Shown: one piece after another, positions 1-64,000 of the stretch | How the letters are laid out: each line of letters opens with the position of its first letter | How positions within the stretch are numbered: the first letter of the stretch is position 1 | From: a virus | Taxonomy: Duplodnaviria; Caudoviricetes | Length of the DNA stretch: 64,000 nt | IMG/VR virus record: IMGVR_UViG_3300046526_000409 | Coordinates: 27,967 to 91,966 of that record | Strand: one strand, 5' to 3' | Notes under the pieces: model-generated | The model's database searches: none | What the model was told of the DNA's origin: nothing | Seen by the model: only the letters and a program-made list of their open reading frames with translations | Position numbers and translations under genes: made by a program

Positions 1-381
1 TACGACGAGGGTGACGAGGGCGGTCTGGCCTACGACGGGCCGTGGTCGGTCCCGGTCCTGCACGCCACCCACGTCGAGGCGGGCGACCAGGAGGGCGACC
101 GCGGCTTCTACACCGTCGACACGCTCGACATCAGCGCCGTATTCGCCCAGATCCAAAAGGTCGGGCTCACCCAGGCCGACATCCACAACGACCGGTACCT
201 GAGGGACCGCATCGCCTACGACGGGCGCCTTTTCCGCATCACCCAGATGTCCATCCTCGGGCAGATCCGCAGGCAAGACGTGCTCGTGTCCATCACCGCC
301 GTCGAGGTCAAGCCCGACGAGCTGACTGCGGACGCGATCTTCGCCCAGTACATCCCCGCCTCGGGGGCCGGCGAGCGCTGA
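1..381 (+). CDS. 5'-truncated neck/head-closure protein
   Basis: Frame 1 is open from base 1 (YDEGDEGG...DRYLRDRIAYDGRLFRI...AGER*); not in the ORF track because it lacks a start; lies upstream of tail genes. Confidence 0.6.
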   Translation, partial: YDEGDEGGLAYDGPWSVPVLHATHVEAGDQEGDRGFYTVDTLDISAVFAQIQKVGLTQADIHNDRYLRDRIAYDGRLFRITQMSILGQIRRQDVLVSITAVEVKPDELTADAIFAQYIPASGAGER

Positions 382-405
382 GCGCCCGGCACAACAAGGA
401 GCCCC

Positions 406-1998
406 ATGGCCACCTACGAACGCCCTGACGCCTTCGTCGAGGAGCGTCTGACCACCTACGCAGACACCGTCACCACGGGCACCACCACGTCCACCGACTA
501 CGTCACCCCCGCCCAGGCTGACGCCCGCTACCAGCAACTCGGTCAGCCCGTGAACCTCGTGCTGGCTCCCAGCCAGGGGGCCGCCATCACCGTGCAGCAG
601 ACCAGCGACTCGAAGCCGCGCTTCCAGGCCGGTTCGGACGGCGTCCTCGCGTTCGGCACCGGCTCCGCCGACCCCGACGTGAACCTCAAGCGAGTAGGCC
701 CAGGACAGCTGGGCACCGATGGCAGCCTGACCCAGGCCGGCCACACAGTCCTCGACGTCTCCCAGCTCGCCGTAGCCGGCGGCGTCGCCACCCTTGGCAG
801 CGACGGCAAGCTGGCCCCGAGCCAGCTCCCGGCCACCGCAGGCGGCGGCTCATCGAACCCGAATGCCGCGCTCCAGGGCACCAAGGGGTACTACGTTCCC
901 GCGAGTTGGGGCGAGTTCTGGCGGCCGAAGCGGAACGCGGCCAAGACCGGGGCGGGAAAGGCGACCGTCGCCGTCGTCGGCGGTGCTTCTGCCGCGGGTT
1001 TCCCGGCATCCAAGCTCCGCACCAAGTCGTGGCCCGGCGTACTCAACACGTCGCTCCAGAGCGTCTACGGTGACGGCGGCTCGGGCTTCTACACCTCCGT
1101 GCTCAGCCCGCTCGGCATCCTGGGGTACACCAACACCACCTCCTGGGCCAGCGAGCTGATCGGTCAGACGGGCACCTGGACCATCGGCGGCTACTCGGCC
1201 GGCCCCGGCTGGGGCTATCTGTACTCCAAGACCCCCGGAGACAACCTCACCTTCACGGTGAAGGGCACGAGCATCACGATCTACACGCTCGGCGCGGACG
1301 GTCAGCACTCGCCGTGGTCCTACAGCATCGACGGCGCCACCGCTGTCGTAGTCACGGACACAGCCACCACCGGACTTGCCGTCGTCGCCACCAAGGTCAC
1401 GGGCCTCTCGGTCGGCACCCACACGGTCAAGCTCACCCACACCGGAACCAGCAGCCAGTACCTGGCCGTCTGCGGCGTGGCCGGCGAGAACGCGACGGGA
1501 GTCGTGCTCAACAACCTCTCGCGCCGATACACCATCGCGAGCGAGTACCTGCCGGCGCTGAAGTTGCCGTGGAACGGCGGCCCGAGCTATCCGGCCGACG
1601 TCGTCGTCTACGCGGTCAGCATCGACGACATCACCAGCGGCATCGACGCGGACGCCTGGGCAACGAGCGTGCGCCAGCACCTCAGCAACATCCGGGACGG
1701 CGGAACCGCCACCGGAGCTACGGACATCGTCATCGTGCTCCCGCACATCGGCACAGCAGACACCGCCACGTTTTGCTATCAGGACTTCATCGACCGCGCC
1801 CACGGCCTCGCCCACGCATTCCAGGCGGCCGTCATCGACCTTTGGGCGTTGGGTCGGAACTCGTGGAACTACTGGAACTCGCTCGGTTATTGGGGCGACA
1901 CCTCGAATCCGGGGGCCGCAGGAACCGATGCCTATTTCATGTCAGACGCCGGCCACTCCTACGTCGCAGGAGTCATCAACGCGCTCCTTACGAGCTGA
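406..1998 (+). CDS. Virion-associated protein with degenerate SGNH/GDSL-like domain
   Basis: RBS AAGGAG; VAVVGGAS...SWP, DLW, DAYFMSDAGH resemble SGNH blocks with catalytic residues altered. Confidence 0.6.
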   Translation: MATYERPDAFVEERLTTYADTVTTGTTTSTDYVTPAQADARYQQLGQPVNLVLAPSQGAAITVQQTSDSKPRFQAGSDGVLAFGTGSADPDVNLKRVGPGQLGTDGSLTQAGHTVLDVSQLAVAGGVATLGSDGKLAPSQLPATAGGGSSNPNAALQGTKGYYVPASWGEFWRPKRNAAKTGAGKATVAVVGGASAAGFPASKLRTKSWPGVLNTSLQSVYGDGGSGFYTSVLSPLGILGYTNTTSWASELIGQTGTWTIGGYSAGPGWGYLYSKTPGDNLTFTVKGTSITIYTLGADGQHSPWSYSIDGATAVVVTDTATTGLAVVATKVTGLSVGTHTVKLTHTGTSSQYLAVCGVAGENATGVVLNNLSRRYTIASEYLPALKLPWNGGPSYPADVVVYAVSIDDITSGIDADAWATSVRQHLSNIRDGGTATGATDIVIVLPHIGTADTATFCYQDFIDRAHGLAHAFQAAVIDLWALGRNSWNYWNSLGYWGDTSNPGAAGTDAYFMSDAGHSYVAGVINALLTS

Positions 1999-2010
1999 CA
2001 GAGAGTTCCC

Positions 2011-3519
2011 ATGGTCATTCCTCAGATGCCGCTTGTCATAGCGGTAGCCAAGAGTCAGGTCGGCGTCCACGAAGGGTATTCCGAGGGCGGCTGGAACAAC
2101 TTCACCCGCTATGCCTACGAAGTTCCCACCCTCGCCTGGGCAGACGGACAGTCGTGGTGCGATACCTTCGTCTCGTGGGTCGCCATGAGAGCAGGCGTCG
2201 CGAGCCTCTTTCCACGCACTGCGGACTGTTCGGCCTCCATTACCTGGTGGCAGGCGGCCAACCGCTGGAGCTGGTATCCGGCGGTGGGTTCGCAGGTCAT
2301 GCTGGGACCCAGTGGAGCCGATCACACGGGCATTGTTTACGCTTTCGACTCCGTCTTCATCTACACGATCGAAGGCAATGGAAACGTAAATGGGACGGAC
2401 GAAGGCGATGGCGTCTATCTGCGAAAGCGGAAGCGCTCGGACGCGAATGTCTACGGCTATGGTCTGCCGGCATACGCCGAAGGGATCATCACGGCCGACT
2501 TGTCGCTGAAGGGCCTCGCCGGCTACATCTACGCCACTGCCCACACCGGCCCCGGTCCGGCCACGCTGCGCCAGGGCGCCTGGATGGTCGACCACCTGGT
2601 CACCGGAACGCTCGCCATCAACGGGCCGGCAAACGCTGGTCGCATGGCCATCCAGCAGAACGACCCCGACACGGTCGGCCTGGAGGTCACGGCGTCGTCG
2701 TCGCCCAACCAGTCCCTCGTCAAGTTCCGGGACACCAACGGCAACGTCGCATTCGAGGTCAACGCTGCCGGCCAGATCGTTCACCGTGGCCAGTCGCTGC
2801 ACACCAGCAGCGTCCAGATCGGCTCCGCTACGCCCGACCTCGGCGGTGGCGGCGGTGTTCTGGGCATCAAGGACGCGTCCCCGGCACCGACCACCAACCC
2901 GACAGGCGGAGCGGTCCTGTACTCCGAGGGCGGCGTACTCAAGGTTCGCGCCGCGAGCGGTGCCGTCGTCGACCTGTCCACGGTCCCCAGGAACGAATTC
3001 CGCCCCAGCGACCACGGCTTGATCGCCTGGACGATGGATCCTGCGTCCTGCTCGACGACCGGTACCGCGCTCAGCACCGGCTACATCTACTTCGTCGAGA
3101 TCGTCCTGCGGAACCCGGCCACGATCACGAGCCTGTGCGTGAACCTCAGCGCTGGCGGAACCGGGCTCACGGCGAACCAGTGCCTCGCGGGCCTCTACAC
3201 CGCCAGCGGCACGCGCGTTGGCGTCACGGCGGACATGTCGACGACGTGGAACACCGCAGGCGACAAGACCATGGCGCTCACGTCGTCGTACAGCGCGGCG
3301 GCCGGCAAGTACTACGTCGCCTTCCTGGTGGTCGGAACGACGAGCCCCACATTCGCGTGCGGCTCCACCCTCGGCAATTTCACCCCCGGAAATGCGCACC
3401 TCACGGCGGGCAATTACCGATTCTGCCGCTCCGCGTCCGGCCAGACCTCGCTTCCGGCGAGCTACACGATGGCGAGCGCAACTCCCGACGCCAACAACGT
3501 CTGGACTGCTGCCGCCTAA
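2011..3519 (+). CDS. CHAP peptidoglycan hydrolase fused to fibre-like structural domains
   Basis: WCDTFVSW...DHTGIV...TIEGN CHAP motifs at N-terminus; beta-rich Gly/Thr C-terminus. Confidence 0.7.
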   Translation: MVIPQMPLVIAVAKSQVGVHEGYSEGGWNNFTRYAYEVPTLAWADGQSWCDTFVSWVAMRAGVASLFPRTADCSASITWWQAANRWSWYPAVGSQVMLGPSGADHTGIVYAFDSVFIYTIEGNGNVNGTDEGDGVYLRKRKRSDANVYGYGLPAYAEGIITADLSLKGLAGYIYATAHTGPGPATLRQGAWMVDHLVTGTLAINGPANAGRMAIQQNDPDTVGLEVTASSSPNQSLVKFRDTNGNVAFEVNAAGQIVHRGQSLHTSSVQIGSATPDLGGGGGVLGIKDASPAPTTNPTGGAVLYSEGGVLKVRAASGAVVDLSTVPRNEFRPSDHGLIAWTMDPASCSTTGTALSTGYIYFVEIVLRNPATITSLCVNLSAGGTGLTANQCLAGLYTASGTRVGVTADMSTTWNTAGDKTMALTSSYSAAAGKYYVAFLVVGTTSPTFACGSTLGNFTPGNAHLTAGNYRFCRSASGQTSLPASYTMASATPDANNVWTAAA

Positions 3520-3604
3520 ATCCGGGCCTGTAACAGATTCCTGCGAATGCTGTAATCCTAACTTCGGAGGAAACGTGACATAAGTACCGGAAGGCCCCAA
3601 GCAG

Positions 3605-4189
3605 ATGCCCTGGATAACCAATGAGGATGCCGCCATCAAGGCGAAGCTCCAAGGCTTGGTTGTCAAGGACACCAACGCACCTACTGAGGGCCTTCCGGTA
3701 GACGTGCGTTTCCGTCTCCCCGAAAACGAACTTGCGGCGGCGACCTTTCCGCTCATCGTCATCGAGCGCACCCGCGTAGAACCGGACCACGAGCGAGAAC
3801 ACCGCGGGACCGTCGAACTCGGCTACACCCCCGAGGGATATGACAGCACCAAGTCCTATCTGGCGCCCGACCCCATCCCGTACCTGTTCGAGTACCAGGT
3901 CACCGTCTACACGCGAAAGCAGCGGCACGCGGCGAGCATCACACAGGCGCTCTCCACACGGGACTATCTCCACCCGCGCTGGGCCTACCTGGAAGTTCCG
4001 CAGGACGGAACCGTAAGGCGTCTCGAAGTTGCTGGCGGACCCGAATTCAACGAGGGTCGCGACACCCAGGGGAAGCGCCTGTGGCAGGTCGACTACCTGC
4101 TGCACGTGAGCGCCGAACTCCTCGACGAGATCGCCGAAATCAAGCTCGTCCAGACGGTCGACATCACCACTCATCCCCTCGGCCAGTAG
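3605..4189 (+). CDS. Putative tail terminator/tail completion protein
   Basis: 194 aa, immediately before the sheath; FPLIVI...PIPYLFEYQVTVY pattern. Confidence 0.55.
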   Translation: MPWITNEDAAIKAKLQGLVVKDTNAPTEGLPVDVRFRLPENELAAATFPLIVIERTRVEPDHEREHRGTVELGYTPEGYDSTKSYLAPDPIPYLFEYQVTVYTRKQRHAASITQALSTRDYLHPRWAYLEVPQDGTVRRLEVAGGPEFNEGRDTQGKRLWQVDYLLHVSAELLDEIAEIKLVQTVDITTHPLGQ

Positions 4190-4209
4190 GCCCTGAAGGA
4201 GCTTTCTCT

Positions 4210-5760
4210 ATGGCGACTTTCCTGCGCCCCGGCATCTACGTGGACGAGACGCTGGATGCGATATCGAACCCGGTCACCACGAACCCTGGCGAGGCTATCG
4301 CCGCGTTCATCGGTGCCCACAACTTCGGTCCGGCCCTTCCCACGCTGATCACCTCCTGGTCGCAGTTCAACCTCGTGTACGGCGGCTGGGGCACCGGGAC
4401 CGATCTGCTTCCGTACGCGGTGTACTCCTACTTCGCCAACGGCGGTGGCAAGGCGTACATCTGCCGGGCGGTCCCGTCCGACTCGGTCGCGTCGCACGTC
4501 ACGCTCAACGACCGGCAGACGACCCCCGAGGCGGTGCTGTCGCTGACGGCCAGGGCAGCCGGCGCCTTCGGCAACAAGGTGTACATCGACGTCTCCGACG
4601 CCAACACGGGAGCCGGCCGCTTCAACATGGCCGTCAAGGTGGGCGGTACGACGGACGCGTACATCGCCGACCGGTACAACGACGTCAGTCTCGATCCGGC
4701 GGACTCGCGGAACCTGGTCGCGATGATCAACTCCCCTGTCAACGGCTCGGCGTTCATCAAGGCCGACTACGTCGCCACCGACGCGTGGACCGCCTCAATC
4801 ACCCCTTCGCTCCAGACCGGTACGCCGCTGACCGGTGGTCTGGACGGCAGCGCGACCCCGGATCTGGTCACCGCCACGAAGCAGCTCGAAGCGACCGGCG
4901 AGATCGTCAACGTCAACCTGCCGGGCGTCACCGACACCGCGATCCTCAACAACATCATCGCCTGGGCCGAGGACTACGGGTACGCCTTCGTCGTGGCCGA
5001 CGCGCCCTCGACGCCGTCCCTGGACGCAGCCACCGCGGTCACGAACTACGCCAAGCTCTCGCCGGCCGCGAACTCCAGCACGAGCCCGCCGCCGCTGAAG
5101 TCCAGTTCCTACGTTGCGGTGTTCGGTCCGTGGCTAGTGTCGGCCGACCCGTCCTCGGTGGCGTCCGGTGCCACCCGCACCCTGCCGCCTGGCGGTGCGG
5201 TCCTGGGCCAGATCGCCAAGACGGACACCCTCTACGGCCCGCACCAGTCGGCAGCCGGCACGCTCAGTCGGCTCACAGGCGTCTACTCGACCGAGCTGCG
5301 ATTCACCAACTCCCAGCTCGACAACCTCAACGCCTGGGGCATCAACGTCATCCGGCAGATCCCCCAGAACGGCATCTGCATTATGGGCGCCCGCACGTTG
5401 AAGAACGGCTACCCCGACCGGTACGTCGCCGTTCGCCGGCTGCTCACCTACACCCGCAAGATTCTCGTCGACCTCACTCGTAGTGCTGTCTTCGCGCCCA
5501 ACACCCCCGAGCTGTGGCACTCCATCGCGGCGACCCTCACCCAGCAGCTCACCACGCAGGCCCAGGCGGGTCAGTTCGCCAGCTCGACCCCGGACACCGC
5601 GTTCCAGGTGATCTGCGACGACAGCAACAACACCGCCACCACGGTCGACAACGGCGAAGTCCACATCGACGTCGGCATTGCCGTTGCTCGGCCGGCCGAG
5701 TACGTCGCGATCCACATCAGCCAGTACGACGGCGGTGCGACGGTGACTGAGTCCGCGTAA
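4210..5760 (+). CDS. Contractile tail sheath protein
   Basis: MATFLRPGIYVDE N-terminal arm; INVIR...GARTL...YVAVRR, FAPNTPELW, PAEYV C-terminal sheath motifs; ATG 4210 after GAAGGAG. Confidence 0.95.
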   Translation: MATFLRPGIYVDETLDAISNPVTTNPGEAIAAFIGAHNFGPALPTLITSWSQFNLVYGGWGTGTDLLPYAVYSYFANGGGKAYICRAVPSDSVASHVTLNDRQTTPEAVLSLTARAAGAFGNKVYIDVSDANTGAGRFNMAVKVGGTTDAYIADRYNDVSLDPADSRNLVAMINSPVNGSAFIKADYVATDAWTASITPSLQTGTPLTGGLDGSATPDLVTATKQLEATGEIVNVNLPGVTDTAILNNIIAWAEDYGYAFVVADAPSTPSLDAATAVTNYAKLSPAANSSTSPPPLKSSSYVAVFGPWLVSADPSSVASGATRTLPPGGAVLGQIAKTDTLYGPHQSAAGTLSRLTGVYSTELRFTNSQLDNLNAWGINVIRQIPQNGICIMGARTLKNGYPDRYVAVRRLLTYTRKILVDLTRSAVFAPNTPELWHSIAATLTQQLTTQAQAGQFASSTPDTAFQVICDDSNNTATTVDNGEVHIDVGIAVARPAEYVAIHISQYDGGATVTESA

Positions 5761-5871
5761 GGAATCGGGGCCGGATCGAATAACGGTCCGGCCCCACCGT
5801 AAACCTCTCGATAACCACACGGTCTCCACATGGATAACCACCCGGCGCACCTCGTGCTACGGGAGTAGTGA

Positions 5872-6456
5872 ATGGCATCCACCCTAAAGACCGTCTCGCA
5901 GAGCCAGAGCTTGGCCTCTCGGCAGACGGACCCTCTCCGCTCGTTCAAGTTCCACGTCCAGATCAGCCAGGTCGGAAAGCTCGCCCAGCAGTACCCGAAG
6001 CTCGGGTTCATGAGCGTCAGCGGCCTCAGCGTGACGACCGATGTCATCGCATACAGGGCTGGCGGAATGAACACCACCACCCAGAAGATGCCTGGTCAGA
6101 GCGACTTCAGCCCCGTCACCCTTTCCAAGGGAATGATGCCGGGCGACCAGGTCCTCGTGAACTGGATGTACCAGCTCTTCGATGTCATGCAGGGCAATGG
6201 CTCCGGGAGCGATACGGGTACCGAATTCCGGGCCACGATCGACATCATGCTCATCGACCACCCGGTCACGAAGAACAAGGCCGCGGTGAAGGCCGTGTGG
6301 CGCCTCTACAACGCCTGGCCGACCTCGGTGGCATTCGGTGATCTCGACGCCGGAAGCAACACGTTCGCCGTCAACCAGATCACGTTCGCCCACGAGGGGT
6401 GGGACTTCAAGGTGGCCGACAACTACGGCCCGAACTCCCAGGCGTACATCAAGTAA
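5872..6456 (+). CDS. Tail tube protein (gp19-like)
   Basis: DPLRSFKF, GFMSVSGL, YRAGG, KMPGQ, VTLSKG, WRLYNAWP, DLDA motifs. Confidence 0.95.
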   Translation: MASTLKTVSQSQSLASRQTDPLRSFKFHVQISQVGKLAQQYPKLGFMSVSGLSVTTDVIAYRAGGMNTTTQKMPGQSDFSPVTLSKGMMPGDQVLVNWMYQLFDVMQGNGSGSDTGTEFRATIDIMLIDHPVTKNKAAVKAVWRLYNAWPTSVAFGDLDAGSNTFAVNQITFAHEGWDFKVADNYGPNSQAYIK

Positions 6457-6479
6457 TCCCCGATACAAGGAAATCACTC

Positions 6480-7334
6480 ATGACTGAAATGCAGTACGAC
6501 TGGACCTTCGATTCTCCCGCTGGTGGCCGGTCGGTCGACGTCCTTGGCGACACTCCGGGCGCGACCGCCGCCATCGACTCCCTCCTCACCAGCTCGGCCG
6601 GGGAGCCGCCGGCCATCCCTGCGCCCGCTGACTGCATCGTCACTCTCCCCGCGGGACTGGTCCGAGAGGACCACATCATCACGGAGGCAGAGGTACGTGA
6701 GCTGACGGGTGCCGACGAGGAGGCCCTGGCCCGCGTCCGATCCAACCCGCTCCGCCTGCTGGAGACACTCCTGGAGCTGGGCACCGTCCGCATCGGCGAC
6801 GTGCCGGCCACCTCGGACGTTCTTCCCCAGCTCCTTCTCGGCGACCGGGATGCCCTCGTCGTCGCCATCCGCCGGGTCACCTTCGGCGACGAGATGGAGT
6901 TCTCCGAGATCATCTGCCCCACCTGTGGTGAGGACTTCGCAGCGAAGATCTCCCTCGGCGCCATCGAGCCCACGACGGTGACCTCAGGCCGCCTGACGGT
7001 GCCGATGCGCAAGGGTGGCTACGCCATCGTGCGGTATCCCAACGGCGCCGATCAGGCCGCCATGCTCGCGCTTCCCAAGGCGACGGACGCCGAGCGCAAC
7101 ACCTTCCTGCTGGGTCGCTGCCTGGTGGAGGTCCGGGACGCGCAGGGCAAGGCCACGCCTGGCAGCGCGGACCTGGCCAGGTCGCTCGGCATGGGGGACA
7201 TCCGCACCATCCTCAAGCAGCTCGCCGCAACGCAGCCTGGTCCGCGGCTGCTGGAGGTGTCGATCGAGCACGAAGCGTGCGGCGGGGAGGTTCCGCTGCC
7301 CCTCTCGGTGGCGGACATCTTTCGCGATTTCTGA
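6480..7334 (+). CDS. Tail assembly chaperone / baseplate-hub-like protein
   Basis: VRELTGADEE, GDRDAL..AIRRVTFG, CPTC; lies between tube and tape measure genes. Confidence 0.75.
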   Translation: MTEMQYDWTFDSPAGGRSVDVLGDTPGATAAIDSLLTSSAGEPPAIPAPADCIVTLPAGLVREDHIITEAEVRELTGADEEALARVRSNPLRLLETLLELGTVRIGDVPATSDVLPQLLLGDRDALVVAIRRVTFGDEMEFSEIICPTCGEDFAAKISLGAIEPTTVTSGRLTVPMRKGGYAIVRYPNGADQAAMLALPKATDAERNTFLLGRCLVEVRDAQGKATPGSADLARSLGMGDIRTILKQLAATQPGPRLLEVSIEHEACGGEVPLPLSVADIFRDF

Positions 7335-7494
7335 CGCCCGAGCGACACGGGCTGACTACACCACCCTCGCCTACGCCCACCCCGAGTGGCAGCTCAGCGA
7401 GATCAAACAACTGACGGTCAGCGAGCGCGAGTACTGGCGCGACCTGGCCCTCTGGGTCAAGGAACGAAGGGAGGCGGCGGCGTCCAGTGGCTGA
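7321..7494 (+). CDS. Probable frameshift extension of the tail chaperone
   Basis: Open +1 frame with WQLSEIKQLTVSEREYW and no ATG/GTG/TTG of its own after 7320. Confidence 0.6.
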   Translation, partial: FAISDARATRADYTTLAYAHPEWQLSEIKQLTVSEREYWRDLALWVKERREAAASSG

Positions 7495-10400
7495 AGAGAA
7501 CGAGATCAACCGGGGCGAGCCCAACTTTGGGGGCCGCCTCCTCGGCACCAACGGAATGCAGCGGGCGGCCGACAAGGTCTCCAGCGACATCGACAAGCTC
7601 GGTGCCAACATCGCCGCCCTCAACCGCGCCCTCCAGGGTGCGATCAACTCGGCCACGCGAGGGGCGGCGTTCCGTGGCATGCCGACGCAGGCATTCCCGG
7701 CGGCCAACCAGACGACCCGCATCAACGCGGCCCCGATCTCCCACCCGCCGGCCAACACCGTCATCCAGGCTGGCGGCAGTGCGGGCTCCGCCTTCACGCA
7801 CCCTGTCACCGGCCGCGTCTACAGCGGGGATCTCGGCGCTCGCCTTTCCGACCGCTACAACGCGCAGGTCGGCCGCTACGACGCGCGCACTGCCGCACAG
7901 TCCTCCATGGCGCAGGCGCAAGCACAACTCCGCAGCGCGCAGGAGTCTGCCCGACAGCAGTCGGCGCTCCGGCAGGAGCAGCTCCAGCTCGCCCAGATGC
8001 AGCGCGAGGCCCAGCGGCAGGCACAGCAGGCGGCACAGCGTCAGCAGGAAGCCGCAGCCGCTCAGGCCCGCTACCAGGCGCAGCAGACCTCCGCATCGGC
8101 ACGCTCCGGCGTCAATCCAGACCTGCTGGGCCGCGTCACCCCTGGTCGGGTGGCGCAGGCTCGGCAGACCAATGCCGACGCCCGCTACGGCTCGCTGTTC
8201 GACGAGGCGATCCGCCGCCAGAACATCGCCAGCAACCCGACATACGGACTGCGCGTCGGGCAGCGGATGTGGGCGTACAACCGGGCCACGGGCCTGTCCA
8301 GTGCCACCGTCAGCGGCAGCGGTGTGTACGCCTCGCGCAACGGCACGGTACTCAACGCAGGGCGCCGGCAGCGTGATGGCTGGGACGTTCCTCCGGCAGG
8401 CGGATTCTCTAACCAGATACCCCTGGATGACCGCGGCTCTGTCGGGTTCGGGGGCAGCAGCTCAAGTGGCAACTTCGCAGCAACGGTGCCATCCAACAAC
8501 AGCAGCTCCTCGGTAGACACCGCCGCTCCTGCCAACTTCGGCAAGGGGCCCGGCAACACGCTCTACCAGCAGGCGGTCAAGTACGGCGACCGCATGAAGC
8601 CGCAGATGGAGGAGATGGACCGGTACACCAACTGGGCCTCCATAGCCTCCGGCGGTGCGCCGTCCGGCTACGACAAGTGGGGCTGGAAGAACAAGATCCG
8701 TGACCACAGCTACGGCATGGTCGTGGCCCAGTCCACCGAGGACGCGAGCAACGCGAACTTCCTCCTGGATAAGAACTTCGGCCTGACGTACGGCACTTCG
8801 GCGCAGTCCTCTGCCCGCGGGAACGCCTTCGGTGCCGCGTACGTCGCCGGCTTGGACGCTGAGACCGGCGCCAAGCTCTACAGCAGCATGTACAACCCGC
8901 AGGCGTCGCTCGCCGCCCAGCGTCTTGGCTACGGCCGGACCATCGGCTCGGGAGGCAAGGCGGCTGGCATCGGCTCGCTCTCCGACAACATCATGTCGCG
9001 CACGTTCGGGTCCTCATCGATCTCGTCCAAGAAGTTCGCGGCGGCCACGGCCACCGGCCAGGTCCTCGACTACAACGTCGACCAGCTCGGCCAGGCCAGC
9101 GGCTGGGACGCAGACACGATCGACAACCTCAAGGAGTACATGCGGGGGCGCAACACCCTGTTGCAGAACTCCAAGATGTCCTCGTCCGCTGCCGACAAGC
9201 TGATCGCACAGGCCGCGCAGACTGGCGGTAAGGGCGACGACGCCCGCAAGAAGCTGTCCAAGTACGGCGTCTCGGAAAGCCTCGGGCAGACGAGGAAGAC
9301 CTTCGAATCCCAGGAGCGTCAGCACGACGCCAACATGGGTGACTCCTTCGCCCACAACCTGGAGACCGCCACCAAGGCGGTGCAGAAGTTCGAAGGCGCC
9401 ATCAACTCGATCCTCGAACTGCCCGGCATCAAGCAGGTCGTCGGCGCCTCAGGTGCCTGGGCCACGGCCACCAAGGAGCCGGTCAAGCAGATCAAGTCGA
9501 TGTGGGACTTCGGCAAGAGCCTGCTGCCCACTGGCATCTTCGGTGGCGCGGCCGGAGCTACCGGCTCCACGGGCGGGGGCGACAGCAAGTCACACACCGC
9601 CACCTCCAACCACGTGGCCAGTGGGAACGCCGGTTCCGCCATCGCCGCTGCGCTGACCCAGATCGGCGTTCCCTACGTGTGGGGCGGCGAGCAGGAGGGC
9701 AAGGGCTTCGACTGCTCGGGCCTTACCCAGTGGGCATTCCGGAAGGCTGGCATCAACCTGCCCCGCACCTCGCAGGAGCAGATGGGCGTCGGCGTCGGTG
9801 TCGACAAGCAGCACATCCAGCCCGGCGACCTGCTGTTCCCCGAGCCCGGTCACGTGATGATGGCGATCGGAAACGGCAAGCTGGTCGAGGCGCCGCACAC
9901 CGGTCTGGATGTCCGCGTCCGCTCGTACGGACTCGGCGAGATCAAGGCAGTCCGTCGCGTGGCCAGCGCGGTCGGTGCCCTGGCCAGCTATAACACCGAC
10001 ACCAAGCAGACCGACGACGACTCCGCTGGCAACGCCGGATGGTTCGGAGGGTCGGGCAACAGCGTCGGTCAGGAAGAGGTGGACGCCATCGCCGCCGCGC
10101 TGTCCGGCGGCGGCGGCTACACCATGGGCGCGCAGACCAGCGGCACCGGCCAGTCGAGCAACGCAGACAGCGCCACGGCGGTCTCCAGCGCCCCTTCGAA
10201 CCCGAAGGGCAACGTCGCCCTGGGCAAGAAGCTCGCGGCCAAGCGGGGCTGGACGGGCAAGGAGTGGGACGCGCTCTACCAGCTCTGGCAGCACGAGTCC
10301 GGCTGGCGTACGAACGCGGATAACCCCACGTCAGACGCGTTCGGCATCCCCCAGGCGCTTCCTGGATCGAAGATGGCGTCCAAGGGCAAGGACTGGAAGA

Positions 10401-10831
10401 CCAACCCCACGACGCAGATCGAGTGGGGCATGGACTACATCGCTGGCCGGCCCGACTACGGCAAGCCCTCGAAGGCGTGGGACCTGTGGCAGAAGCGCAG
10501 CCCCCACTGGTACGCCGTGGGCGCCTGGGACATCCCGGAGGACCAGCCGGCTGTCGTCCACAAGGGCGAGATGATCCTGCCGGCCGCCAAGGCGGAAACG
10601 ATCCGCCAGGCGCTGATCAAGGACTCGGTCAACGTCGTCTCGCCGGCTGGCGCCGCAGCCTCCGGCGGCATGCACTCCGGCGGCGGGGTGTCACTCTCCT
10701 TCGCTTCGGGCGCCATCCAAGTCAACGTCACCGGAGCCATGAACGACCGGGCAGCCTCCGACGCGGCCAAGAAGGTCGTCGACTACATCGCCGCGGACAA
10801 CCGCATCAAGCAACTCGGAGTTGGTGTCTGA
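7487..10831 (+). CDS. Tape measure protein with NlpC/P60 and lytic transglycosylase domains
   Basis: 1114 aa, Ala/Gln helical; PYVWGG...FDCSGL...GHV (NlpC/P60); HESGW...AFGIPQALP...QIEWG (SLT). Confidence 0.9.
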   Translation: MAEENEINRGEPNFGGRLLGTNGMQRAADKVSSDIDKLGANIAALNRALQGAINSATRGAAFRGMPTQAFPAANQTTRINAAPISHPPANTVIQAGGSAGSAFTHPVTGRVYSGDLGARLSDRYNAQVGRYDARTAAQSSMAQAQAQLRSAQESARQQSALRQEQLQLAQMQREAQRQAQQAAQRQQEAAAAQARYQAQQTSASARSGVNPDLLGRVTPGRVAQARQTNADARYGSLFDEAIRRQNIASNPTYGLRVGQRMWAYNRATGLSSATVSGSGVYASRNGTVLNAGRRQRDGWDVPPAGGFSNQIPLDDRGSVGFGGSSSSGNFAATVPSNNSSSSVDTAAPANFGKGPGNTLYQQAVKYGDRMKPQMEEMDRYTNWASIASGGAPSGYDKWGWKNKIRDHSYGMVVAQSTEDASNANFLLDKNFGLTYGTSAQSSARGNAFGAAYVAGLDAETGAKLYSSMYNPQASLAAQRLGYGRTIGSGGKAAGIGSLSDNIMSRTFGSSSISSKKFAAATATGQVLDYNVDQLGQASGWDADTIDNLKEYMRGRNTLLQNSKMSSSAADKLIAQAAQTGGKGDDARKKLSKYGVSESLGQTRKTFESQERQHDANMGDSFAHNLETATKAVQKFEGAINSILELPGIKQVVGASGAWATATKEPVKQIKSMWDFGKSLLPTGIFGGAAGATGSTGGGDSKSHTATSNHVASGNAGSAIAAALTQIGVPYVWGGEQEGKGFDCSGLTQWAFRKAGINLPRTSQEQMGVGVGVDKQHIQPGDLLFPEPGHVMMAIGNGKLVEAPHTGLDVRVRSYGLGEIKAVRRVASAVGALASYNTDTKQTDDDSAGNAGWFGGSGNSVGQEEVDAIAAALSGGGGYTMGAQTSGTGQSSNADSATAVSSAPSNPKGNVALGKKLAAKRGWTGKEWDALYQLWQHESGWRTNADNPTSDAFGIPQALPGSKMASKGKDWKTNPTTQIEWGMDYIAGRPDYGKPSKAWDLWQKRSPHWYAVGAWDIPEDQPAVVHKGEMILPAAKAETIRQALIKDSVNVVSPAGAAASGGMHSGGGVSLSFASGAIQVNVTGAMNDRAASDAAKKVVDYIAADNRIKQLGVGV

Positions 10832-11454
10832 TGGTGAGCCTCAGCAATCCTCAGTTCGACAGCCGTATGCGGGCTTTCCCGCACCTCGGCCTCTCGGGGA
10901 AGACGGACACGACTTTCTGGCGCGGAGCGATCATCCGCGACGACAAGTCCGTCAAGGCCGGCCTGCTGTCGGTGAACTTCCTGTTCAACCCCGGCACGAT
11001 CACCATCAGCCACCAGCAGGGCTACACCCTCACGGCAGACCAGCAGTCGGTAGACGGGAACAAGATCGGCGCAGGCGGCATCGGTACGCTCCAGTTCGAG
11101 CTGCTCTTCGACCGGACGTACGAGATGTACGCGGGTGGTGCCACGAAGCTCGAAGACCCGGCGATCAAGGGAGTCCTCTCCGACGTCGAGGCGATGTACA
11201 ACATCACCGGGGCCTACGACATCACCGCCAAGGGTCCGAAGGCGAAGGTCCTTCAGGCTATGCAGCCCAACCCGTGCACGTTCTACTTCGGCGGCACCGC
11301 AGCCGGCTTCCTGGGCAACAACAACCTGTCCTACTACGGCGTCGTCACGAGCCTGGTCGTCACGCACACCCACTTCTCCCGCGACATGGTGCCGCAGCGC
11401 TGTGCCATGAGTCTCACGGTGGACATTCAGACGAAGGACAATCCGACACTGTGA
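10831..11454 (+). CDS. Tail tube initiator/baseplate protein
   Basis: FLFNPGTI, FELLFDRT, THFSRDMVPQRC; ATG overlaps the tape measure stop. Confidence 0.7.
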   Translation: MVSLSNPQFDSRMRAFPHLGLSGKTDTTFWRGAIIRDDKSVKAGLLSVNFLFNPGTITISHQQGYTLTADQQSVDGNKIGAGGIGTLQFELLFDRTYEMYAGGATKLEDPAIKGVLSDVEAMYNITGAYDITAKGPKAKVLQAMQPNPCTFYFGGTAAGFLGNNNLSYYGVVTSLVVTHTHFSRDMVPQRCAMSLTVDIQTKDNPTL

Positions 11455-11726
11455 TCACAGCGAATTCGCGGTACTCATCCAGCGTCACCGTCATCGCTAC
11501 CGGAAGTGACGGAAAGTCCCGTAATGTGATCCTCTCGAAGAGCCCAATTGTCATTGCTGCCACCGTGCAGATATACACCTGGGCCGAGGGTGACCGAGTG
11601 GATCTGGTGGCATACCGCAATTACGGCGACGCCTCACAGTGGTGGCGCATTGCAGACGTCAACCCTCAGATCCTGGACTGGACGGAAATAGCCGTCGGCA
11701 CAAGGATTAGGATCCCGATTGTCTAG
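11451..11726 (+). CDS. LysM/tail-X-like baseplate protein
   Basis: EGDRVDLVAYRNYGDASQWWRIADVNP...GTRIRIP; GTG at 11451. Confidence 0.85.
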   Translation: MITANSRYSSSVTVIATGSDGKSRNVILSKSPIVIAATVQIYTWAEGDRVDLVAYRNYGDASQWWRIADVNPQILDWTEIAVGTRIRIPIV

Positions 11727-12891
11727 CAAGTGGCCAGTCATATCCCTGGAGACCCCCGCGCTGAGCGGGCGGAAATGGGTCACCGACGTGGCCGTCACCC
11801 AGGGAGAATCGCTACACGAGGTCGCCCAGATCACGGTGCTCCACCAGATGCAGCGTGGCGCCTCCAGCGGCTCAGGCTGGTCCCTGGACGCCGCGGGTGT
11901 GATGCCCGAAGGAACACCCGTCTCACTGCGGTTCGGCGACACCATCCGCTCGACGCCGTTCTACGGATACGTCGCCTCGGTAGCAGCACAGGGAAGCGAC
12001 ATCCACCAGTCGGTCACCGCAACCGTGCAGGTGCCCGTGGTCTACACGTGCATAGGCCCGACCTACTTCATGCAGTCGCAGTCCAACCGGCTGTGGGCCT
12101 CGGCTACTGCCTCCTACGTCGCGCGAACCCTAGCCAGAGGCGCAGGTCTGCGCCCACAGGTGCAGCAGAGCAGCCGGCAGTTCGACAACCTTCCCCAACA
12201 GGCGACTTCCGACTTCGCTTTCCTCCGGGACCTCGCCGAGGAGGTCGGCTACCGCATGATCCCGAGCGGGTCGACACTTGCGTTCACGGATCCGCTGGTG
12301 TCCCTGCGAGAGTCCGGGGAGGACCGGCTGACCTTCCAGTACGACAAGGCGCGGACTGACACCGTCAAGAACTGGAAGTCGACCGCGGGACAACTGGACC
12401 CCCTCGGCGGCCGGCGCACCCGACGCGAGGGCTACTCCTTCAACACCACCACTGGCGCCCTCGTCCGCGTCGTCGCCGACGGGACGCAAGACGCTGTGGT
12501 GACCCAGTACAGCACCGGCCGGCCGTTTGCGACTCAGGCGGAGGCCGCCGAAGGTCTCGCCGCCGAGGCCCGCCGCGAGCGCCTGTGGGTCCACGCGGAG
12601 GCCACGGTCCGCGGCGACTCCCGGCTGCGACCCGGCATCGAGGTGGAGATGGACGGCAGCGCCCTTGGCCCCAGCGATCCGGGGCTGTGGATGATTCGAT
12701 CCGCCACTCACCGGATCTCCGTCATGCCGGGCCAGCCCACAGCCGGCGTCTACTGGACCGACGTCACCCTTGGCCGCAACCGCCTTGACGGTCTCGACTA
12801 CGTTCCCAAGTCCGGCCTGGTCGACGCAGTCCAGGACGGCACGTCACTTATCGACGGGCGCTGGCGCGCTCAGCACGTGGGGAGGGCCTGA
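11719..12891 (+). CDS. Baseplate hub (gpD/gp27/VgrG-like)
   Basis: QQATSDFAFLRDLAEEVGY; GDSRLRPG...GLWMIRSATH. Confidence 0.8.
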   Translation: MSSKWPVISLETPALSGRKWVTDVAVTQGESLHEVAQITVLHQMQRGASSGSGWSLDAAGVMPEGTPVSLRFGDTIRSTPFYGYVASVAAQGSDIHQSVTATVQVPVVYTCIGPTYFMQSQSNRLWASATASYVARTLARGAGLRPQVQQSSRQFDNLPQQATSDFAFLRDLAEEVGYRMIPSGSTLAFTDPLVSLRESGEDRLTFQYDKARTDTVKNWKSTAGQLDPLGGRRTRREGYSFNTTTGALVRVVADGTQDAVVTQYSTGRPFATQAEAAEGLAAEARRERLWVHAEATVRGDSRLRPGIEVEMDGSALGPSDPGLWMIRSATHRISVMPGQPTAGVYWTDVTLGRNRLDGLDYVPKSGLVDAVQDGTSLIDGRWRAQHVGRA

Positions 12892-12893
12892 CC

Positions 12894-13574
12894 ATGACGC
12901 TGTCCTCCACGAGCACCGACATCTACGCCGGCATCATCACGCACGCGCAGGATCCTCAGGGACTCGGGCGCGTGCGTCTGCGCATCCCGCAAGTCTCAGG
13001 GGATGCCGTCACCGGCTGGGCTTACCCCTCGGGACAGGTCACCCGACAGGCCGCTGTCAGCGAGCGCGTATGGGCCACCTACGACGGCGGAGGCCGGCGG
13101 CTGGTGTACTGGCCGGCCGAACCCGGTCAGATCACCGGGCCCCAGATAGCCGCGGGCGCCCTGGACGGCATGACGGTGTCAGCCGACAAGCCCCTGCTCA
13201 GCAGCGACCACTGGACCGATCCGGTGCTCACGGCCGGCTGGGCAACCACCACGTCCTTCGGCGGCGTCACAGGAGTCCAGCCCATCCAGTACCGCAGGGA
13301 CGCCTGGGGATCCCTGCACCTGTGCGGCGCCCTGACCGTCACCGACCCAGCAGCCTCAGCCATCGCATTCACCGTGCCGGACGGCTACTACAACCCGAAC
13401 TACCGCGTCGGGTACCCCGCTGTGGAACAGAAGGCTGACGGTACGTTCATCACGACCTGGGGATACGTCAACACGGTCGGCGCGGTCCACTTCGACAAGC
13501 CGGCCGGTTTCACCCGCAACGCCGGGGACGCCTTCTACGTCAACGCGCGCGTCCACCTGGGCACCATCACGTAA
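12894..13574 (+). CDS. Baseplate spike (gpV/gp5 OB-fold)
   Basis: DPQGLGRVRLRIPQV...TGWA. Confidence 0.8.
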   Translation: MTLSSTSTDIYAGIITHAQDPQGLGRVRLRIPQVSGDAVTGWAYPSGQVTRQAAVSERVWATYDGGGRRLVYWPAEPGQITGPQIAAGALDGMTVSADKPLLSSDHWTDPVLTAGWATTTSFGGVTGVQPIQYRRDAWGSLHLCGALTVTDPAASAIAFTVPDGYYNPNYRVGYPAVEQKADGTFITTWGYVNTVGAVHFDKPAGFTRNAGDAFYVNARVHLGTIT

Positions 13575-13587
13575 GGACAGCAGTCCC

Positions 13588-14706
13588 TTGGCCGACACCT
13601 ACGCCAACTACGCCGACCTGGCAGCACACGCGGCCCTCGGCACCGACTACCTCATATCCTCGCGCGTGGTCGCCGGGGCGCGCGGCGTGAACATCGCCAT
13701 CCACGGCGGCGCCATCGAGGCACCCACGACGCAGCTCGCGGACTACTGCGCCAACGTCCTCGGCAGCTCCTTCTACTCGTTCCAGGGCGTCATGAGCAGC
13801 GGCAACTCGGCGCTGCACGTCACCAGCACCCGCTTCGACGAGCCGACCATCTTCCAGGTCCTGCGCAACGTGGAGTGGACGGTGTCCTGGCACGGCACCA
13901 GCGGCAGTGAACAGGTCACCTACCTCGGAGGTCTGGACACCGAACTCGGGACCGCGATCAATCGGCGCCTTACGGCAGCCGGCTTCACCGTCTCCGAATC
14001 CCCGCAGGAGATCGACGGCAACGACGCGCTGAACATCGCCAACCGCAACTCGCGTGGCCAGGGCGTACAGCTCGAACTGAGCAGAGGGCTACGGGAGAGC
14101 TTCTACCTCAGCGGGGACCTGACCCTGGCGTCCATCGCCGACGCCTCTCGCCGCACCGACATCTTCTACACCTACACGTCCGCGGTCATGGCAGCCGTCG
14201 CAGAAACCTGGCCCCAGAGCCGGCCCGACTCGGGCTCAACGGTGAAGCCCGTCGCAGGTACTGAAACCGTGACGAGCGTCGCCGGCTACCCCGGTGCGGG
14301 CACCATTCAGATGCGCATGCCCTTCCGGCTCGATGCCATGGGCCGGGTGGCCGTTCTCACTTCCCCAGACCAGATGCTCGTCCAGCGATCCCGTGCCGTG
14401 GTAGCCACCGTGCCAGGCGAGTACGTCGGCCAGCCTGCCTTCGGATCCAACGTCTCCGCCGCCCTGTTCAGGCCCAGCGACCCCATCGCGCCAGCCATCA
14501 TCAGCGACGCGGTCCGTGACGCCATGGCGCGCTGGGAGCCCGACGCCGTCATCACCGACATCCGCCCGGTCGTCAACGACGACCAGGAGGGCATCGTGGA
14601 CGTCGAGGTCGACGTCGCGCTCAGCACCACGCCGGCCACCGAAGTGGAACAGACGGAGAGCGTGCGTATCCTGCCCGGCGGGCGCGTAGTGGGTGGCTCC
14701 CTATAA
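13588..14706 (+). CDS. Poly-gamma-glutamate hydrolase (PghP-like) fused to gp25-like baseplate wedge
   Basis: IHGGAIE, YSFQG, LHVTSTRFDEP, SWHG, NIANR..GVQLELS; C-terminal PGEYVGQPAFGS...ARWEP. Confidence 0.85.
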   Translation: MADTYANYADLAAHAALGTDYLISSRVVAGARGVNIAIHGGAIEAPTTQLADYCANVLGSSFYSFQGVMSSGNSALHVTSTRFDEPTIFQVLRNVEWTVSWHGTSGSEQVTYLGGLDTELGTAINRRLTAAGFTVSESPQEIDGNDALNIANRNSRGQGVQLELSRGLRESFYLSGDLTLASIADASRRTDIFYTYTSAVMAAVAETWPQSRPDSGSTVKPVAGTETVTSVAGYPGAGTIQMRMPFRLDAMGRVAVLTSPDQMLVQRSRAVVATVPGEYVGQPAFGSNVSAALFRPSDPIAPAIISDAVRDAMARWEPDAVITDIRPVVNDDQEGIVDVEVDVALSTTPATEVEQTESVRILPGGRVVGGSL

Positions 14707-14795
14707 CACTCGGGCATGCCCGCCTCATAAACTGATCCACATACGGTGCACGAATTGGGACCCCTTCCGCTGTCCCAATTCAGGAGAAACTCACC

Positions 14796-16301
14796 GTGGC
14801 GGATCTTACGTCCAGCTCGCCGGCTATCGACTACACCTCGAAAGACTTCGAGGGATTCCGGCAGGCAATGCTCGACCACGCCGCCCGTGTCTACCCGGAA
14901 TGGTCCGGCCGGAACACGGCAGACTTCGGCGTTCTGCTGGTCAACCTCTTCGCGTACATGGGCGACATCCTGTCCTACTACCAGGACGCCGCCGCGCGAG
15001 AAGCGTTCCTGGAGACCGCGACGCAGCGCTCCTCCGTACTCGCCCATGCGGCACTGCTCGGCTACACGCCGGCAGCGGCAGCCGCAGCGACTGGCAGCGT
15101 CACCTTCGTCACCGACGCCACCCAGACCACGGACGTCGTCATCCCTGCCGGGACGCAGGTGACCACCGCCTTCATCGAGAGCCTTGACTCACCGCTCACC
15201 TTCGAGACCGATGCCGCGGTCACCGTGCCGGCACAGGCCGGTACCGCCACGGCGTCCGTCACTGAGGGCGCGAAGGTCGGGACGCAGACCATCACGCTGA
15301 ACGCGGGCACGGCCACGGAAACCCTCGCCCTCGTCGACAGCCTCGGCACCTCAGACGGAACCGGCAGCCAGACGTTCACCCTGCCATCCGCCCCGGCCCT
15401 GGTCGACACCGTCCGCGTCTTCGCCGGCAGTGACTCACTCGTCGAGTGGCAAGTCACCAATGACCTGCTCACAGCCGGGCCCACCGACAAGGTGTTCACC
15501 CTCACCAGCACGGACACCGGAACCGTCACCATCACCTTCGGCGACGGCACCCTGGGCGCCATCCCCGACCTCGACCTCCCCGTCTACGCCTCCTATCGAG
15601 TAGGCGGAGGGGCCCGCGGCAACATCGACGCCAACCAGATCATCGACGTCAGCATCGGGATCGCCGGCATCTACATCGCCAGTTCCTCCGCCATGACCGG
15701 CGGCCGAGAAGTCGAAAGCACGGAGTCGATCCGAACCAACGCTCCCAAGGCTTTCAGAGCGCAGGACCGCGCGGTGAGCCTGCGGGACTTCGAGGACCTG
15801 GCGCTGGCCGTACCCGGCAACGCGAAGGCCAAGGCGATCGGCGCTCACTACAGCGCCATCACCATCGCCACCGTCGGCGCGGACAACGCCGTGCCCTCCG
15901 ACGACCAACTCACGGCCACGGCCCGGTACGTCCAGGACCGCACCCTGACAGGGGTCTATGTCGATGTCGTTCCCGGCACGCTCGTCGGCGTCAACATCGG
16001 CGCTGCTGCCAGCCCGGTCGTCCTCGGCATCTACAGCAACTTCAGGGCCTCAGAGGTCGTCCTGGCCGCGCAGAAGGCCCTCCAGGACCTCCTCTCCAGC
16101 CAGCGCTCCAGCTTCGGACAGCGCATCCCCGCGTCCAAGATCTTCGCTCTCCTCGACGCGATCCCCGGCGTGGAGTACGTGACCATCCCGCTCCTGGCCC
16201 GAGCCGACGGACAGCAGACCGGCGCACAGGACATCATCTGCCGCGACTGGGAGATCCCTGTGGCCGGCCAGATCTACATCACCGCAGACGGCGGCCAGTA
16301 A
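14796..16301 (+). CDS. Baseplate J/gp6-like wedge protein
   Basis: IDYTSKDFE, DFGVLL, EAFLETATQRSSV, FGDG, DRAVSLRDFE. Confidence 0.92.
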   Translation: MADLTSSSPAIDYTSKDFEGFRQAMLDHAARVYPEWSGRNTADFGVLLVNLFAYMGDILSYYQDAAAREAFLETATQRSSVLAHAALLGYTPAAAAAATGSVTFVTDATQTTDVVIPAGTQVTTAFIESLDSPLTFETDAAVTVPAQAGTATASVTEGAKVGTQTITLNAGTATETLALVDSLGTSDGTGSQTFTLPSAPALVDTVRVFAGSDSLVEWQVTNDLLTAGPTDKVFTLTSTDTGTVTITFGDGTLGAIPDLDLPVYASYRVGGGARGNIDANQIIDVSIGIAGIYIASSSAMTGGREVESTESIRTNAPKAFRAQDRAVSLRDFEDLALAVPGNAKAKAIGAHYSAITIATVGADNAVPSDDQLTATARYVQDRTLTGVYVDVVPGTLVGVNIGAAASPVVLGIYSNFRASEVVLAAQKALQDLLSSQRSSFGQRIPASKIFALLDAIPGVEYVTIPLLARADGQQTGAQDIICRDWEIPVAGQIYITADGGQ

Positions 16302-16312
16302 GGAACCCCCAG

Positions 16313-17146
16313 ATGAGCAAGGTCTACCCCAACGCAGTCCGAACGTTCCCGACACACCAGGACGGCCGGGACTTCGTCCTGGCGGCCGACGTCAACGAGA
16401 TCCAGGACGAACTGACCGGCGTCGAGACGGCCATCGGCACCAAGCCGCAGGTATTCACAGACGCTGCCGGCAAGGCACACCAGTACAAGGACGTCGCCAG
16501 CCGGCTCGACTCGATGCAGCGCTACGACGACCAGGTCGCCAGCACCGTCAACTCCCTGATCGACGCCAGCAACACCGGATGGAACCTGCCGGTCGGAACC
16601 GCCCGGTGCACCGGCACCTCCATCGCGCCGACGGTCGACCAGCTCGATGTCGACATCACCAGGGACTGGCACCCGGTGAACTGGAACCGGAAGATGACCG
16701 ACCTCGGCATCCCGAACAAGATCTTCCCTTGGCTGACGAGCCCCACTATCACCTGCCCCAAGACGGGCTGGTGGATCATCACGATGCGGCTCATCGCCAC
16801 CATCCCCACGGGTCCCAACTCCCTGGACCACATGTGCTACTCGCGCATGTACCTCTCCGACCACGACACCGATGTCGCAGTCGGCTCATCCACCAACCCG
16901 CGGGGCACACACGGCTACCACCGTGCCGACCTCACGTACTCGGGGGAGTGGTTCCAGGGCGAGCGGCTCCAACTGCAAGTCCGGCACATGGACTCCCTGC
17001 GGGTCCACAACCGCGCAAGCTCCCCCAACCCGGTAGGCAACATCACCGCCTGGGCCTGGTGCGGCCTGACCTACATCCGCGCACTGCCCGATGACGTGAT
17101 CAGCCGCCCCATCGACGACCTCGACCCGGCGCTGCCGTCGGCCTAA
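16313..17146 (+). CDS. Putative tail/baseplate-associated protein
   Basis: VLAADVNEIQDE..GVETAIG pattern typical of fibre N-termini; position. Confidence 0.5.
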   Translation: MSKVYPNAVRTFPTHQDGRDFVLAADVNEIQDELTGVETAIGTKPQVFTDAAGKAHQYKDVASRLDSMQRYDDQVASTVNSLIDASNTGWNLPVGTARCTGTSIAPTVDQLDVDITRDWHPVNWNRKMTDLGIPNKIFPWLTSPTITCPKTGWWIITMRLIATIPTGPNSLDHMCYSRMYLSDHDTDVAVGSSTNPRGTHGYHRADLTYSGEWFQGERLQLQVRHMDSLRVHNRASSPNPVGNITAWAWCGLTYIRALPDDVISRPIDDLDPALPSA

Positions 17147-17173
17147 CACGGCTCACCCCCAGGAGACACAGAC

Positions 17174-19945
17174 ATGGCCGTGTACGGCTACGACTACTAC
17201 GGCAAGAGCCTGTACGGCGCCGACACGGCCGTCCAATACAGCGTCGAGCCCGTCACCGCGACATCCATCGCCCCCGGCCACATCCAGCTCGCCTGGGGTG
17301 CCGCCTCGCAGAACACCTGGAGCGTGCTGCGGGTCGTCAGAAGCCCCTTCGGCGTGCCAGCGCACGCGGACGACGGCGTCGTCCTCACCGAGATACCCAA
17401 GAGCGCGCCCGGCCGCGTCTGGGACGACATCGGACTGCCACAGGGACGCGTCTTCTACTACGCCATCTTCCTGGGCGTCGTGGCATGGTCGAGCACCGCC
17501 GCGTACGCACCCGGCGACGTGGTCGCCTACGCCGGAGTCAACTACGCCGCCATGGCCGCCAGCACGGGCGTCACGCCTGGAAGCGACAGCAGCTACTGGC
17601 AGCATGCCACCCTCACAGAGGACTGGGTTCGAGCCGGTGCCGCCGCCGGACTCTCGATCCTCGACCAGGGGTACTCACTGCGGCTGTACGAGTCGGTCCC
17701 GCGTGCCTACCGACTGGACACCACCGAGGTCACCGGCTACGAAGACGGCGTCACCAACCCGGAGCTGTTCAAGTTCCTCAGCATCTTCGGCCACCAGCTC
17801 GACACCATGGCCACCGAGACCGGCATCCTGCGCGACCTGCGTCGCATTGAAACCGCCCCGAACCATGCCATCGAGCACCTGGCCCACCAGTTCGGTGTGT
17901 CCACCGAGGTCAGTGACGAACCCCTCCGGCGCCGACTGCACACCAACAAGGCTGTCGGACTGGCACGAAACCGGGGGACCGACGACGGCATCGTCGACCT
18001 CATCAACACGCTCACCGGCTGGGACGTCTCGATCGAGCCCAGCAACAACCTCATGCTCAACCAGGACCAGTCCACCTTCGCCAGCCCGAAGTACCCCGAC
18101 TGGGATCCGAACCTGACCTACCAGGGCAACGAGACCGTCGACCACAACGGCGCACTCTGGACCGCCATCAAGTCCATCAGCACATCGACACGTGCCGACA
18201 CCATGACGGTGTCCGCCAGCTCTGGCACGGTGACCAAGACCGCACCAAGCTCGTCGATCACGTGGTCCCCGAGCACGCTCATCTACGGCACGACCCCGTA
18301 CCTCGTCCTCAGCGGCACGACCAACTCCTACGTGACTGTGAACTTCACGATCGCGGCGGACGGTGTCTATGACTTGTCCGTCTCCGCCACCGACGGAACG
18401 GCATACGGCAAGACCACCTACGCCATCGACGGCGTACTCAGCAGCATCGGCACCGTCGACCACTACCTGAGCGCCCTCGGGAGGACGCCGCGAACCTTCC
18501 CCAGCACCCGGTACCTCGGGCGATACACGCTCACGGCCGGCACCCACACCTTCACCACCAAGATCGTCGGAAAGAACGCCGCAGCCACTGACGACAACGC
18601 CGGCTTCAACTCCCTTGTGGTCACCGGGACCGTGGACCCCTCGCGCGGGCAGGAACCGGTGAACGGCAGCGGTTGGTGGAGCAAGGTCACGGACGCCACA
18701 CGGATCGATGTCGGCAACCTGCTGACCAACCCGATCACGCTGTCGCCCTCGACGTGGAGCCTGCGCAACCTCTCTACCGGTGCCTACCCCGCTGGCCTGA
18801 GCGTCGCCGCCGGACTCACCGCGGTCACCGGAACGAACACAGACAACAACGCCGGCACTGTCAACAACCCAGGAGCGTCGGCAGCCAGCCTCGGCGTCCG
18901 CTCGGTGGGCACACCGGTCGCGACGACCTGGTCGTCGAGCACGCTCTACGTCCTCGACAACCTAGTCAGGGACACCGACGGCACCGTATGGCGGGCGCTC
19001 GTCAAGAACCAGAACGTTCAGCCCGGAACCAACCGCAACGTCTGGGAAGTCTCCGACACCCAGGGCGCCGCCCCACTGCCCCTCCCGACGATGGTCCGGC
19101 AGTGGGGAGTGCCGCTGAACCGGATCCCCCAGTGGAGCCCGCAGGTCGGCTATGTAGCCGGCGACCTCGTCGCGTTCAACAACTTTGCCTACAAGGCCCG
19201 CGTCGACTCCCGGAACAAGCAGCCAGACGGCGACGCTGCCGACAGCACCTACTGGTCATTTGCCGGCGCCGCGCAGCAGACCTTCACCGTCTCCGCCTAC
19301 ACGAAACTGCTCGCCGGCTCCACGAGCACGCTCGCCCGGCCCTTCGTCGAGTGGTACGACGAGCAGGGCAACCTGATCACCACCATCAACGACGGCGGTG
19401 TGTACTCACAGGGGTTCTTCCAGCGTTTCAACGAACCCGCCCCCACCCTCGCGGGCGACAAGAGCTATGCCAGCCCGTGGACTTGGAGCGGTTCGGGGGC
19501 ATGGGCCACCAGTGGGACGTGGGTCGTCTCGGACGGCATGCTCTCCCCGATCACCCCGAGCACCACCCCGTACAAGGTGTGGGCGCTGAACTCGATCCCC
19601 ATGGGAACGCCGATCGGCGACCAGCGTTTCTACATCACGTTCATGAGCCGGCCTCGCCTCGGGTCGGCAGCCGAGCACGGGATCGTCTTCCGGTCGAACA
19701 GTGACGCCAGCAGTTTCTGGATGGCCTCGCGCACCCGGCTGACCAAGACCGTCAGCGGCACCATCACCGTCATGGCGTCGTGGCCGGAGATCCCCGATGG
19801 CGGACGCCTCTACGTCAGCCACGCCTCGAATCTGATCGAGATCTACCAGTACGTCGGCCCCGGCGTCGCCCCCACGAAGCTGGCGTCCGTCACCCAGGCA
19901 ACCCCGGACGGCGCGTTCTTCGGCCTGCTCGAAAGGAGCCTGTGA
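17174..19945 (+). CDS. Tail protein I/gp7-like with carbohydrate-binding repeats
   Basis: RGTDDGI..LI..LTGW; four W-x4-Y-x2-(G/N/D)-x2-V CBM5/12-like repeats. Confidence 0.75.
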   Translation: MAVYGYDYYGKSLYGADTAVQYSVEPVTATSIAPGHIQLAWGAASQNTWSVLRVVRSPFGVPAHADDGVVLTEIPKSAPGRVWDDIGLPQGRVFYYAIFLGVVAWSSTAAYAPGDVVAYAGVNYAAMAASTGVTPGSDSSYWQHATLTEDWVRAGAAAGLSILDQGYSLRLYESVPRAYRLDTTEVTGYEDGVTNPELFKFLSIFGHQLDTMATETGILRDLRRIETAPNHAIEHLAHQFGVSTEVSDEPLRRRLHTNKAVGLARNRGTDDGIVDLINTLTGWDVSIEPSNNLMLNQDQSTFASPKYPDWDPNLTYQGNETVDHNGALWTAIKSISTSTRADTMTVSASSGTVTKTAPSSSITWSPSTLIYGTTPYLVLSGTTNSYVTVNFTIAADGVYDLSVSATDGTAYGKTTYAIDGVLSSIGTVDHYLSALGRTPRTFPSTRYLGRYTLTAGTHTFTTKIVGKNAAATDDNAGFNSLVVTGTVDPSRGQEPVNGSGWWSKVTDATRIDVGNLLTNPITLSPSTWSLRNLSTGAYPAGLSVAAGLTAVTGTNTDNNAGTVNNPGASAASLGVRSVGTPVATTWSSSTLYVLDNLVRDTDGTVWRALVKNQNVQPGTNRNVWEVSDTQGAAPLPLPTMVRQWGVPLNRIPQWSPQVGYVAGDLVAFNNFAYKARVDSRNKQPDGDAADSTYWSFAGAAQQTFTVSAYTKLLAGSTSTLARPFVEWYDEQGNLITTINDGGVYSQGFFQRFNEPAPTLAGDKSYASPWTWSGSGAWATSGTWVVSDGMLSPITPSTTPYKVWALNSIPMGTPIGDQRFYITFMSRPRLGSAAEHGIVFRSNSDASSFWMASRTRLTKTVSGTITVMASWPEIPDGGRLYVSHASNLIEIYQYVGPGVAPTKLASVTQATPDGAFFGLLERSL

Positions 19946-21624
19946 TGCCGGTACTCAGCACCCAGCCGATCGAGACGACCGTCTCGGCAACAGGCAGCGA
20001 CCCCGTCACTCAGTACTCCCTCATCATCAGCGGATCCGCCACCAGCGCATCCAGCGGCGTCGCGGCCATGTCGACGCTCAAGCCGGCTGGAGGATTCGCC
20101 GACCTCGGCATTGCCAACCCGTCCTCGGTCGACCCCGCGATGTCGTGGGTGAGCGGCTCGGAACTGCTGCCCACCGTGACCTCGGCATGGCAGCGAACGA
20201 GCATCACCGCGACCGCCCCCATCGACTACAACCGCGGCGAGAAGGGCACCCTGTGGCGTGGAGCCGCGTACGCCAGCGTCGGCCTGCGGTGGGACGGCCT
20301 GCCGGCAGCCAGCACCGTGGCCTTCGACCGAGTCCAATTCGCCAAGGCCCCTTCCGGCAACCTCCTGGACCGGTCAGCGGCGTTCCACGACGACCACATG
20401 TGCTACGAGTCCTACAGCGGAACCGTGGCCGCGCGTACCAAAGAACGGGCCCTGGTCGGCGACTACTCCGCCAAGTCGACCATCCTCTACATCCCCAGCG
20501 GCTCGACCGGCTGGGGACTGGACCCACACACCGATGCCCTGGCCCCGCTGAAGGCCGGCAGCGGACGGATCACAGCGCGCGTCGCGGTCTCGACCGACGT
20601 CTCCCGCAAGTGGCGGGTCTGGGTCCGCTGCTACGACGCGAACTACAACCTGGTCTACGACGGCCTCTCCACCGCGCCGGACAACACCAGCCAGGCCAAC
20701 GGCAGATGGTCCACGGCACAGATCAGCGTCACCGCCCCCAGCACCGCCCGCTACGCCTGCGTGACACCGTTCGTTTACTACGGGGCCGCCTCGCCGCAGA
20801 TCGGCTGGTACTTCTATGCCGACGCCCACTTCATCTCGTACGAATCCAGCGACCCCGCATATCGAGTTCCCGACTGGCTTGCCCCGAGGCGTCTGAACAT
20901 TCGTGTCAAGCCCAATCGTGTCAATCTCGTCAACAATCCAGGAATGAATTCCGCAAGCTCCCGCTGGGGATTCTTCGGGCCCACGGGAGTCACGAACACA
21001 TTCACCTGGGACAGTGTGACCGGCAGGACCAAGGCCGGCTCGCTGAAGTTCCAGAGCCCTCAGGGCGGCACGCCTGGGGCACAGGTAGGCATCGCTGCCA
21101 TCGGAGGCATCAACCCCGCGAGCAAGGGCGGCGACCTGCTCCGCACGGGCGTCCCGCACACGATCTCGGCGTGGGTGAACGTTCCCGCGGGCTACCCACC
21201 GGTCAGCGCCGCAGCCTGGGATCCGCTGTCCGCCGCCTACCAGTTCGGACCCGACTCGAACTGGATCAAGGCCAACCGTCCCGACCTCGTGGACGGCAAC
21301 TGGGTGCGCGTCTACTACACCTGGACCCCGCCAGCCACCAGCACTCGGCAGTTCTACGGCGGCGTCATGGCGCCCAAGGCCACCTATCAGGCCAGCGCCA
21401 CCGGGGTCTCCTTCTGGATGGACGACGTCTTGGTCGAGGAGGGCTCGGAACTGCGGGAGTTCTTCGACGGATCCGACCCTTCTGCCGATTACCTGTGGCA
21501 GGGCTCGAATGACACCTCGAAGAGCCTCTACTTCCCCGGCAGGGCTCGGCACGCACAACGACTCACGGAAATTCTCCAGGACAATGTTCCGTGGGGAACG
21601 ACTTTCAATCTCGACTTCTCGTAG
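19945..21624 (+). CDS. Tail fibre/receptor-binding protein with CBM-like domains
   Basis: RVNLVNNP, WVRVYYT, DDVLVEEGS...FFDG; ATG overlaps the previous stop. Confidence 0.65.
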   Translation: MPVLSTQPIETTVSATGSDPVTQYSLIISGSATSASSGVAAMSTLKPAGGFADLGIANPSSVDPAMSWVSGSELLPTVTSAWQRTSITATAPIDYNRGEKGTLWRGAAYASVGLRWDGLPAASTVAFDRVQFAKAPSGNLLDRSAAFHDDHMCYESYSGTVAARTKERALVGDYSAKSTILYIPSGSTGWGLDPHTDALAPLKAGSGRITARVAVSTDVSRKWRVWVRCYDANYNLVYDGLSTAPDNTSQANGRWSTAQISVTAPSTARYACVTPFVYYGAASPQIGWYFYADAHFISYESSDPAYRVPDWLAPRRLNIRVKPNRVNLVNNPGMNSASSRWGFFGPTGVTNTFTWDSVTGRTKAGSLKFQSPQGGTPGAQVGIAAIGGINPASKGGDLLRTGVPHTISAWVNVPAGYPPVSAAAWDPLSAAYQFGPDSNWIKANRPDLVDGNWVRVYYTWTPPATSTRQFYGGVMAPKATYQASATGVSFWMDDVLVEEGSELREFFDGSDPSADYLWQGSNDTSKSLYFPGRARHAQRLTEILQDNVPWGTTFNLDFS

Positions 21625-21640
21625 AAATTCAGGAGTGTCA

Positions 21641-21955
21641 ATGGACAAGGTAAGCATCGTCAATCTTCTGGTGGGTGCAGTCCTCCCTCTTCTGGTCGCG
21701 TTCGTCTCCAAGGAGACCTGGGCTGGCTGGGTCAAGGGCACCATCCTCGCGGCGCTCTCGGCGGCTGGCGGTCTGGGCACCGAGTACATAGCGGGCCCCG
21801 ACGGCTTCAACCTGACCATCGCCGGCTGGTCCGCAGCGTCGGCCTTCGCCTTCGGTGTCGCCGCGCACTACGGCGTCTACAAGGACACCACCCTCCAGGA
21901 GCTGCTCGCCAAGGCGCTCTACAAGGCGCCAGCCGCGGTGGACGTCTCTGGCTGA
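21641..21955 (+). CDS. Putative holin
   Basis: 104 aa with about 3 TM helices, at the end of the structural operon; RBS AGGAG. Confidence 0.7.
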   Translation: MDKVSIVNLLVGAVLPLLVAFVSKETWAGWVKGTILAALSAAGGLGTEYIAGPDGFNLTIAGWSAASAFAFGVAAHYGVYKDTTLQELLAKALYKAPAAVDVSG

Positions 21956-21972
21956 TCGAGTACCACGCACCA

Positions 21973-22003
21973 CGAGCCCGTCCCGAAATCCGGGGCGGGC
22001 TCG
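21973..22003 (+). terminator. Hairpin ending the structural operon
   Basis: CGAGCCCGTCCCG-aaatc-CGGGGCGGGCTCG. Confidence 0.75.
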
Positions 22004-22056
22004 ATGCTTGTTGGCCAACTTGTTCCACAACTTGTACGTTAAGATGTTCCACAAGT
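22004..22056. promoter_or_regulatory. 12-bp-period operator-like array 1
   Basis: atgcttgttggc/caacttgttcca/caacttgtacgt/taagatgttcca/caagt. Confidence 0.75.
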
Positions 22057-22112
22057 CATGATCCCCGGCGCGTCCGCTCGGACGGCGCGACGTGCCCGTA
22101 CAAGGAGCACAA

Positions 22113-23090
22113 TTGGCCACCATTCACATCGCTGTCGCCGGGGCCGGCCCTGTCGACAAGGGCACCGTCACCGAACTGCTCGACGACTGGCTCGGCATCG
22201 ACGCAAACGGCAAGCCCACCAACGACGAAGACGTCCTCCTCGTCCTCCCGGCCGGCGCCGATCACATCACCCCCGCCGTCAAGGCGGTCTACAACTGGTC
22301 CGGCGACATCGACCCCGAGGTTCCCTACACCGCGGTCGTTGCCCAGACGCTCGACAAGGCGTCCAAGGTCGTCCGCGACAACGCCGAGGACGCGGTCCCG
22401 GCACGGGACGAAGAGGTCTACACCGTCCTGGGACGCACCCTCGCCGAGCGTGACGGCGACCGCTACCTGCTCGTGGCCGGTGACGAGGGCGACGACGAAC
22501 TCCTCGACCTGGTCGCCTACGCGCACGACGAGGACATCGCTGTTCTGGACCTGCGTGACGCCCTCAAGCAGATCAGCCCGGCCGAGCCGGAGGAGGTCGA
22601 GCCCGAAGCCGAGGGTGAGACGGAGGAGGTCGAGGAGGAGCCCTGCGAGGGCGGCACCCAGACCCTCGTCCCGCTCCCCGAGCAGCCGGAGGCCGCCGAG
22701 CCCGAGGCCACGCTGGAGACCGAAGTCGCGGCAGCCCACCGGGAGACCGTCACCATCGAGCGCTACCAGCCGCCGAACGCCGACGTGATCGAGGTCCTGA
22801 CGGCCGTCGTCCGGCACCTGCGCCTCGTCGACGAGTCCAATGCCGCGGCCAACCTCGCCGAGGTCCGCTACCGCCCCATCACGGCACTGGCCATCAAGGG
22901 GCTGGAGGCGGTCAAGGCCGACTCCGTGGAGGACGCCGCACCGGTCGACCTGGCCGAAGCCGTGGAGCAGCCGGCGAGGCGCCCCAGCGGCAAGGTCCGC
23001 AAGGAGTGGCTCAACCCGAAGACCAGCGAGTGGGAGCCCCTTCGCGGCCGACCCCGCAAGGACGTCGAGATCCGCGAAGTCGCGGCCTGA
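22113..23090 (+). CDS. Acidic hypothetical protein with C-terminal RGRP (AT-hook-like) motif
   Basis: TTG start after AAGGAG; EEVE-rich linker; LRGRPRK. Confidence 0.6.
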   Translation: MATIHIAVAGAGPVDKGTVTELLDDWLGIDANGKPTNDEDVLLVLPAGADHITPAVKAVYNWSGDIDPEVPYTAVVAQTLDKASKVVRDNAEDAVPARDEEVYTVLGRTLAERDGDRYLLVAGDEGDDELLDLVAYAHDEDIAVLDLRDALKQISPAEPEEVEPEAEGETEEVEEEPCEGGTQTLVPLPEQPEAAEPEATLETEVAAAHRETVTIERYQPPNADVIEVLTAVVRHLRLVDESNAAANLAEVRYRPITALAIKGLEAVKADSVEDAAPVDLAEAVEQPARRPSGKVRKEWLNPKTSEWEPLRGRPRKDVEIREVAA

Positions 23091-23101
23091 CAAGGGCCAT
23101 C

Positions 23102-23127
23102 AGCGGGGCGGCGCCGGCCGCCCCGCT
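23102..23127 (+). terminator. GC hairpin
   Basis: AGCGGGGCGGC-gccg-GCCGCCCCGCT. Confidence 0.55.
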
Positions 23128-23154
23128 TCTCCCACAGCTTCCCGAGGTGACCAG

Positions 23155-23415
23155 ATGAGCCACGACGACCACCCGAAGGGGACTCTCCAAGGCTGGGCCA
23201 ACGCCCCCGTGAGCGTCCCGCGAGAGATCGCCACCAACGACCGCATCACCTGCGGTGCCCTCGGCCTGTACGTCTACATGCTGACCCGCGAGGAAGGCGC
23301 CGAGATGACACCTGCGGCGCTCGCCGAGGAGCGGAACGAGTCGCTGCCGAAGGTCAACGGCTGGTGGGTCGAGCTGCGTTCCGCCGGTCTGATCACCGCT
23401 GAGGGTGGCCGGTGA
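23155..23415 (+). CDS. Small winged-HTH protein resembling a replication initiator N-domain
   Basis: VPREIATNDRITCGALGLYVYML...ELRSAGLI. Confidence 0.6.
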   Translation: MSHDDHPKGTLQGWANAPVSVPREIATNDRITCGALGLYVYMLTREEGAEMTPAALAEERNESLPKVNGWWVELRSAGLITAEGGR

Positions 23416-24359
23416 CCGACGCACAGCAGCAGGACCGGCTCCAGGCCCACGAACTGTGGGTCCAGACCCCGCACGTCTTCATCCTTGACCACAAGATCTC
23501 CGACGCCGCCTTCCGCCTCGGCTGCCTCCTGGCGAAGTACGCCGGCAGGAACGGCTGCGCCTTCCCCAAGCAGGAGACGCTCGCCAAGGACCTCAATTGG
23601 TCCCTGCGCACCGTGTCCCGCCGCATCACCGAGCTGCGCGAGAGCGGCTGGCTGCGCACCGAGCGGCGTCGACCCGGCGGCCCGTGCAACTACTACCTGG
23701 CCACGCCCGAGGACATGGGTTACGCCAAATCTGTCGTAGGGGTTACGCCAAATGTGGCGCAACAAGAAATAGAACCAGTGAACATCCTTCCTTCGGAAGG
23801 GCCGCACGCTCCGCGAACGGCGCCGCGCAGGGCCTCCCGGCGAGCCGAGGAGCAGCGCCGGGTGGCCGAGGAGGACGCCTACGACCCGGCCAAGGCCATG
23901 GGGCTGTGGGACGACGACAAGGCCCCTGAGGAGGCCCCGGAGATGCCGCGCAGCGGCTGGGGTGCCGGCCGGCGCGAGAGGGCCGCTGGGAGCCGCCAGC
24001 CCGGACCTGACACCGGCCCTGGCCTCGCCCGGCACTGGCGGGAGACGGTCGAGGCCCAGAGGTGGGCGTTCGGCCTGGAGTCCAACCTCAAGGCGCTCGC
24101 CAGTCACTTCGTGAAGCTCAAGCAGGCCGGACTCACTCCGGAAGAGCTGCGGGAGATGAGCGAGCTGTACGCCACTACCGAGGGTCTGCGGAACCCGCGG
24201 GCGCTCGCGTGGCAGGACTTCATTGGCAAGCGCGCCCTCCTGATCGACTCGGTCCGCAAGGGACGTGAGGCGAAGGCCGCGAAGGAGCGCCCGGAGGAGG
24301 TCTACGACGGCTGGAGCGACAGCGGCGCGGAGCAGCCGGCGAGCGGTTGGACCTGGTGA
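23412..24359 (+). CDS. Replication initiator (HTH)
   Basis: ISDAAFRL...AFPKQETLAKDL..SLRTVSRRITELRESGWL; directly upstream of the DnaC-like ATPase. Confidence 0.8.
   Translation: MTDAQQQDRLQAHELWVQTPHVFILDHKISDAAFRLGCLLAKYAGRNGCAFPKQETLAKDLNWSLRTVSRRITELRESGWLRTERRRPGGPCNYYLATPEDMGYAKSVVGVTPNVAQQEIEPVNILPSEGPHAPRTAPRRASRRAEEQRRVAEEDAYDPAKAMGLWDDDKAPEEAPEMPRSGWGAGRRERAAGSRQPGPDTGPGLARHWRETVEAQRWAFGLESNLKALASHFVKLKQAGLTPEELREMSELYATTEGLRNPRALAWQDFIGKRALLIDSVRKGREAKAAKERPEEVYDGWSDSGAEQPASGWTW
23717..23790. repeat. Putative iterons/origin inside the initiator gene
   Basis: GGGTTACGCCAAAT at 23717 and 23740 (23-bp period), then an A-rich tract. Confidence 0.6.
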
Positions 24360-24363
24360 CGAT

Positions 24364-24414
24364 CAACTTGTTCTTTAAGTTGTTCCACAACTTGTGATTC
24401 AATGTGGTCCTCAA
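24364..24414. promoter_or_regulatory. 12-bp-period operator-like array 2
   Basis: caacttgttctt/taagttgttcca/caacttgtgatt/caatgtggtcct/caa. Confidence 0.75.
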
Positions 24415-24434
24415 GCCAGCACAAGGAGGGGACC

Positions 24435-25121
24435 GTGCAGACCGCCGAGGCACCGACCAGGGACGAGAGCCTGGTCTGGCGCACAGCCCGAGTCCCGGTG
24501 AAGCACTGGGGCCAGAGCATTGACGACATCGCCGAGATGCACCCCGACGTCCGGCAGACCATCGAGCGCTTCGTCGCCACCTGGCGTCAGCGCTACGTCC
24601 CCCAGGACGCGACGATGGACCAACTGCCCAGCGACCGAAGCCTCGTCGGCAAGGGCCTGCTGCTCTTCGGGAACGCCGGCACCGGCAAGACCACGACCGC
24701 ATCCGCCGTCCTCACCACCATCCGGCGCGCGTACGGCGGTGTCGTGTTCTTCGTGCCGTTCGCCGACTACGTCCAGGCCCTGATCGACCACCGCCACTGG
24801 CGCGAGTTGTACCAGTCCACCGGAGACGAGTTGGCGCGCGAGCGCTTCATCCAGCTCCAGAAGATGCTCGACAAGGTCCTCACCTGCCCCCTGGTCGTCC
24901 TCGACGACATGGGCAAAGAGCACCACACCAGCTCGGGCTTCGCAGCCGACGTCTTCGACGCCCTGATCCGCGGCCGGCACCGCAACGCCCGGCCAACCAT
25001 CCTCACCAGCAACAACAAGCCCGGCGACTGGGACAAGACCTACAACCTCTCGATGCAGTCCTTCCTCACAGAGGCTTGCGAGGTCGTCCCGATGACCGGC
25101 CGGGACCACCGCCGTGGCTGA
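24435..25121 (+). CDS. DnaC/IstB-like helicase loader ATPase
   Basis: GNAGTGKT Walker A, LVVLDDMGKE Walker B, PTILTSN; GTG after AAGGAGG. Confidence 0.9.
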   Translation: MQTAEAPTRDESLVWRTARVPVKHWGQSIDDIAEMHPDVRQTIERFVATWRQRYVPQDATMDQLPSDRSLVGKGLLLFGNAGTGKTTTASAVLTTIRRAYGGVVFFVPFADYVQALIDHRHWRELYQSTGDELARERFIQLQKMLDKVLTCPLVVLDDMGKEHHTSSGFAADVFDALIRGRHRNARPTILTSNNKPGDWDKTYNLSMQSFLTEACEVVPMTGRDHRRG

Positions 25122-25359
25122 GACCTGCGGCGACGCCCACTTCTACGAGCACAGCTTCGAACTGCCGGCGTGGATGCCCAGGCACCAGGTGCGCCGCATC
25201 GAGCGCTCCGGTCTCGCGGTGATCCTCGCGCAGATGCGCATGGACGGCGTCGAGCCGGACTGGTCCACCTTCAAGCTCCACGTCGAGTGGCCGAGGCGCA
25301 CCGGCAAAACGGTCCTGATCAACACCATCATCACGGCCCTGAAGGGGGGAAGCCAGTGA
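25114..25359 (+). CDS. Hypothetical protein
   Basis: 81 aa, overlaps both neighbours. Confidence 0.55.
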   Translation: MAETCGDAHFYEHSFELPAWMPRHQVRRIERSGLAVILAQMRMDGVEPDWSTFKLHVEWPRRTGKTVLINTIITALKGGSQ

Positions 25360-26633
25360 CGACGGTCCTTTCGCACGAGCACAAGCTCCTGTGCAAGGTC
25401 ATCGCGACGGGGGACATCACCACGGTCCTCAACGCCAAGATCAAGCCCAGGCACATCACCAACGGCGAGATCCGGCGCGTGTTCGAGGACATGATCGCCT
25501 ACAACGCCGAGTACGGCACGGCGCCCACCCTCGACGCAGTACGCGCCGACCACCCCACCTTCGAGGTCGCTCAGGTCGACGAGCCGCTCGACTACCTCAT
25601 CGACCGGATCCGCGACCGGCGCCGCACGGCCCTGACCGAGCGCGGACTCAACGCGGCCGTAGAGGCACTGGTCGGCCAGGGCGACACCGCCCACGCGCTC
25701 GACATCGTCCGAGCCCTGATCAGCAAGGTCGCCGAAGACACCCCGGTCGGCAACGACTTCAACTGGGCGCGGACGATCGACGACCGACTCACCACCTACC
25801 GCTCCTACGCCGAGCGGGAGGAAGGGGAGCTGATAGGTCTTCCGACAGGCTTCCCGTCGCTCGACAGGCTCACCCTCGGCCTCCAGGCCGGCCAGATGGT
25901 CACCCTCACCGGCCTGGAGAAGTCCAACAAGACGACGACCCTCCTGGCCGTCACCCGCGCCATGCACGCCGTCGGCGCCCGCCCGCTGCTCTTCTCCTTC
26001 GAGATGAGCGCGCTGGAGATCTCCGAGCGCCTCGACGCCTTCCTCGCAGGCATCAGCCAGCGCAAGCTCCGAGCCGGCGAACTCAACGAGCTGGAGTGGA
26101 AGCGGCTGGAGAAGGCCATGCGGAAGCTCGAAGGGATGGGCGACTACATCATCGCCGAGGACCCTTCCGCCCGGATGACCCTCGACAACGTCCAGGCCAA
26201 GATCGACGAGTACAAGCCCGACGCGGTCATCATCGACGGCGCCTACTTCTTCGTGGACGCCGTCAGCGGCGAGCAGCAGACCCCGCTGGCCATGACCAAC
26301 ATCTCCCGAGGTATCAAGCGCATGGCCGCCCGCAACGGCCTGCCGTTCGTGGTCACCACGCAGGCCCTGCGCTCCAAGCTCGGCTCCAACGGCCTCAACT
26401 CCGGCTCCATGGGCTACACCAGCGCCTTCGCCCAGGACGCCACCCTCGCGCTCGGTGTCGAGCAGACCGACGACCCCATGTTCTACAAGCTCAAGGTCCT
26501 GGCCGGCCGCAACGTCCCCAAGGACGAGTGGTTCGTCAAGCTCGACTGGGAGTCCGGCTCCCTCATCGAGCAGCAGGGAGACCCCTTCGGCGAGGAGGTG
26601 GAGGACGATGTCCCGGCGTACGCGGGCTGGTAA
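25356..26633 (+). CDS. DnaB-like replicative helicase
   Basis: PTGFPSLD..T.GL, GLEKSNKT, FSFEMS, VIIDGAY, FAQDA. Confidence 0.9.
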   Translation: MTTVLSHEHKLLCKVIATGDITTVLNAKIKPRHITNGEIRRVFEDMIAYNAEYGTAPTLDAVRADHPTFEVAQVDEPLDYLIDRIRDRRRTALTERGLNAAVEALVGQGDTAHALDIVRALISKVAEDTPVGNDFNWARTIDDRLTTYRSYAEREEGELIGLPTGFPSLDRLTLGLQAGQMVTLTGLEKSNKTTTLLAVTRAMHAVGARPLLFSFEMSALEISERLDAFLAGISQRKLRAGELNELEWKRLEKAMRKLEGMGDYIIAEDPSARMTLDNVQAKIDEYKPDAVIIDGAYFFVDAVSGEQQTPLAMTNISRGIKRMAARNGLPFVVTTQALRSKLGSNGLNSGSMGYTSAFAQDATLALGVEQTDDPMFYKLKVLAGRNVPKDEWFVKLDWESGSLIEQQGDPFGEEVEDDVPAYAGW

Positions 26634-27585
26634 CGACGACCTCTTCGACGCTCCCATCCCCGGCGACGTCATCTCGGCGATCGGCAAGCTGGGGATCGAG
26701 ATCGTCGGGGAAGACTCGGAGAACTGGCGCATCCCCTGCCCGGCACACCTGCGCCGGAAGGGGAAGGAAGACCGGAACCCTTCCTGCTACGTACACAAGG
26801 ACACCGGCGTCTTCATCTGCTTCTCCTGCGACTTCCGGGGCCCCTTCGTCCGCCTGGCTGAGGAGATCCGCGGGGAAGGCGCCGACGACGCTGCCCAGTG
26901 GGTGAGCGAGCAGGGCGTCATCGACCGCGCCGTACGCCTCCTGGCCGGTGAGACCTACGCCAAGCAGCGTGAGGCGGAAGAGGTCACCGAGTCCCACATG
27001 GCGCTCTTCACCGAGCCGCCGGCCAAGGCCCTCGCGTCCAAGGGCATCACCGTTGAGGCAGCCCGGCGTTTCGAGATCCTCTGGGACCCCAAGAGGAAGT
27101 ACTGGATCTTCCCGGTACGGGACGAGCGCGGGAAACTTCTGGGGTGGCAGGAGAAGGGGAAGGGTCACTTCCTGAACTACCCCGAGGGGATGCAGAAGGG
27201 CGACTCGCTCTTCGGCCTCCAGGCGCTCGACGGCGAGGAGGGCGTGCTCGTCGAGTCGCCCGTCGACACCGCAGTGTTGTGGACTGCCGGCATAGCCGGT
27301 GGGCTCGCGAGCTATGGCGCCATCCTCACGCCGCGGCAGTTCCGGATCCTCGGCGGCAGGCTCAGCCGGCTGGTCGCCGCTCAGGACAACGATCACGACG
27401 GCAAGCGTGAGCGGCGCAAGGTCTTCGACCACTTCCACGGCACCGGGCTGATCGTCCGCTACTTCGACTACGGCGACCTGGCGGTGAAGGACCCCGGCGA
27501 GATGACGCCTGAGCAGAACCGGGCCGCGTACGAGAGCGCCTACCACCCGATGATGCGCCGCCTGTCCACCTTCGGGAGACGCTGA
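26608..27585 (+). CDS. DNA primase (Zn finger + TOPRIM)
   Basis: CPAH...PSC...CFSC; LVESPVD; DNDHDG; KDPGE. Confidence 0.88.
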   Translation: MSRRTRAGNDDLFDAPIPGDVISAIGKLGIEIVGEDSENWRIPCPAHLRRKGKEDRNPSCYVHKDTGVFICFSCDFRGPFVRLAEEIRGEGADDAAQWVSEQGVIDRAVRLLAGETYAKQREAEEVTESHMALFTEPPAKALASKGITVEAARRFEILWDPKRKYWIFPVRDERGKLLGWQEKGKGHFLNYPEGMQKGDSLFGLQALDGEEGVLVESPVDTAVLWTAGIAGGLASYGAILTPRQFRILGGRLSRLVAAQDNDHDGKRERRKVFDHFHGTGLIVRYFDYGDLAVKDPGEMTPEQNRAAYESAYHPMMRRLSTFGRR

Positions 27586-29213
27586 TGTTCACCGGAGTCC
27601 TGCACCCCTACCAGTCCGACGACGTCGACCGCATCGTCGACCGCGGCTCCATGCTCGCCGCCTACGGCATGGGTACCGGCAAGACCGTTATGGCCATCGC
27701 CGCCGCCGAGATGCTCATGGACACCGACCGCCACATCACCTGCATGGTCGTCGTGCCGGCCGCCCTGAAGTGGCAGTGGGCCGAACGCATTGCCCAGTTC
27801 ACCGACGTCGACACCAAGCGGCGCCCCGTGGGCAAGGCGCACATCACCGTGCCGGCCGACCACCACTGCACCGTCATCAACGGAACACCGGAACAGAAGA
27901 GGAAGCAGTTCGCGTTCATCCGCGAGCACCAGCCGGACTATGTCATCACCGCCTACGAGAACCTCGTCCACGACTGGACGCAGGTGCGGAAGATCAAGCC
28001 CGGCATCGTGGTGGCTGACGAGGCTTCCCTCATCAAGACCTTCAACGCCGACCGCACCCGCAAGATCAAGCGCATCAACAGCGAGCACCGCATCGGCCTG
28101 ACCGGAACAGTCATGGACAACGGTTCCCCGGAAGAGCTGTTCAGCGTCTTCCAGTGGATCGACCCGGAAGTCCTCGGACCGTGGGACTACTTCGACCCCG
28201 CCTTCATCGTGCGCAGCAAGAGGGGAGGCTTCCCCGTCGCGTACAAGAACCTTCCCCTTCTGCACCAGAAGGTGAGCGCCGCTATGGTCCGGAAGACTCG
28301 GGAAGACCCTGACGTGGCGCAGTACATGCCGAAGGTGGAGCGCAGCACGCTGCTCGTCGACCTCGACCGGGACACCGCCAAGGTCTACCGGCGCATCGCC
28401 AAGGACACCCTGTTCGAGATCACCAAGGCTTCCGGTCACGGCTCCGGCAGCATCGACCTGGCGGCCCTGTACTCGGGCAAGGCCAAGCCGACCGAAGACA
28501 CCGCCCAGGGACGCGTGATGGGGCGCCTGCTGGCCCTCCACATGCTGGTGAACCACCCCGGTCTCATCCGCGACAGCGCCGCGCGCTACGAGGCCGGCAA
28601 AGGCGGCAGCAAGTACTGCCTCACGCTGGTGGAGTCCGGGCTCCTCGACGACCTGGACCACTCGCCCAAGCTGGAGGAACTGACCCGCCTTCTGCGGAAG
28701 GAACTGATGCGTGACGGCGACCTGAAGGTCGTGGTCTTCTCGTTCTTCAAGGGCATGCTCAAGCTGATCAGCGAGGCGCTGCCGCAGTACCGGTCGGTGT
28801 CTTTCACCGGAGACCACAGCGCACTCAAGAAGGCAGAAGCCAAGGCGCTCTTCTCCTACGAGAAGGACGTGCGACTCTTCCTGGCTTCCGGTGCCGGCGG
28901 CTACGGCCTGGACCTTCCGGAAGCCCGCATCCTCGTCAACTTCGACCAGCGGGACTCAGCCGGCGCGCAGGACCAGCAGGACACACGACACGTCCGCGCC
29001 TCCAGCCAGCACGAGACGGTCCAGGTGATCGACCTCATGGCGGCCGGCTCGGTCGAGGAACGCCGCAGCCAGCGCCGGCAGTTCAAGACCCGCACGACCG
29101 CGGCCATCCTCGACGGCCAGGGCGCCGACGCCGACGGCCGGGTGGTCAACGACGTCGAGAGCCTCCGGGAAAACCTGGAGCGCTCCCTGAGTCAGCTCCC
29201 GCTGGCCGCCTGA
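27585..29213 (+). CDS. SNF2-family helicase
   Basis: MGTGKT, VVADEA, GLTGT, GGYGLDL. Confidence 0.9.
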   Translation: MFTGVLHPYQSDDVDRIVDRGSMLAAYGMGTGKTVMAIAAAEMLMDTDRHITCMVVVPAALKWQWAERIAQFTDVDTKRRPVGKAHITVPADHHCTVINGTPEQKRKQFAFIREHQPDYVITAYENLVHDWTQVRKIKPGIVVADEASLIKTFNADRTRKIKRINSEHRIGLTGTVMDNGSPEELFSVFQWIDPEVLGPWDYFDPAFIVRSKRGGFPVAYKNLPLLHQKVSAAMVRKTREDPDVAQYMPKVERSTLLVDLDRDTAKVYRRIAKDTLFEITKASGHGSGSIDLAALYSGKAKPTEDTAQGRVMGRLLALHMLVNHPGLIRDSAARYEAGKGGSKYCLTLVESGLLDDLDHSPKLEELTRLLRKELMRDGDLKVVVFSFFKGMLKLISEALPQYRSVSFTGDHSALKKAEAKALFSYEKDVRLFLASGAGGYGLDLPEARILVNFDQRDSAGAQDQQDTRHVRASSQHETVQVIDLMAAGSVEERRSQRRQFKTRTTAAILDGQGADADGRVVNDVESLRENLERSLSQLPLAA

Positions 29214-29371
29214 TTCTCCAAGGCGAGGATCTGCGCCTCGAACTCCGGAGGAACGAGGAAGCCGGCGGTGCGCCCACTGCGTGTGATCCGGACGAACTTG
29301 CCCCGGTGCTGGACCTCGTTGAGGAGGCTCGCGAACTCCTCGCGAGCCTGCTGAGTCGGCTTCTCTTCCAT
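29192..29371 (-). CDS. Phd/YefM-family antitoxin-like protein (59 aa, not in ORF track)
   Basis: MEEKPTQQAREEFASLLNEVQHRGKFVRITRSGRTAGFLVPPEFE... Confidence 0.8.
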   Translation of the reverse strand: MEEKPTQQAREEFASLLNEVQHRGKFVRITRSGRTAGFLVPPEFEAQILALENQAASGS

Positions 29372-29380
29372 AAACGCCAG

Positions 29381-29419
29381 CTTACAGACCTGAAGGTGCC
29401 GTAAGGTCTGTAAGGTCTG
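29381..29419. promoter_or_regulatory. Operator-like inverted and direct repeats
   Basis: CTTACAGACCT...AGGTCTGTAAG inverted pair; GTAAGGTCT twice in tandem. Confidence 0.6.
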
Positions 29420-29512
29420 GTAGCTTTCGCAGCGTCAGATACCTACTCGGAAAACAAGAAGACGGCCTGGGGTGCACCCCCCAGACCGCCTTGGACAGGA
29501 GCCGTAACTCCC

Positions 29513-30391
29513 ATGCAGAACCCTATCCGCCGCCGCCCCGAGCCGGAGGCCACGTCGGAGACCAAGAAGCCGGCGCGCGTCCCCGGCGAGCGCTTCACCG
29601 TCTACTTCGTCGTGGCAATGACCGTCATGGCCATCGTCCTGGCGTTCCTCTTCGACTTCGGCAACGTCTGGGCGCTCGCGGCCAGCCTTGGCGTCCCTGA
29701 GCACGTGCAGCCCCTGGTCGCGCCCGCGGTCAGCCTCTCCTACCTCGGCCTGATGGTCGGCCAGCAGTACCTCGGTCTGCGCGGCTGGAGCGACAAGGAA
29801 CTCCGCCGGCCGCGCGCCTGGCTCATCCTCATGGGCGTCATGACCTACGGCCTCAACTGCGCGGACGCCTTCATGCGCCGTGCGTACGGCGAGGGCCTCT
29901 TCGACGCGGTGATGCCCACCCTGCTCCTGATCTGGGGCGAGATCGGACCGTGGCTCATGCGGCAGGTGCACTTCGCCCGCACCGAGTACGCCGAAGCCCA
30001 CGTCACCCCCGAGCCGGCTGTCGAGGCAGACGGGCGTGTCGACTACCTGGAGCGTGCTGTGGAGGAGCTGCTCGGAGAGCTGATGTCCAAGGAGTACGAG
30101 GACGACCGGCCCAAGCCCCGTGGCCGGCGCCAGTCGACGCTGCGGCCGACGGCCCGCGAGTTCATCTGGAACTGGCTCAACGACGGCAAGGTCTACAGCG
30201 ACCACCCGGCTGCCGCCTGGCACAAGGCGCTGCGCGAGCAGATGGGGGAGGACGCGCCGACCGTCGAGCGCTGCCGGCAGATCATGCGGGAGGAGTTCGA
30301 CAAGATCGAGGCCCTGTGGGGCAAGGCCAAGGAGAACTCGGAGAACGTCGATGAGCACATCAAGGCGATGGAGGATGCGCTGAGCGCCTGA
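29513..30391 (+). CDS. DUF2637-like membrane protein (conjugative-element type)
   Basis: AFLFDFGNVWALA..LGVP...PLVAPAV; 4 TM helices then a soluble C-terminus. Confidence 0.65.
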   Translation: MQNPIRRRPEPEATSETKKPARVPGERFTVYFVVAMTVMAIVLAFLFDFGNVWALAASLGVPEHVQPLVAPAVSLSYLGLMVGQQYLGLRGWSDKELRRPRAWLILMGVMTYGLNCADAFMRRAYGEGLFDAVMPTLLLIWGEIGPWLMRQVHFARTEYAEAHVTPEPAVEADGRVDYLERAVEELLGELMSKEYEDDRPKPRGRRQSTLRPTAREFIWNWLNDGKVYSDHPAAAWHKALREQMGEDAPTVERCRQIMREEFDKIEALWGKAKENSENVDEHIKAMEDALSA

Positions 30392-30400
30392 CATCCCCAC

Positions 30401-30435
30401 GAGGCCCCGGTGGACGCACACGCCACCGGGGCTTC
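30401..30435 (+). terminator. Hairpin
   Basis: GAGGCCCCGGTGG...CCACCGGGGCTTC. Confidence 0.65.
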
Positions 30436-30446
30436 CTGCTGTCCAG

Positions 30447-30497
30447 CAACTAGACGCACAACTTGTTCTTCAACTTGTTCCTCAAGGGTGTTAGTCT
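30447..30497. promoter_or_regulatory. 12-bp-period operator-like array 3 with -10-like TAGTCT
   Basis: caactagacgca/caacttgttctt/caacttgttcct/caagggtgttagtct. Confidence 0.75.
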
Positions 30498-30600
30498 TTG
30501 ATCAGTCGCCAGGGCGCGCCCTCGATCTGCGGTGGTCTGTTGTTACCGCGCAGTCAGCCGCCCTGGCGACGTTGTCCCTACACGTACTTGAGGAGACGGC

Positions 30601-31098
30601 GTGGATTTCTCTGACGCCCCGGCAGAGTCGGTTCTGACCGCGAACACGCCGGAATCCGGATTCGAACGCAAGGCTGCCCAGTGGGCCGTGATCAAGCACC
30701 GCGTCGACACCCAGACGACGCTGCTGAACAAGCTGCGCGACGACATGACGGCCGACCTGCGACAGGTCGGCATCCAGGACGAGAAGGGCAGCTACATCAT
30801 CGAGCTGCCCCGCCAGCTACGGGTCGGTGACAAGCCGTTCAAGGGCATGAAGCTGGAGCGGTACACCACCCAGGGGCTGAACGAGGACGAGGCCGAGGAC
30901 ATCGCCCGTGACGTCGACAACGCCTCCGTCACCAACGGGGTCCCCGCCGTCGTCTACGAGCGGCTCTTCCCCATGGTCCGCCAGTTCGACCCCCAGGAGG
31001 CGTACGTCCTCTACCAGGAGGGGCTCCTGACGGACGACCACATGGAGCGGATCTTCCCGGAGAAGGAAGGCTTCCGGTTCAAGCGGGTGGACGCATGA
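30601..31098 (+). CDS. Hypothetical phage protein
   Basis: 165 aa, RBS GAGGAG. Confidence 0.7.
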   Translation: MDFSDAPAESVLTANTPESGFERKAAQWAVIKHRVDTQTTLLNKLRDDMTADLRQVGIQDEKGSYIIELPRQLRVGDKPFKGMKLERYTTQGLNEDEAEDIARDVDNASVTNGVPAVVYERLFPMVRQFDPQEAYVLYQEGLLTDDHMERIFPEKEGFRFKRVDA

Positions 31099-31583
31099 GG
31101 GACTGGGACAGCGAGTTCGCGAGCATCGCCGACCCGCAACCACCGACGAAGTTCTATCCCGGCTCCACTCGCCGCATCTCACGCCGGCCCGTGCACACGC
31201 AGGCCGACCTCCGCTCGGACGCGGTCGCGCATCTCGACCCGGACCGCTGGGACGCCAAGCCGCAGGTCAAGCCGTTCGCCGGCGGCTACCGCGAGTTCTT
31301 CGGCATCGGCGACCTCGCCAAGGCTCTGCGGCGGGACGCCGTGACGATCCGAAAGTGGGAGGCCGGCGGGGTCATCCCGAAGGCCACCTACGTCATCAGC
31401 GGCAAGACAGCCAATGGCAACCGCCGCCTCTACACCCGCGAGCAGATCAACGTCATGGTCCGCATCGCGGAAGAGGAAGGGCTGTTCGACGGCGACCCCC
31501 GAGGCATCCGCATCACGGACACCCGGTTCACCGCACGTGTCACGGAAGCGTTCGAGCAGCTCAGGCAGAAGGAGGCGGCGTGA
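31095..31583 (+). CDS. MerR-like HTH DNA-binding protein
   Basis: IGDLAKALRRDAVTIRKWEAGGVIP...RRLYTREQI. Confidence 0.85.
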   Translation: MRDWDSEFASIADPQPPTKFYPGSTRRISRRPVHTQADLRSDAVAHLDPDRWDAKPQVKPFAGGYREFFGIGDLAKALRRDAVTIRKWEAGGVIPKATYVISGKTANGNRRLYTREQINVMVRIAEEEGLFDGDPRGIRITDTRFTARVTEAFEQLRQKEAA

Positions 31584-31804
31584 AGCCGGTCGTGGAGTAC
31601 GAGAAGACCGTGACCGAGCGCTTCAACCTCGGCTCCTACGAGCACATCGAGGTGACCGCCCGGGTCAAGTCGACGGACCCGCGCGTCCTGGACGACGCCA
31701 TCGACGAACTGCTGGAGCGCGAGCGGCGGATGGCGGCCGACCTCACCACCGAGGACAACAGCTTCGCGCACGTCCACCCCGCCATCACCGACGACGAGGA
31801 CTGA
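31580..31804 (+). CDS. Hypothetical protein
   Basis: GTG after AAGGAGG; FNLGSYEHI motif. Confidence 0.65.
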   Translation: MKPVVEYEKTVTERFNLGSYEHIEVTARVKSTDPRVLDDAIDELLERERRMAADLTTEDNSFAHVHPAITDDED

Positions 31805-31805
31805 T

Positions 31806-32660
31806 ATGGCCCGAGCCGAACTCGACGACATCTTCGAGGAAGACGCACCCACCACCCGCGGAGCCGGCCGCAGCCGGCGAAGCTCGCTCGACGAGGACGA
31901 CGCCCCCAAGACGCGACGCGGTCGAAAGGCTCAGGGCCGCGACGCATTCGAAGAGGACGACGACACCCCGACCAAGGGCAGGGAGCGCGGCAACTCCGCC
32001 CGCAAGCAGGGAGCCTCAGCCGGCTGGGGAGCCTTCGACGAGGTCGCCGGCAGCGGCGGCCAGGACTTCGAGGCCAAGAACGAGATGCGCCTGGAGATCA
32101 CCAAGGATCCCCAGCTCATCCGCCTGCTGGAGCCCGAGCCGTTCGACTCCTACGAGTACCACTACGTCCGGGAGATCACCTCCGGCAAGCGCTCCTTCCG
32201 GGGGCTCGCGCCGAAGGACGACTGTCCGCTCTGCGACGACCTCGACCACTACGGCCGCAAGGTCGCCACCTTCAACGTCGGCGTCTGGGACGAGGACGAC
32301 AAGAAGTGGATCCACAAGGTCTGGGAGGTCGGCATCCGTGCCGCTCGCACCCTCCAGGCCATCGCCAAGGACCCCAAGAAGGTCGGGCGGGACCACGTCG
32401 GCGACCTCACCGCGCCGCAGCTCTACATCGCCGTCCACAAGACCGGCAAGGGCACCAAGACCGAGTACCACGTCGAGGCAGTCAAGGCCCGCGACGTCGA
32501 CTCCGACTGGGACGCCGACGAGCTGAACGACGCCGATCACGAGCGACTGTCCAAGTCCTGCTACTCGGAAGCCTGGGAGCGCCACTGCACCCGCGCCGAG
32601 CTGGAGGCCGCCGTGCAGAAGGTCCTCAACGGCGTGGACGACGACGAGGACGACGACTAG
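31806..32660 (+). CDS. Single-stranded DNA-binding protein (gp32-like)
   Basis: CPLC, KTGKGTKTEY, acidic tail DDDEDDD. Confidence 0.7.
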   Translation: MARAELDDIFEEDAPTTRGAGRSRRSSLDEDDAPKTRRGRKAQGRDAFEEDDDTPTKGRERGNSARKQGASAGWGAFDEVAGSGGQDFEAKNEMRLEITKDPQLIRLLEPEPFDSYEYHYVREITSGKRSFRGLAPKDDCPLCDDLDHYGRKVATFNVGVWDEDDKKWIHKVWEVGIRAARTLQAIAKDPKKVGRDHVGDLTAPQLYIAVHKTGKGTKTEYHVEAVKARDVDSDWDADELNDADHERLSKSCYSEAWERHCTRAELEAAVQKVLNGVDDDEDDD

Positions 32661-32736
32661 ACCACCTGACCGGCCGCCCCTCACCTGTCACCCTCCTCCG
32701 GGTGGGGGGCGGCCACCCCGCAGCTAAGGACCACAC

Positions 32737-33933
32737 ATGCCGATCCTCGGCCTGTGCGCGGGATTCGGCGGCCTAGAAATCGCGGTTGAGGAACTCACTG
32801 GCGAGCGCGTCGCCTACCTGGCAGAGATCGACCGCTACGCCGCCCAGATCCTTGCGCACCACCACCCCGACATCACCAACCTCGGGGACATCACCTCCTT
32901 CGACTGGGCCGAACTCATCGGCCAGGTCGACATCATCTGCGCGGGCTTCCCGTGCCAGGACATCTCCAACGCAGGCCACAGGAAGGGAATCGATGGCGAG
33001 AAGTCGGGCGTCTGGCGAAACGTCGCCGAAGCCGTTCGCGTACTTCGACCGCGGCTCGTCTTCCTGGAGAACGTCTCCGCCATCGCCCGACGAGGACTCG
33101 ACCGAGTACTCGGGGACCTGGCCGCGATCGGGTACGACGCGCGATGGATGTGCTTTCGAGCTTCCGAAGTTGGAGCAGCCCACCATCGCGACAGATGGTT
33201 CTGCGTTGCCTTCCCTTCTGCCGACGCCCCTGGCGCGGGACTGGAAGGCCGGGACGGGCAACCGTCACGGGAAGATGAGCCGGCCTCTAAGCGAGGTCGC
33301 CTTGCTCTTGCCGGCGGAACCCCTTCCGATGGCGATGCTTCCGACACCGAGGGCCAGCGACGGCCCGAAGGGCGCACCGAACCAGCGGGACAGCAGCGGA
33401 CGCTATACGCACTTGCCGGCGGCCGTGGTGCATCTCCTGCCGACCCCGATTGCCGGGGACAGCAAGAACACGGGCAACCTGAAGCAGGACGGGACGCCGT
33501 ACGGGAACCGCCCACGCCCCACGCTGACGGACGCTGTGCGCCATCTCCTGCCGACTCCCACAGCGTCCGACGGCAAGGGCGGCGCGGGACACGCCCCCGG
33601 CTCGACTGGGTCGATGAACCTCCGCACCCTCGTCACTCACCTGCCGAGTGGTGGGGGGAGTACGCGCCGGCCATCCACCGATGGGAAGCCATCACCGGAG
33701 TTCAGGCGCCGTACCCGACCGAAATTGGGCCCAGAGGCGGACGCCGCCTAACCGCGGTCTTCGCCGAGTGGCTGATGGGCATCCCCGGACGCGTCACCAG
33801 CGTCCCCGGCCTCAGCCGCTCCCAGCAACTCCACAAGATCGGCAACGGGGTCGTACCCCACCAGGCATGGGCTGCCTACCGCCTGATCCTCCTGGAGTTG
33901 TTGCTCGCAGAACGAATCCAACTCGCAGCTTGA
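32737..33933 (+). CDS. C5-cytosine DNA methyltransferase
   Basis: GLCAGFGG (I), GFPCQD (IV), ENV (VI), HHRDRWF (VIII), AEWLMG (IX), KIGNGV (X). Confidence 0.92.
   Translation: MPILGLCAGFGGLEIAVEELTGERVAYLAEIDRYAAQILAHHHPDITNLGDITSFDWAELIGQVDIICAGFPCQDISNAGHRKGIDGEKSGVWRNVAEAVRVLRPRLVFLENVSAIARRGLDRVLGDLAAIGYDARWMCFRASEVGAAHHRDRWFCVAFPSADAPGAGLEGRDGQPSREDEPASKRGRLALAGGTPSDGDASDTEGQRRPEGRTEPAGQQRTLYALAGGRGASPADPDCRGQQEHGQPEAGRDAVREPPTPHADGRCAPSPADSHSVRRQGRRGTRPRLDWVDEPPHPRHSPAEWWGEYAPAIHRWEAITGVQAPYPTEIGPRGGRRLTAVFAEWLMGIPGRVTSVPGLSRSQQLHKIGNGVVPHQAWAAYRLILLELLLAERIQLAA
32993..33751 (+). CDS. Nested alternative-frame protein (methyltransferase beta-like) with LPTP repeats
   Basis: ATG 32993 after AGGAAGG; TWPRSG..RDG..FELP; four (L/M)LPTP repeats. 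Confidence 0.6.
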   Translation: MARSRASGETSPKPFAYFDRGSSSWRTSPPSPDEDSTEYSGTWPRSGTTRDGCAFELPKLEQPTIATDGSALPSLLPTPLARDWKAGTGNRHGKMSRPLSEVALLLPAEPLPMAMLPTPRASDGPKGAPNQRDSSGRYTHLPAAVVHLLPTPIAGDSKNTGNLKQDGTPYGNRPRPTLTDAVRHLLPTPTASDGKGGAGHAPGSTGSMNLRTLVTHLPSGGGSTRRPSTDGKPSPEFRRRTRPKLGPEADAA

Positions 33934-33952
33934 TACGGAAGGACCACGAGAC

Positions 33953-35899
33953 GTGCGCGACGTCATCCTGACGATGGCAAACCTCGAAGAGGCTGTCGCG
34001 TACTTCTCGCGGTACGACGAGTTCGTCATCGACATCGAGACCGTCGGACCCCACCGAGGCGTCCCGGTCGCCAACGAAATCCTGTGGGTGGCCCTGGCCA
34101 CCTACGGGCGTGCCGTCGTCATCCCGTTGGGACACCCCAACGGCGACCGCCTGATAAGCAAGGCGACCTGGCGCAAGAACAAGAAGACCGGGGAACGGGA
34201 GACCATCCCCGCGGTGTGGAGTGCCCCGCCCAAGCAGCTCCGCCCGAGCCAGGTCTTCAAGGCACTGGAGCCCCTGCTCTTCTCCAGCCGGCGAAAGGTC
34301 GCCCACAGCGCCACCTTCGACCTCGGCAGCCTCGCGAAGTACTACGGCGGGCGGATCCCGCCCAAGCCCTACGGCTGCACCCTGGTCGGCTCCTGGCTGC
34401 TCGACGAGAACCGCCTCAACGGCCTGAAGACCCTCGTCGAGAAGCGGTACAAGCACAAGTACGACACGGAGAACGTCGGCAAGGAAGTCGAGAAGTACGG
34501 CTTCACCAAGGTCGCCCGGTACGCCTACCTCGACGCCAAGTACACCTGGCTGCTGTGGCGGGTGATGTGCGGCGACCTGGTCGAGCAGGACCTCTCCCGC
34601 ATCATGGCGCTCGAACTCAGCGTCACCGAAGTGCTCCTCGACATGCACCCCACAGGCGCGTGCATCGACGAGGATCGGCTCCTGGAGCTGGAGCACGAAC
34701 TCGTCATCAAGCTGGAGGAGATCAAAACCCGCCTCTTCCGGGCGGCCGGCAAAGTCTTCAACGTAGGTTCTCCGCCGCAGCGCCAGGACATCCTCTATCT
34801 GTCCAAGGCCCAAGGGGGCCAGGGCCTCAAGCCCATCAAGCTCACCGACGGCGGCAGGGCCAAGAAGCGCAACGGCGAGAAGATCGGCTTCCGGGACTGG
34901 AGCACCGACGCCGAGACGCTGGAGGCATACCCGGAGAACGAGGTCTGCCGGATCCTCCTGGAGTACGCCGAGGTCGACAAGCTCCTGTCGACGTACGTCT
35001 ACGGCTACCTCGGCAAAGCCGACCAGCCCCGCCGCGTCTTCAAAGGGCGCATCCACCCGATCTTCAAGCAGTACGGCGCCCGCACCGGCCGCTTCTCCTG
35101 CTCGGCCCCGAACCTTCAGAACGTCCCGAGGCCAGGCACCGAACTGGGCACCAAGGTCCGGTCGTTGTTCATCGCGCCCAAGGGCCACAAGCTCCTCATC
35201 GCCGACTGGGGACAGATCGAGCTGCGGGTGCTCGCGCACTACCTCGGCCGCGGTGCCCTGTACGAGGGCTTCCTGGCCGGCGTGGACGCCCATACCGCCA
35301 CCGCAGCCCTCGTGTTCGGGGTCTCCTGGGACGAAGTCACCAAGGAGATGCGTCAGGTCGCCAAGGGCCTCAACTTTGCGATCGTCTACGGCGCAGGCCC
35401 GGAGACCGTCGCGGCCATGGCCGGCATCAAGGTGCGCGAGGCCGAGCGCATCATGCAGATCCACGAGGAGCAGTTCCCCGAGATCTACGAGTTCAAGCGG
35501 TCGGTCGTCAACACGGTCCGCAAGCGCCAGTCACACGACCTCACCACGCTCCTCGGACGCAAGCGCCGGCTCCCGGAGATCGCCTCCGGCCTGAAGTGGC
35601 TGCGTTCCAAGGGCGAGCGCCGCGCAGTCAACAGCCTCATCCAGGGCTCCTCGGCCGACCTCATCAAGCTCGCCATGGTCCGGCTCCACAAGGCCATCAA
35701 GGAGAGCGGCCACGACGGCATCAAGCTCAGCCTCACCGTCCACGACGAACTCGTCGTCATCTGCCCGGAAGACCTGGTCGACGTCGGCTCCAAGATCCTC
35801 CAGGAGGCAATGATCGGCGAGGGAATCCAGCACCTCATCAACGTTCCACTCACCGCCGACGTGGTCGTCTGCGACCGCTGGTCCGAAGCCAAGGATTGA
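33953..35899 (+). CDS. Family A DNA polymerase with 3'-5' exonuclease
   Basis: IDIET, TGRFSCSAPNLQN, ADWGQIELRVLAH, AKGLNFAIVYG, TVHDEL. Confidence 0.96.
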   Translation: MRDVILTMANLEEAVAYFSRYDEFVIDIETVGPHRGVPVANEILWVALATYGRAVVIPLGHPNGDRLISKATWRKNKKTGERETIPAVWSAPPKQLRPSQVFKALEPLLFSSRRKVAHSATFDLGSLAKYYGGRIPPKPYGCTLVGSWLLDENRLNGLKTLVEKRYKHKYDTENVGKEVEKYGFTKVARYAYLDAKYTWLLWRVMCGDLVEQDLSRIMALELSVTEVLLDMHPTGACIDEDRLLELEHELVIKLEEIKTRLFRAAGKVFNVGSPPQRQDILYLSKAQGGQGLKPIKLTDGGRAKKRNGEKIGFRDWSTDAETLEAYPENEVCRILLEYAEVDKLLSTYVYGYLGKADQPRRVFKGRIHPIFKQYGARTGRFSCSAPNLQNVPRPGTELGTKVRSLFIAPKGHKLLIADWGQIELRVLAHYLGRGALYEGFLAGVDAHTATAALVFGVSWDEVTKEMRQVAKGLNFAIVYGAGPETVAAMAGIKVREAERIMQIHEEQFPEIYEFKRSVVNTVRKRQSHDLTTLLGRKRRLPEIASGLKWLRSKGERRAVNSLIQGSSADLIKLAMVRLHKAIKESGHDGIKLSLTVHDELVVICPEDLVDVGSKILQEAMIGEGIQHLINVPLTADVVVCDRWSEAKD

Positions 35900-35901
35900 C
35901 A

Positions 35902-36270
35902 ATGAGAACGATTCCCTTCGAAGTCCTCAAGGCCGAACTGGCTCAGGACCTCAACGCCGGCCGAGCGGAAAACGACCTGCTCGTCAAGAGCGGTCAGGTC
36001 GGACGCAGCAGTGATGTGCTCGAAATGGAGCAACGCGAATCGACGGAGCGCCTGGCGGAAGTCGAGCCGCTCTTCCCGCTTATCGCGGTGTACGGAGCGC
36101 TCATCACCGACATTCTTTTCGGAGGTATCCTGGATACCTCTGATTTGGAAGACGACCCGGCTGAGTATTCGGCATTCCGCACGGACTACCAGGCCATTCT
36201 GACCTCCTCTGTCATCGCGGTGCTTTCCAACCTCAACGACAAGGGCCTCATTCAAAGCGGAGTGGTGTAG
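35902..36270 (+). CDS. Hypothetical protein
   Basis: MRTIPFEVLK..., directly after the polymerase. Confidence 0.6.
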   Translation: MRTIPFEVLKAELAQDLNAGRAENDLLVKSGQVGRSSDVLEMEQRESTERLAEVEPLFPLIAVYGALITDILFGGILDTSDLEDDPAEYSAFRTDYQAILTSSVIAVLSNLNDKGLIQSGVV

Positions 36271-36650
36271 TGAGCAACTTCTGGAACAAGCACCTCGGCG
36301 CCCCTGCGCCTGCCTACCAGCCGCCAGCGCAGCCTTACCAGCAGCCTGCGCAGCCTTACCAGCAGCCGCCGGCGCAGTACCAGGCCCCGTTCGAGCAGCA
36401 GGCCCCACCACCCCGCCAGGCCGCACACACACGGAACTCTGAGATGTGCCCGGAGTGCGGTGGCAGCAACTATTTCGCCATTCCCACAGAACCGCGGGCC
36501 GGCAAGCGCTGCTACGAATGCGGCTACCCCAAGCTCCACTCGACCTCCGGACTCACCATCCAGTCCGAGGGCAAGGCAACCCCCGCGCGACAGACGGTGG
36601 CCAACAAACAAGGCGGCTTCTCAATGACCGTAGTCGGCCGTCTCGGATAA
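36270..36650 (+). CDS. Zn-ribbon protein with PAQPYQQ repeats
   Basis: CPECGGSNYF...CYECGY; 21-bp tandem repeats near 36305-36385. Confidence 0.7.
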   Translation: MSNFWNKHLGAPAPAYQPPAQPYQQPAQPYQQPPAQYQAPFEQQAPPPRQAAHTRNSEMCPECGGSNYFAIPTEPRAGKRCYECGYPKLHSTSGLTIQSEGKATPARQTVANKQGGFSMTVVGRLG

Positions 36651-36661
36651 CCGGAGAGCAA

Positions 36662-38611
36662 TTGAGCACCATCCTCAACCCGGACGGAACCCTCCAGGAC
36701 CCGTACCGGAACTACATAGCGCTGTCCCGATACGCCCGATACGTCGAGGCCGAATCACGCCGGGAAACGTGGGCGGAGACCGTGGACCGGTACTTCACGT
36801 TCATGACCGAGCACCTGGCCGACGAGTTCGACTACCACCCCGACAAGGACCTGCTGTACGCGATGCGCCACGCGGTCCTCCAGCACGACGTCATGCCGAG
36901 CATGCGCGCAGTGATGACGGCCGGCGAGGCACTCAACCTCTCCAATATCGCCGGCTTCAACTGCTCCTATGTCCCCTTGCAGGACCTGCGAGCCTTCTCC
37001 GAACTGCTCTTCATCCTGATGAACGGGACAGGCGTCGGCTACAGCGTCGAGGCGCAGTACGTCGACCGGCTCCCGATCGTCCCCGACCTGCTGCGCCTGG
37101 TGCCGGAGATCGTCGTGACCGTCGGCGACAGCAAGCTGGGTTGGGCGGAGGCGTTCGACGAGCTTCTGCGCCTGGTGTGGCTGGACGGCATCATTCCCAG
37201 CATCGACATGTCCGCTGTGCGGCCGGCCGGCGCCAGGCTGCGCACGTTCGGCGGCCGTGCCTCCGGCCCTGAGCCACTCCAGGACCTCTTCAGCTTCACC
37301 ATCAAGCTGCTGCACGGGGCGGCCGGCCGCCGGCTGAAGCCGATCGAGGCTCACGACCTCGCCTGCAAAATCGCCTCTGTGATCGTGGTGGGAGGGGTCC
37401 GCCGAAGCGCGATGATCTCGCTGTCCGACCTCGCCGACCAGGAGATGGCGCAGGCGAAGTCGGGGGAGTGGTGGGTCGATCACGCCTACCGGGCGCTGGC
37501 CAACAACAGCGCCGTCTACAGCGATGACATGGACCGCGAGGAGTTCGACGCCGAGTGGGCCAACCTCGTGGCGAGCGGCTCGGGCGAGCGTGGGATCTTC
37601 CACCGCGGCGCCGCTCAGCGGCAGGCGGCGAAGTACGGGCGCCGGGAATCGGACGTCGTGTACGGGACGAACCCGTGCAGTGAGATCATTCTGCGGCCGT
37701 TCTCGTTCTGCAACTTGAGCGAGGTCGTGGTTCGCGAGGACGACACCGAAGACACCCTGGCCCGCAAGGTGGAGATCGCGACGATCCTGGGGACCTGGCA
37801 GAGCACGCTCACCAACTACCCGTTCCTGCGCGAGGAGTGGAGCCGCAACGCCGAGGAAGAGCGCCTCCTGGGCGTGAGCCTCACCGGGGTCTTCGGCTCC
37901 GACCTGCTGGTCACCCAGTCAGCCGAGAAGCGCAACGAACTGCTGGACGACCTGCGGGAGCTTTCCGCCGCCGTCAACGCCGAGTACGCCGATGAGCTGG
38001 GCATCAACCACTCCCACGCCATCACCTGCGTAAAGCCGTCCGGCACTGTCAGCCAGCTCACCGGGGTCTCCTCGGGCCTGCACACCTGGCACAGCGAGTA
38101 CTACATCCGGCGTGTCCGCGCTGACAAGAAGGACCCGCTGTCTCAGCTCATGCAGAGCTACGGCGTGCCATGCGAGGACGACGTCATGTCCCCCTCGAAC
38201 AACGTCTTCTCCTTCCCGATCAAGGCGCCGACCGGCGCGATCACCCGCGACCAGATCACCGCGGTCGACCACCTCAGGCTCTGGCTCGACGTCCAGCGGC
38301 ACTGGTGCGACCACAAGCCCTCGGTGACGGTCTCGGTTCGCACCGAGGAGTGGGACGAGGTCGGGGAGTGGGTGTGGTCGCACCTGGACGAGATCTCCGG
38401 CGTGAGCTTCCTGCCGCACTCGGACCACACCTACCAGCAAGCGCCGTATGAGGAGTGCTCTCGCGAGGGGTACGAGGAGCTGCTGGCCCGTATGCCGGCG
38501 GACATCCACTGGGAGGATCTCCCCTTCTGGGAGATCGAGGACAGCACCGTCGGCAGCCAGGAACTGGCCTGCACGGCCGGCGCGTGCGAGGTCGTCGACC
38601 TCGTCGCCTGA
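36662..38611 (+). CDS. nrdJ: Class II (B12-dependent) ribonucleotide reductase
   Basis: RRETWAE, FNCS, GGVRRSA, TNPCSEI, VKPSGTVS, C-terminal ACTAGACE; no small subunit gene nearby. Confidence 0.92.
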   Translation: MSTILNPDGTLQDPYRNYIALSRYARYVEAESRRETWAETVDRYFTFMTEHLADEFDYHPDKDLLYAMRHAVLQHDVMPSMRAVMTAGEALNLSNIAGFNCSYVPLQDLRAFSELLFILMNGTGVGYSVEAQYVDRLPIVPDLLRLVPEIVVTVGDSKLGWAEAFDELLRLVWLDGIIPSIDMSAVRPAGARLRTFGGRASGPEPLQDLFSFTIKLLHGAAGRRLKPIEAHDLACKIASVIVVGGVRRSAMISLSDLADQEMAQAKSGEWWVDHAYRALANNSAVYSDDMDREEFDAEWANLVASGSGERGIFHRGAAQRQAAKYGRRESDVVYGTNPCSEIILRPFSFCNLSEVVVREDDTEDTLARKVEIATILGTWQSTLTNYPFLREEWSRNAEEERLLGVSLTGVFGSDLLVTQSAEKRNELLDDLRELSAAVNAEYADELGINHSHAITCVKPSGTVSQLTGVSSGLHTWHSEYYIRRVRADKKDPLSQLMQSYGVPCEDDVMSPSNNVFSFPIKAPTGAITRDQITAVDHLRLWLDVQRHWCDHKPSVTVSVRTEEWDEVGEWVWSHLDEISGVSFLPHSDHTYQQAPYEECSREGYEELLARMPADIHWEDLPFWEIEDSTVGSQELACTAGACEVVDLVA

Positions 38612-38630
38612 ACCGCGCGAGCAAGCGACA

Positions 38631-38657
38631 GGGGCCACACCGGGCTGGTGTGGCCCC
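38631..38657. terminator. Bidirectional terminator
   Basis: GGGGCCACACC-gggct-GGTGTGGCCCC between convergent genes. Confidence 0.8.
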
Positions 38658-38675
38658 TTCCTGCGTTCCGGGCCG

Positions 38676-39464
38676 TCAGCGGGCCCGTTGGGGCTTCGCG
38701 GGGACGTAGGGAATGAGCACCGCGCACGCGAACGAAAGTGCGCCGCACACGCCGAACGCTGCCGCTGTCTCCGTCCCCCCGAACGGGAGGATGAGATGGT
38801 GCGTGACTGCCCCGGACACGACTGCGAGCAGGCTGACCAGCGCGTAAAGGAGCCCCATGGCCCCGGCGCAGGCAGCCGACCAGAAGCCGGCTGACACGCG
38901 GATCCCCATGTCCCTGGCGCCCAGACCGAGGAAGGAGAAGCCCAGGGTGACGCCGATGCACGCCAGGATCACGTAGCCGAAGTAGATGCAGGCATAGGCG
39001 ACGGGCCGGTTGCACAGGGGGGTGTGCTGAGAGAGATCGGCGACAAGGAAGCGGAGGCTAGTCCCCGTGTAAATGCTGGCTCGCGGTGACTGTGCGAACA
39101 GAAGGATCATGGTGCCGGCCGCGCCTGCGGTGACGACGCCTATGGTCAGCAGCGACGTGGTGAAGGCGATACCCCGGAAGATCCACCACGACAGCAGCAC
39201 GAGGATCATGACGAGCAGACCGAGTACCGCCGTGCCGGATATGAACGTGGCAAGGCCCGTGACGCCCGTGGCCCTGGCGAACGGGCGGGCGATGACGGGG
39301 TCGGCGAAGGTGATGGCGATGGTCGAGAAGGCCGTGGCTGTGCAGGCGAGCCCGGCCCCGATCACGGTGGCGCGGTGGCCGGCCTTGTTGTGGAAGCGAC
39401 GGAAAAGCTCGGCGGTAGCTATCAGTCCGAGGACAAGCGACGCCGAGTAGAACACGGACTTCAA
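38676..39464 (-). CDS. Polytopic membrane protein (MAB_1171c-like)
   Basis: About 7 TM helices; TTG at 39464 after GGAG, just past the XRE stop. Confidence 0.65.
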   Translation of the reverse strand: MKSVFYSASLVLGLIATAELFRRFHNKAGHRATVIGAGLACTATAFSTIAITFADPVIARPFARATGVTGLATFISGTAVLGLLVMILVLLSWWIFRGIAFTTSLLTIGVVTAGAAGTMILLFAQSPRASIYTGTSLRFLVADLSQHTPLCNRPVAYACIYFGYVILACIGVTLGFSFLGLGARDMGIRVSAGFWSAACAGAMGLLYALVSLLAVVSGAVTHHLILPFGGTETAAAFGVCGALSFACAVLIPYVPAKPQRAR

Positions 39465-39465
39465 G

Positions 39466-39951
39466 TCAGGGCTCCAGCGATTTGGCAGCGCGCCGCGCGG
39501 CTTCAGACATGCGGCGACGTCCGGGGCGCCTTGGCGTCTCGGCGGGTGGGGGGAGTGGGCGTTCTGGGGGGTCGCCTGCCGCGAGTGCACGCGCTGAGAC
39601 CAGTGCCTCGACATCGGCCAGGTCTGCGGGGGTCAGGCGTTGCATCACGGTAAGCAATTCACGGATCCGAGGGTTGCCGAACATTTGAACTGAAGGCAAA
39701 TCGGACACATCGTACAGCGAAAAGAAGAAGCCGGGAGAGGTGGCCAGCGCCGCGGCCAGGTCCTCGATGGTCTTCATCCGCGGGTTGTCGTTGGTGCCGT
39801 CCGCGATCTTCCCCACGGTCGCGTGTGACATCCCCACACCGTGCTCCTGCGTCGCTTTGGCGAGGGAGCGGGTGGTCCAGGGCTTGCCATCCGGGCCCAG
39901 CGTGTTGTCCATGAGCCAGGAGACTTTGGAGGCCAAAGATCTGTCGCTCAA
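39466..39951 (-). CDS. XRE/EspR-like HTH regulator
   Basis: SLASKVSWL...GKPWT..SLA...SHATV..I..G..DNP...IEDLA...PGFFF. Confidence 0.85.
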   Translation of the reverse strand: MSDRSLASKVSWLMDNTLGPDGKPWTTRSLAKATQEHGVGMSHATVGKIADGTNDNPRMKTIEDLAAALATSPGFFFSLYDVSDLPSVQMFGNPRIRELLTVMQRLTPADLADVEALVSARALAAGDPPERPLPPPAETPRRPGRRRMSEAARRAAKSLEP

Positions 39952-40191
39952 GAGGAGGTCTCCCTGTTGGTGGGCGGCCGGTCATGTCCGCCGTCGTAAC
40001 CCTTGGCCAAGGTCTTGATCACCGCAACCTACCCGTCTCTTCACAGGACTTAGCTATTGGAAAGTTTAGTTGACAACCATGCCGTACGCGCCGCATCCTC
40101 AGGAAGCGGACGTTGACCGCCGGCGTGCGCCGGCTGGTCCCTCTGTGTCTCAGGGGTGCTACCTGCGACGTCCGGTCGGCATGGAGCGGTC

Positions 40192-40374
40192 ATGGTGGAG
40201 ATTGACGGTGGGATGGGCTTGCGAGTGCCCGCTTCGGTGGCTGAGATCATGGACGAGGTCCTGACGAGCGAGGCGCTGGCGGCTCTGGTGGAAAACGGAC
40301 TCGTCAAGTGCATGGTGCATCTGGGCACTGGCGTTGTCACCTATCAGCTCGCGAGCGCCGTCGTCACCGCTTAG
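40192..40374 (+). CDS. Small hypothetical protein divergent from the XRE gene
   Basis: MVEIDGG... after GGAG; followed by a hairpin and T-run. Confidence 0.4.
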   Translation: MVEIDGGMGLRVPASVAEIMDEVLTSEALAALVENGLVKCMVHLGTGVVTYQLASAVVTA

Positions 40375-40500
40375 CCCCAGTCCTAGTTGCCCCCGGCCGC
40401 CACTCCTGGCGGTTGGGGGCTTTGTTTTGTCCTGATTCTGTGATCGATCCGTGATCCTCACGAGCAACTCGACTCTCTGTGTCCGGGCCGCTCAGGCGCC

Positions 40501-40546
40501 TACTGTCCTCTTGAACAACAAGTTGAACAACAACTTGTGGAACAAG
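40501..40546. promoter_or_regulatory. 12-bp-period operator-like array 4 (recA upstream)
   Basis: tactgt cctcttgaacaa/caagttgaacaa/caacttgtggaa/caag. Confidence 0.75.
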
Positions 40547-40559
40547 AAGGGGGGTCGGC

Positions 40560-41621
40560 GTGGCTGTGTCGGCAGAGGCGCTCGCGCTCGTGGCCCAACT
40601 GAACAAGAAGTACGGGCCGGAGACGATGATCATGGCCTCCGACATGCGGATCGCTCCGCCATTCGCCACCGGCAACCTGCCGCTCGACATCATCCTCGGC
40701 GGCGGCTTCGCGGCGAACAAGTGGACCGAGATCATTGGGTTCGAGAGCAGCGGTAAGACGACCGTCGTCCACAAGACGATCGCCAACCAGCAGGCGAAGA
40801 ACCCCGACCACAGCACGCTGTGGGTCGCGGCCGAGGACTACGACTTCGACTGGGCGCAGAAGCTCGGCGTGAACACCGACCAGGTGATCGTCGCAGAGAC
40901 CAACGCCATGGAAGAGGCGTACGAGGTCATGCTCGACTTCGCCGGCTCCCGCTCGGTCGACGCCATCGTGCTCGACTCCTACCCGGCACTCGTCCCGGAC
41001 GAGGAAGCGGCCAAGGCCATGGACGAACTGTCCATCAGCCTCGGAGCCCGCGTCACGAACAAGTTCTTCCGCAAGGCCGGCAAGGCGACCAAGCGCAGCC
41101 ACCTCACTGATGAGCGGGCCGTCATGGGCATCGTCATCAACCAGTGGCGCGAGAAGGTCGGGGCCTTCTCTCCTCAGGGCACCCCCAAGACCACGCCCGG
41201 CGGCCTCGGCAAGAACTTCGCCTACTGGACCCGCCTGGAGGTCAGCCGCGCCGAGTTCCTCGACGAGGCGACCCCCGGCAAGGGCAAGGCCCGCGTCGGC
41301 CAGGCCATGAAGTTTAAGACGGTCAAGCACAAGTCGGCTGGCCCGCAGAAGACAGCCGAGACGCACTTCTACTGGGACGACTCACTCTCGCGTGGCATCA
41401 CCGCCGGCAACTGGGACGTGGTCCGGGATCTCATGACCTGGGGCGTCTTCTACGACGTCATCCGGCGTCGGGGCAGGTACTTCGACTTCGGGGACCGCAC
41501 CTGGGACACCAAGGACGCCATCCTCGACGCCCTCCGCGGCGAACTCGACCTCCAGGACGAGATCTCTGCGGCAGTCCTCCAGAGGGCCTTCCACCCCGAC
41601 GCGCCTGAGGTCGCGGCGTGA
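40560..41621 (+). CDS. recA: RecA-like recombinase
   Basis: LDIILGGG, GFESSGKTT, IVLDS, INQWREKVG, TTPGG. Confidence 0.93.
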   Translation: MAVSAEALALVAQLNKKYGPETMIMASDMRIAPPFATGNLPLDIILGGGFAANKWTEIIGFESSGKTTVVHKTIANQQAKNPDHSTLWVAAEDYDFDWAQKLGVNTDQVIVAETNAMEEAYEVMLDFAGSRSVDAIVLDSYPALVPDEEAAKAMDELSISLGARVTNKFFRKAGKATKRSHLTDERAVMGIVINQWREKVGAFSPQGTPKTTPGGLGKNFAYWTRLEVSRAEFLDEATPGKGKARVGQAMKFKTVKHKSAGPQKTAETHFYWDDSLSRGITAGNWDVVRDLMTWGVFYDVIRRRGRYFDFGDRTWDTKDAILDALRGELDLQDEISAAVLQRAFHPDAPEVAA

Positions 41622-41776
41622 TCCCTGCCCTCGCTGCCCTCGCCGTCGTCGAGGCCGTCTACATCATGTTCGTCTCCTGGCGGGCCAGCCGCTTCCTCAA
41701 GAGGAAGTCCGACGAGATCTACCAACTGCTGGACATGATCCGAAAGAGGCTCGCAGGTGACGAACCGCGGCCTTAA
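41618..41776 (+). CDS. Small membrane protein (52 aa)
   Basis: VIPALAALAVVEAVYIMFVSW...; GTGA overlap with recA. Confidence 0.5.
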   Translation: MIPALAALAVVEAVYIMFVSWRASRFLKRKSDEIYQLLDMIRKRLAGDEPRP

Positions 41777-42062
41777 AAGGTCCCAGCGGCAGGAAAAGGG
41801 ACTCGCCAAGAAGTACGACGGCAAGGTCAGCCCCGGCTCGGGAAACGGCTGGATTCACAAGAACGACGTCCGAAACGACGACTTCTCCTTCGAAGCCAAG
41901 ACCACCGAGAAACGCCAGTACCCGCTCAAGGTCGACGAACTCGTACTCGCCGAACGCAACGCATTGCTCTCCGGGAGAGAAATGGTCTTCGTCATCGAAA
42001 TGGGAGGGAGGAACTGGATGGTGCTCTCCCAGGAAACCTTCGACACCATCCTGGAGAACTGA
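41757..42062 (+). CDS. PD-(D/E)XK Holliday junction resolvase-like nuclease
   Basis: QEK...PGSG...KNDV....FEAK. Confidence 0.7.
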   Translation: MTNRGLKRSQRQEKGLAKKYDGKVSPGSGNGWIHKNDVRNDDFSFEAKTTEKRQYPLKVDELVLAERNALLSGREMVFVIEMGGRNWMVLSQETFDTILEN

Positions 42063-42404
42063 GTGGCCCTCTTCTCCCGATGCTCGGCACCTGACTGGAC
42101 CGGCGGCGACGACCCCGAATTTGAGGCCAAGTGCCGCAAGTACCAGACGCCCTCCCGAGATGACGACCCATGGTTCGACGACCTCCGGGAAGCAGCCTCG
42201 ATCTGTAACGGGGACACCGACGGAAACGTCTGCCCCATGCGGCAACGCTGCCTGGACTGGGCCATGAAGAACTGCGAACGCTACGGCGTCTGGGGCGGAA
42301 TGCTCCCCAATGACCGAGCCAAGCTCCGCAAGAAATACCGCAACCAGGAGAAACCGGAGACGTGGCCATGGCAGCCCCCAAGCGAAAGGCTCCCCGAGCC
42401 GTAA
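42063..42404 (+). CDS. WhiB-family Fe-S transcription factor
   Basis: C...AASICNG...CPMRQRCLDWA...YGVWGG...R. Confidence 0.9.
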   Translation: MALFSRCSAPDWTGGDDPEFEAKCRKYQTPSRDDDPWFDDLREAASICNGDTDGNVCPMRQRCLDWAMKNCERYGVWGGMLPNDRAKLRKKYRNQEKPETWPWQPPSERLPEP

Positions 42405-43537
42405 AGCGACGGGCCCCGATACCCACCAACCTCTCCGACTTCCTGAGCGAGAAGCGCGGGGCCGGCGAAGAGAACTTCCTCGGCACCATCCGCACCCACA
42501 TCGTCGAGAAGAACAAGGCCGACAACTCCCGCCGGCAGGACATCATCCACCCCTCGGAGATGGTCAAGGACGACTGGTGCCCCAAGGCCACGTTCCTGCG
42601 CATCACCACGGGCGTCCACCACAAGCAGTCCTTTGGCTTTCAGTCGCTGAACATCTTCGACACCGGACACGAGTCCCACCGCAAGTGGCAGAACCGGGCC
42701 TGGGACATCGGCTGGCTGGAGGGCATGTTCAAGTGCCTCCACTGCCGGGTCACTTGGTGGGACCGAAGCCCTCAGACGTGCCCCACACCGGACTGCAAGA
42801 GCAAGGCGATGGAGTACGCCGAAGTACCGCTCTCGGCCGAAGGCAGCCACCTGATCTCCGGCCACAGCGACGGCATGCTCACCCCGGCCCGAAGCCTGCT
42901 GGAGATCAAGACGGTGGGCGAGGGGACAGTCCGCTTCGAGGAGCCCGAGCGCCTCGCGAAGTACCTGGCCACTCTCCCGGACGGCAGCAAGATGGTCGAT
43001 CTGGCGGCCATGTGGTCATCCATCAAGGTCCCGTTCCCGAGCCACATCCGCCAGGGCCAGATCTATCTCTGGCTGGCACAGCGTCAGGGACACGACGTCG
43101 ACCGGATGACCTACGTCTACGAGTCGAAATTCAACCAGGACGTCAAGCAGTTCGTCGTCCGGTACAACCCCGCCATCGTCGACCCGCTCCTCGAAATCGC
43201 TCTGGATATCAAGGAGCGGGTCGATTCCAAGCAAGACGCACCCGACTGCGTCAACGGCGATGTCTGCAAGCAGTGCAGGCCCTACCAGGAGACCACCGAT
43301 GGCGCGGAGACCCCTCGACGAAGACGACGACAGGCTCTCGACGAGGACGACGCAGAAGATGGGCCGGAAGGGTCTGAAACTGCGAAGCCGGCCCGAGGAC
43401 GACATGCCGGACCTGCCGGCGAACCTGACGGAACTGAACGACGACAAGCTGATGGAGCTGTTCGTCGAGCTGACCAGATGGGCCGAGTACGCAGGAACAC
43501 AGCTAGCGGCAGCCGCAGTCGACGAGAAGGACGCTGA
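42368..43537 (+). CDS. Cas4-like/PD-(D/E)XK exonuclease
   Basis: HPSE..WCP, GH..H, E....ISGHSDG...LLEIKT, QGQIY, C..C.QC. Confidence 0.8.
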   Translation: MAAPKRKAPRAVKRRAPIPTNLSDFLSEKRGAGEENFLGTIRTHIVEKNKADNSRRQDIIHPSEMVKDDWCPKATFLRITTGVHHKQSFGFQSLNIFDTGHESHRKWQNRAWDIGWLEGMFKCLHCRVTWWDRSPQTCPTPDCKSKAMEYAEVPLSAEGSHLISGHSDGMLTPARSLLEIKTVGEGTVRFEEPERLAKYLATLPDGSKMVDLAAMWSSIKVPFPSHIRQGQIYLWLAQRQGHDVDRMTYVYESKFNQDVKQFVVRYNPAIVDPLLEIALDIKERVDSKQDAPDCVNGDVCKQCRPYQETTDGAETPRRRRRQALDEDDAEDGPEGSETAKPARGRHAGPAGEPDGTERRQADGAVRRADQMGRVRRNTASGSRSRREGR

Positions 43538-43799
43538 AGCGCACCTCGAACGCTGCAAGGCAATGGCCGCGGTCAAGGCCAAGAACGAGAAATCGGTGAC
43601 CGCGCAGAAGGCAGCAGCCGCCTCCGACGAGGAAGTGCTCGACGCCGACGCCGAGTACCGCAAGAACTACGCGGTCCGCAAGCTCACCGAAGCCATCTAC
43701 AGCGGCGCCGACCGAAAAGCCGCCGTCGTCTCCCGAGAACTCACCCGGCGCATAGGCCGGAGCGACAGAGAAAGCAGGGTCACCCGATGGTCCGCCTGA
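43299..43799 (+). CDS. Coiled-coil protein, possibly a UvsY-like recombination mediator
   Basis: ATG after AGGAG; helical; VSRELTRR; lies in the recombination cluster. Confidence 0.55.
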   Translation: MARRPLDEDDDRLSTRTTQKMGRKGLKLRSRPEDDMPDLPANLTELNDDKLMELFVELTRWAEYAGTQLAAAAVDEKDAEAHLERCKAMAAVKAKNEKSVTAQKAAAASDEEVLDADAEYRKNYAVRKLTEAIYSGADRKAAVVSRELTRRIGRSDRESRVTRWSA

Positions 43800-44008
43800 A
43801 AGTCCGTCGCCTGATCGCGACCGTACTGACAGTCACCGCAAATGGCTGCGCGGCCGGCGCCGGAGCACTCCTGGCTCTCGTCACCGTCGGCGCCATCAAC
43901 TGGACCCCGATTCTCTTCGCCTTCCTCGCCGGTACCGCCCTCTGTTTCAGCATCTCCGCCGAGATCGTCGAGAGCCCCAAGGAGGGCCCGAAGCATGCAG
44001 CACGTTGA
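43787..44008 (+). CDS. Small 2-TM membrane protein
   Basis: Two hydrophobic segments; overlaps both neighbours. Confidence 0.55.
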   Translation: MVRLKVRRLIATVLTVTANGCAAGAGALLALVTVGAINWTPILFAFLAGTALCFSISAEIVESPKEGPKHAAR

Positions 44009-44192
44009 TGCGGGCCAACTCTGGCTCGACAAGACCAGCAAGGGCGAGCGCGTCGTCTACGTCCAGTCCGTCACCCAGAACTTCGGCGGCTACGTGAACG
44101 CCATCTCCTACAACTTCGCCAAGAACACCCGGCGTTACACGCAGATCAAGCTCACCGGCTTCCACAACCAGTTCCGCTGCCTCGCCACCTGA
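43995..44192 (+). CDS. Hypothetical protein
   Basis: MQHVDAGQLWLDK... after AAGGAGG. Confidence 0.55.
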   Translation: MQHVDAGQLWLDKTSKGERVVYVQSVTQNFGGYVNAISYNFAKNTRRYTQIKLTGFHNQFRCLAT

Positions 44193-44199
44193 GAGACCC

Positions 44200-44919
44200 G
44201 TGAACGCCCTCACCTTCCGCAGTGACATCACCGTCGAGCTGGTCAAGCACGACGCCGCCGACACCGACGTCCTCTTCGCAGCTCGCGTATCCACCGGAGC
44301 CCACACCCAGGTCCCAGAGTTCGGAGACCTCACCAAGCCCGACCTCGGGCTCATCAACTACCTGATGCGCGACCGGCACGGCAGCCCCTTCGAGCACAAC
44401 TCCATGACCTTCCGGATCGAAGCCCCGATCTTCGTCATCCGGGAGTGGATGAGGCACAGAGTTGGCTGGAGCTATAACGAAGAGAGCGCGCGCTACAAGG
44501 AATTGGCGCCGGTCTTCTACACCCCAGGCCCGAACCGCAAGCTCGTGCAACAGGGACGCCCCGGCAAGTACGAGTACGTCCAGGGCACCGAGCACCAGCG
44601 CCAGGCCGCCGAAGGCCACATCTGGCACGCCTGCGACGAAGCCAGAGAGCGCTACCAGGAGATGCTCGCCGCCGGCATCGCCCGCGAGGTCGCCCGCACC
44701 GTCCTCCCCGTCGGCACCTACAGCTCCATGTACGCCACCTGCAACGCACGCTCGCTGATGCACTTCCTCGGCCTGCGCACCACCGACGAACGGGCCACCT
44801 TCCCGTCCTTCCCGCAGCGCGAGATCGAGATGGCCGGCGAGCAGATGGAACACCTCTGGGCCCAGCTCATGCCCGCCACCCACGCCGCGTTCAACGCCCA
44901 CGGCCGCGTCGCGCCCTGA
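44200..44919 (+). CDS. thyX: FAD-dependent thymidylate synthase
   Basis: HGSPFEH, REWMRHR..SYNEESARY, NARSLMHFLGLR, QREI. Confidence 0.96.
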   Translation: MNALTFRSDITVELVKHDAADTDVLFAARVSTGAHTQVPEFGDLTKPDLGLINYLMRDRHGSPFEHNSMTFRIEAPIFVIREWMRHRVGWSYNEESARYKELAPVFYTPGPNRKLVQQGRPGKYEYVQGTEHQRQAAEGHIWHACDEARERYQEMLAAGIAREVARTVLPVGTYSSMYATCNARSLMHFLGLRTTDERATFPSFPQREIEMAGEQMEHLWAQLMPATHAAFNAHGRVAP

Positions 44920-44939
44920 CGCCCTACGAAAGGCACACC

Positions 44940-45419
44940 TTGCCCGGCCTCTTCGACCCGATCATCGACATGCTCCCCACCAAGGCCCGCGTCATCAAGG
45001 ACCTCGCCAGCAACCGCTACGCCGTGCACTTCGCCAGGGTCGAGCCCGGCAGCGGCGCCGCGATCAACCAGGGACGGTTCAACGGTGTCCGCGGTCAGCT
45101 CGAATTCACCACGCCGCCGTACGTCAGCACCGACCCGGTCCTCCGCCTCACGCTGCCCGAGTGCGACACCCTCCACGCAGCTCTCGGCAAGACCCTCGGC
45201 AAGACGTCCGAGCAGGACCTGAAGCCCCTGAAGGACGAACTCGCCACGGCCTACGAAAACCGGGCCCAGGTCGAGCAGGAGCGCGACGACGCGCGCAACC
45301 GCAACAAGGTCCTCGTCCAGGAAGCGGGCCGGCACAAGAACGAGCTGCGCGACACCCAGGCCCGTCTCGCCCAGGTCTCCGAGATGTACTCCAGCCTCCT
45401 GGACCGGCTGAGCAAGTGA
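44940..45419 (+). CDS. Hypothetical coiled-coil protein
   Basis: 159 aa. Confidence 0.55.
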   Translation: MPGLFDPIIDMLPTKARVIKDLASNRYAVHFARVEPGSGAAINQGRFNGVRGQLEFTTPPYVSTDPVLRLTLPECDTLHAALGKTLGKTSEQDLKPLKDELATAYENRAQVEQERDDARNRNKVLVQEAGRHKNELRDTQARLAQVSEMYSSLLDRLSK

Positions 45420-45574
45420 CGCTCAGCCCCACCCCACACGCCACCCGATGCGCCTGCGGCCGGCTGATCGAAGCCGACGAATACGCGGGCCAGGTCGATG
45501 GCCACACCGTCTGCGAAGTCTGCGCCGCCCCGGAGTGGGACGACGACTACGCCACAGCCCACGACTACCTCTGA
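45416..45574 (+). CDS. Small Zn-finger protein
   Basis: CACG...CEVC. Confidence 0.5.
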   Translation: MTLSPTPHATRCACGRLIEADEYAGQVDGHTVCEVCAAPEWDDDYATAHDYL

Positions 45575-45596
45575 CATCACCACCCGGAGCACCCAC

Positions 45597-46262
45597 TTGA
45601 CCGACGTCAACAACTTCCGACCGTGGCCGAAGATCCCGCGATTCAACCGCGAGTTCGTCATCACGGAGAAGCTCAACGGCACCAACAGCCAGGTCGCCGT
45701 CAAGCGCATGGCCGAGGACGAGGACCCCGCCGGCTACCTCAACTCTCACGGCTTCAACGTCGTCTCCAAGGACGACGGTCTGTACGTCCTGCGCGCCGGC
45801 AGCCGCAAGCGGTGGATCGCCCCCAACGGACAGAAGTTGGACGGCACCGTCCCGATGGACAACTTCGGCTTCGCCGCCTGGGTGGCCGAGAACGCCAACG
45901 CCCTGGCCAACCTCGGCGAGGGCACGCACTTCGGCGAGTGGTACGGCCGCGGCATCCAGCACGGCTACGGCATGACCGGCCGCAAGTGGTCGCTGTTCAA
46001 CACCACCCGCTGGGGCACCACGGGACAGGGACTCCCCGACGGATCGCCGGCTGAACTGACCGTCGTCCCCGAACTCGCCCGAGTCCGCGGCCACCTCCTC
46101 AACGAAGCCATCCGTGACTCCCTGCGTCTGCTGCGCACCCTCGGCTCCGTCGCCGAACCGGGGGCCACGGCGGAAGGGATCGTCATCTACAGCGTCGAGG
46201 CCAACCAGTGCTACAAGGCCCTGCTGGAGAACGACGACCTTCCCAAGGGACTCGTCGTATGA
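45597..46262 (+). CDS. RNA ligase (Rnl2-like)
   Basis: WPKIPR, ITEKLNGTN, GSR, FGEWYG, EGIVI, K motifs. Confidence 0.85.
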   Translation: MTDVNNFRPWPKIPRFNREFVITEKLNGTNSQVAVKRMAEDEDPAGYLNSHGFNVVSKDDGLYVLRAGSRKRWIAPNGQKLDGTVPMDNFGFAAWVAENANALANLGEGTHFGEWYGRGIQHGYGMTGRKWSLFNTTRWGTTGQGLPDGSPAELTVVPELARVRGHLLNEAIRDSLRLLRTLGSVAEPGATAEGIVIYSVEANQCYKALLENDDLPKGLVV

Positions 46263-46483
46263 CCGGCCCGGACGTCACCACCTACGCCCCGTTCCTCTAC
46301 CTGTCCACCGTCGTCGCCGCCGCCTGGGTCCTGCATCGGCCGGTCGCCCAGGCGATGGACCTCAACGACGACAGCGACACCCACGACTTCGTCATCGCCG
46401 GCATGTTCGTCGTCGTCGCAGGCGTGCTGTGGCCGATCGTCCTCCTGGCCTGGCTCCTTCGCCCCCGCCGGGATGCCCTGTGA
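46259..46483 (+). CDS. Small membrane protein
   Basis: Two TM segments; ATGA/GTGA overlaps. Confidence 0.55.
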   Translation: MTGPDVTTYAPFLYLSTVVAAAWVLHRPVAQAMDLNDDSDTHDFVIAGMFVVVAGVLWPIVLLAWLLRPRRDAL

Positions 46484-46842
46484 ACTCCTGGTACCACGCC
46501 CAGTCCGCAGCCAGGAAGTGGGGCGGAAGCCCGGACGACTACCTGGCCATCAGCGAGTTCATCGACTCCTCCAAACAGGTCGTCGGCGACGTCCGTCACC
46601 GCGCCCTCTACCACCACACCCTCGGGGTCTACCTCTGCGAGCGGATCTTCGGCAAGACGCTGAAAGTCGGCCGCAAGGACATCCCCGTCCGCCTCATCGC
46701 CGAGCGCCACATCATCGAGGACCTCGGCTGGCTCCCCAGCCCCAAGGACTACATCGACGGCATGCCCATCGCGCCGTGGATGTCCGGGGCGAAGCGCAAA
46801 GAAGTCCCTCTCTCTCACATTCTCGGAGCAGCCACCCCGTGA
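46480..46842 (+). CDS. DUF6915-like protein
   Basis: HAQSAARKWGG..DDY..I..FIDSSK...RHRALYHH...IAERHIIEDLG. Confidence 0.75.
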   Translation: MNSWYHAQSAARKWGGSPDDYLAISEFIDSSKQVVGDVRHRALYHHTLGVYLCERIFGKTLKVGRKDIPVRLIAERHIIEDLGWLPSPKDYIDGMPIAPWMSGAKRKEVPLSHILGAATP

Positions 46843-47381
46843 CCGACCTGACCAAGAACGACCAGAAGAACTTCCTCGGCATCCCGATTCGCGGCGAGGG
46901 CAAGTCCGGCTCCACCCGAGTCGCACAGATCAGCAAGGAGGAGTTCGCCGCCCTGGTCAAGCCCCTCCTCGACCACCCGGACGTCCACCTCTTCGGCTGG
47001 AAGCAGTACACGCCCTACTTCAGCGACGGCGACATCTGCGAGTTCTCCGCCAAGGGCTTCTACCTGGTCACCGAGGCCGATGTCGAGCAGTACGAGGACC
47101 TCAAGGAGAACGACCCGTACATCGTCGAGGAGGTCTTCGACCCCCACTCCGACCACCCCACCCTCGGCGGCCGGCCCTACCACTGGGACTCGGAGGAGCG
47201 CAGGGGCCACTTCGGCGACTACGAGGGCCCTGACAAGCCGCTGTACGAGGCCGCCATGGAGCTGTCCGGCGCCATCAACAAGGGCAGCTCCGACTCCGTC
47301 CTGCTCGGCCTGTTCGGTGACCACTGCGAGATCCAGGTCACGAAGTCGAAGATCGAGGTTGAGGAGTACTCGCATGACTGA
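46839..47381 (+). CDS. Hypothetical phage protein
   Basis: [16 protein letters not shown]...LFGDH. Confidence 0.65.
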
Positions 47382-47883
47382 GCGCTCCAACAAGGCACTC
47401 GGCTTCCTCGTCGGCGCCGCCTACGTGGCCACCATCCCCGCCGCCAACATCGCGCTCCACCGTTACGGCACCGTCCCGGTCGGCTTCGGCCACCAGGCGC
47501 CGGCCGCGGTATTCCTCGCCGGCCCCGCCCTGGTCCTGCGGGACGCGGTGCAGTGGCTGCTCGGCCGCCGGATAGCCATCGCCGCACTCATCGTCGGCAT
47601 CGTCCTGTCCTTCCTCGTCGCCGACCCGGCGGTCGCCCTGGCCAGCGCCGTGGCCTTCGGCGTCTCCGAAGCCGCCGATATGGCCGTCTTCAGCCGGCTG
47701 TCCCCGCGTTGGGTCCGCGCGGTCCTCGCCGGAGGAGTCGTGGGCATCCTGCTCGACTCCCTGTTGTTCCTGTCCATCGCCTTCGGGTCACTCGACTTCC
47801 TCGACGGACAGATCATCGGCAAGCTCTACGGAGTCGTCCTCGGCTCCCTCGTCGTGGCGCTGCGTCGCCGCGCCGCCAGGTGA
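47374..47883 (+). CDS. VUT-family (queuosine-precursor) transporter
   Basis: [47 protein letters not shown]. Confidence 0.85.
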
Positions 47884-48656
47884 CGTTCTTCCTCGGAACG
47901 CACATCCCTTCCTGGCTCGGCAACGCCGACGTCCCGCTGTTCGTCTCGCACCGCCGTCTGATCGGCCGCAAGACCTACCCCAGAGCCATCAATACCTGGG
48001 CACTGGACAGCGGCGGATTCACCGAGATCTCCATGCACGGCCGGTGGACCATCACCTCCGCCGCATACATCGACGCCGTCCGCTGCTACCGCGACGAGAT
48101 CGGCAACCTCGCCTGGGCCAGCCCCCAGGACTGGATGTGCGAGCCGTGGATCACCCAAAAGACCGGGCTCAGCGTCACCGAGCACCAACACCGCACCGTA
48201 GGCAACTACCTCGACCTCAAGGCAGCAGCTCCTGACCTGCCGTTCGCCCCCGTCCTACAGGGCTGGGATCGCGCCGACTACCAGCACTGCGCCGAGATGT
48301 ACGAGAAGGCCGGCGTCGACCTGGCCGCCGAACCCATCGTCGGAATCGGGTCCGTATGCCGACGCCAGCACATGGACGCAGCCGTCGACATCATCACCGA
48401 CGCCACCGACCAAGGCATCAAAGTCCACGGCTTCGGCTTCAAGATCACAGGGCTAAGGCGAGTGGGCCACCTGCTCACCTCCTCGGACTCCATGTCCTGG
48501 AGCCTCCACGCACGCCACCGCCCCCCGCTCCTCGGCTGCACCCACAAGACGTGCGCCAACTGCCGCCGCTATGCCCTGCGTTGGCGTGAGAAGCCCCTGG
48601 CGGCGATCGAGGAAGCCCGCGCAAACAACCCCTACCAACTGGAGCAAGCAGCATGA
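47880..48656 (+). CDS. DpdA/TGT-like deazaguanine DNA transglycosylase
   Basis: [37 protein letters not shown]. Confidence 0.8.
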
Positions 48657-48964
48657 CCATGTCCGGTCCTCGCATCCGCACTCGCAGCAACAACCACCGC
48701 AAGATCGCCCTCGCCGGAGTGGGCCTGCTCATAGCTGCCGGCCTGACCGCATGCGGCGTGAGCGAGAAGTACTCCGAGCCGTTCCGCGACGCGCCCCGCG
48801 CCAACACCGACAACAGCCCGGCCACCGTCTTCACCATGCCCGACGGCTTCGGCAACGGCGCCACGAAGTGTCTCGCCGGCACGGGTGTCCGCGTCACCAC
48901 GCTGTACCACCAGGACAGCGACTACGGCAGCGTGTCGACCATCCTCGACCCCGCCTGCGAGTGA
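48653..48964 (+). CDS. Lipoprotein
   Basis: Basic N-terminus, hydrophobic core, LTAC lipobox. Confidence 0.7.
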   Translation: MTMSGPRIRTRSNNHRKIALAGVGLLIAAGLTACGVSEKYSEPFRDAPRANTDNSPATVFTMPDGFGNGATKCLAGTGVRVTTLYHQDSDYGSVSTILDPACE

Positions 48965-49209
48965 CCGACGGCCCCGATCTCGGGGCGATCGAAGAGCGGT
49001 GGGCCAAGGCAGTCCCCGGACCCTACGAGTTCTGGCTCGACGAGGGATCCATGGCATGGGTCGTGGACGGGGACGGCCGCCGCATCGCCCAGGTCCACGG
49101 CTTCTACTGGCTCACCGCCCACGCCTTCGCCCACGCACCCACCGACATCCGTGCCCTGCTGGACGAGGTCCAGCGACTTCGAGGAACCGCACATGACTCA
49201 GCGAGTTGA
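48961..49209 (+). CDS. Hypothetical protein
   Basis: DLGAIEER...AHAPTDIRALLDEV. Confidence 0.55.
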   Translation: MTDGPDLGAIEERWAKAVPGPYEFWLDEGSMAWVVDGDGRRIAQVHGFYWLTAHAFAHAPTDIRALLDEVQRLRGTAHDSAS

Positions 49210-49690
49210 ATCCGGACAGATCTGGGCCGACAACGACCCCCGCCGTGCCGGCCGCAAGGTACGCATCGACGAGGTCAAGGCCAACTTCGCCTTCTGCACC
49301 GTCGTGCAGAACACGTACGAGGCCCAGTCGAAGATCGACACCTACGGCTTCGGAGCCGCCCAGGACCGCCGCGGCACCACCACCCGCATCGGCCTTGCTC
49401 GCTTCTACGACGAGAAGTACCACCTGTGCGACCCGACAGAACTTCACGCCATGAGCGCCGCGCACTACGCCAACGTCGTCCGGCTGCCGAGCGCATGCAC
49501 CGACCTCTCGCAACACAGGTGGGTGCCGGTCACCGTCACCTACAGCCAGACCGCCCGGCCGACGTTCTTGCGCCCCGCCGAGCCCGACGCGTACGCGGTC
49601 GTCGCCGTCTGCCCCAAGTGCTGGACGCACACCGAGTTCCCCTCCCGGCGGATCCCCGCCCCGACGACCCCCGGAGACATCGCAGCATGA
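49194..49690 (+). CDS. Hypothetical protein
   Basis: MTQRVESGQIWADNDPRR... after GAGGA. Confidence 0.55.
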
Positions 49691-50253
49691 GCCCGCTCCC
49701 CGCAGTCCTCGCGCTCGGCGGATACGCGTACGCCGGCAAGGACTCCGTCGCCAACGTCCTCGTCGAGCGCTACGGCTACACCCGCATCGCCTTCGGTGAC
49801 CCCGTTCGCGATCTCCTGGAGGAGATGAACCCCCTCATCCCCACCCCCTACGGAGCGGTCAACCTGGCCTGGGTTCTCAAGGACGTCGGCTGGGACGTGG
49901 CCAAGCGGGAGTACCCGGAGGTTCGCCGGCTGATGCAGCAACTCGGCAACGGCGCCCGCGAGCACACCGTGCAGGACGTCTGGATACAGGCCGCGCTCAA
50001 GAAGGCCGAGGGACACGAGCGCGTGGTGTACACCGACGTCCGGCATCGCAACGAGCTGGACGCCCTCTCGGGCCTGGACCACTACAGCGTCTGGATATCC
50101 CGCCCCGGCGTCGGCCCCCTCAACGGCCACGTCAGCGAGAACCAGCTCGGCCGGCTCGACTTCGACTTCGGGTACTTCAACGAAGAGGAGCTGGAGGACC
50201 TGCCCGACATGTTCGGCCTGTTCATGAACGACATCTTCGGGGTGGAACCGTGA
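49687..50253 (+). CDS. Deoxynucleoside monophosphate kinase
   Basis: GYAYAGKDS, AFGDP, RRLMQQLG, TDVR..NE, HVSE. Confidence 0.9.
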   Translation: MSPLPAVLALGGYAYAGKDSVANVLVERYGYTRIAFGDPVRDLLEEMNPLIPTPYGAVNLAWVLKDVGWDVAKREYPEVRRLMQQLGNGAREHTVQDVWIQAALKKAEGHERVVYTDVRHRNELDALSGLDHYSVWISRPGVGPLNGHVSENQLGRLDFDFGYFNEEELEDLPDMFGLFMNDIFGVEP

Positions 50254-50810
50254 CCGTCTGCCTCGGCATCGACCAGTCCTACTCCGGGATGGCGCTGGTC
50301 GCCTACGACAGCGACTCGCAGCGGCGCTACGGCTACCTCCACGCCTTCGCAGCCGACAAGTACGTCACCCAGTCCGACCGCCTCGACGCCGTCCAGGTCC
50401 AAGTCGGCCTCAACGTCGAGGACATCAAGACGATGTTCGGCCGGATCGACGTCGTGGCCATGGAGGGCTACGCGGCCGGCGCGAAGTTCGGCCGGGAGCT
50501 GGCCGGCGAACTCGGCGGAGCAGTGAAGCTCGCACTCCTCGACGTTCTCGACAAGCCCGCCTGCTACCCGCTCATCGTCGCCCCGACCAAGCTCAAGAAA
50601 TTCACCACCGGCAAGGGAACCGCGGCCAAGTCCGAGATGCTGCTGGCGGTCTACAAGAAGTGGGGCGTCACCTACGACGACGACAACCTGGCCGACGCCT
50701 ACAGCCTCGCCCGAGCCGCCAACACGTGGTTCACGCGTACCGGCACCAAGGCCGAGACGGAGACCTTGAAAGACCTCAAACGCTTCAAGGGCGATACCCA
50801 CCTCGTCTGA
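50250..50810 (+). CDS. RuvC-like Holliday junction resolvase
   Basis: LGIDQS, MEGY, PTKLKKFTTGKG.A.K, DNLADA. Confidence 0.88.
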   Translation: MTVCLGIDQSYSGMALVAYDSDSQRRYGYLHAFAADKYVTQSDRLDAVQVQVGLNVEDIKTMFGRIDVVAMEGYAAGAKFGRELAGELGGAVKLALLDVLDKPACYPLIVAPTKLKKFTTGKGTAAKSEMLLAVYKKWGVTYDDDNLADAYSLARAANTWFTRTGTKAETETLKDLKRFKGDTHLV

Positions 50811-50812
50811 GC

Positions 50813-50841
50813 AAGAGCCCCGCCAGACCGGCGGGGCTCTT
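50813..50841 (+). terminator. Terminator hairpin
   Basis: AAGAGCCCCGCC-agacc-GGCGGGGCTCTT. Confidence 0.8.
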
Positions 50842-50910
50842 CGCGCATTAACACAATGCACAAATATGCCCTTAGCCTCCGAAAGGAGATCAATTCAAGG
50901 AGAAACGTAT

Positions 50911-51207
50911 ATGGACACCAAGAAGGATTCCAGCGCCGACGACGCCGTCTTTTTCGTCAAGAGTTCGACCAGCGCCACCGATCTGGGAGCCGCGGTCGCC
51001 CACGCCATCTACGCCCGCAAGAACGTGACCCTGCGCGCCATCGGTGCCGGAGCGATCAACCAGGCCGTGAAGAGCGTCCCCATCGCCCAGGGCTACGCCG
51101 GGTCCCGAGGCCACCGCCTCGCCATGCGGCCCGCGTTCTTCACCGCCACCGTCCCCGAGGGCGAAGTGTCCGGCCTTTCCTTCATCGTTTTCGACGAGGC
51201 CGCATAA
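50911..51207 (+). CDS. spoVS: SpoVS-family protein
   Basis: VKSSTS..DLGAAVA...LRAIGAGAINQAVK...PAF. Confidence 0.88.
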   Translation: MDTKKDSSADDAVFFVKSSTSATDLGAAVAHAIYARKNVTLRAIGAGAINQAVKSVPIAQGYAGSRGHRLAMRPAFFTATVPEGEVSGLSFIVFDEAA

Positions 51208-51311
51208 CACCCGGTACGGAATCGCCCATAAACTGGTGAGGCAGTTCCAACACTCGTAGCTCACTCGCACCCTGCCCGGACTGCATCACACGGCATCTCG
51301 CGAGGAGCACA

Positions 51312-51605
51312 GTGTCTGAGAACGTCCTCTCCAGCGGAGAGTTCCCCACCATGGGAATTTCTGCCGCGACCAGTTTCGTCGTCCGAAAGCCCGAGGCCGG
51401 CACACTCGTCAAGAAGTCCGGCAACTCCAAGGGCGGATCCGGCGAGCAGGCCACCGCCAACCACCGCACCAACGTCCTCGACCGCGACGCGCTCGGCGGC
51501 CGAGGCGTCAAGGTGTACCGCGACTACACCAACGCCGCGTCCTCCACCGCCACCGGCCGCAACGTCAAGACGCTGCCGTCGAAGTTCACCACGGACGGGC
51601 GGTGA
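51312..51605 (+). CDS. Hypothetical protein
   Basis: RBS GAGGAG. Confidence 0.6.
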   Translation: MSENVLSSGEFPTMGISAATSFVVRKPEAGTLVKKSGNSKGGSGEQATANHRTNVLDRDALGGRGVKVYRDYTNAASSTATGRNVKTLPSKFTTDGR

Positions 51606-51608
51606 CCC

Positions 51609-51926
51609 ATGGCGTTCGTCCTTGCAGCACCGCTGCTCGAAGCCGTCGCGGGCGGAGCCGCTGCTGAGGGTGCCGCCGCGGGCGGTGCCGCAGCCGTCGC
51701 TGAAGGCGGCGCCGCCGCTGGTGGAGCTGCCGCAGCAGAAGGCGGAGCAGCAGCCGCAGGCGGCTCGGCCGCTGAAGGCGCCGCCAGCGGAGCCGGCCAG
51801 GCCGCCGGCAACGGGCTCGTCTCCCACTTCACCGGAGGCCACGGCGAGTCCCGAGGCGAAGGCGCCGCCCCCGGTCCCTCCGGCCCCGGCGTCGCCCACC
51901 AGACCAACCCGGTCTTCAACTACTGA
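51609..51926 (+). CDS. Ala/Gly-repeat protein
   Basis: Repeated GGAAAEG units. Confidence 0.55.
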   Translation: MAFVLAAPLLEAVAGGAAAEGAAAGGAAAVAEGGAAAGGAAAAEGGAAAAGGSAAEGAASGAGQAAGNGLVSHFTGGHGESRGEGAAPGPSGPGVAHQTNPVFNY

Positions 51927-51941
51927 TCCTGCGGGGGACGC

Positions 51942-52415
51942 ATGAGCAACATGCAGTACGTCGCGCCCATGGGCGTTCCCCAGCCGGGCACGGCCACCTA
52001 CGGCGGCGGCGGACGCGTCGACATGGTCGGCGCACGCAGCATCCTCGACGCCAAGCGCCTGATGGCCACCGGCCGGACGCCGACCGCCGAGTACCCCGAC
52101 GGATACATCGGCACCATGAACTCCCGCCGCAGCGACCGGCTCGGCGACAATTCCCTCAACAGCCGGCCGATGCGCTCAGCGCAGAAGAACTACACGGTCG
52201 GCGTCCACAAGGGCGAGCGCATGGACTCCAGCGACTACCTGTGGCCGCAGGACTTCAACCCGATGACCGCCCTGGAGTACCAGGCGCGAGGCAAGAAGTG
52301 GACCCAGCACGGCGACCAGCCGGCTGACACCCGCCTCGTGGGAACCGGGGCCATGCAGAAGACCGACGCCGACCGACTGGCCGCCCTACGCAACCTCCGC
52401 CCCCAATGGAGATGA
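51942..52415 (+). CDS. Hypothetical phage protein
   Basis: EYPDGYIGT, GVHKGER. Confidence 0.65.
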   Translation: MSNMQYVAPMGVPQPGTATYGGGGRVDMVGARSILDAKRLMATGRTPTAEYPDGYIGTMNSRRSDRLGDNSLNSRPMRSAQKNYTVGVHKGERMDSSDYLWPQDFNPMTALEYQARGKKWTQHGDQPADTRLVGTGAMQKTDADRLAALRNLRPQWR

Positions 52416-52416
52416 C

Positions 52417-52617
52417 GTGCTCAACCAGGACGGCGTCTACGACCGCACCAAACCATGGGCCAGTCTCCCCGAGCGCCAGGTAAGCGACGTCCTCGCCCTC
52501 CTGGCCAGCCAGGCACCCGCCTGCTGGACCCCGCCCAGGCCGGCCCCGAAGACCCGCACCGAGCAGCCGACCATCTACGACGTGCTCGGCATAAGCAAGG
52601 GAGACTCGCGTGGCTGA
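52417..52617 (+). CDS. Hypothetical protein
   Basis: Tandem small ORF. Confidence 0.5.
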   Translation: MLNQDGVYDRTKPWASLPERQVSDVLALLASQAPACWTPPRPAPKTRTEQPTIYDVLGISKGDSRG

Positions 52618-52804
52618 CAAGAAGCCCATGAACATGTTCGACCGGCGACGCGCCGGACGCGGTGACAACGTCAAGTTCACGGTGGGGGACTCCGGCAACC
52701 TCGCCGGCCCCTCCGCCGACAACCGCTTCGCGTCGATCTTCAACGACCGCAGCTCGAACCTCGGGGGCAAGGCCCTCAAGCTCGGCGGAAAGGCAGCGAT
52801 GTGA
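52610..52804 (+). CDS. Hypothetical protein
   Basis: RBS AAGGGAG. Confidence 0.5.
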   Translation: MADKKPMNMFDRRRAGRGDNVKFTVGDSGNLAGPSADNRFASIFNDRSSNLGGKALKLGGKAAM

Positions 52805-52995
52805 TGGGCCTGCCCACCCAGCGCCGACTCAACGGCGACCTCGACTCCGGCCTCGACGACGGCCGCTCACGACAGCTCAACCCCAACTGGGGCGGCGACA
52901 CCAGCGCCGACCTCGACTCGCTCGACCGCACCTGGACCGCCCTCCACGGAAGCGCGCCCGTCCAGGGCCGCCGGGGATACATCCAGGGCTACTGA
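52801..52995 (+). CDS. Hypothetical protein
   Basis: GTGA overlap with the previous ORF. Confidence 0.5.
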   Translation: MMGLPTQRRLNGDLDSGLDDGRSRQLNPNWGGDTSADLDSLDRTWTALHGSAPVQGRRGYIQGY

Positions 52996-53078
52996 CCACA
53001 CACACGATCGCGTACCACCACACGAAGCACTGACACGGCGCACCACTCGGAGCACTCACCCATAAGGGGAGCACTTCG

Positions 53079-53876
53079 ATGGCAAGCACCGCTGCCGCAC
53101 TGCTGGCCGAAGCCGAGAAGTGGAAGGGGTACAAGGAAGGCGCCAGCAACCACACCGCCTTCGGCGAGTGGTACGCCACCCTCGTCAAAGACAAGTCCTT
53201 CGCCTACGCCTCCTGGTGCGACGAGTACGTCTCGTACTGCGCCCACGCGTCCGGCAACGCCGACATCGTCGGTCAGTTCGCCTACTGCCCCAGTCACGTC
53301 AACTGGTTCAAGAACCGCGGCGAGTGGCACAAGGCATCCGAGGCGATCAAGCCCGGCGACATCGTCTTCTTCGACTGGGACGACGACGGCGTCGCGGACC
53401 ACATCGAGATCGCGCGAGCGGCATCCGCCCCCGGAGCGACCGTCGCCACCATCGGCGGCAACACCAGCTCGGGCCTGGCCGGTTCGCAGTCCAACGGCGA
53501 CGGCGTCTACGAGCGCACCCGGTACCGCTCCGACATCCTCGGCTTCGGCCGGCCGGCATACAAGGCGTCGGCCTCCACGGGAACCGGGGGTACGAAGACC
53601 ACCACCACCCCGGCCAAGACCTACAAGCCGCCCGCCTTCCCCAAGGGACTCGCACCCAACAAGACGACCCCATCGGCGAAGACCCTCCAGAAGGCGCTGA
53701 AGGCCACCAGTTGGCTGGGCAACGGTGTCGAACTCTCCGACAACTACGGCCCCCAGACCCAGAAGGCCGTCGCCGGATTCAACGCCAAGCACGGCCTGAA
53801 CGACGCCGGAAAATCCTACGACCCTGCAATTGGCCCCAAGGGGTGGGCACTTCTCTTCACCCTGGCATACGGCTGA
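53079..53876 (+). CDS. Endolysin (CHAP + peptidoglycan-binding domain)
   Basis: WCDEYVS, GDIVFFDW...DHIE, TIGGNT; LQKAL...YGPQT..AV..F. Confidence 0.9.
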   Translation: MASTAAALLAEAEKWKGYKEGASNHTAFGEWYATLVKDKSFAYASWCDEYVSYCAHASGNADIVGQFAYCPSHVNWFKNRGEWHKASEAIKPGDIVFFDWDDDGVADHIEIARAASAPGATVATIGGNTSSGLAGSQSNGDGVYERTRYRSDILGFGRPAYKASASTGTGGTKTTTTPAKTYKPPAFPKGLAPNKTTPSAKTLQKALKATSWLGNGVELSDNYGPQTQKAVAGFNAKHGLNDAGKSYDPAIGPKGWALLFTLAYG

Positions 53877-53888
53877 TAGCCGCTCATC

Positions 53889-53928
53889 CACGAAGGTCCC
53901 GAGGAAACTGCTTCTCGGGGCCTTCGTG
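53889..53928 (+). terminator. Terminator hairpin
   Basis: CACGAAGGTCCCGAG...CTCGGGGCCTTCGTG. Confidence 0.75.
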
Positions 53929-54001
53929 TTACTATTCACCAAGCGTCTGAATGGCCTGCGAGGAACGTCGGACGGGAATGCCTACTAAGTGAGGATCCCG
54001 T

Positions 54002-54598
54002 GTGACTCGCAGGCCATTGTCGTGCATATCGGCAGCCCTGGTTCTGGCACTAATGCCGGTTGCCTCCAATGCACACCGCGAGGCCGTTGAAGCAGCGCTG
54101 GCCCCCACGCCGACCGCCTCCCCGTCGCCTTCCCGGAGCCAGCCGGCCAAGAAGACGCCGAAGCCCAAGAAGGCCAGGAAGACACCGAAACCCAAGGCCA
54201 AGGCGACCAAGTCGCCTCGCCCCAAGGTCAAGAAGTCTCCGCCCCCCAAGGTCACCCGCACCATCACCCCCAGAGCCTCCCGCTCCACGACGGCCACCGT
54301 CAAACCGTCGTACGCATCGCCCAAGGCGTACGCGAGATCAGTCCTCAGCCCGGCCCAATTCTCCTGCGCCGACGGCATCTTCACTCACGAAAGCAACTGG
54401 AACCCCTTCGCCAGGAACCCGAGTTCCGGGGCCTACGGAATTGCCCAGGCGCTCCCCGCGGCGAAGTACGCCTCGGCAGGCCCCGACTGGCGAACCAATG
54501 GCGTGACACAAGTCCGCTGGGGCCTTTCCTACATGAACTCGCGGTACGGCAGCCCATGCGGCGCCTGGTCCTTCTGGCAATCCCACAACTGGTACTGA
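54002..54598 (+). CDS. Secreted lytic transglycosylase
   Basis: Signal peptide, Pro/Lys linker, HESNW...SSGAYGIAQALP...YGSPCGAW..W...NWY. Confidence 0.88.
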   Translation: MTRRPLSCISAALVLALMPVASNAHREAVEAALAPTPTASPSPSRSQPAKKTPKPKKARKTPKPKAKATKSPRPKVKKSPPPKVTRTITPRASRSTTATVKPSYASPKAYARSVLSPAQFSCADGIFTHESNWNPFARNPSSGAYGIAQALPAAKYASAGPDWRTNGVTQVRWGLSYMNSRYGSPCGAWSFWQSHNWY

Positions 54599-54615
54599 GC
54601 AAGGAACACCATTAC

Positions 54616-55107
54616 ATGGCCGAGAACATCCGCCTGCTGCTGTGCAAGACCTGCGGGTCCATGGAGGAGCTGCCCGACTACGACGGCGACCCCCGACAGG
54701 ACTTCCTCCTCCAGACCCTCGTCAAGCGGCACCGCAACCCAGACGGCAGCCCTCACATCGCCCACCCGATGCTGAAGGTCGAGAAGCGCCACTGGGACTC
54801 GCCGTCCACGCGCGAGGAGATCGTCAAGCGCATCCGGGAGAACACCGGTCACACCGGCCTGGACCCGGCCTTCTACGACGCCAAGAACACGTTCCAAGAG
54901 GACGCGATGGCGTGCTGGTCGGCGCACAACCGGTCCATCACCTGCTCCGACTGGTGCAGCGACAAGAAGCGGCTCACCCCGGAGACCGCCGCCGAGCGCA
55001 AGGCGGCCGGCCTGCCCAAGTACAAGTCCGCCAAGGACATCTACCTCTGCCACTTCTGCCCGGTCGCCAACGCCGTCCGGCGCGCTGCCTTCGACAAGGC
55101 GGGCTGA
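54616..55107 (+). CDS. Cys-rich hypothetical protein
   Basis: CKTC, C..H...C..W, CHFCP. Confidence 0.65.
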   Translation: MAENIRLLLCKTCGSMEELPDYDGDPRQDFLLQTLVKRHRNPDGSPHIAHPMLKVEKRHWDSPSTREEIVKRIRENTGHTGLDPAFYDAKNTFQEDAMACWSAHNRSITCSDWCSDKKRLTPETAAERKAAGLPKYKSAKDIYLCHFCPVANAVRRAAFDKAG

Positions 55108-55466
55108 TGTTCCAGTACCCCGCCAAGATCCTGGCGGTAGTCGACGGTGACACGATCGACGTGGAGGCCGACCTCGGATTCGAGGTCGTCACCCGTCAGC
55201 GCATCCGCCTATACGGCATCAACGCCGCCGAGAAGAACACCCAAGCCGGCCGCGACGCCCGCCAGTTCGTCGTCGACTGGGTCACCACGTTCGGGCCGAC
55301 CTTCACTCTCGCCACCGTACAGACGCCGAAGGGCACCGACGCACGCGAGAAGTACGGCCGCTACCTCGGCACCATCACCGCTGCCTCCGCCAGCGACCCC
55401 CTCAACTCCGCGCTCGTCACGGCTGGCCTGGCCAAGCCATACGACGGGCACGGCCCCCGTCCGTGA
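55107..55466 (+). CDS. Thermonuclease (SNase) family protein
   Basis: VVDGDTI, IRLYGINA.E, EKYGRYL, LV..GLA..Y. Confidence 0.9.
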   Translation: MFQYPAKILAVVDGDTIDVEADLGFEVVTRQRIRLYGINAAEKNTQAGRDARQFVVDWVTTFGPTFTLATVQTPKGTDAREKYGRYLGTITAASASDPLNSALVTAGLAKPYDGHGPRP

Positions 55467-55486
55467 ACCACCGCTGAGGAACGCCC

Positions 55487-56188
55487 ATGGCTCAGACCAT
55501 CACCAAGGTCTTCGTCGTCAACGCCTCCACCCGCGTCTCCAACCACGACATCGACCTCGTCACACAGGCCGTCCACCACCAGGTCCGCGACCACTTCGCA
55601 CCCCTGTGGGGCATCAAGACACCCGCGGTCGTCTTCACCACGGCCACCCCCACGCCCGTCAAGGGCGACGCCGTCATCACCATCTACGACGCGCCCGACG
55701 TGGACGGCGCCCTCGGCTACCACACCGAGGACAGGGGTGTGATCTACGGCAAGGTCTTCGCCGGCGTCATCCTCGACAACAAGGGCACCGTCCACACCGG
55801 ACCGGTCTCCGTATCCGCCTGCCTCTCCCACGAGGTCCTCGAAACCCTCGGCGACCCCCGTGTACAGCTCTGGGCCTCCAACGACTCCGGCGCCCAGATC
55901 GCCTACGAGGTGTGCGACCCGGTCCAGGGCGACAGCTACGACATCGTCATCCACGGCACCGCCATCGCCGTCAGCGACTTCGTCACCCCGGCCTGGTTCG
56001 ACGCCCAGGAAACCGGCGAGCAGCTCAACTACCTCGCCACCCTCACCAAGCCCTTCACCCTCCGCACGGGCGGATACGTCGTCCGCATGGCAGAAGGCCG
56101 CGTCAGCAACGTCTTCGGCGCCGAGATCCCCGACTGGCAGAAGGCCCTCAAGCGCCGACACGGCCGCGCCTCCCGCCGCGCCGCCTGA
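55487..56188 (+). CDS. Putative zinc metallopeptidase
   Basis: ALGYH, SHEVLE, EVCDPV, SDFVTPAWF. Confidence 0.65.
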   Translation: MAQTITKVFVVNASTRVSNHDIDLVTQAVHHQVRDHFAPLWGIKTPAVVFTTATPTPVKGDAVITIYDAPDVDGALGYHTEDRGVIYGKVFAGVILDNKGTVHTGPVSVSACLSHEVLETLGDPRVQLWASNDSGAQIAYEVCDPVQGDSYDIVIHGTAIAVSDFVTPAWFDAQETGEQLNYLATLTKPFTLRTGGYVVRMAEGRVSNVFGAEIPDWQKALKRRHGRASRRAA

Positions 56189-56221
56189 CCCACCACCCAC
56201 ACCTGCACCAGGAGCACCACT

Positions 56222-56599
56222 GTGACCCTTGACCTGTCCACCATCGCGACCACCGCCGCCGACACCGTCGAGGAGCTGACCGACGCCCAGCGCGAGCAGC
56301 TCAAGAAGATGGGGGAGGAGGCAGGCATCACCGAGGACACGGGTACGTTCGCCGAGACCGCGTTCCTCGTCGTCATAACCCCCGACGGCCAGGTCCTCGC
56401 CGAGCCCGACATCAACGCGAAGATCCGCCTCCGTCGGCCGGCCAACATCGACGACTTCCAGCGTGCCGGCCACGTCCTGGTCGACGACGCCATCGCGATC
56501 AAGACCGCCTCGATCACCGGCCAGCAGATGATGCAGATGACCGCCGCCATGGTCGAGCAGCAGCGCACGCAGGCCCTCGTCAACAGCCTGAAGTTGTGA
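56222..56599 (+). CDS. Hypothetical protein
   Basis: RBS AGGAG; TAFLVVITPDG. Confidence 0.6.
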   Translation: MTLDLSTIATTAADTVEELTDAQREQLKKMGEEAGITEDTGTFAETAFLVVITPDGQVLAEPDINAKIRLRRPANIDDFQRAGHVLVDDAIAIKTASITGQQMMQMTAAMVEQQRTQALVNSLKL

Positions 56600-56771
56600 C
56601 CTTGGTGTACCCTCTTCGTTGAGTTGAGCTTTCCTCCGGGAGATGCTCTCTCCTCTCAAGGGAAGGCCCCCCGGAGACCACCAATCTCCATCTGTAGGGG
56701 GGCCTTCGCCTATTTCCGGGCCCAAAATGCCGCCCCTTTGAATTCGACATATCGCCGGTAGAGTTCGGGAT

Positions 56772-57746
56772 ATGGAGACGAACAACTTCTACAGTCGTCT
56801 CGGGAACAACGCTCAGCCCATCAAGGAAGCCGCCATCGGCGCCTCCGGCTATTTCTCAAGCCCGGCTGATCACCTTGACCCGAACCTTTTCAACGGCGAC
56901 CGCATCCATTCCGACGTCCGTAATTGGCTCCTCGGAACCCTCTACACCTTCTGGTCCACTCGCTACAACGCCCCAGGTCAGTGGAGCAACGTATGGCTCG
57001 CCGGCTCCGGCGCCAGCTACCAGTGGGCCGCCGACCGCGGCAATGGTGACCTCGACATCCTCATCGGCGTCGACTTCTCTTCCTTCGGCTGGTACAACCC
57101 CGACTACGCAGGAATGACCAGCCAGGAAATCGCCGACCTTTTCGACGAGGAACTCAAGGCGGAACTCTGGCCCGACACCGCCACCACCCAAATCGGGGAC
57201 CGGGTGTACGAGGTCACCTACTACGTCAGCCCCAACAGCCGCGACATCCGCAATATCAACCCCTACGCGGCCTACTCCCTCACCAAGGACGAGTGGACCG
57301 TCACGCCGCCCGAGCTGCCGGCAAACCCCCGCGACCTGTACCCGCAGGAGTTCCAGGACGCCGCCGCCCGAGACACCGCCGAGGCCCACCGCCTCGTCAA
57401 CACCTACAACGCCCTCGCCGACGAGATGAAGATCTCCCCGCAGGGCGGAGGCCACTGGGTCACCCTCGGCTCCCAGCTCACGACGGTCGTCGCCCAGGCC
57501 GCCCAGCTCTTCGACGACATCCACCTCGGCCGGCGCGCAGCATTCGCCCCCGGCGGCAGCGGGTACGGCGACTTCGCCAACTACCGCTGGCAGGCCGGCA
57601 AAGAGTCCGGGGCCGTCGAGATGCTCCGCTCCATCAAGGCCGTACAGGTCGCCACCCACGACCAGGTAGAGACCGACGCCTGGGGCCAGCCCATCAGCCC
57701 CGCCCAGTTCGCCCTCCGCAACGCAGCCCTGTGGCGGTCCCGGTGA
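56772..57746 (+). CDS. Pol-beta-superfamily nucleotidyltransferase
   Basis: LAGSG...GDLDILIG...EVTYY. Confidence 0.75.
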   Translation: METNNFYSRLGNNAQPIKEAAIGASGYFSSPADHLDPNLFNGDRIHSDVRNWLLGTLYTFWSTRYNAPGQWSNVWLAGSGASYQWAADRGNGDLDILIGVDFSSFGWYNPDYAGMTSQEIADLFDEELKAELWPDTATTQIGDRVYEVTYYVSPNSRDIRNINPYAAYSLTKDEWTVTPPELPANPRDLYPQEFQDAAARDTAEAHRLVNTYNALADEMKISPQGGGHWVTLGSQLTTVVAQAAQLFDDIHLGRRAAFAPGGSGYGDFANYRWQAGKESGAVEMLRSIKAVQVATHDQVETDAWGQPISPAQFALRNAALWRSR

Positions 57747-58228
57747 ACGTCGTCATAGCCATCGACGGTGTCCTCAAGCGTCCCGACAGTGACGCCGTCA
57801 TCCCCGCCGGCCAGCTTCTCTACCACGGTCTCGCCGAAACCCACGTCGTGCACCTGGCCGACGACGCCGACACCTTCAACTCCTCGAAGGCACTCGCGCA
57901 GAACTGGCTCAAGCGCAACGGGCTCACCAAGCACGTCAGGGTGATCAAGCCCTACGCCAGCGACCGCTACGGACTCCTCGGCGGCCTCCAGCAGCTCCGC
58001 CCGGACCTCCACGTCGACCTGGTCGTCGTTGCCGACCCCGTCCAGGCCAGCGATCTCCTCGCAGCCGGCTACACCACTGTGCTCTTCACCCACCCCCGCT
58101 ACACCCGCCCCCAGTGGAAGCCCGACTACCGCGGCGAGCCGAAAGCCTGGGACGACCTCGTCGCCGAGATCGAAGCCCAGGACCAGCACTACGCCCAGGA
58201 CGCCAGGCGCTCAGCCGGCCCCCTGTAG
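57743..58228 (+). CDS. Degenerate HAD-fold protein
   Basis: VVIAIDGVL (first Asp missing), WL..NG, VVADP. Confidence 0.55.
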   Translation: MNVVIAIDGVLKRPDSDAVIPAGQLLYHGLAETHVVHLADDADTFNSSKALAQNWLKRNGLTKHVRVIKPYASDRYGLLGGLQQLRPDLHVDLVVVADPVQASDLLAAGYTTVLFTHPRYTRPQWKPDYRGEPKAWDDLVAEIEAQDQHYAQDARRSAGPL

Positions 58229-58239
58229 GAGACACCCTC

Positions 58240-59718
58240 TTGAAGCTCTACCTGGCCGGGACCGAAATCCCGGCCTACCGGAGCCTGCTCGCCCAGGAGG
58301 GTCACACCACCGTGGCCCTCTCCTACTGGGGACTGCGCAGGCGCACCAAGTTCACCAAGCCCTACGACCTGACGGAGAAGTTCCGGGACGACGCGGAGAT
58401 CCTCATCGACTCCGGATGCCACTCCATCAACAGCAAGCCCAACAGCGACGTCAGTGACGCCGAGCTGCGCGACATCGCCGAGCACTACTACGACGTGTTC
58501 GTCGCACAGAACCTCCAGCGGCTGGCCTACTTCGTCGAGTTCGACGCCCACCAGCTCGGCCACGAGTGGATCCGCGAGCAGCGCCAGCGCTTCGACGCCG
58601 GCAGGGACAAGGCCATCGTCGTATGGAACCCGGAGACCGGCCGAGAAGGGCTGGAGCACCTCTGCGAGGACTGGCCCAACGTGGGCATCACCCAGGCCGG
58701 CGTTGACCGCCTCGACGTCTCACACCTGCTGCCCCACCTCGCCAAGACCACCGACACCAAGCTCTTCGGCCTCGGCATGACCAAGACGGCGGCCCTGGAG
58801 CACGGCCTCTGGTACGGCGCAGCCTCCACCTCCTGGATATCCCCGAGCCAGTTCGGCGACACCATCATCTGGGCCGGCAAGGAACTGCACCGCTACCCGC
58901 GGCGATACAAGGACATGGCCCGCGCCCGGCACAAGCACGCCATCGCCGACGCCGGCTTCGACGCCGAAGCGGTCATCGCCGACGACTCCACCGAGGTCCT
59001 CCGGCTGTCGGTATGGTCCTGGCGGCAGTTCACCGACCACATCAACGGCAGGGGAGTAACTGCCCCCGGAAATCCCCCTACCGAGGAAAAAGCGGATCCG
59101 ACCCCCGAAGCAGTTGATCGACTGCCCCAAACGGCGCGGCACGCAGGAGTAACTCCGGCCACCGCGAAGCACCGGGAGAAGATCCCCTTCCCCGGCCTCG
59201 CGCTGGTGCAGAACACGGCCGAGGACGGCACCGTCAGCCGGCCCATCCTGAAGACCGTCGACCCCGGCATCCGCGCCTGCGACCGCTGCTACCTCTCCAG
59301 CAGTTGCCCCGCATCCGATCCGGGCTCCACCTGCGCGTTCAGCCTTCCCGTCGAGATCCGCACCAAGGACCAGCGCGCCGATGTCGCCGCTGCCCTCTTG
59401 GAAATGCAGGCAGGCCGCGTCTTCAGCCTGCGGTTTGCCGAGGAACTGGAGGGCGGCATTACCAATCCAGTGCTTTCCGGAGAACTCGACCGCTTCAACA
59501 AGATGCTCAAGACCGTCGAGGACATGGAGGAGAACTCCTTCTCCGTGAAGATCACCGCGACCCAGAAGGGGGCAGCCGAGACCGGCCTCATCAGCCGGCT
59601 GTTCGGCCGCGACGAAGGCGAACGAGCCCGTTCCCTCCCCGAACCCGTCAGCGTCGAACGCGCCGCCATCGAGACGGGATTCGTTGACGCCGAGGTGATC
59701 GAGGACCTGGCCGCATGA
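58240..59718 (+). CDS. TGT/DpdA-like TIM-barrel protein fused to a Cys-cluster/helical domain
   Basis: TTG after AGGAG; LYLAG, LSYW, IDSG, EFD, VVW, FGLGMT, STSW; CDRCYL..CP...CAF. Confidence 0.65.
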   Translation: MKLYLAGTEIPAYRSLLAQEGHTTVALSYWGLRRRTKFTKPYDLTEKFRDDAEILIDSGCHSINSKPNSDVSDAELRDIAEHYYDVFVAQNLQRLAYFVEFDAHQLGHEWIREQRQRFDAGRDKAIVVWNPETGREGLEHLCEDWPNVGITQAGVDRLDVSHLLPHLAKTTDTKLFGLGMTKTAALEHGLWYGAASTSWISPSQFGDTIIWAGKELHRYPRRYKDMARARHKHAIADAGFDAEAVIADDSTEVLRLSVWSWRQFTDHINGRGVTAPGNPPTEEKADPTPEAVDRLPQTARHAGVTPATAKHREKIPFPGLALVQNTAEDGTVSRPILKTVDPGIRACDRCYLSSSCPASDPGSTCAFSLPVEIRTKDQRADVAAALLEMQAGRVFSLRFAEELEGGITNPVLSGELDRFNKMLKTVEDMEENSFSVKITATQKGAAETGLISRLFGRDEGERARSLPEPVSVERAAIETGFVDAEVIEDLAA

Positions 59719-59867
59719 ACTACAGGAGTAACTGGACCGACATGGACGACATCAGCAACCAGGGTCGTACGACCGAGCGCCCCTGCCCGCACTGCAAGGG
59801 GCGCTGGCCCGAGATGGACGCGTGCGTCATCTGTGAAGGTGACGGCACCGTGGAAGTCGGCGGCTAG
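59715..59867 (+). CDS. Small Zn-finger protein
   Basis: CPHCKG...CVICEGDG; ATGA overlap. Confidence 0.5.
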   Translation: MNYRSNWTDMDDISNQGRTTERPCPHCKGRWPEMDACVICEGDGTVEVGG

Positions 59868-60130
59868 CCCTCCGTCGCCCAGAGGCCGAAGCAGATGGTC
59901 AAGCCGAGCGGGGCGAGCGTGGTGAACGTCCATGCCACCCACTCGACGGGGTCGTAGTGGTACGCATGCCCGAGCAGGCCCGCAATGGCTGCCAGCAGCG
60001 CACACCCCATCAGTACGAGGGCGATCGTCTGCATCTTGGCGGTAGTTGTCTTCGTGGTCACGGCCCCTATGGCCCCTTCGTCTCGAACCGGGGGCCGGCT
60101 GAGGAGGCTAGGTGCGCAGCTCTCAACCAA
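59864..60130 (-). CDS. Small 2-TM membrane protein (start uncertain)
   Basis: IALVLMGCALLAAIAGLLG; WVAWTFTTLAPLGLTICFGLW. Confidence 0.5.
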   Translation of the reverse strand: MVESCAPSLLSRPPVRDEGAIGAVTTKTTTAKMQTIALVLMGCALLAAIAGLLGHAYHYDPVEWVAWTFTTLAPLGLTICFGLWATEG

Positions 60131-60389
60131 GCCACCCGTCTGTCATGGGTTGCTTCGGTTGAGGTGCTGGCCCGATGGGGAGCGAGGACCTCGAAGTCAC
60201 TAAGTGGCGAATACGTTTTTGAGAGGCCGCAGCCGGCTCCCTCGAAGGTTCAGCACGGTTCCGCCAACTCCCGTGCCGACCGACCTTTCCGGGTATCCAT
60301 CCGTACCCGGCCAGGTCAGGCATGCGCGTCTCCTCGTTCGGTGTCGCGCGAGGTCTCCAGGATACAGGGAGCGACGGGTTGACCACGTC

Positions 60390-60432
60390 GAACTTGTGGC
60401 ATAACTTGTGGAACAAGTTGAGCAACAAGTTG
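60390..60432. promoter_or_regulatory. 12-bp-period operator-like array 5 (integrase operon)
   Basis: gaacttgtggca/taacttgtggaa/caagttgagcaa/caagttg. Confidence 0.75.
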
Positions 60433-60512
60433 GGAGCGCCCGCCCCAACCCGTGGTCGGCATGCCCAGCCGGCGGCTCACGCCACAGAGCACGCCGCACA
60501 AGGAGCAACCCC

Positions 60513-60677
60513 ATGGACAAGACGGCAAAGGTCATCCCGCTGCACCCAAAGGACCGGGGACCGGAGGTCGAAGTTCGATGGACCCCCGCAGAGCACAGCG
60601 ACCCCGGCGCCTACCGGAAGCTCCTCGAACTCCTCTTCCTCCCCCGCACTGCGGGTGACCAGGCAAAAGCTGCCTAA
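60513..60677 (+). CDS. Small protein upstream of the integrase (candidate directionality factor)
   Basis: ATG after AAGGAG; 54 aa; AYRKLLELLF. Confidence 0.55.
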   Translation: MDKTAKVIPLHPKDRGPEVEVRWTPAEHSDPGAYRKLLELLFLPRTAGDQAKAA

Positions 60678-60786
60678 CTCCCAGTCAAAAACACATACAC
60701 GTCGGTAAGATCCCCAGAAACAGCAGTGACCCCGGCAGCCTTGCGACGCGTACCGGGGTCACCTGCCAGTCCCCTGGAGAACTGAC

Positions 60787-62838
60787 GTGCCACAGACTCT
60801 CATATCCAGCATCGACGTCGTTGCCCGAGCCGGCAGCGGCGTCGATACCTTGCGTGCCGTCGACTACCTTCGCGTCTCCACCGAGGAGCAGAAAAAGGGC
60901 TACGGCATCAGCTACACCAGCAAGCGCACCAAGAACCACATCACCAAAAAGGGTTGGGCGCACGCCGGCACCTACGCCGACGAGGGCTTCAGCGGCAGCC
61001 TCGACCACACTGAGCGCCCCGACCTCAAGCGCCTCATGGGCGACGCCCAGCAAAAGCCGCGCCCCTTCGACGTCGTCGTCGTTCCTGAGGAGCGCGCCAT
61101 CGGCCGGCGCGACCGCGCCTTCTGGCCTTGGGTGTGGAAACTCGAAGACCTCGGCATCTTCGTCGCCATCGTCCGCGGTGACTACGACAACACCACCGAG
61201 GCCGGCCGCTCCCGCATGCGCAAGGAAGCCGACCGAGCTGAAGATGAGCGCATCACCATCCGCGACCGCACCCAGGGTGGCCGGCAGGAGAAAGCCGAAC
61301 TCGGGGGCCACGACGGCGGACTGTCCCCCTACGGCTACCGCATCGAAGACCAGGGGAAGCGCGGAGAAAGCCGGCTGGTCCTCGACACCGGAGACGGCTA
61401 CGAGGGATACCCCACCCTTCGCCGTGCGTACAGCTTGATCGTCCAGGAGGGGAAGACATCCTCCGAGGTAGAGGACCTCTTCAACGCTGAGCGCGTTCCC
61501 GGACCATCCCTGGACCACTGGCCTCGCGGTTCCCTGCGCCGCATCCTCCTTGGTCGTGCCGTCCAGGAGTCGAAGCGAGTCTTCCGGGACCCGGAAGGCC
61601 CCAAGACGAAAGTCGGGCCGGACGGCAGTCCCCTCTACGGAGACACGGTGGTCATCAACCTCGACCCCATCTTCACGGAGGCAGAGCTGACGCTCCTCAA
61701 CACGGCACTCGCCAGGACTTCACGCGCTCCGCGCACCTCGGAAGGCGTCACCCATCCCCTCAGCCGGCATGTCTACGGTGAGTGCGGCAACGTCTTCACC
61801 GGAGTGAGCTGGGACGGCGTGACGACCAAGAAGGAGCGCGCGTACCGCTGCACGGGCCGGCTCACCGGGCGCAAGGGCAGTGAGCGGGAGTGCAGGACGT
61901 GTATGCAGATCGACGCTCCGGCTCTGGAGAGCAGAGTCTGGGACGAGGTCTGCACCATGCTCGAAGACCCGGAGAGGCTCCGGAGCATGGCCGAAGACTG
62001 GGTCGAGATGGTGAAGAGCAACGGCGTCGACTACGCGGCCCGGATCGACGAACTCGGCGAGCAGATCGAGGAGAAGGAATTCGCCATCGACGCCACCACG
62101 GCTGCCACGGCGTCGAGGTCCAAGCGTCGGGGGCTCGACAGGCAGGCGACCCAGGAGGCCATCAAGCGCGCCACGCGAGAGCTGGAGGAGGAGCTGGCCA
62201 GTCTGGAAGACCTCCAGCGCGAGGCAATCGCCTGGCAGGCCGAGATGGACGACACGGCGGCACGTGCGCAGGACCTTCAGCGGCTCTCCGAGATCGCCCA
62301 GGCGCATCTGCACTCCATGGACGCTCGGCAGAGGGAGGACGTCATCGACCTGCTCAACCTCAAGGTCACGATCCTCGGCCCTGCGACGCGTAGGAAGACC
62401 CGCAAGGACGACCTGATCTCCGACTGGTTTCGCGAGCGCGAACGAGTGGTGCCCACACTGACCGATGCGGCGTGGGCCGTTGCTGAACGCGTCATCCACA
62501 AGCCGAAGGGGCGTCGCGCTAGCAATCCGCGCGCGCTCGTTGACGCCATCCTCACGAAGGCGCGTACTGGCTGTGCATGGAAGAGCCTGGAGTACGGCAA
62601 CGTCGCCAGTATCTTCAAGCGTTGGTACGGCAACGGCACGTGGGAGGAACTCATGGACGCTTTGGCGGACTTCCCTGGCACCCCCGCCGCGGACAGCGTG
62701 GTGCTTCCGCCCTTGCGGATTGAAGGGCGCGTCGACCCCCGCCTCCTCATTCACGAAGATATTCCTACTGATCAAGACGACCCGTTCAAGGCGTCAAGAT
62801 CAGGTGGAATATCTTTCCTATTGACTGTGGCTGCCTGA
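60787..62838 (+). CDS. Large serine recombinase (integrase) with C-terminal IS5-like HTH domain
   Basis: YLRVST, DEGFSG, RP.L..L, PYGYR, Zn ribbon, coiled coil; LTDAAW...AIL..ARTGCAW...F.RW...G.W. Confidence 0.92.
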   Translation: MPQTLISSIDVVARAGSGVDTLRAVDYLRVSTEEQKKGYGISYTSKRTKNHITKKGWAHAGTYADEGFSGSLDHTERPDLKRLMGDAQQKPRPFDVVVVPEERAIGRRDRAFWPWVWKLEDLGIFVAIVRGDYDNTTEAGRSRMRKEADRAEDERITIRDRTQGGRQEKAELGGHDGGLSPYGYRIEDQGKRGESRLVLDTGDGYEGYPTLRRAYSLIVQEGKTSSEVEDLFNAERVPGPSLDHWPRGSLRRILLGRAVQESKRVFRDPEGPKTKVGPDGSPLYGDTVVINLDPIFTEAELTLLNTALARTSRAPRTSEGVTHPLSRHVYGECGNVFTGVSWDGVTTKKERAYRCTGRLTGRKGSERECRTCMQIDAPALESRVWDEVCTMLEDPERLRSMAEDWVEMVKSNGVDYAARIDELGEQIEEKEFAIDATTAATASRSKRRGLDRQATQEAIKRATRELEEELASLEDLQREAIAWQAEMDDTAARAQDLQRLSEIAQAHLHSMDARQREDVIDLLNLKVTILGPATRRKTRKDDLISDWFRERERVVPTLTDAAWAVAERVIHKPKGRRASNPRALVDAILTKARTGCAWKSLEYGNVASIFKRWYGNGTWEELMDALADFPGTPAADSVVLPPLRIEGRVDPRLLIHEDIPTDQDDPFKASRSGGISFLLTVAA

Positions 62839-62871
62839 CCTGCACAAACGCTGAATCCGGGTCCAGACGCA

Positions 62872-62911
62872 ACGAAGCCCCCGCGCTCCGAGAGGGAGCC
62901 GGGGGCTTCGT
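62872..62911. terminator. Bidirectional terminator
   Basis: ACGAAGCCCCC...GGGGGCTTCGT between convergent genes. Confidence 0.8.
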
Positions 62912-62928
62912 CATGGACTCTCAGACCC

Positions 62929-63360
62929 TCACGCCGGCACGAATCCGACGCTCAGGCACCACCACTCACCACCGCCGGGAGTGATCCGCCGGCTGATGTC
63001 CTCGGCACTGAAGCCCGTCATCTCGGGAAGGAACCAGACGGCCAACGTCCCGCCCGTAGCGAGCGTCAGGGCCGCCCACTGCCGGACCCCTTCCAGCGGC
63101 GGCAGAGCGACGTGCGCGACCCCGTCATCCGCCAGGAAAGTGACCGTCACCCTGCCGTCACGCTCGACCGTCCACCGCGCCTGCGAGTCTTTCGCCCGAG
63201 CGAACTCACCTCGCGGAGCGAAGTGATGCCGCTTGAGAAACGCGTCGATCTCCTCACGCGAATCCTTCCTGGTGCTCACGAGTGCAAGCGCCGGCTGCAA
63301 ACCCCCGCCAGCCTCCGGCGCCCCCGTCGGGACTGCGGCCAGCCCAGGAACCCCGCTCAT
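62929..63360 (-). CDS. Hypothetical protein (start uncertain)
   Basis: Open frame to the terminator; MSGVPG... start avoids overlap. Confidence 0.45.
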   Translation of the reverse strand: MSGVPGLAAVPTGAPEAGGGLQPALALVSTRKDSREEIDAFLKRHHFAPRGEFARAKDSQARWTVERDGRVTVTFLADDGVAHVALPPLEGVRQWAALTLATGGTLAVWFLPEMTGFSAEDISRRITPGGGEWWCLSVGFVPA

Positions 63361-63395
63361 GGACACCGCGTCGACCAGACGCTGAGGCTTCCTGC

Positions 63396-63728
63396 TCACT
63401 CGCCGGCCCCGTTCTTGGCCACCCACTGCTCGTATGCCTCGGCCACGCGCGCCTTCCACTCCTGCCATGCCTCGTAAGTGGGCAGCGTCGTCGGGATGCC
63501 CTCGCCGATGAGCGCGTGGGCGAAGTCGCCCAAGACGATCTCCGGCACCCCGCTACTGAGCCACCCGTAGTACCTGGCTCCCCTGAGGGTGGTCTGCGAG
63601 GAAGAGTCCTCCAACACCTCGCGGATGAACCGGGGGTCTGCCTCGAACCGCCAGTCGTTCTGGATGATGCACCGGACGGTGTCCATCTCGTCATCCGTCA
63701 GCCGAAGCCCACGCCTGCTGTCGCTCAC
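63396..63728 (-). CDS. Hypothetical protein
   Basis: 110 aa, GTGA overlap. Confidence 0.55.
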   Translation of the reverse strand: MSDSRRGLRLTDDEMDTVRCIIQNDWRFEADPRFIREVLEDSSSQTTLRGARYYGWLSSGVPEIVLGDFAHALIGEGIPTTLPTYEAWQEWKARVAEAYEQWVAKNGAGE

Positions 63729-64000
63729 TCGCCCATCTCCTCGTACATACCGCGCAGCGCAGCCAGGATATTGCCGTCGCTCTCCAGCGCCTTGGGCGCC
63801 TTCGAGACGACCGCTCGCGCATCACGTACGCGCTTCAGCGCCCGCTGCCTCTCCTTGCCGAAACCGAGGCGGGGCGACAGGTGCGCACGCTCCGGATCGC
63901 CGAAGCTGTCCAGGAACTCCGTCGCCTCCTGGACCTGAGCCTCCAGGCGCTTGACCATGTCGGCGTACAGCCGCTCCAGCCAGTCGACCGTCGCGACCTT
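63725..64000 (-). CDS. Hypothetical protein running off the window end
   Basis: Helical ORF ending ...YEEMGE. Confidence 0.5.
   Translation of the reverse strand, partial: KVATVDWLERLYADMVKRLEAQVQEATEFLDSFGDPERAHLSPRLGFGKERQRALKRVRDARAVVSKAPKALESDGNILAALRGMYEEMGE

Follow-up and report, generated by a model that had tools for sequence, protein, structure and literature searches.

What use a temperate phage could make of a DNA guanine transglycosylase homologue, when it carries no gene for making the replacement base, is the question raised by a two-gene locus in a provirus record from IMG/VR. The window, meaning the whole stretch of 64,000 nucleotides that was analyzed, is the right-hand 64 kb of this 91,966-bp record (CheckV completeness 100%). 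The closest homologues of both genes are found in Streptomyces genomes, and in S. diastatochromogenes the locus is embedded in a contig of 7.7 Mb. Near-identical prophages are carried by S. diastatochromogenes ATCC 21481 and Streptomyces sp. NPDC057253. Among the other products of the window are a serine integrase, a CHAP endolysin, DNA polymerase A, a class II RNR, RecA, ThyX, a dNMP kinase and an RNA ligase; the element is a temperate phage of Streptomyces, with the pair in its nucleotide-metabolism region. The best reading of the pair, to which we give an even chance, is salvage-dependent guanine replacement. The features concerned are as follows.

46114-46842, + strand: ORF for a DUF6915 protein (E 1e-39), upstream of the VUT gene and in its overlapping gene chain
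46473-47381, + strand: ORF with no family match, directly upstream of the VUT gene and in its overlapping gene chain
47361..47366, + strand: GAGGAG Shine-Dalgarno sequence, 7 nt 5' of the VUT ATG, read from the sequence
47374..47883, + strand: short VUT/YhhQ-like permease (169 aa, ATG start, about six hydrophobic segments), the proposed importer of the replacement base
47880..47883, + strand: GTGA in which the VUT stop and the DpdA start overlap, read from the sequence; homologues start at the same aligned position
47880..48656, + strand: Orion-type DpdA, a TGT-fold DNA guanine transglycosylase homologue (258 aa, GTG start)

The first-pass annotation, made from the letters of the DNA, had placed a VUT transporter and a TGT-fold gene here on the + strand, joined by a GTGA overlap; the overlap is plainly visible, and Vut_1, PF23859 and PHROG matches bear out both genes. 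The overlap is consistent with translational coupling of the two. The ORF upstream of VUT ends at a stop at 47379-47381, running over the VUT start, so that VUT and DpdA belong to a chain of coupled ORFs.

The VUT product matches Pfam Vut_1 (PF02592, COG1738/DUF165) with 34.2 bits, above the gathering cut-off of 27.2, over the central profile positions 66-132 of 152 only, and PHROG 4899 (function unknown) with E 2e-33; a precomputed PF02592 match is present in most of its homologues. A family profile of 25 homologues (alignment A1), compared by hhalign, aligned with residues 22-164 of E. coli YhhQ (91% probability, E 9e-7) and with gp41 of Escherichia phage CAjan, a 159-aa 'putative preQ0 transporter' (99%, E 5e-18). 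The phage permease and E. coli YhhQ have a homologous core, but the former is shorter (169 against 221 aa), being without an insertion of ~27 residues and the C-terminal part of YhhQ. E. coli YhhQ, of the COG1738/VUT family, was reportedly identified by Zallot et al. in 2017 as an importer of preQ0 and preQ1. The YhhQ equivalog models score the phage protein below their cut-offs (TIGR00697, 18.3 against 50.95 bits; NF008406, 19.3 against 252).

Two independent contexts, CAjan and Kitasatospora, tie the short-VUT subfamily to preQ0 metabolism. CAjan gp41 belongs to the same subfamily as the window VUT, and CAjan DpdA, which is of a different sequence subfamily from the window DpdA, puts preQ0 into DNA; CAjan makes its own preQ0 (dpdA-folE-queD-yhhQ-queC-queE cluster, PMC7544227), whereas the window phage is without these biosynthesis genes. 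A Kitasatospora short VUT, 50% identical to that of the phage, is the last gene of a queC-queE-queD-folE2 operon, with dpdA and two dpdB genes next to it. Deletion of yhhQ in CAjan had no effect on modification (PMC7544227), which counts against salvage. This lack of a phenotype, together with scores under the YhhQ equivalog cut-offs, makes the substrate of the phage VUT a presumptive one: genomic association with preQ0 clusters is the evidence that suggests preQ0/preQ1 transport.

The Kitasatospora region (Kitasatospora sp. L096:3794-12151, on contig 22 of genome G053) is a dpd-type cluster with a divided layout: dpdB, dpdA and a second dpdB-like gene share one strand, and queC-queE(Cx14CxxC)-queD-folE2, then the short VUT, occupy the other.

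The second gene of the pair matches Pfam PF23859 with E 9.4e-96 (320.6 bits, cut-off 27; residues 3-247 aligned to positions 5-257 of the 291 in the profile) and PHROG 1279 with E 2e-99, and a PF23859 search of the whole provirus record returned this one gene only. Its AlphaFold model (13-sequence alignment; mean pLDDT 91.8, pTM 0.88) is a TGT-type (beta/alpha)8 barrel, for which the top Foldseek match was the bacterial DpdA 7ui4 (E 2.5e-6), with over 100 TGT chains after it. The link to 7ui4 comes from fold comparison alone, phmmer and profile searches of the protein against PDB sequences having returned nothing, and the bacterial DpdA equivalog NF041059 gives 11.3 bits against a cut-off of 200. 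An hhalign link from a shallow alignment (A2) to bacterial DpdA was discarded at 1% probability, although the motifs line up.

Residues of S. Montevideo DpdA have been given roles in catalysis (D95 as general acid/base, D256 as nucleophile), in stacking on the base (F99, L236) and in binding it (D130, H181) (Gedara et al. 2023, PMC10164549). When these residues were placed in the 7ui4 sequence via Kitasatospora DpdA and then by motif comparison, D95/F99/D130/H181/D256 corresponded to D43/F47/D84/Q127/D203 of the phage protein, all invariant in its family. D43-S-G-G-F47 matches D-C-G-A-F of the S. Montevideo enzyme, hhalign set SSD203S against the SFDS/SIDS motif of bacterial DpdA, and Q127 aligns to the Gln/His position of H181; the D84 equivalence lies outside the significant alignment and is one of order and spacing only. 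Both Asp motifs that the first-pass annotation had described as retained, DSGG (residues 43-46) and SDS (202-204), are found here and do not vary across the alignment of 13 relatives. The phage DpdA looks catalytically competent, guanine exchange on DNA being its putative activity, and it shares its fold and active-site Asp/Phe motifs with the DpdA of the bacterial Dpd system (S. Montevideo DpdA/DpdB, 7ui4). The two enzymes differ in size, the window DpdA having 258 aa against ~405 aa for S. Montevideo DpdA, and the window phage is without DpdB and dpdC-K.

Salvage-dependent guanine replacement would proceed as follows. VUT and DpdA would form a salvage module of two translationally coupled genes in a temperate Streptomyces phage. 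During infection the short permease would enter the host membrane and bring in from outside a free base of the 7-deazaguanine type, preQ0 or preQ1 being the most plausible. DpdA would swap guanines in double-stranded phage DNA for the imported base through double displacement of the TGT kind, D203 acting as the nucleophile and D43 as the general acid/base, and the base-modified DNA would resist restriction. Protection would then depend on community supply, as the first-pass annotation had also supposed.

Profile searches of the complete 91,966-bp record for QueC, PTPS/QueD, FolE, radical-SAM (QueE), QueF and DpdB gave no match at E<=1; the same profiles matched most control genomes. The absence of folE, queD, queE and queC that had been noted for the window therefore stands, and it extends to the rest of the record. 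Phage-encoded FolE/QueD/QueE/QueC, by which a phage 7-deazaguanine modification system is recognized, are accordingly missing across the 92 kb, and neither the dpdC-K restriction genes nor the DpdB ATPase is present in the record. For the host, two Streptomyces genomes with related prophages (89-91% identical DpdA and adjacent VUT) served as stand-ins for the true one. In these two genomes, QueC searches returned nothing, or ~22-bit matches inside 550-aa PP-loop proteins, TGT searches returned no match, and the sole Vut_1 match in each was the prophage gene itself. Being without QueC, TGT and a VUT of their own, the stand-ins indicate that the host would be unable to make preQ0, or to import it without the phage VUT. 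Host supply of preQ0 was accordingly judged unlikely.

The pairing of a short VUT with a DpdA-type gene is not peculiar to this prophage. A scan of IMG/VR returned at least 353 viral contigs with a VUT relative. Among the best 80 of these 353, searched with HMMs of three families, VUT directly adjoins DpdA or a DpdA-like gene in 75 loci, and in three of the five exceptions the contig is cut 40 nt upstream of VUT. A PF23859-type DpdA is the neighbor in 20 of the 80, mostly downstream and either overlapping or within 50 bp. At the remaining loci the neighbor comes from one of two families of proteins that are 200-250 aa long and have no Pfam match, family X (directly upstream of VUT) or family Y, which together are the commonest neighbors of the short VUT (about 55 of the best 80 of 353 viral loci). 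QueC was found in none of the 25 VUT-bearing viral records of >=90% completeness.

Families X and Y share the motifs DNG[AK]F, PDV and [SC]xDS; examples are L014:5345-6022 for family X (alignment A3) and L010:6763-7395 and L002:3512-4159 for family Y. By hhalign, family X aligned with family Y (94%), with Rosebush DpdA (56%) and with the validated CAjan DpdA (92%, E 5e-7), in the last case with DNGAFS on DSGAFS, a stretch that includes the catalytic DxGxF motif. Given the alignment to CAjan DpdA, X and Y look like unmodelled DpdA subfamilies; the DpdA-like call for family X derives mainly from that comparison. The model of family X (pLDDT 66) is a (beta/alpha) barrel, for which VIA-align placed Cap10, DpdA 7ui4 and ArcTGT in the top 8, where unrelated barrels scored equally (Z 9-11); family X gave no match to PDB sequences in phmmer or profile searches. 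Foldseek matches of this model were set aside as generic TIM barrels only, with E above 0.01, as were hhalign links of X or Y to PF23859 DpdA from shallow alignments (probability <1%). StevieRay gp54, for which the depositors chose the annotation 'DpdA-like', belongs to family Y, and Pam5 gp30 and RHph_N3_2 gp054 are members of family X; phiLM21 p025 is a PF23859 DpdA.

Of these phages, the Sinorhizobium phage phiLM21 has the genotype of the window phage, with DpdA (YP_009221496, PF23859-type, E 2e-43) and a short VUT (YP_009221497) adjacent to each other. It differs in that the order is reversed, DpdA coming before VUT, and in that its host is an alphaproteobacterium. phiLM21 has been tabulated with DpdA and YhhQ only and no que genes (Hutinet et al. 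2019, Supplementary Data 1, PMC6884629), and the VUT-DpdA pair described here is a further case of this recorded genotype. [quoted passage not shown] 2019, PMC6884629), the largest group of that 2019 survey, and the idea was repeated in the MED16 paper; no paper testing it was found in the literature. What goes beyond the papers found is that the short VUT nearly always has a DpdA-type gene as its partner (in the best 80 of 353), that no QueC accompanies it in the complete viral genomes sampled (0/25), and that its commonest partners are two Pfam-less DpdA-like families. The window DpdA, moreover, falls in a subfamily whose only tested member was unmodified, and there an importer would matter.

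A different explanation is that the base comes from the host cell, with VUT being dispensable or serving an unrelated membrane role such as superinfection exclusion or export of released guanine. Wild-type modification in CAjan delta-yhhQ would fit this explanation (PMC7544227), as would the fact that some actinomycetes (Kitasatospora) make preQ0. We nevertheless consider it very unlikely, because Streptomyces genomes with a near-identical prophage are without QueC and TGT, none of the 25 complete VUT-bearing viral genomes has QueC, and VUT keeps so constantly to the side of a DpdA-type gene (75 of the best 80 of 353 loci).

Evidence against salvage also comes from the relatives of the enzyme. 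The phage DpdA is 54% identical over 253 residues to that of Mycobacterium phage Orion, and it shares ~56% identity with about 400 further mycobacteriophage genes; the validated enzymes of Rosebush and CAjan gave no BLASTP match to it, a result that counts against salvage. Likewise, PF23859 matches Orion DpdA (468 bits; L101/L102) and not the validated DpdAs of CAjan (L099) or Rosebush (L100), so that the Pfam label 'DpdA' marks a subfamily without a demonstrated product. Orion is the only tested member of its DpdA subfamily, and its DNA contained no 7-deazaguanine, with dPreQ0, dADG, dG+, dPreQ1 and dQ at under 6 per 10^6 nt (PMC6884629). The salvage proposal of the first-pass annotation has accordingly come through in part: stand-in hosts without QueC, TGT or a VUT of their own, and the occurrence of the VUT subfamily both in preQ0 clusters and beside DpdA-type genes, speak for it, while the Orion result counts against it, leaving a subfamily in which no member has demonstrated activity. 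The negative had been expected by its authors, since neither Orion nor its host makes preQ0 (PMC6884629). In this respect, and in the Pfam family of its DpdA, Orion is like the window phage, neither Orion nor its host having que genes; it differs in having no VUT, the window phage adding an importer.

An adjacent VUT is absent from most Orion-type DpdA phages and from more distant DpdA relatives in bacterial genomes, and ~400 mycobacteriophages keep a DpdA of this type without VUT or que genes, which means that selection may act on something besides salvage. DpdA might thus have a role other than bulk DNA hypermodification, or be idle most of the time: it might modify host or phage tRNA, act at a few regulatory DNA sites, or be an accessory that stays idle without a base. 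Orion was unmodified under laboratory growth, and Salmonella phage 7-11, which has DpdA only, modifies just ~0.02% of its Gs (PMC6884629); both facts would agree with such a role, as would the many mycobacteriophages just mentioned. The catalytic residues of DpdA are invariant, however, and the tight and repeated coupling to a permease across at least three transglycosylase families is not readily accounted for unless permease and enzyme share a small-molecule substrate. On balance, we regard this explanation as unlikely.

Import and exchange into DNA could also take place as in the salvage mechanism, but with a base that is none of the 7-deazaguanines for which assays have been made. A different purine analogue, or a base from the secondary metabolism of soil organisms, could then give rise to an undescribed DNA modification. 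The substrates of VUT proteins are said to differ, Yuan et al. having reportedly found in 2019 preQ0/preQ1 for E. coli and queuine for Chlamydia. A base of another kind would also accord with Orion-type DpdAs never having been linked to a known modification, with the distinctness in sequence of PF23859 DpdAs from validated DpdA types, and with a VUT that scores under the YhhQ equivalog thresholds. We think it quite unlikely all the same, because the same VUT subfamily occurs in two preQ0-synthesizing clusters (CAjan and the Kitasatospora dpd/que operon) and the base-contacting residues of DpdA/TGT appear to be conserved.

The orphan-DpdA puzzle is made testable by the VUT-DpdA pair: an Orion-subfamily DpdA together with an importer, in a host that appears unable to make or import the base, is a concrete and cheap test case. 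Possible cultured models with the same module are cluster P mycobacteriophages such as StevieRay, and phiLM21, Pam5, Aoka and ReqiPine5; Brusacoram, which like StevieRay grows on M. smegmatis, has it too. If the salvage reading is true, protection of phage DNA depends on externally supplied metabolites, and Orion-type DpdAs gain a function. A bolder proposal, which we hold to be rather improbable, is that pairs of a short VUT and a DpdA-type gene (at least 353 VUT contigs; at least three transglycosylase families, two of them Pfam-less) constitute a widespread, biosynthesis-free salvage route for DNA hypermodification, installing an environmental base, possibly one outside the known 7-deazaguanines, in hosts without a queuosine pathway. 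Were this so, phage restriction resistance would hinge on metabolites released by neighboring microbes.

A further DNA-modification gene lies elsewhere in the window.

32737-33933, + strand: C5-cytosine DNA methyltransferase (398-aa ORF; PF00145, E 5.3e-36)

Here PF00145 is matched in its N-terminal half only (positions 3-162 of the 324 in the profile), the C-terminal half being divergent. The first-pass annotation had set a 5mC methyltransferase alongside the pair; the gene does exist, but it is not adjacent, being in the replication module 14 kb upstream of the VUT-DpdA pair and outside the operon, so that 'alongside' applies only in the sense of a gene of the same genome. It is a second, independent DNA-modification gene of the prophage, and it provides context for VUT-DpdA as no part of the operon.

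Compared by megablast with 50,697 phage records, the region gave no match. The ORFs at 56772-59867 of the window likewise gave none in Pfam. The serine integrase ORF (60730-62835, + strand; Resolvase and recombinase zinc ribbon) has a C-terminal DUF4096 match (IS4/IS5 transposase N-terminal domain) at residues 577-642, which could be a fusion or read-through of an adjoining element. Just 3' of a RuvC-like ORF and the dNMP kinase, a SpoVS homologue is encoded at 50866-51207 on the + strand (PF04232, E 7e-16).

Follow-up and report, generated by a model that had tools for sequence, protein, structure and literature searches.

A conserved four-gene phage module with one intact nucleotidyltransferase and two enzyme relatives that lack the attacking residue

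Four co-oriented, mostly overlapping genes, here termed A to D, are found on the plus strand at positions 56772-59867 of a 64,000-nucleotide stretch of Caudoviricetes DNA (the window; positions 27,967 to 91,966 of IMG/VR record IMGVR_UViG_3300046526_000409), where they adjoin the lysis genes of a Streptomyces prophage. They constitute a conserved, undescribed module in which one intact nucleotidyltransferase (NTase), A, is accompanied by two enzyme relatives without the attacking residue, the HAD-like B and the DpdA relative C. Since each of these two lacks that residue, ordinary base swapping is unlikely, and the job of the module is probably a new chemistry or binding. A literature search found no description of an A-B-C-D module. 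The genes and the element upstream of them are as follows.

56660..56720, plus strand: GC-rich hairpin, then TATTTCC, between the preceding gene (56222-56599) and gene A
56772-57746, plus strand: gene A, 324 aa, pol-beta-superfamily nucleotidyltransferase
57743-58228, plus strand: gene B, GTG start, 4-bp overlap with A (GTGA); 161 aa, HAD-like (Pnkp-phosphatase-like)
58240-59718, plus strand: gene C, TTG start 3' of AGGAGA
59715-59867, plus strand: gene D, 4-bp overlap with C (ATGA); 50 aa, DnaJ-type zinc ribbon

All four genes are real, with GC3 values of 0.84-0.88 and homologues down to E = 1e-296. An alternative, longer C reading frame starts at 58114 and would overlap B. The hairpin upstream of A, with the stem GAAGGCCCCCC...GGGGGGCCTTC by RNA folding (z = -1.97 for the whole region), was not called by a consensus terminator scan; it is possibly a terminator or a regulatory stem that delimits the cassette as a separate unit. 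Searches of Pfam, NCBIfam, PADLOC and PDB sequences with A, B and C gave nothing significant.

All phage loci compared (9/9) share the gene order A-B-C, as do 14-15 of 15 prophages of actinobacteria, and these loci span Streptomyces, Nonomuraea, Actinomadura, Herbidospora and Terracoccus. The virulent myovirus BRock, which encodes 29 tRNAs (PMC7453282), carries the module. Across a broad range of actinobacterial phages, virulent as well as temperate, the module is vertically conserved, and in temperate members the cassette adjoins the integrase. Several phages have variable extra genes inserted between A, B and C, so that a strict stoichiometric coupling is not assured. No Rosetta-stone fusions among A, B and C were found; a long A homologue (P0148) has a loop insertion, and a C homologue (P0123) has an intein immediately 5' of the fourth Cys of its cluster. 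Gene D encodes the motif CxxCxGxW...CxxCxGxG, with weak matches to DnaJ_CXXCXGXG and anti-TRAP, and a D-like small gene is found 3' of C in BRock, GiJojo, L046, L048 and 7 of the 15 prophages. The overlaps and the synteny bear out the claim of an earlier note on this DNA that three tightly linked genes stand with a small Zn finger. As the folds of A and C were confirmed and the genes occur together in relatives, its broader proposal, an uncharacterised, tightly linked nucleotide- or nucleobase-handling module, is supported as well and has not been refuted.

Protein A is a member of the pol-beta nucleotidyltransferase superfamily, having the motifs, the third carboxylate and the alpha/beta core of that group.

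57003..57056, plus strand: catalytic motif of A, G78-S79-G80 ... D93-L94-D95 (alignment of 121 sequences)
57210-57212, plus strand: third carboxylate of A, E147 (alignment of 121 sequences)

GSG and DLD are invariant (121/121), in agreement with the intact GS..DxD motif noticed earlier, and E147 is present in 117/121. By motif conservation A is the only catalytically intact enzyme of the module. More than 856 members, most of them viral, make up the family, and related ESM clusters carry NTP_transf_2. The protein starts METNNFYSRLG (MAGYEFYL or MSGPNAFY in relatives), and its N-terminus includes a conserved GxSGYFSxP...LDPxLF segment. The NTase core lies at about residues 45-180 and is followed by a helical domain at the C-terminus (residues 186-321); the AF2 model has a pLDDT of 88.6. 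For the core, matches to 1no5, 1ylq and 8xeh reach Z 6.2-6.4. In VIA comparisons minimal NTases (MNT), CdnE/G, Tailor, AadA and PAPD1 tie at Z 5-6.3, values that are weak and not subfamily-specific, and the best Foldseek matches in the PDB, to CdnD CD-NTases, are weak (E = 4.6e-3, TM 0.24-0.26). A could therefore be placed in no NTase subfamily, the three structure searches having given only weak, tied core matches and generic helical bundles.

The B family comprises 370 representatives. The orthologue in GiJojo carries the annotation 'hydrolase'.

57752-57775, plus strand: motif I of B, VIAIDGVL (alignment of 166 relatives)

At the nucleophile position the 166 relatives have A (45), V (34), T (34), S (18), also Q or F, Asp never being the predominant residue. 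At D+2, 81 have E and 60 have D, an acid in 85% of the relatives; motif II is T/S and motif IV [ED]x[DN]P in the same 166 sequences. No match to B was found in Pfam or among PDB sequences. The named ESM clusters closest to it are all HAD (0.87-0.88), and 3 of 47 B members match phrog_415, a polynucleotide kinase, weakly. Of the original description, a HAD fold without its first Asp (AIDGVL), the Asp-less motif I holds throughout the relatives aligned, while the HAD fold itself is weakly supported by these sequence comparisons. Likeness to the T4-type polynucleotide kinase-phosphatase is seen in the weak phage PNK match of B relatives and in the HAD-like motifs II and IV and the D+2 acid; unlike that enzyme, B has neither a kinase domain nor the acyl-phosphate nucleophile Asp.

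The features of protein C are as follows.

58240..59049, plus strand: TGT/DpdA-type TIM barrel, residues 1-270 (predicted structure and sequence matches)
58408..58416, plus strand: D57-S58-G59, motif of the general acid/base Asp (Asp95 of DpdA; 117-sequence alignment)
58819..58863, plus strand: AASTSW (residues 194-199) in place of xDSxxW of active DpdA (nucleophile Asp256), then the clade-specific invariant G206-D207-T208
59278..59334, plus strand: Cys cluster C347-x2-C350-x5-C356-x8-C365, after a disordered linker (residues 271-340)
59335..59718, plus strand: helical C-terminal domain with invariant Q390/R393/E401; helices 376-403 and 410-431 in the predicted model
59593-59607, plus strand: tail motif G-[LM]-[IL]-S-R-L-F-G (F455 in 117/117, R453 in 114/117)

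By fold C belongs to the TGT/DpdA superfamily, since a (beta/alpha)8 TGT-type barrel is confirmed in its predicted model. The pLDDT of the barrel is mostly >87, and Foldseek finds the TGT fold at E = 1.6e-6 with probability 1.0. In VIA comparisons, residues 1-276 score Z 16.2 with ArcTGT (1iq8), 16.0 with TGT, 15.8 with Cap10 (9ntn_B) and 15.5 with DpdA (7ui4), at an rmsd of 3.6-3.9 across ~255-265 residues.

DSG occurs in 117/117 sequences of the C family, but its Asp is N in an Actinomadura prophage copy and E in a Nonomuraea copy, which argues against TGT-type catalysis by C. E100-F101-D102 (116-117 of 117) lies at the place in the barrel expected for Asp130 of DpdA, an equivalence made by motif-level alignment only. 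AASTSW aligns with SDSMSW in the window's canonical DpdA, CDSSSW in CAjan DpdA and GDSTTW in BCD7, and so the fold and both motifs agree with the earlier observation that the barrel keeps DSG and has AASTSW where the gene at 47880 has SDSMSW. Position 195 is A in 62, S in 38, T in 16 and G in 1 of the 117 sequences and D in none; the 14 genome copies read have A, T or S and no Asp. The equivalent residue is Asp in CAjan, BCD7, BS162P1 and the window's canonical DpdA, and the D256A mutation of DpdA abolishes activity (PMC10164549). Position 207 is D in 114 and E in 3 of 117, and S, E or T in active relatives. Universal absence of the nucleophile fits a non-catalytic 'reader' role, as had been suggested for this second TGT fold.

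The region beyond the barrel also differs from that of the canonical enzyme. No conserved Cys or His was found in residues 205-275 of C, so C is without the canonical post-barrel Zn site; C220/C225/C228 occur in the family of the window's DpdA, and the distinct Cys4 cluster of C lies ~75 residues further on. This cluster is kept in every member having the region, as well as in BCD7 gp21 and BS162P1 gp88, and is deleted in a clade of ~428-aa proteins. Fusion of a Cys cluster and helical tail to the barrel is as first described; the spacing is CxxCx5Cx8C rather than CxxCx4C. The tail motif recurs in BCD7 and in BS162P1, where the helical domain is a separate gene. Conserved basic stretches of C include GLRRRTKF and RYPKKYKDQARKRHR.

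Sequence comparisons place C among the descendants of phage DpdA. C has no match at E <= 1 in Pfam, including the DpdA (PF23859) and TGT models, and only phrog_887 names it (2.8e-59). The profile of the C family matches BCD7 gp21 at 1.5e-47 over both barrel and tail, and BLASTP finds the same protein at 3e-10. The gp21 gene sits directly 3' of FolE/QueC/QueE/QueD and was counted as DpdA by Hutinet et al. 2019; its barrel in turn links to the CAjan and 9g DpdAs. The window's own canonical DpdA, at 47880-48656 as stated earlier, is identified by PF23859 (E = 1.3e-95). Local-mode hhalign of the C family against the family of this DpdA gave only two short collinear segments (E = 0.004 and 0.01), and the link was made via BCD7 and BS162P1. 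A scan of viral contigs with BCD7 gp21 returned BCD7 itself only. C shares with the phage DpdAs (CAjan, 9g, BCD7 gp21) the TIM barrel, collinear FYLGT/LYLAGTE, DSG, the acidic base-recognition residue, LHG and xSxxW, and with BCD7 gp21 also the linker, the CxxCx5Cx8C cluster, the helical domain and the G-I-L-S-R-L-F tail. In contrast to these enzymes, every member of the C clade has A/S/T/G for the nucleophile Asp, none has adjacent FolE/QueCDE genes, and all are linked to the NTase and HAD-like genes, homologues of which were not found within about 5-6 kb of the Asp-containing relatives in BCD7 and BS162P1.

Two TGT folds in one phage had suggested a writer and a reader. A canonical DpdA was found in neither BRock nor GiJojo (positive control G000 at 2.9e-119), although both carry the cassette, so 'writer plus reader' does not hold in general. 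In the list of Hutinet et al. 2019, BRock has one DpdA entry (not confirmed as the C orthologue) and no preQ0 genes. For two further suggestions, a link to packaging and nucleotide signalling, no evidence was found; PADLOC gave no matches, and the CD-NTase matches of A are weak and tied.

Other TGT folds are known to assist a partner. In type IV CBASS (Wassarman et al. 2025, bioRxiv 10.1101/2025.04.06.647259), Cap10 is likewise a TGT fold that lacks the canonical Zn site, and its gene adjoins that of a nucleotidyltransferase, CdnD; Cap10 provides a precedent for a TGT fold repurposed for holding a partner NTase. Unlike C, however, Cap10 keeps Asp248, requires the QueC-like Cap9 and binds an NDG-modified glycine-rich CD-NTase N-terminus, and type IV CBASS is found in bacterial defence islands whereas A-D are a core phage block. 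The eukaryotic QTRT2/QTRTD1 is a non-catalytic TGT-fold paralogue that aids substrate binding by its catalytic partner. The partner of this pseudoenzyme is an active TGT paralogue, whereas C stands with an NTase, and an active DpdA is missing from most phages that carry the module.

The explanation that we favour, tentatively and at somewhat less than an even chance, is a nucleic-acid-directed nucleotidyltransferase complex in which the subunits derived from DpdA and HAD enzymes have a binding, not a catalytic, role. C keeps the residues of the guanine/7-deazaguanine pocket and its basic surfaces, having lost the covalent ribosyl-enzyme Asp and the canonical Zn site. It would carry out no base exchange but bind nucleic acid, most likely DNA, and hold a flipped-out guanine-like base. 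B may bind a phosphate-bearing end or a nucleotide, and B, C and the Zn ribbon D would recruit or gate A. Nucleotidyl transfer by A onto nucleic acid or a bound ligand would be the sole chemistry, and the phage might gain in lytic growth by having its nucleic acid protected or marked against host defences. A bolder version, which we regard as doubtful, has B and C as substrate-trap subunits of a new nucleic-acid-modifying machine, the barrel flipping a DNA guanine and the NTase nucleotidylating the guanine or a neighbouring group, or else the barrel using D207, as a relocated carboxylate, for a new kind of glycosyl transfer.

Alternatively, C may still be a glycosyl-transfer or glycosylase enzyme in which D207 (of GDT), as a relocated carboxylate, or water replaces the Asp; the module would then write a DNA base modification, for which A and B prepare the donor or process the product. 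The near-constant D207, as against S/E/T in active DpdAs, the restriction of position 195 to A/S/T/G, as in a still-packed active site, and the invariant Asp residues of the base pocket are in its favour; like many DNA-modification genes, the module is also core and keeps its synteny in both virulent and temperate phages. This is nevertheless unlikely, given the N/E substitutions of the DSG Asp, the missing Zn site, the lack of preQ0 synthesis genes for BRock in the list of Hutinet et al. 2019, and the absence of a canonical DpdA from BRock and GiJojo. An anti-defence decoy or sponge is less likely again: the dead DpdA pocket and HAD site would sequester a guanine/7-deazaguanine immunity molecule or poison homologous host enzymes, candidate targets being the NDG-tagged CD-NTase of type IV CBASS, QatABCD intermediates and Dpd system components. 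Immunity based on 7-deazaguanine does exist, B and C resemble natural 'substrate-trap' variants (nucleophile gone, binding residues kept), an ArdA-like anti-restriction gene lies near the GiJojo cassette, and a Tad3-domain gene is found upstream in L045. Yet a decoy leaves a strictly conserved, catalytically intact NTase unexplained, the conserved basic surfaces of C suggest nucleic-acid binding, and the module is universal in its lineage where most anti-defence genes are patchy.

Repair or modification of RNA, with tRNA-binding C, end-binding B and nucleotide-adding A countering tRNA-cleaving host defences, is quite improbable. The closest active relatives of C are DNA-acting DpdAs, B has no phosphatase nucleophile and no kinase domain, A does not specifically resemble CCA-adding or RlaP enzymes, and tRNA genes are absent from the window. 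Consistent with such a role are the phrog_415 match of B relatives, the classical tRNA binding of TGT folds, an RNA ligase-family protein at 45498-46262 of the window and the tRNA set of BRock. More remote still is phage-carried, type IV CBASS-like signalling or defence, in which A would act as a CD-NTase-like synthase and a Cap10-like C would hold or prime it. The score of Cap10 against C is tied with those of TGT and DpdA; CdnD enzymes head the Foldseek list of A, weakly; A has a conserved N-terminal extension; and the cassette lies beside the integrase in temperate members. However, neither the cassette nor the neighbouring genes tested by Pfam showed a Cap9/QueC or an effector gene, none of A-D was matched by PADLOC, A lacks the M(G/S)G(G/S)GG N-terminus, C has no equivalent of the catalytic Asp248, and C derives by sequence from DpdA. 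Since BRock is virulent and has no lysogens to protect, defence by a prophage is judged unlikely.

The nucleotidyltransferase complex that we favour would be the second, independent case of a TGT fold working with a nucleotidyltransferase, after Cap10-CdnD of type IV CBASS. If barrel flipping is coupled to nucleotidylation, the result would be a DNA modification chemistry so far undescribed. To our knowledge, phage DpdA is the only route by which 7-deazaguanines enter DNA. For phages with a 'singleton DpdA', modification status 'is difficult to predict' (Hutinet et al. 2019). A large singleton clade, found in actinophages and in prophages of at least five actinobacterial genera, lacks the nucleophile, keeps the base pocket and has become locked to an intact NTase and a disabled HAD; annotation of its members as DNA or tRNA transglycosylases should therefore be avoided. 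The unstudied function of the clade is directly testable, as BRock, GiJojo and related phages are in culture.

The nucleotidyltransferase (NTase) cassette lies in a Streptomyces prophage, a 91,966-bp IMG/VR provirus record that was judged complete and of which the window is the final 64 kb. The window has a GC content of 66% and carries nearly all of its genes on the + strand. The four co-oriented cassette genes and their neighbours are the following.

56772-57746, + strand: gene A, pol-beta NTase, 324 aa
57743-58228, + strand: gene B, small HAD-like protein, 161 aa; GTG start, GTGA overlap with A
58240-59718, + strand: gene C, TGT/DpdA barrel with Cys cluster and helical tail, 492 aa; TTG start, AGGAGA 5 nt before it
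59715-59867, + strand: gene D, Zn ribbon, 50 aa; ATGA overlap with C
53079-53876: CHAP/PG-binding gene, lysis-type, upstream
54002-54598: SLT gene, lysis-type, upstream
55104-55466: SNase gene, grouped with the lysis-type genes, upstream
60787-62838: serine integrase (Resolvase and Zn_ribbon_recom), downstream
47080-47883: Vut_1/YhhQ-like transporter, ~8 kb 5' of the cassette, overlapping the next gene
47880-48656: canonical phage DpdA (PF23859, E = 1.3e-95), ~8 kb 5' of the cassette

All four cassette genes can be taken as real because homologues are abundant for each. A GC-rich hairpin (sequence reading and RNA folding) is found at ~56660-56720, between the preceding gene and the cassette. 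The integrase has a DUF4096 domain (IS4/5 transposase N-terminal) at its C-terminus (E = 3.8e-11). FolE and QueCDE were not found among the tested neighbours of the transporter and canonical DpdA, which suggests that these form a salvage-type pair for 7-deazaguanine DNA modification. Close relatives of this DpdA occur mostly in mycobacteriophages (399/407 records). ThyX (1.2e-47) and an RNA ligase-family protein (9e-7) are encoded at 44200-46262, and a SpoVS homologue (6.8e-16) at 50866-51207; the four contigs L045-L048, from related phages, also have SpoVS 5' of the cassette.

The cassette genes are strongly conserved and tightly linked. The order A-B-C on a single strand was observed in 9/9 phage loci (the window, phages BRock and GiJojo, and six metagenomic phage contigs). 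Fifteen loci in genomes of Streptomyces, Terracoccus, Nonomuraea, Actinomadura and Herbidospora all carry B, and 14 of them carry A, so that co-occurrence in relatives, which the earlier note had set as a check, is borne out. Variable extra genes sometimes interrupt the cassette. In temperate members SpoVS, DUF7178 and lysis genes recur on the 5' side and an integrase on the 3' side. In a metagenomic phage contig of 106 kb, a gene with a Pfam match to Tad3 (Thoeris anti-defence) lies 1.4 kb 5' of the cassette (L045, 7177-7584). BRock is a virulent myovirus with 52% GC (PMC7453282); the module is thus shared by very different phages rather than being a moron tied to lysogeny. Canonical DpdA was not found in BRock or GiJojo (positive control, own genome, 2.9e-119). 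Thus the two TGT folds of the prophage are not an obligate pair, and the proposal that they act as linked writer and reader does not hold as a general rule.

Gene A belongs to a family with >856 matches, chiefly viral. Its AF2 model is confident (pLDDT 88.6), and residues ~35-180 resemble many pol-beta NTase cores with Z of 5-6.4 (1no5, 1ylq, 8xeh, MntA, Tailor, CdnE/G, AadA). The top Foldseek match, CdnD, is weak (E = 4.6e-3), and structure searches with the C-terminal helical domain returned generic bundles only. A conserved segment, GxSGYFSxPxxxLDPxLF, precedes the core. G78-S79-G80 and D93-L94-D95 are unchanged in 121/121 sequences and E147 is retained in 117/121; the enzyme is therefore probably active. 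In Nonomuraea roseoviolacea (L060, 5300-6814) the homologue aligns to the profile as two pieces ~425 nt apart, which indicates that the loop ahead of the Glu strand probably carries an insertion or is disrupted. Another homologue, P0148, has a 160-aa insertion in the same loop.

The gene B family comprises 370 representatives in an exhaustive profile search. Motifs across 166 sequences are hhhh-x-h-[ED]-G-V-L, L-h-[TS]-[DE], and then D-L-V-[VI]-[ED]-x-[DN]-P. The acyl-phosphate nucleophile position is A, V, T or S and never a conserved Asp, in agreement with the missing first Asp reported earlier. The HAD fold itself is putative: the motif pattern, matches of 3/47 members to phrog_415 ('polynucleotide kinase') and the nearest named ESM clusters (all HAD, 0.87-0.88, a lead only) favour it, but gene B has no Pfam match and no PDB sequence match. 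The GiJojo orthologue is annotated 'hydrolase'.

The TGT fold ascribed to gene C is well supported. Residues 1-270 form a confidently folded barrel (predicted structure, Foldseek), and VIA Z-scores are tied among ArcTGT (16.2), TGT (16.0), Cap10 9ntn_B (15.8) and DpdA 7ui4 (15.5). Phrog_887 covers the full length, and the profile matches Bacillus phage BCD7 gp21 (1.5e-47) across barrel and tail. That protein, directly preceded by GTP cyclohydrolase, QueC, QueE and QueD, was entered as a DpdA by Hutinet et al. 2019, and CAjan, Seurat and 9g-like DpdAs match its barrel. By sequence, gene C can be placed in the phage DpdA lineage.

DpdA requires Asp95 as general acid/base, Asp130 and His181 for base recognition, and Asp256 as nucleophile; D95A and D256A have no activity (PMC10164549). 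Among 117 gene C sequences DSG is found in all and EFD in 116-117, and the position of the His has H in 77 and F in 38. At the nucleophile position the residues are A62/S38/T16/G1, with no Asp (0/117). The alignment thus agrees with the earlier contrast of AASTSW (VASTSW or VSSTSW in other members) to SDSMSW in the window DpdA; Asp is also present in CAjan (CDSSSW), BCD7 (GDSTTW) and Bacteroides phage BS162P1 (VDSVTW). Among 15 copies from bacterial genomes, the 14 in which this motif was read all lack the nucleophile. An Actinomadura copy has N in place of the DSG Asp, and a Nonomuraea copy has E.

Gene C lacks the canonical post-barrel Cys cluster, C220/C225/C228 in the window DpdA family. 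A disordered linker is followed by CxxCx5Cx8C, helices with invariant Q390/R393/E401, and a G[LM][IL]SRLFG tail. CxxCx5Cx8C is shared with BCD7 and BS162P1 and deleted in a clade of ~428-aa proteins. In BS162P1 (L003, 3851-5483) the BCD7-type DpdA is split: two neighbouring genes, each annotated as hypothetical, encode the barrel (275 aa, nucleophile Asp present) and the Cys4/helical domain (251 aa); gene C can therefore be considered a two-module protein. Inteins prefer functionally critical sites, and the homologue P0123 has a LAGLIDADG-containing intein (residues ~374-691; junctions ...GAN|CFHGDTLIL...LTGN|CAYDIP) directly ahead of the fourth Cys, so the cluster probably matters. The tail motif, G-[LM]-[IL]-S-R-[LI]-F-G (window 59593-59607, residues 452-456), lies behind a low-complexity stretch and is conserved across Actinomycetota, Bacillota and Bacteroidota phages. 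It may be a short linear docking motif, with a faint resemblance to sliding-clamp-binding peptides. Gene D encodes a DnaJ-type ribbon with two CxxCxGxG motifs, and similar small genes follow C in BRock, GiJojo, L046, L048 and 7/15 prophages.

A, B and C are not modelled in the curated libraries searched, and literature searches returned nothing on the module beyond the BRock catalogue entry, which lists a single DpdA. Several explanations were considered. The nucleophile of gene C could have been relocated to D207 of GDT, a clade-specific invariant Asp located after the lost one; an anti-defence trap and RNA repair were weighed as well. For a CBASS-IV-like system, type IV Cap10-CdnD is the closest architectural precedent, but the cassette does not share its defining features. 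The pattern is one intact enzyme with two relatives of nucleic-acid enzymes, each without precisely its covalent-catalysis nucleophile and with binding residues retained. The most economical reading, held tentatively and at somewhat less than even confidence, is that the cassette would encode a nucleic-acid-directed NTase complex, with the DpdA-derived C and the HAD-derived B as its putative recognition subunits.
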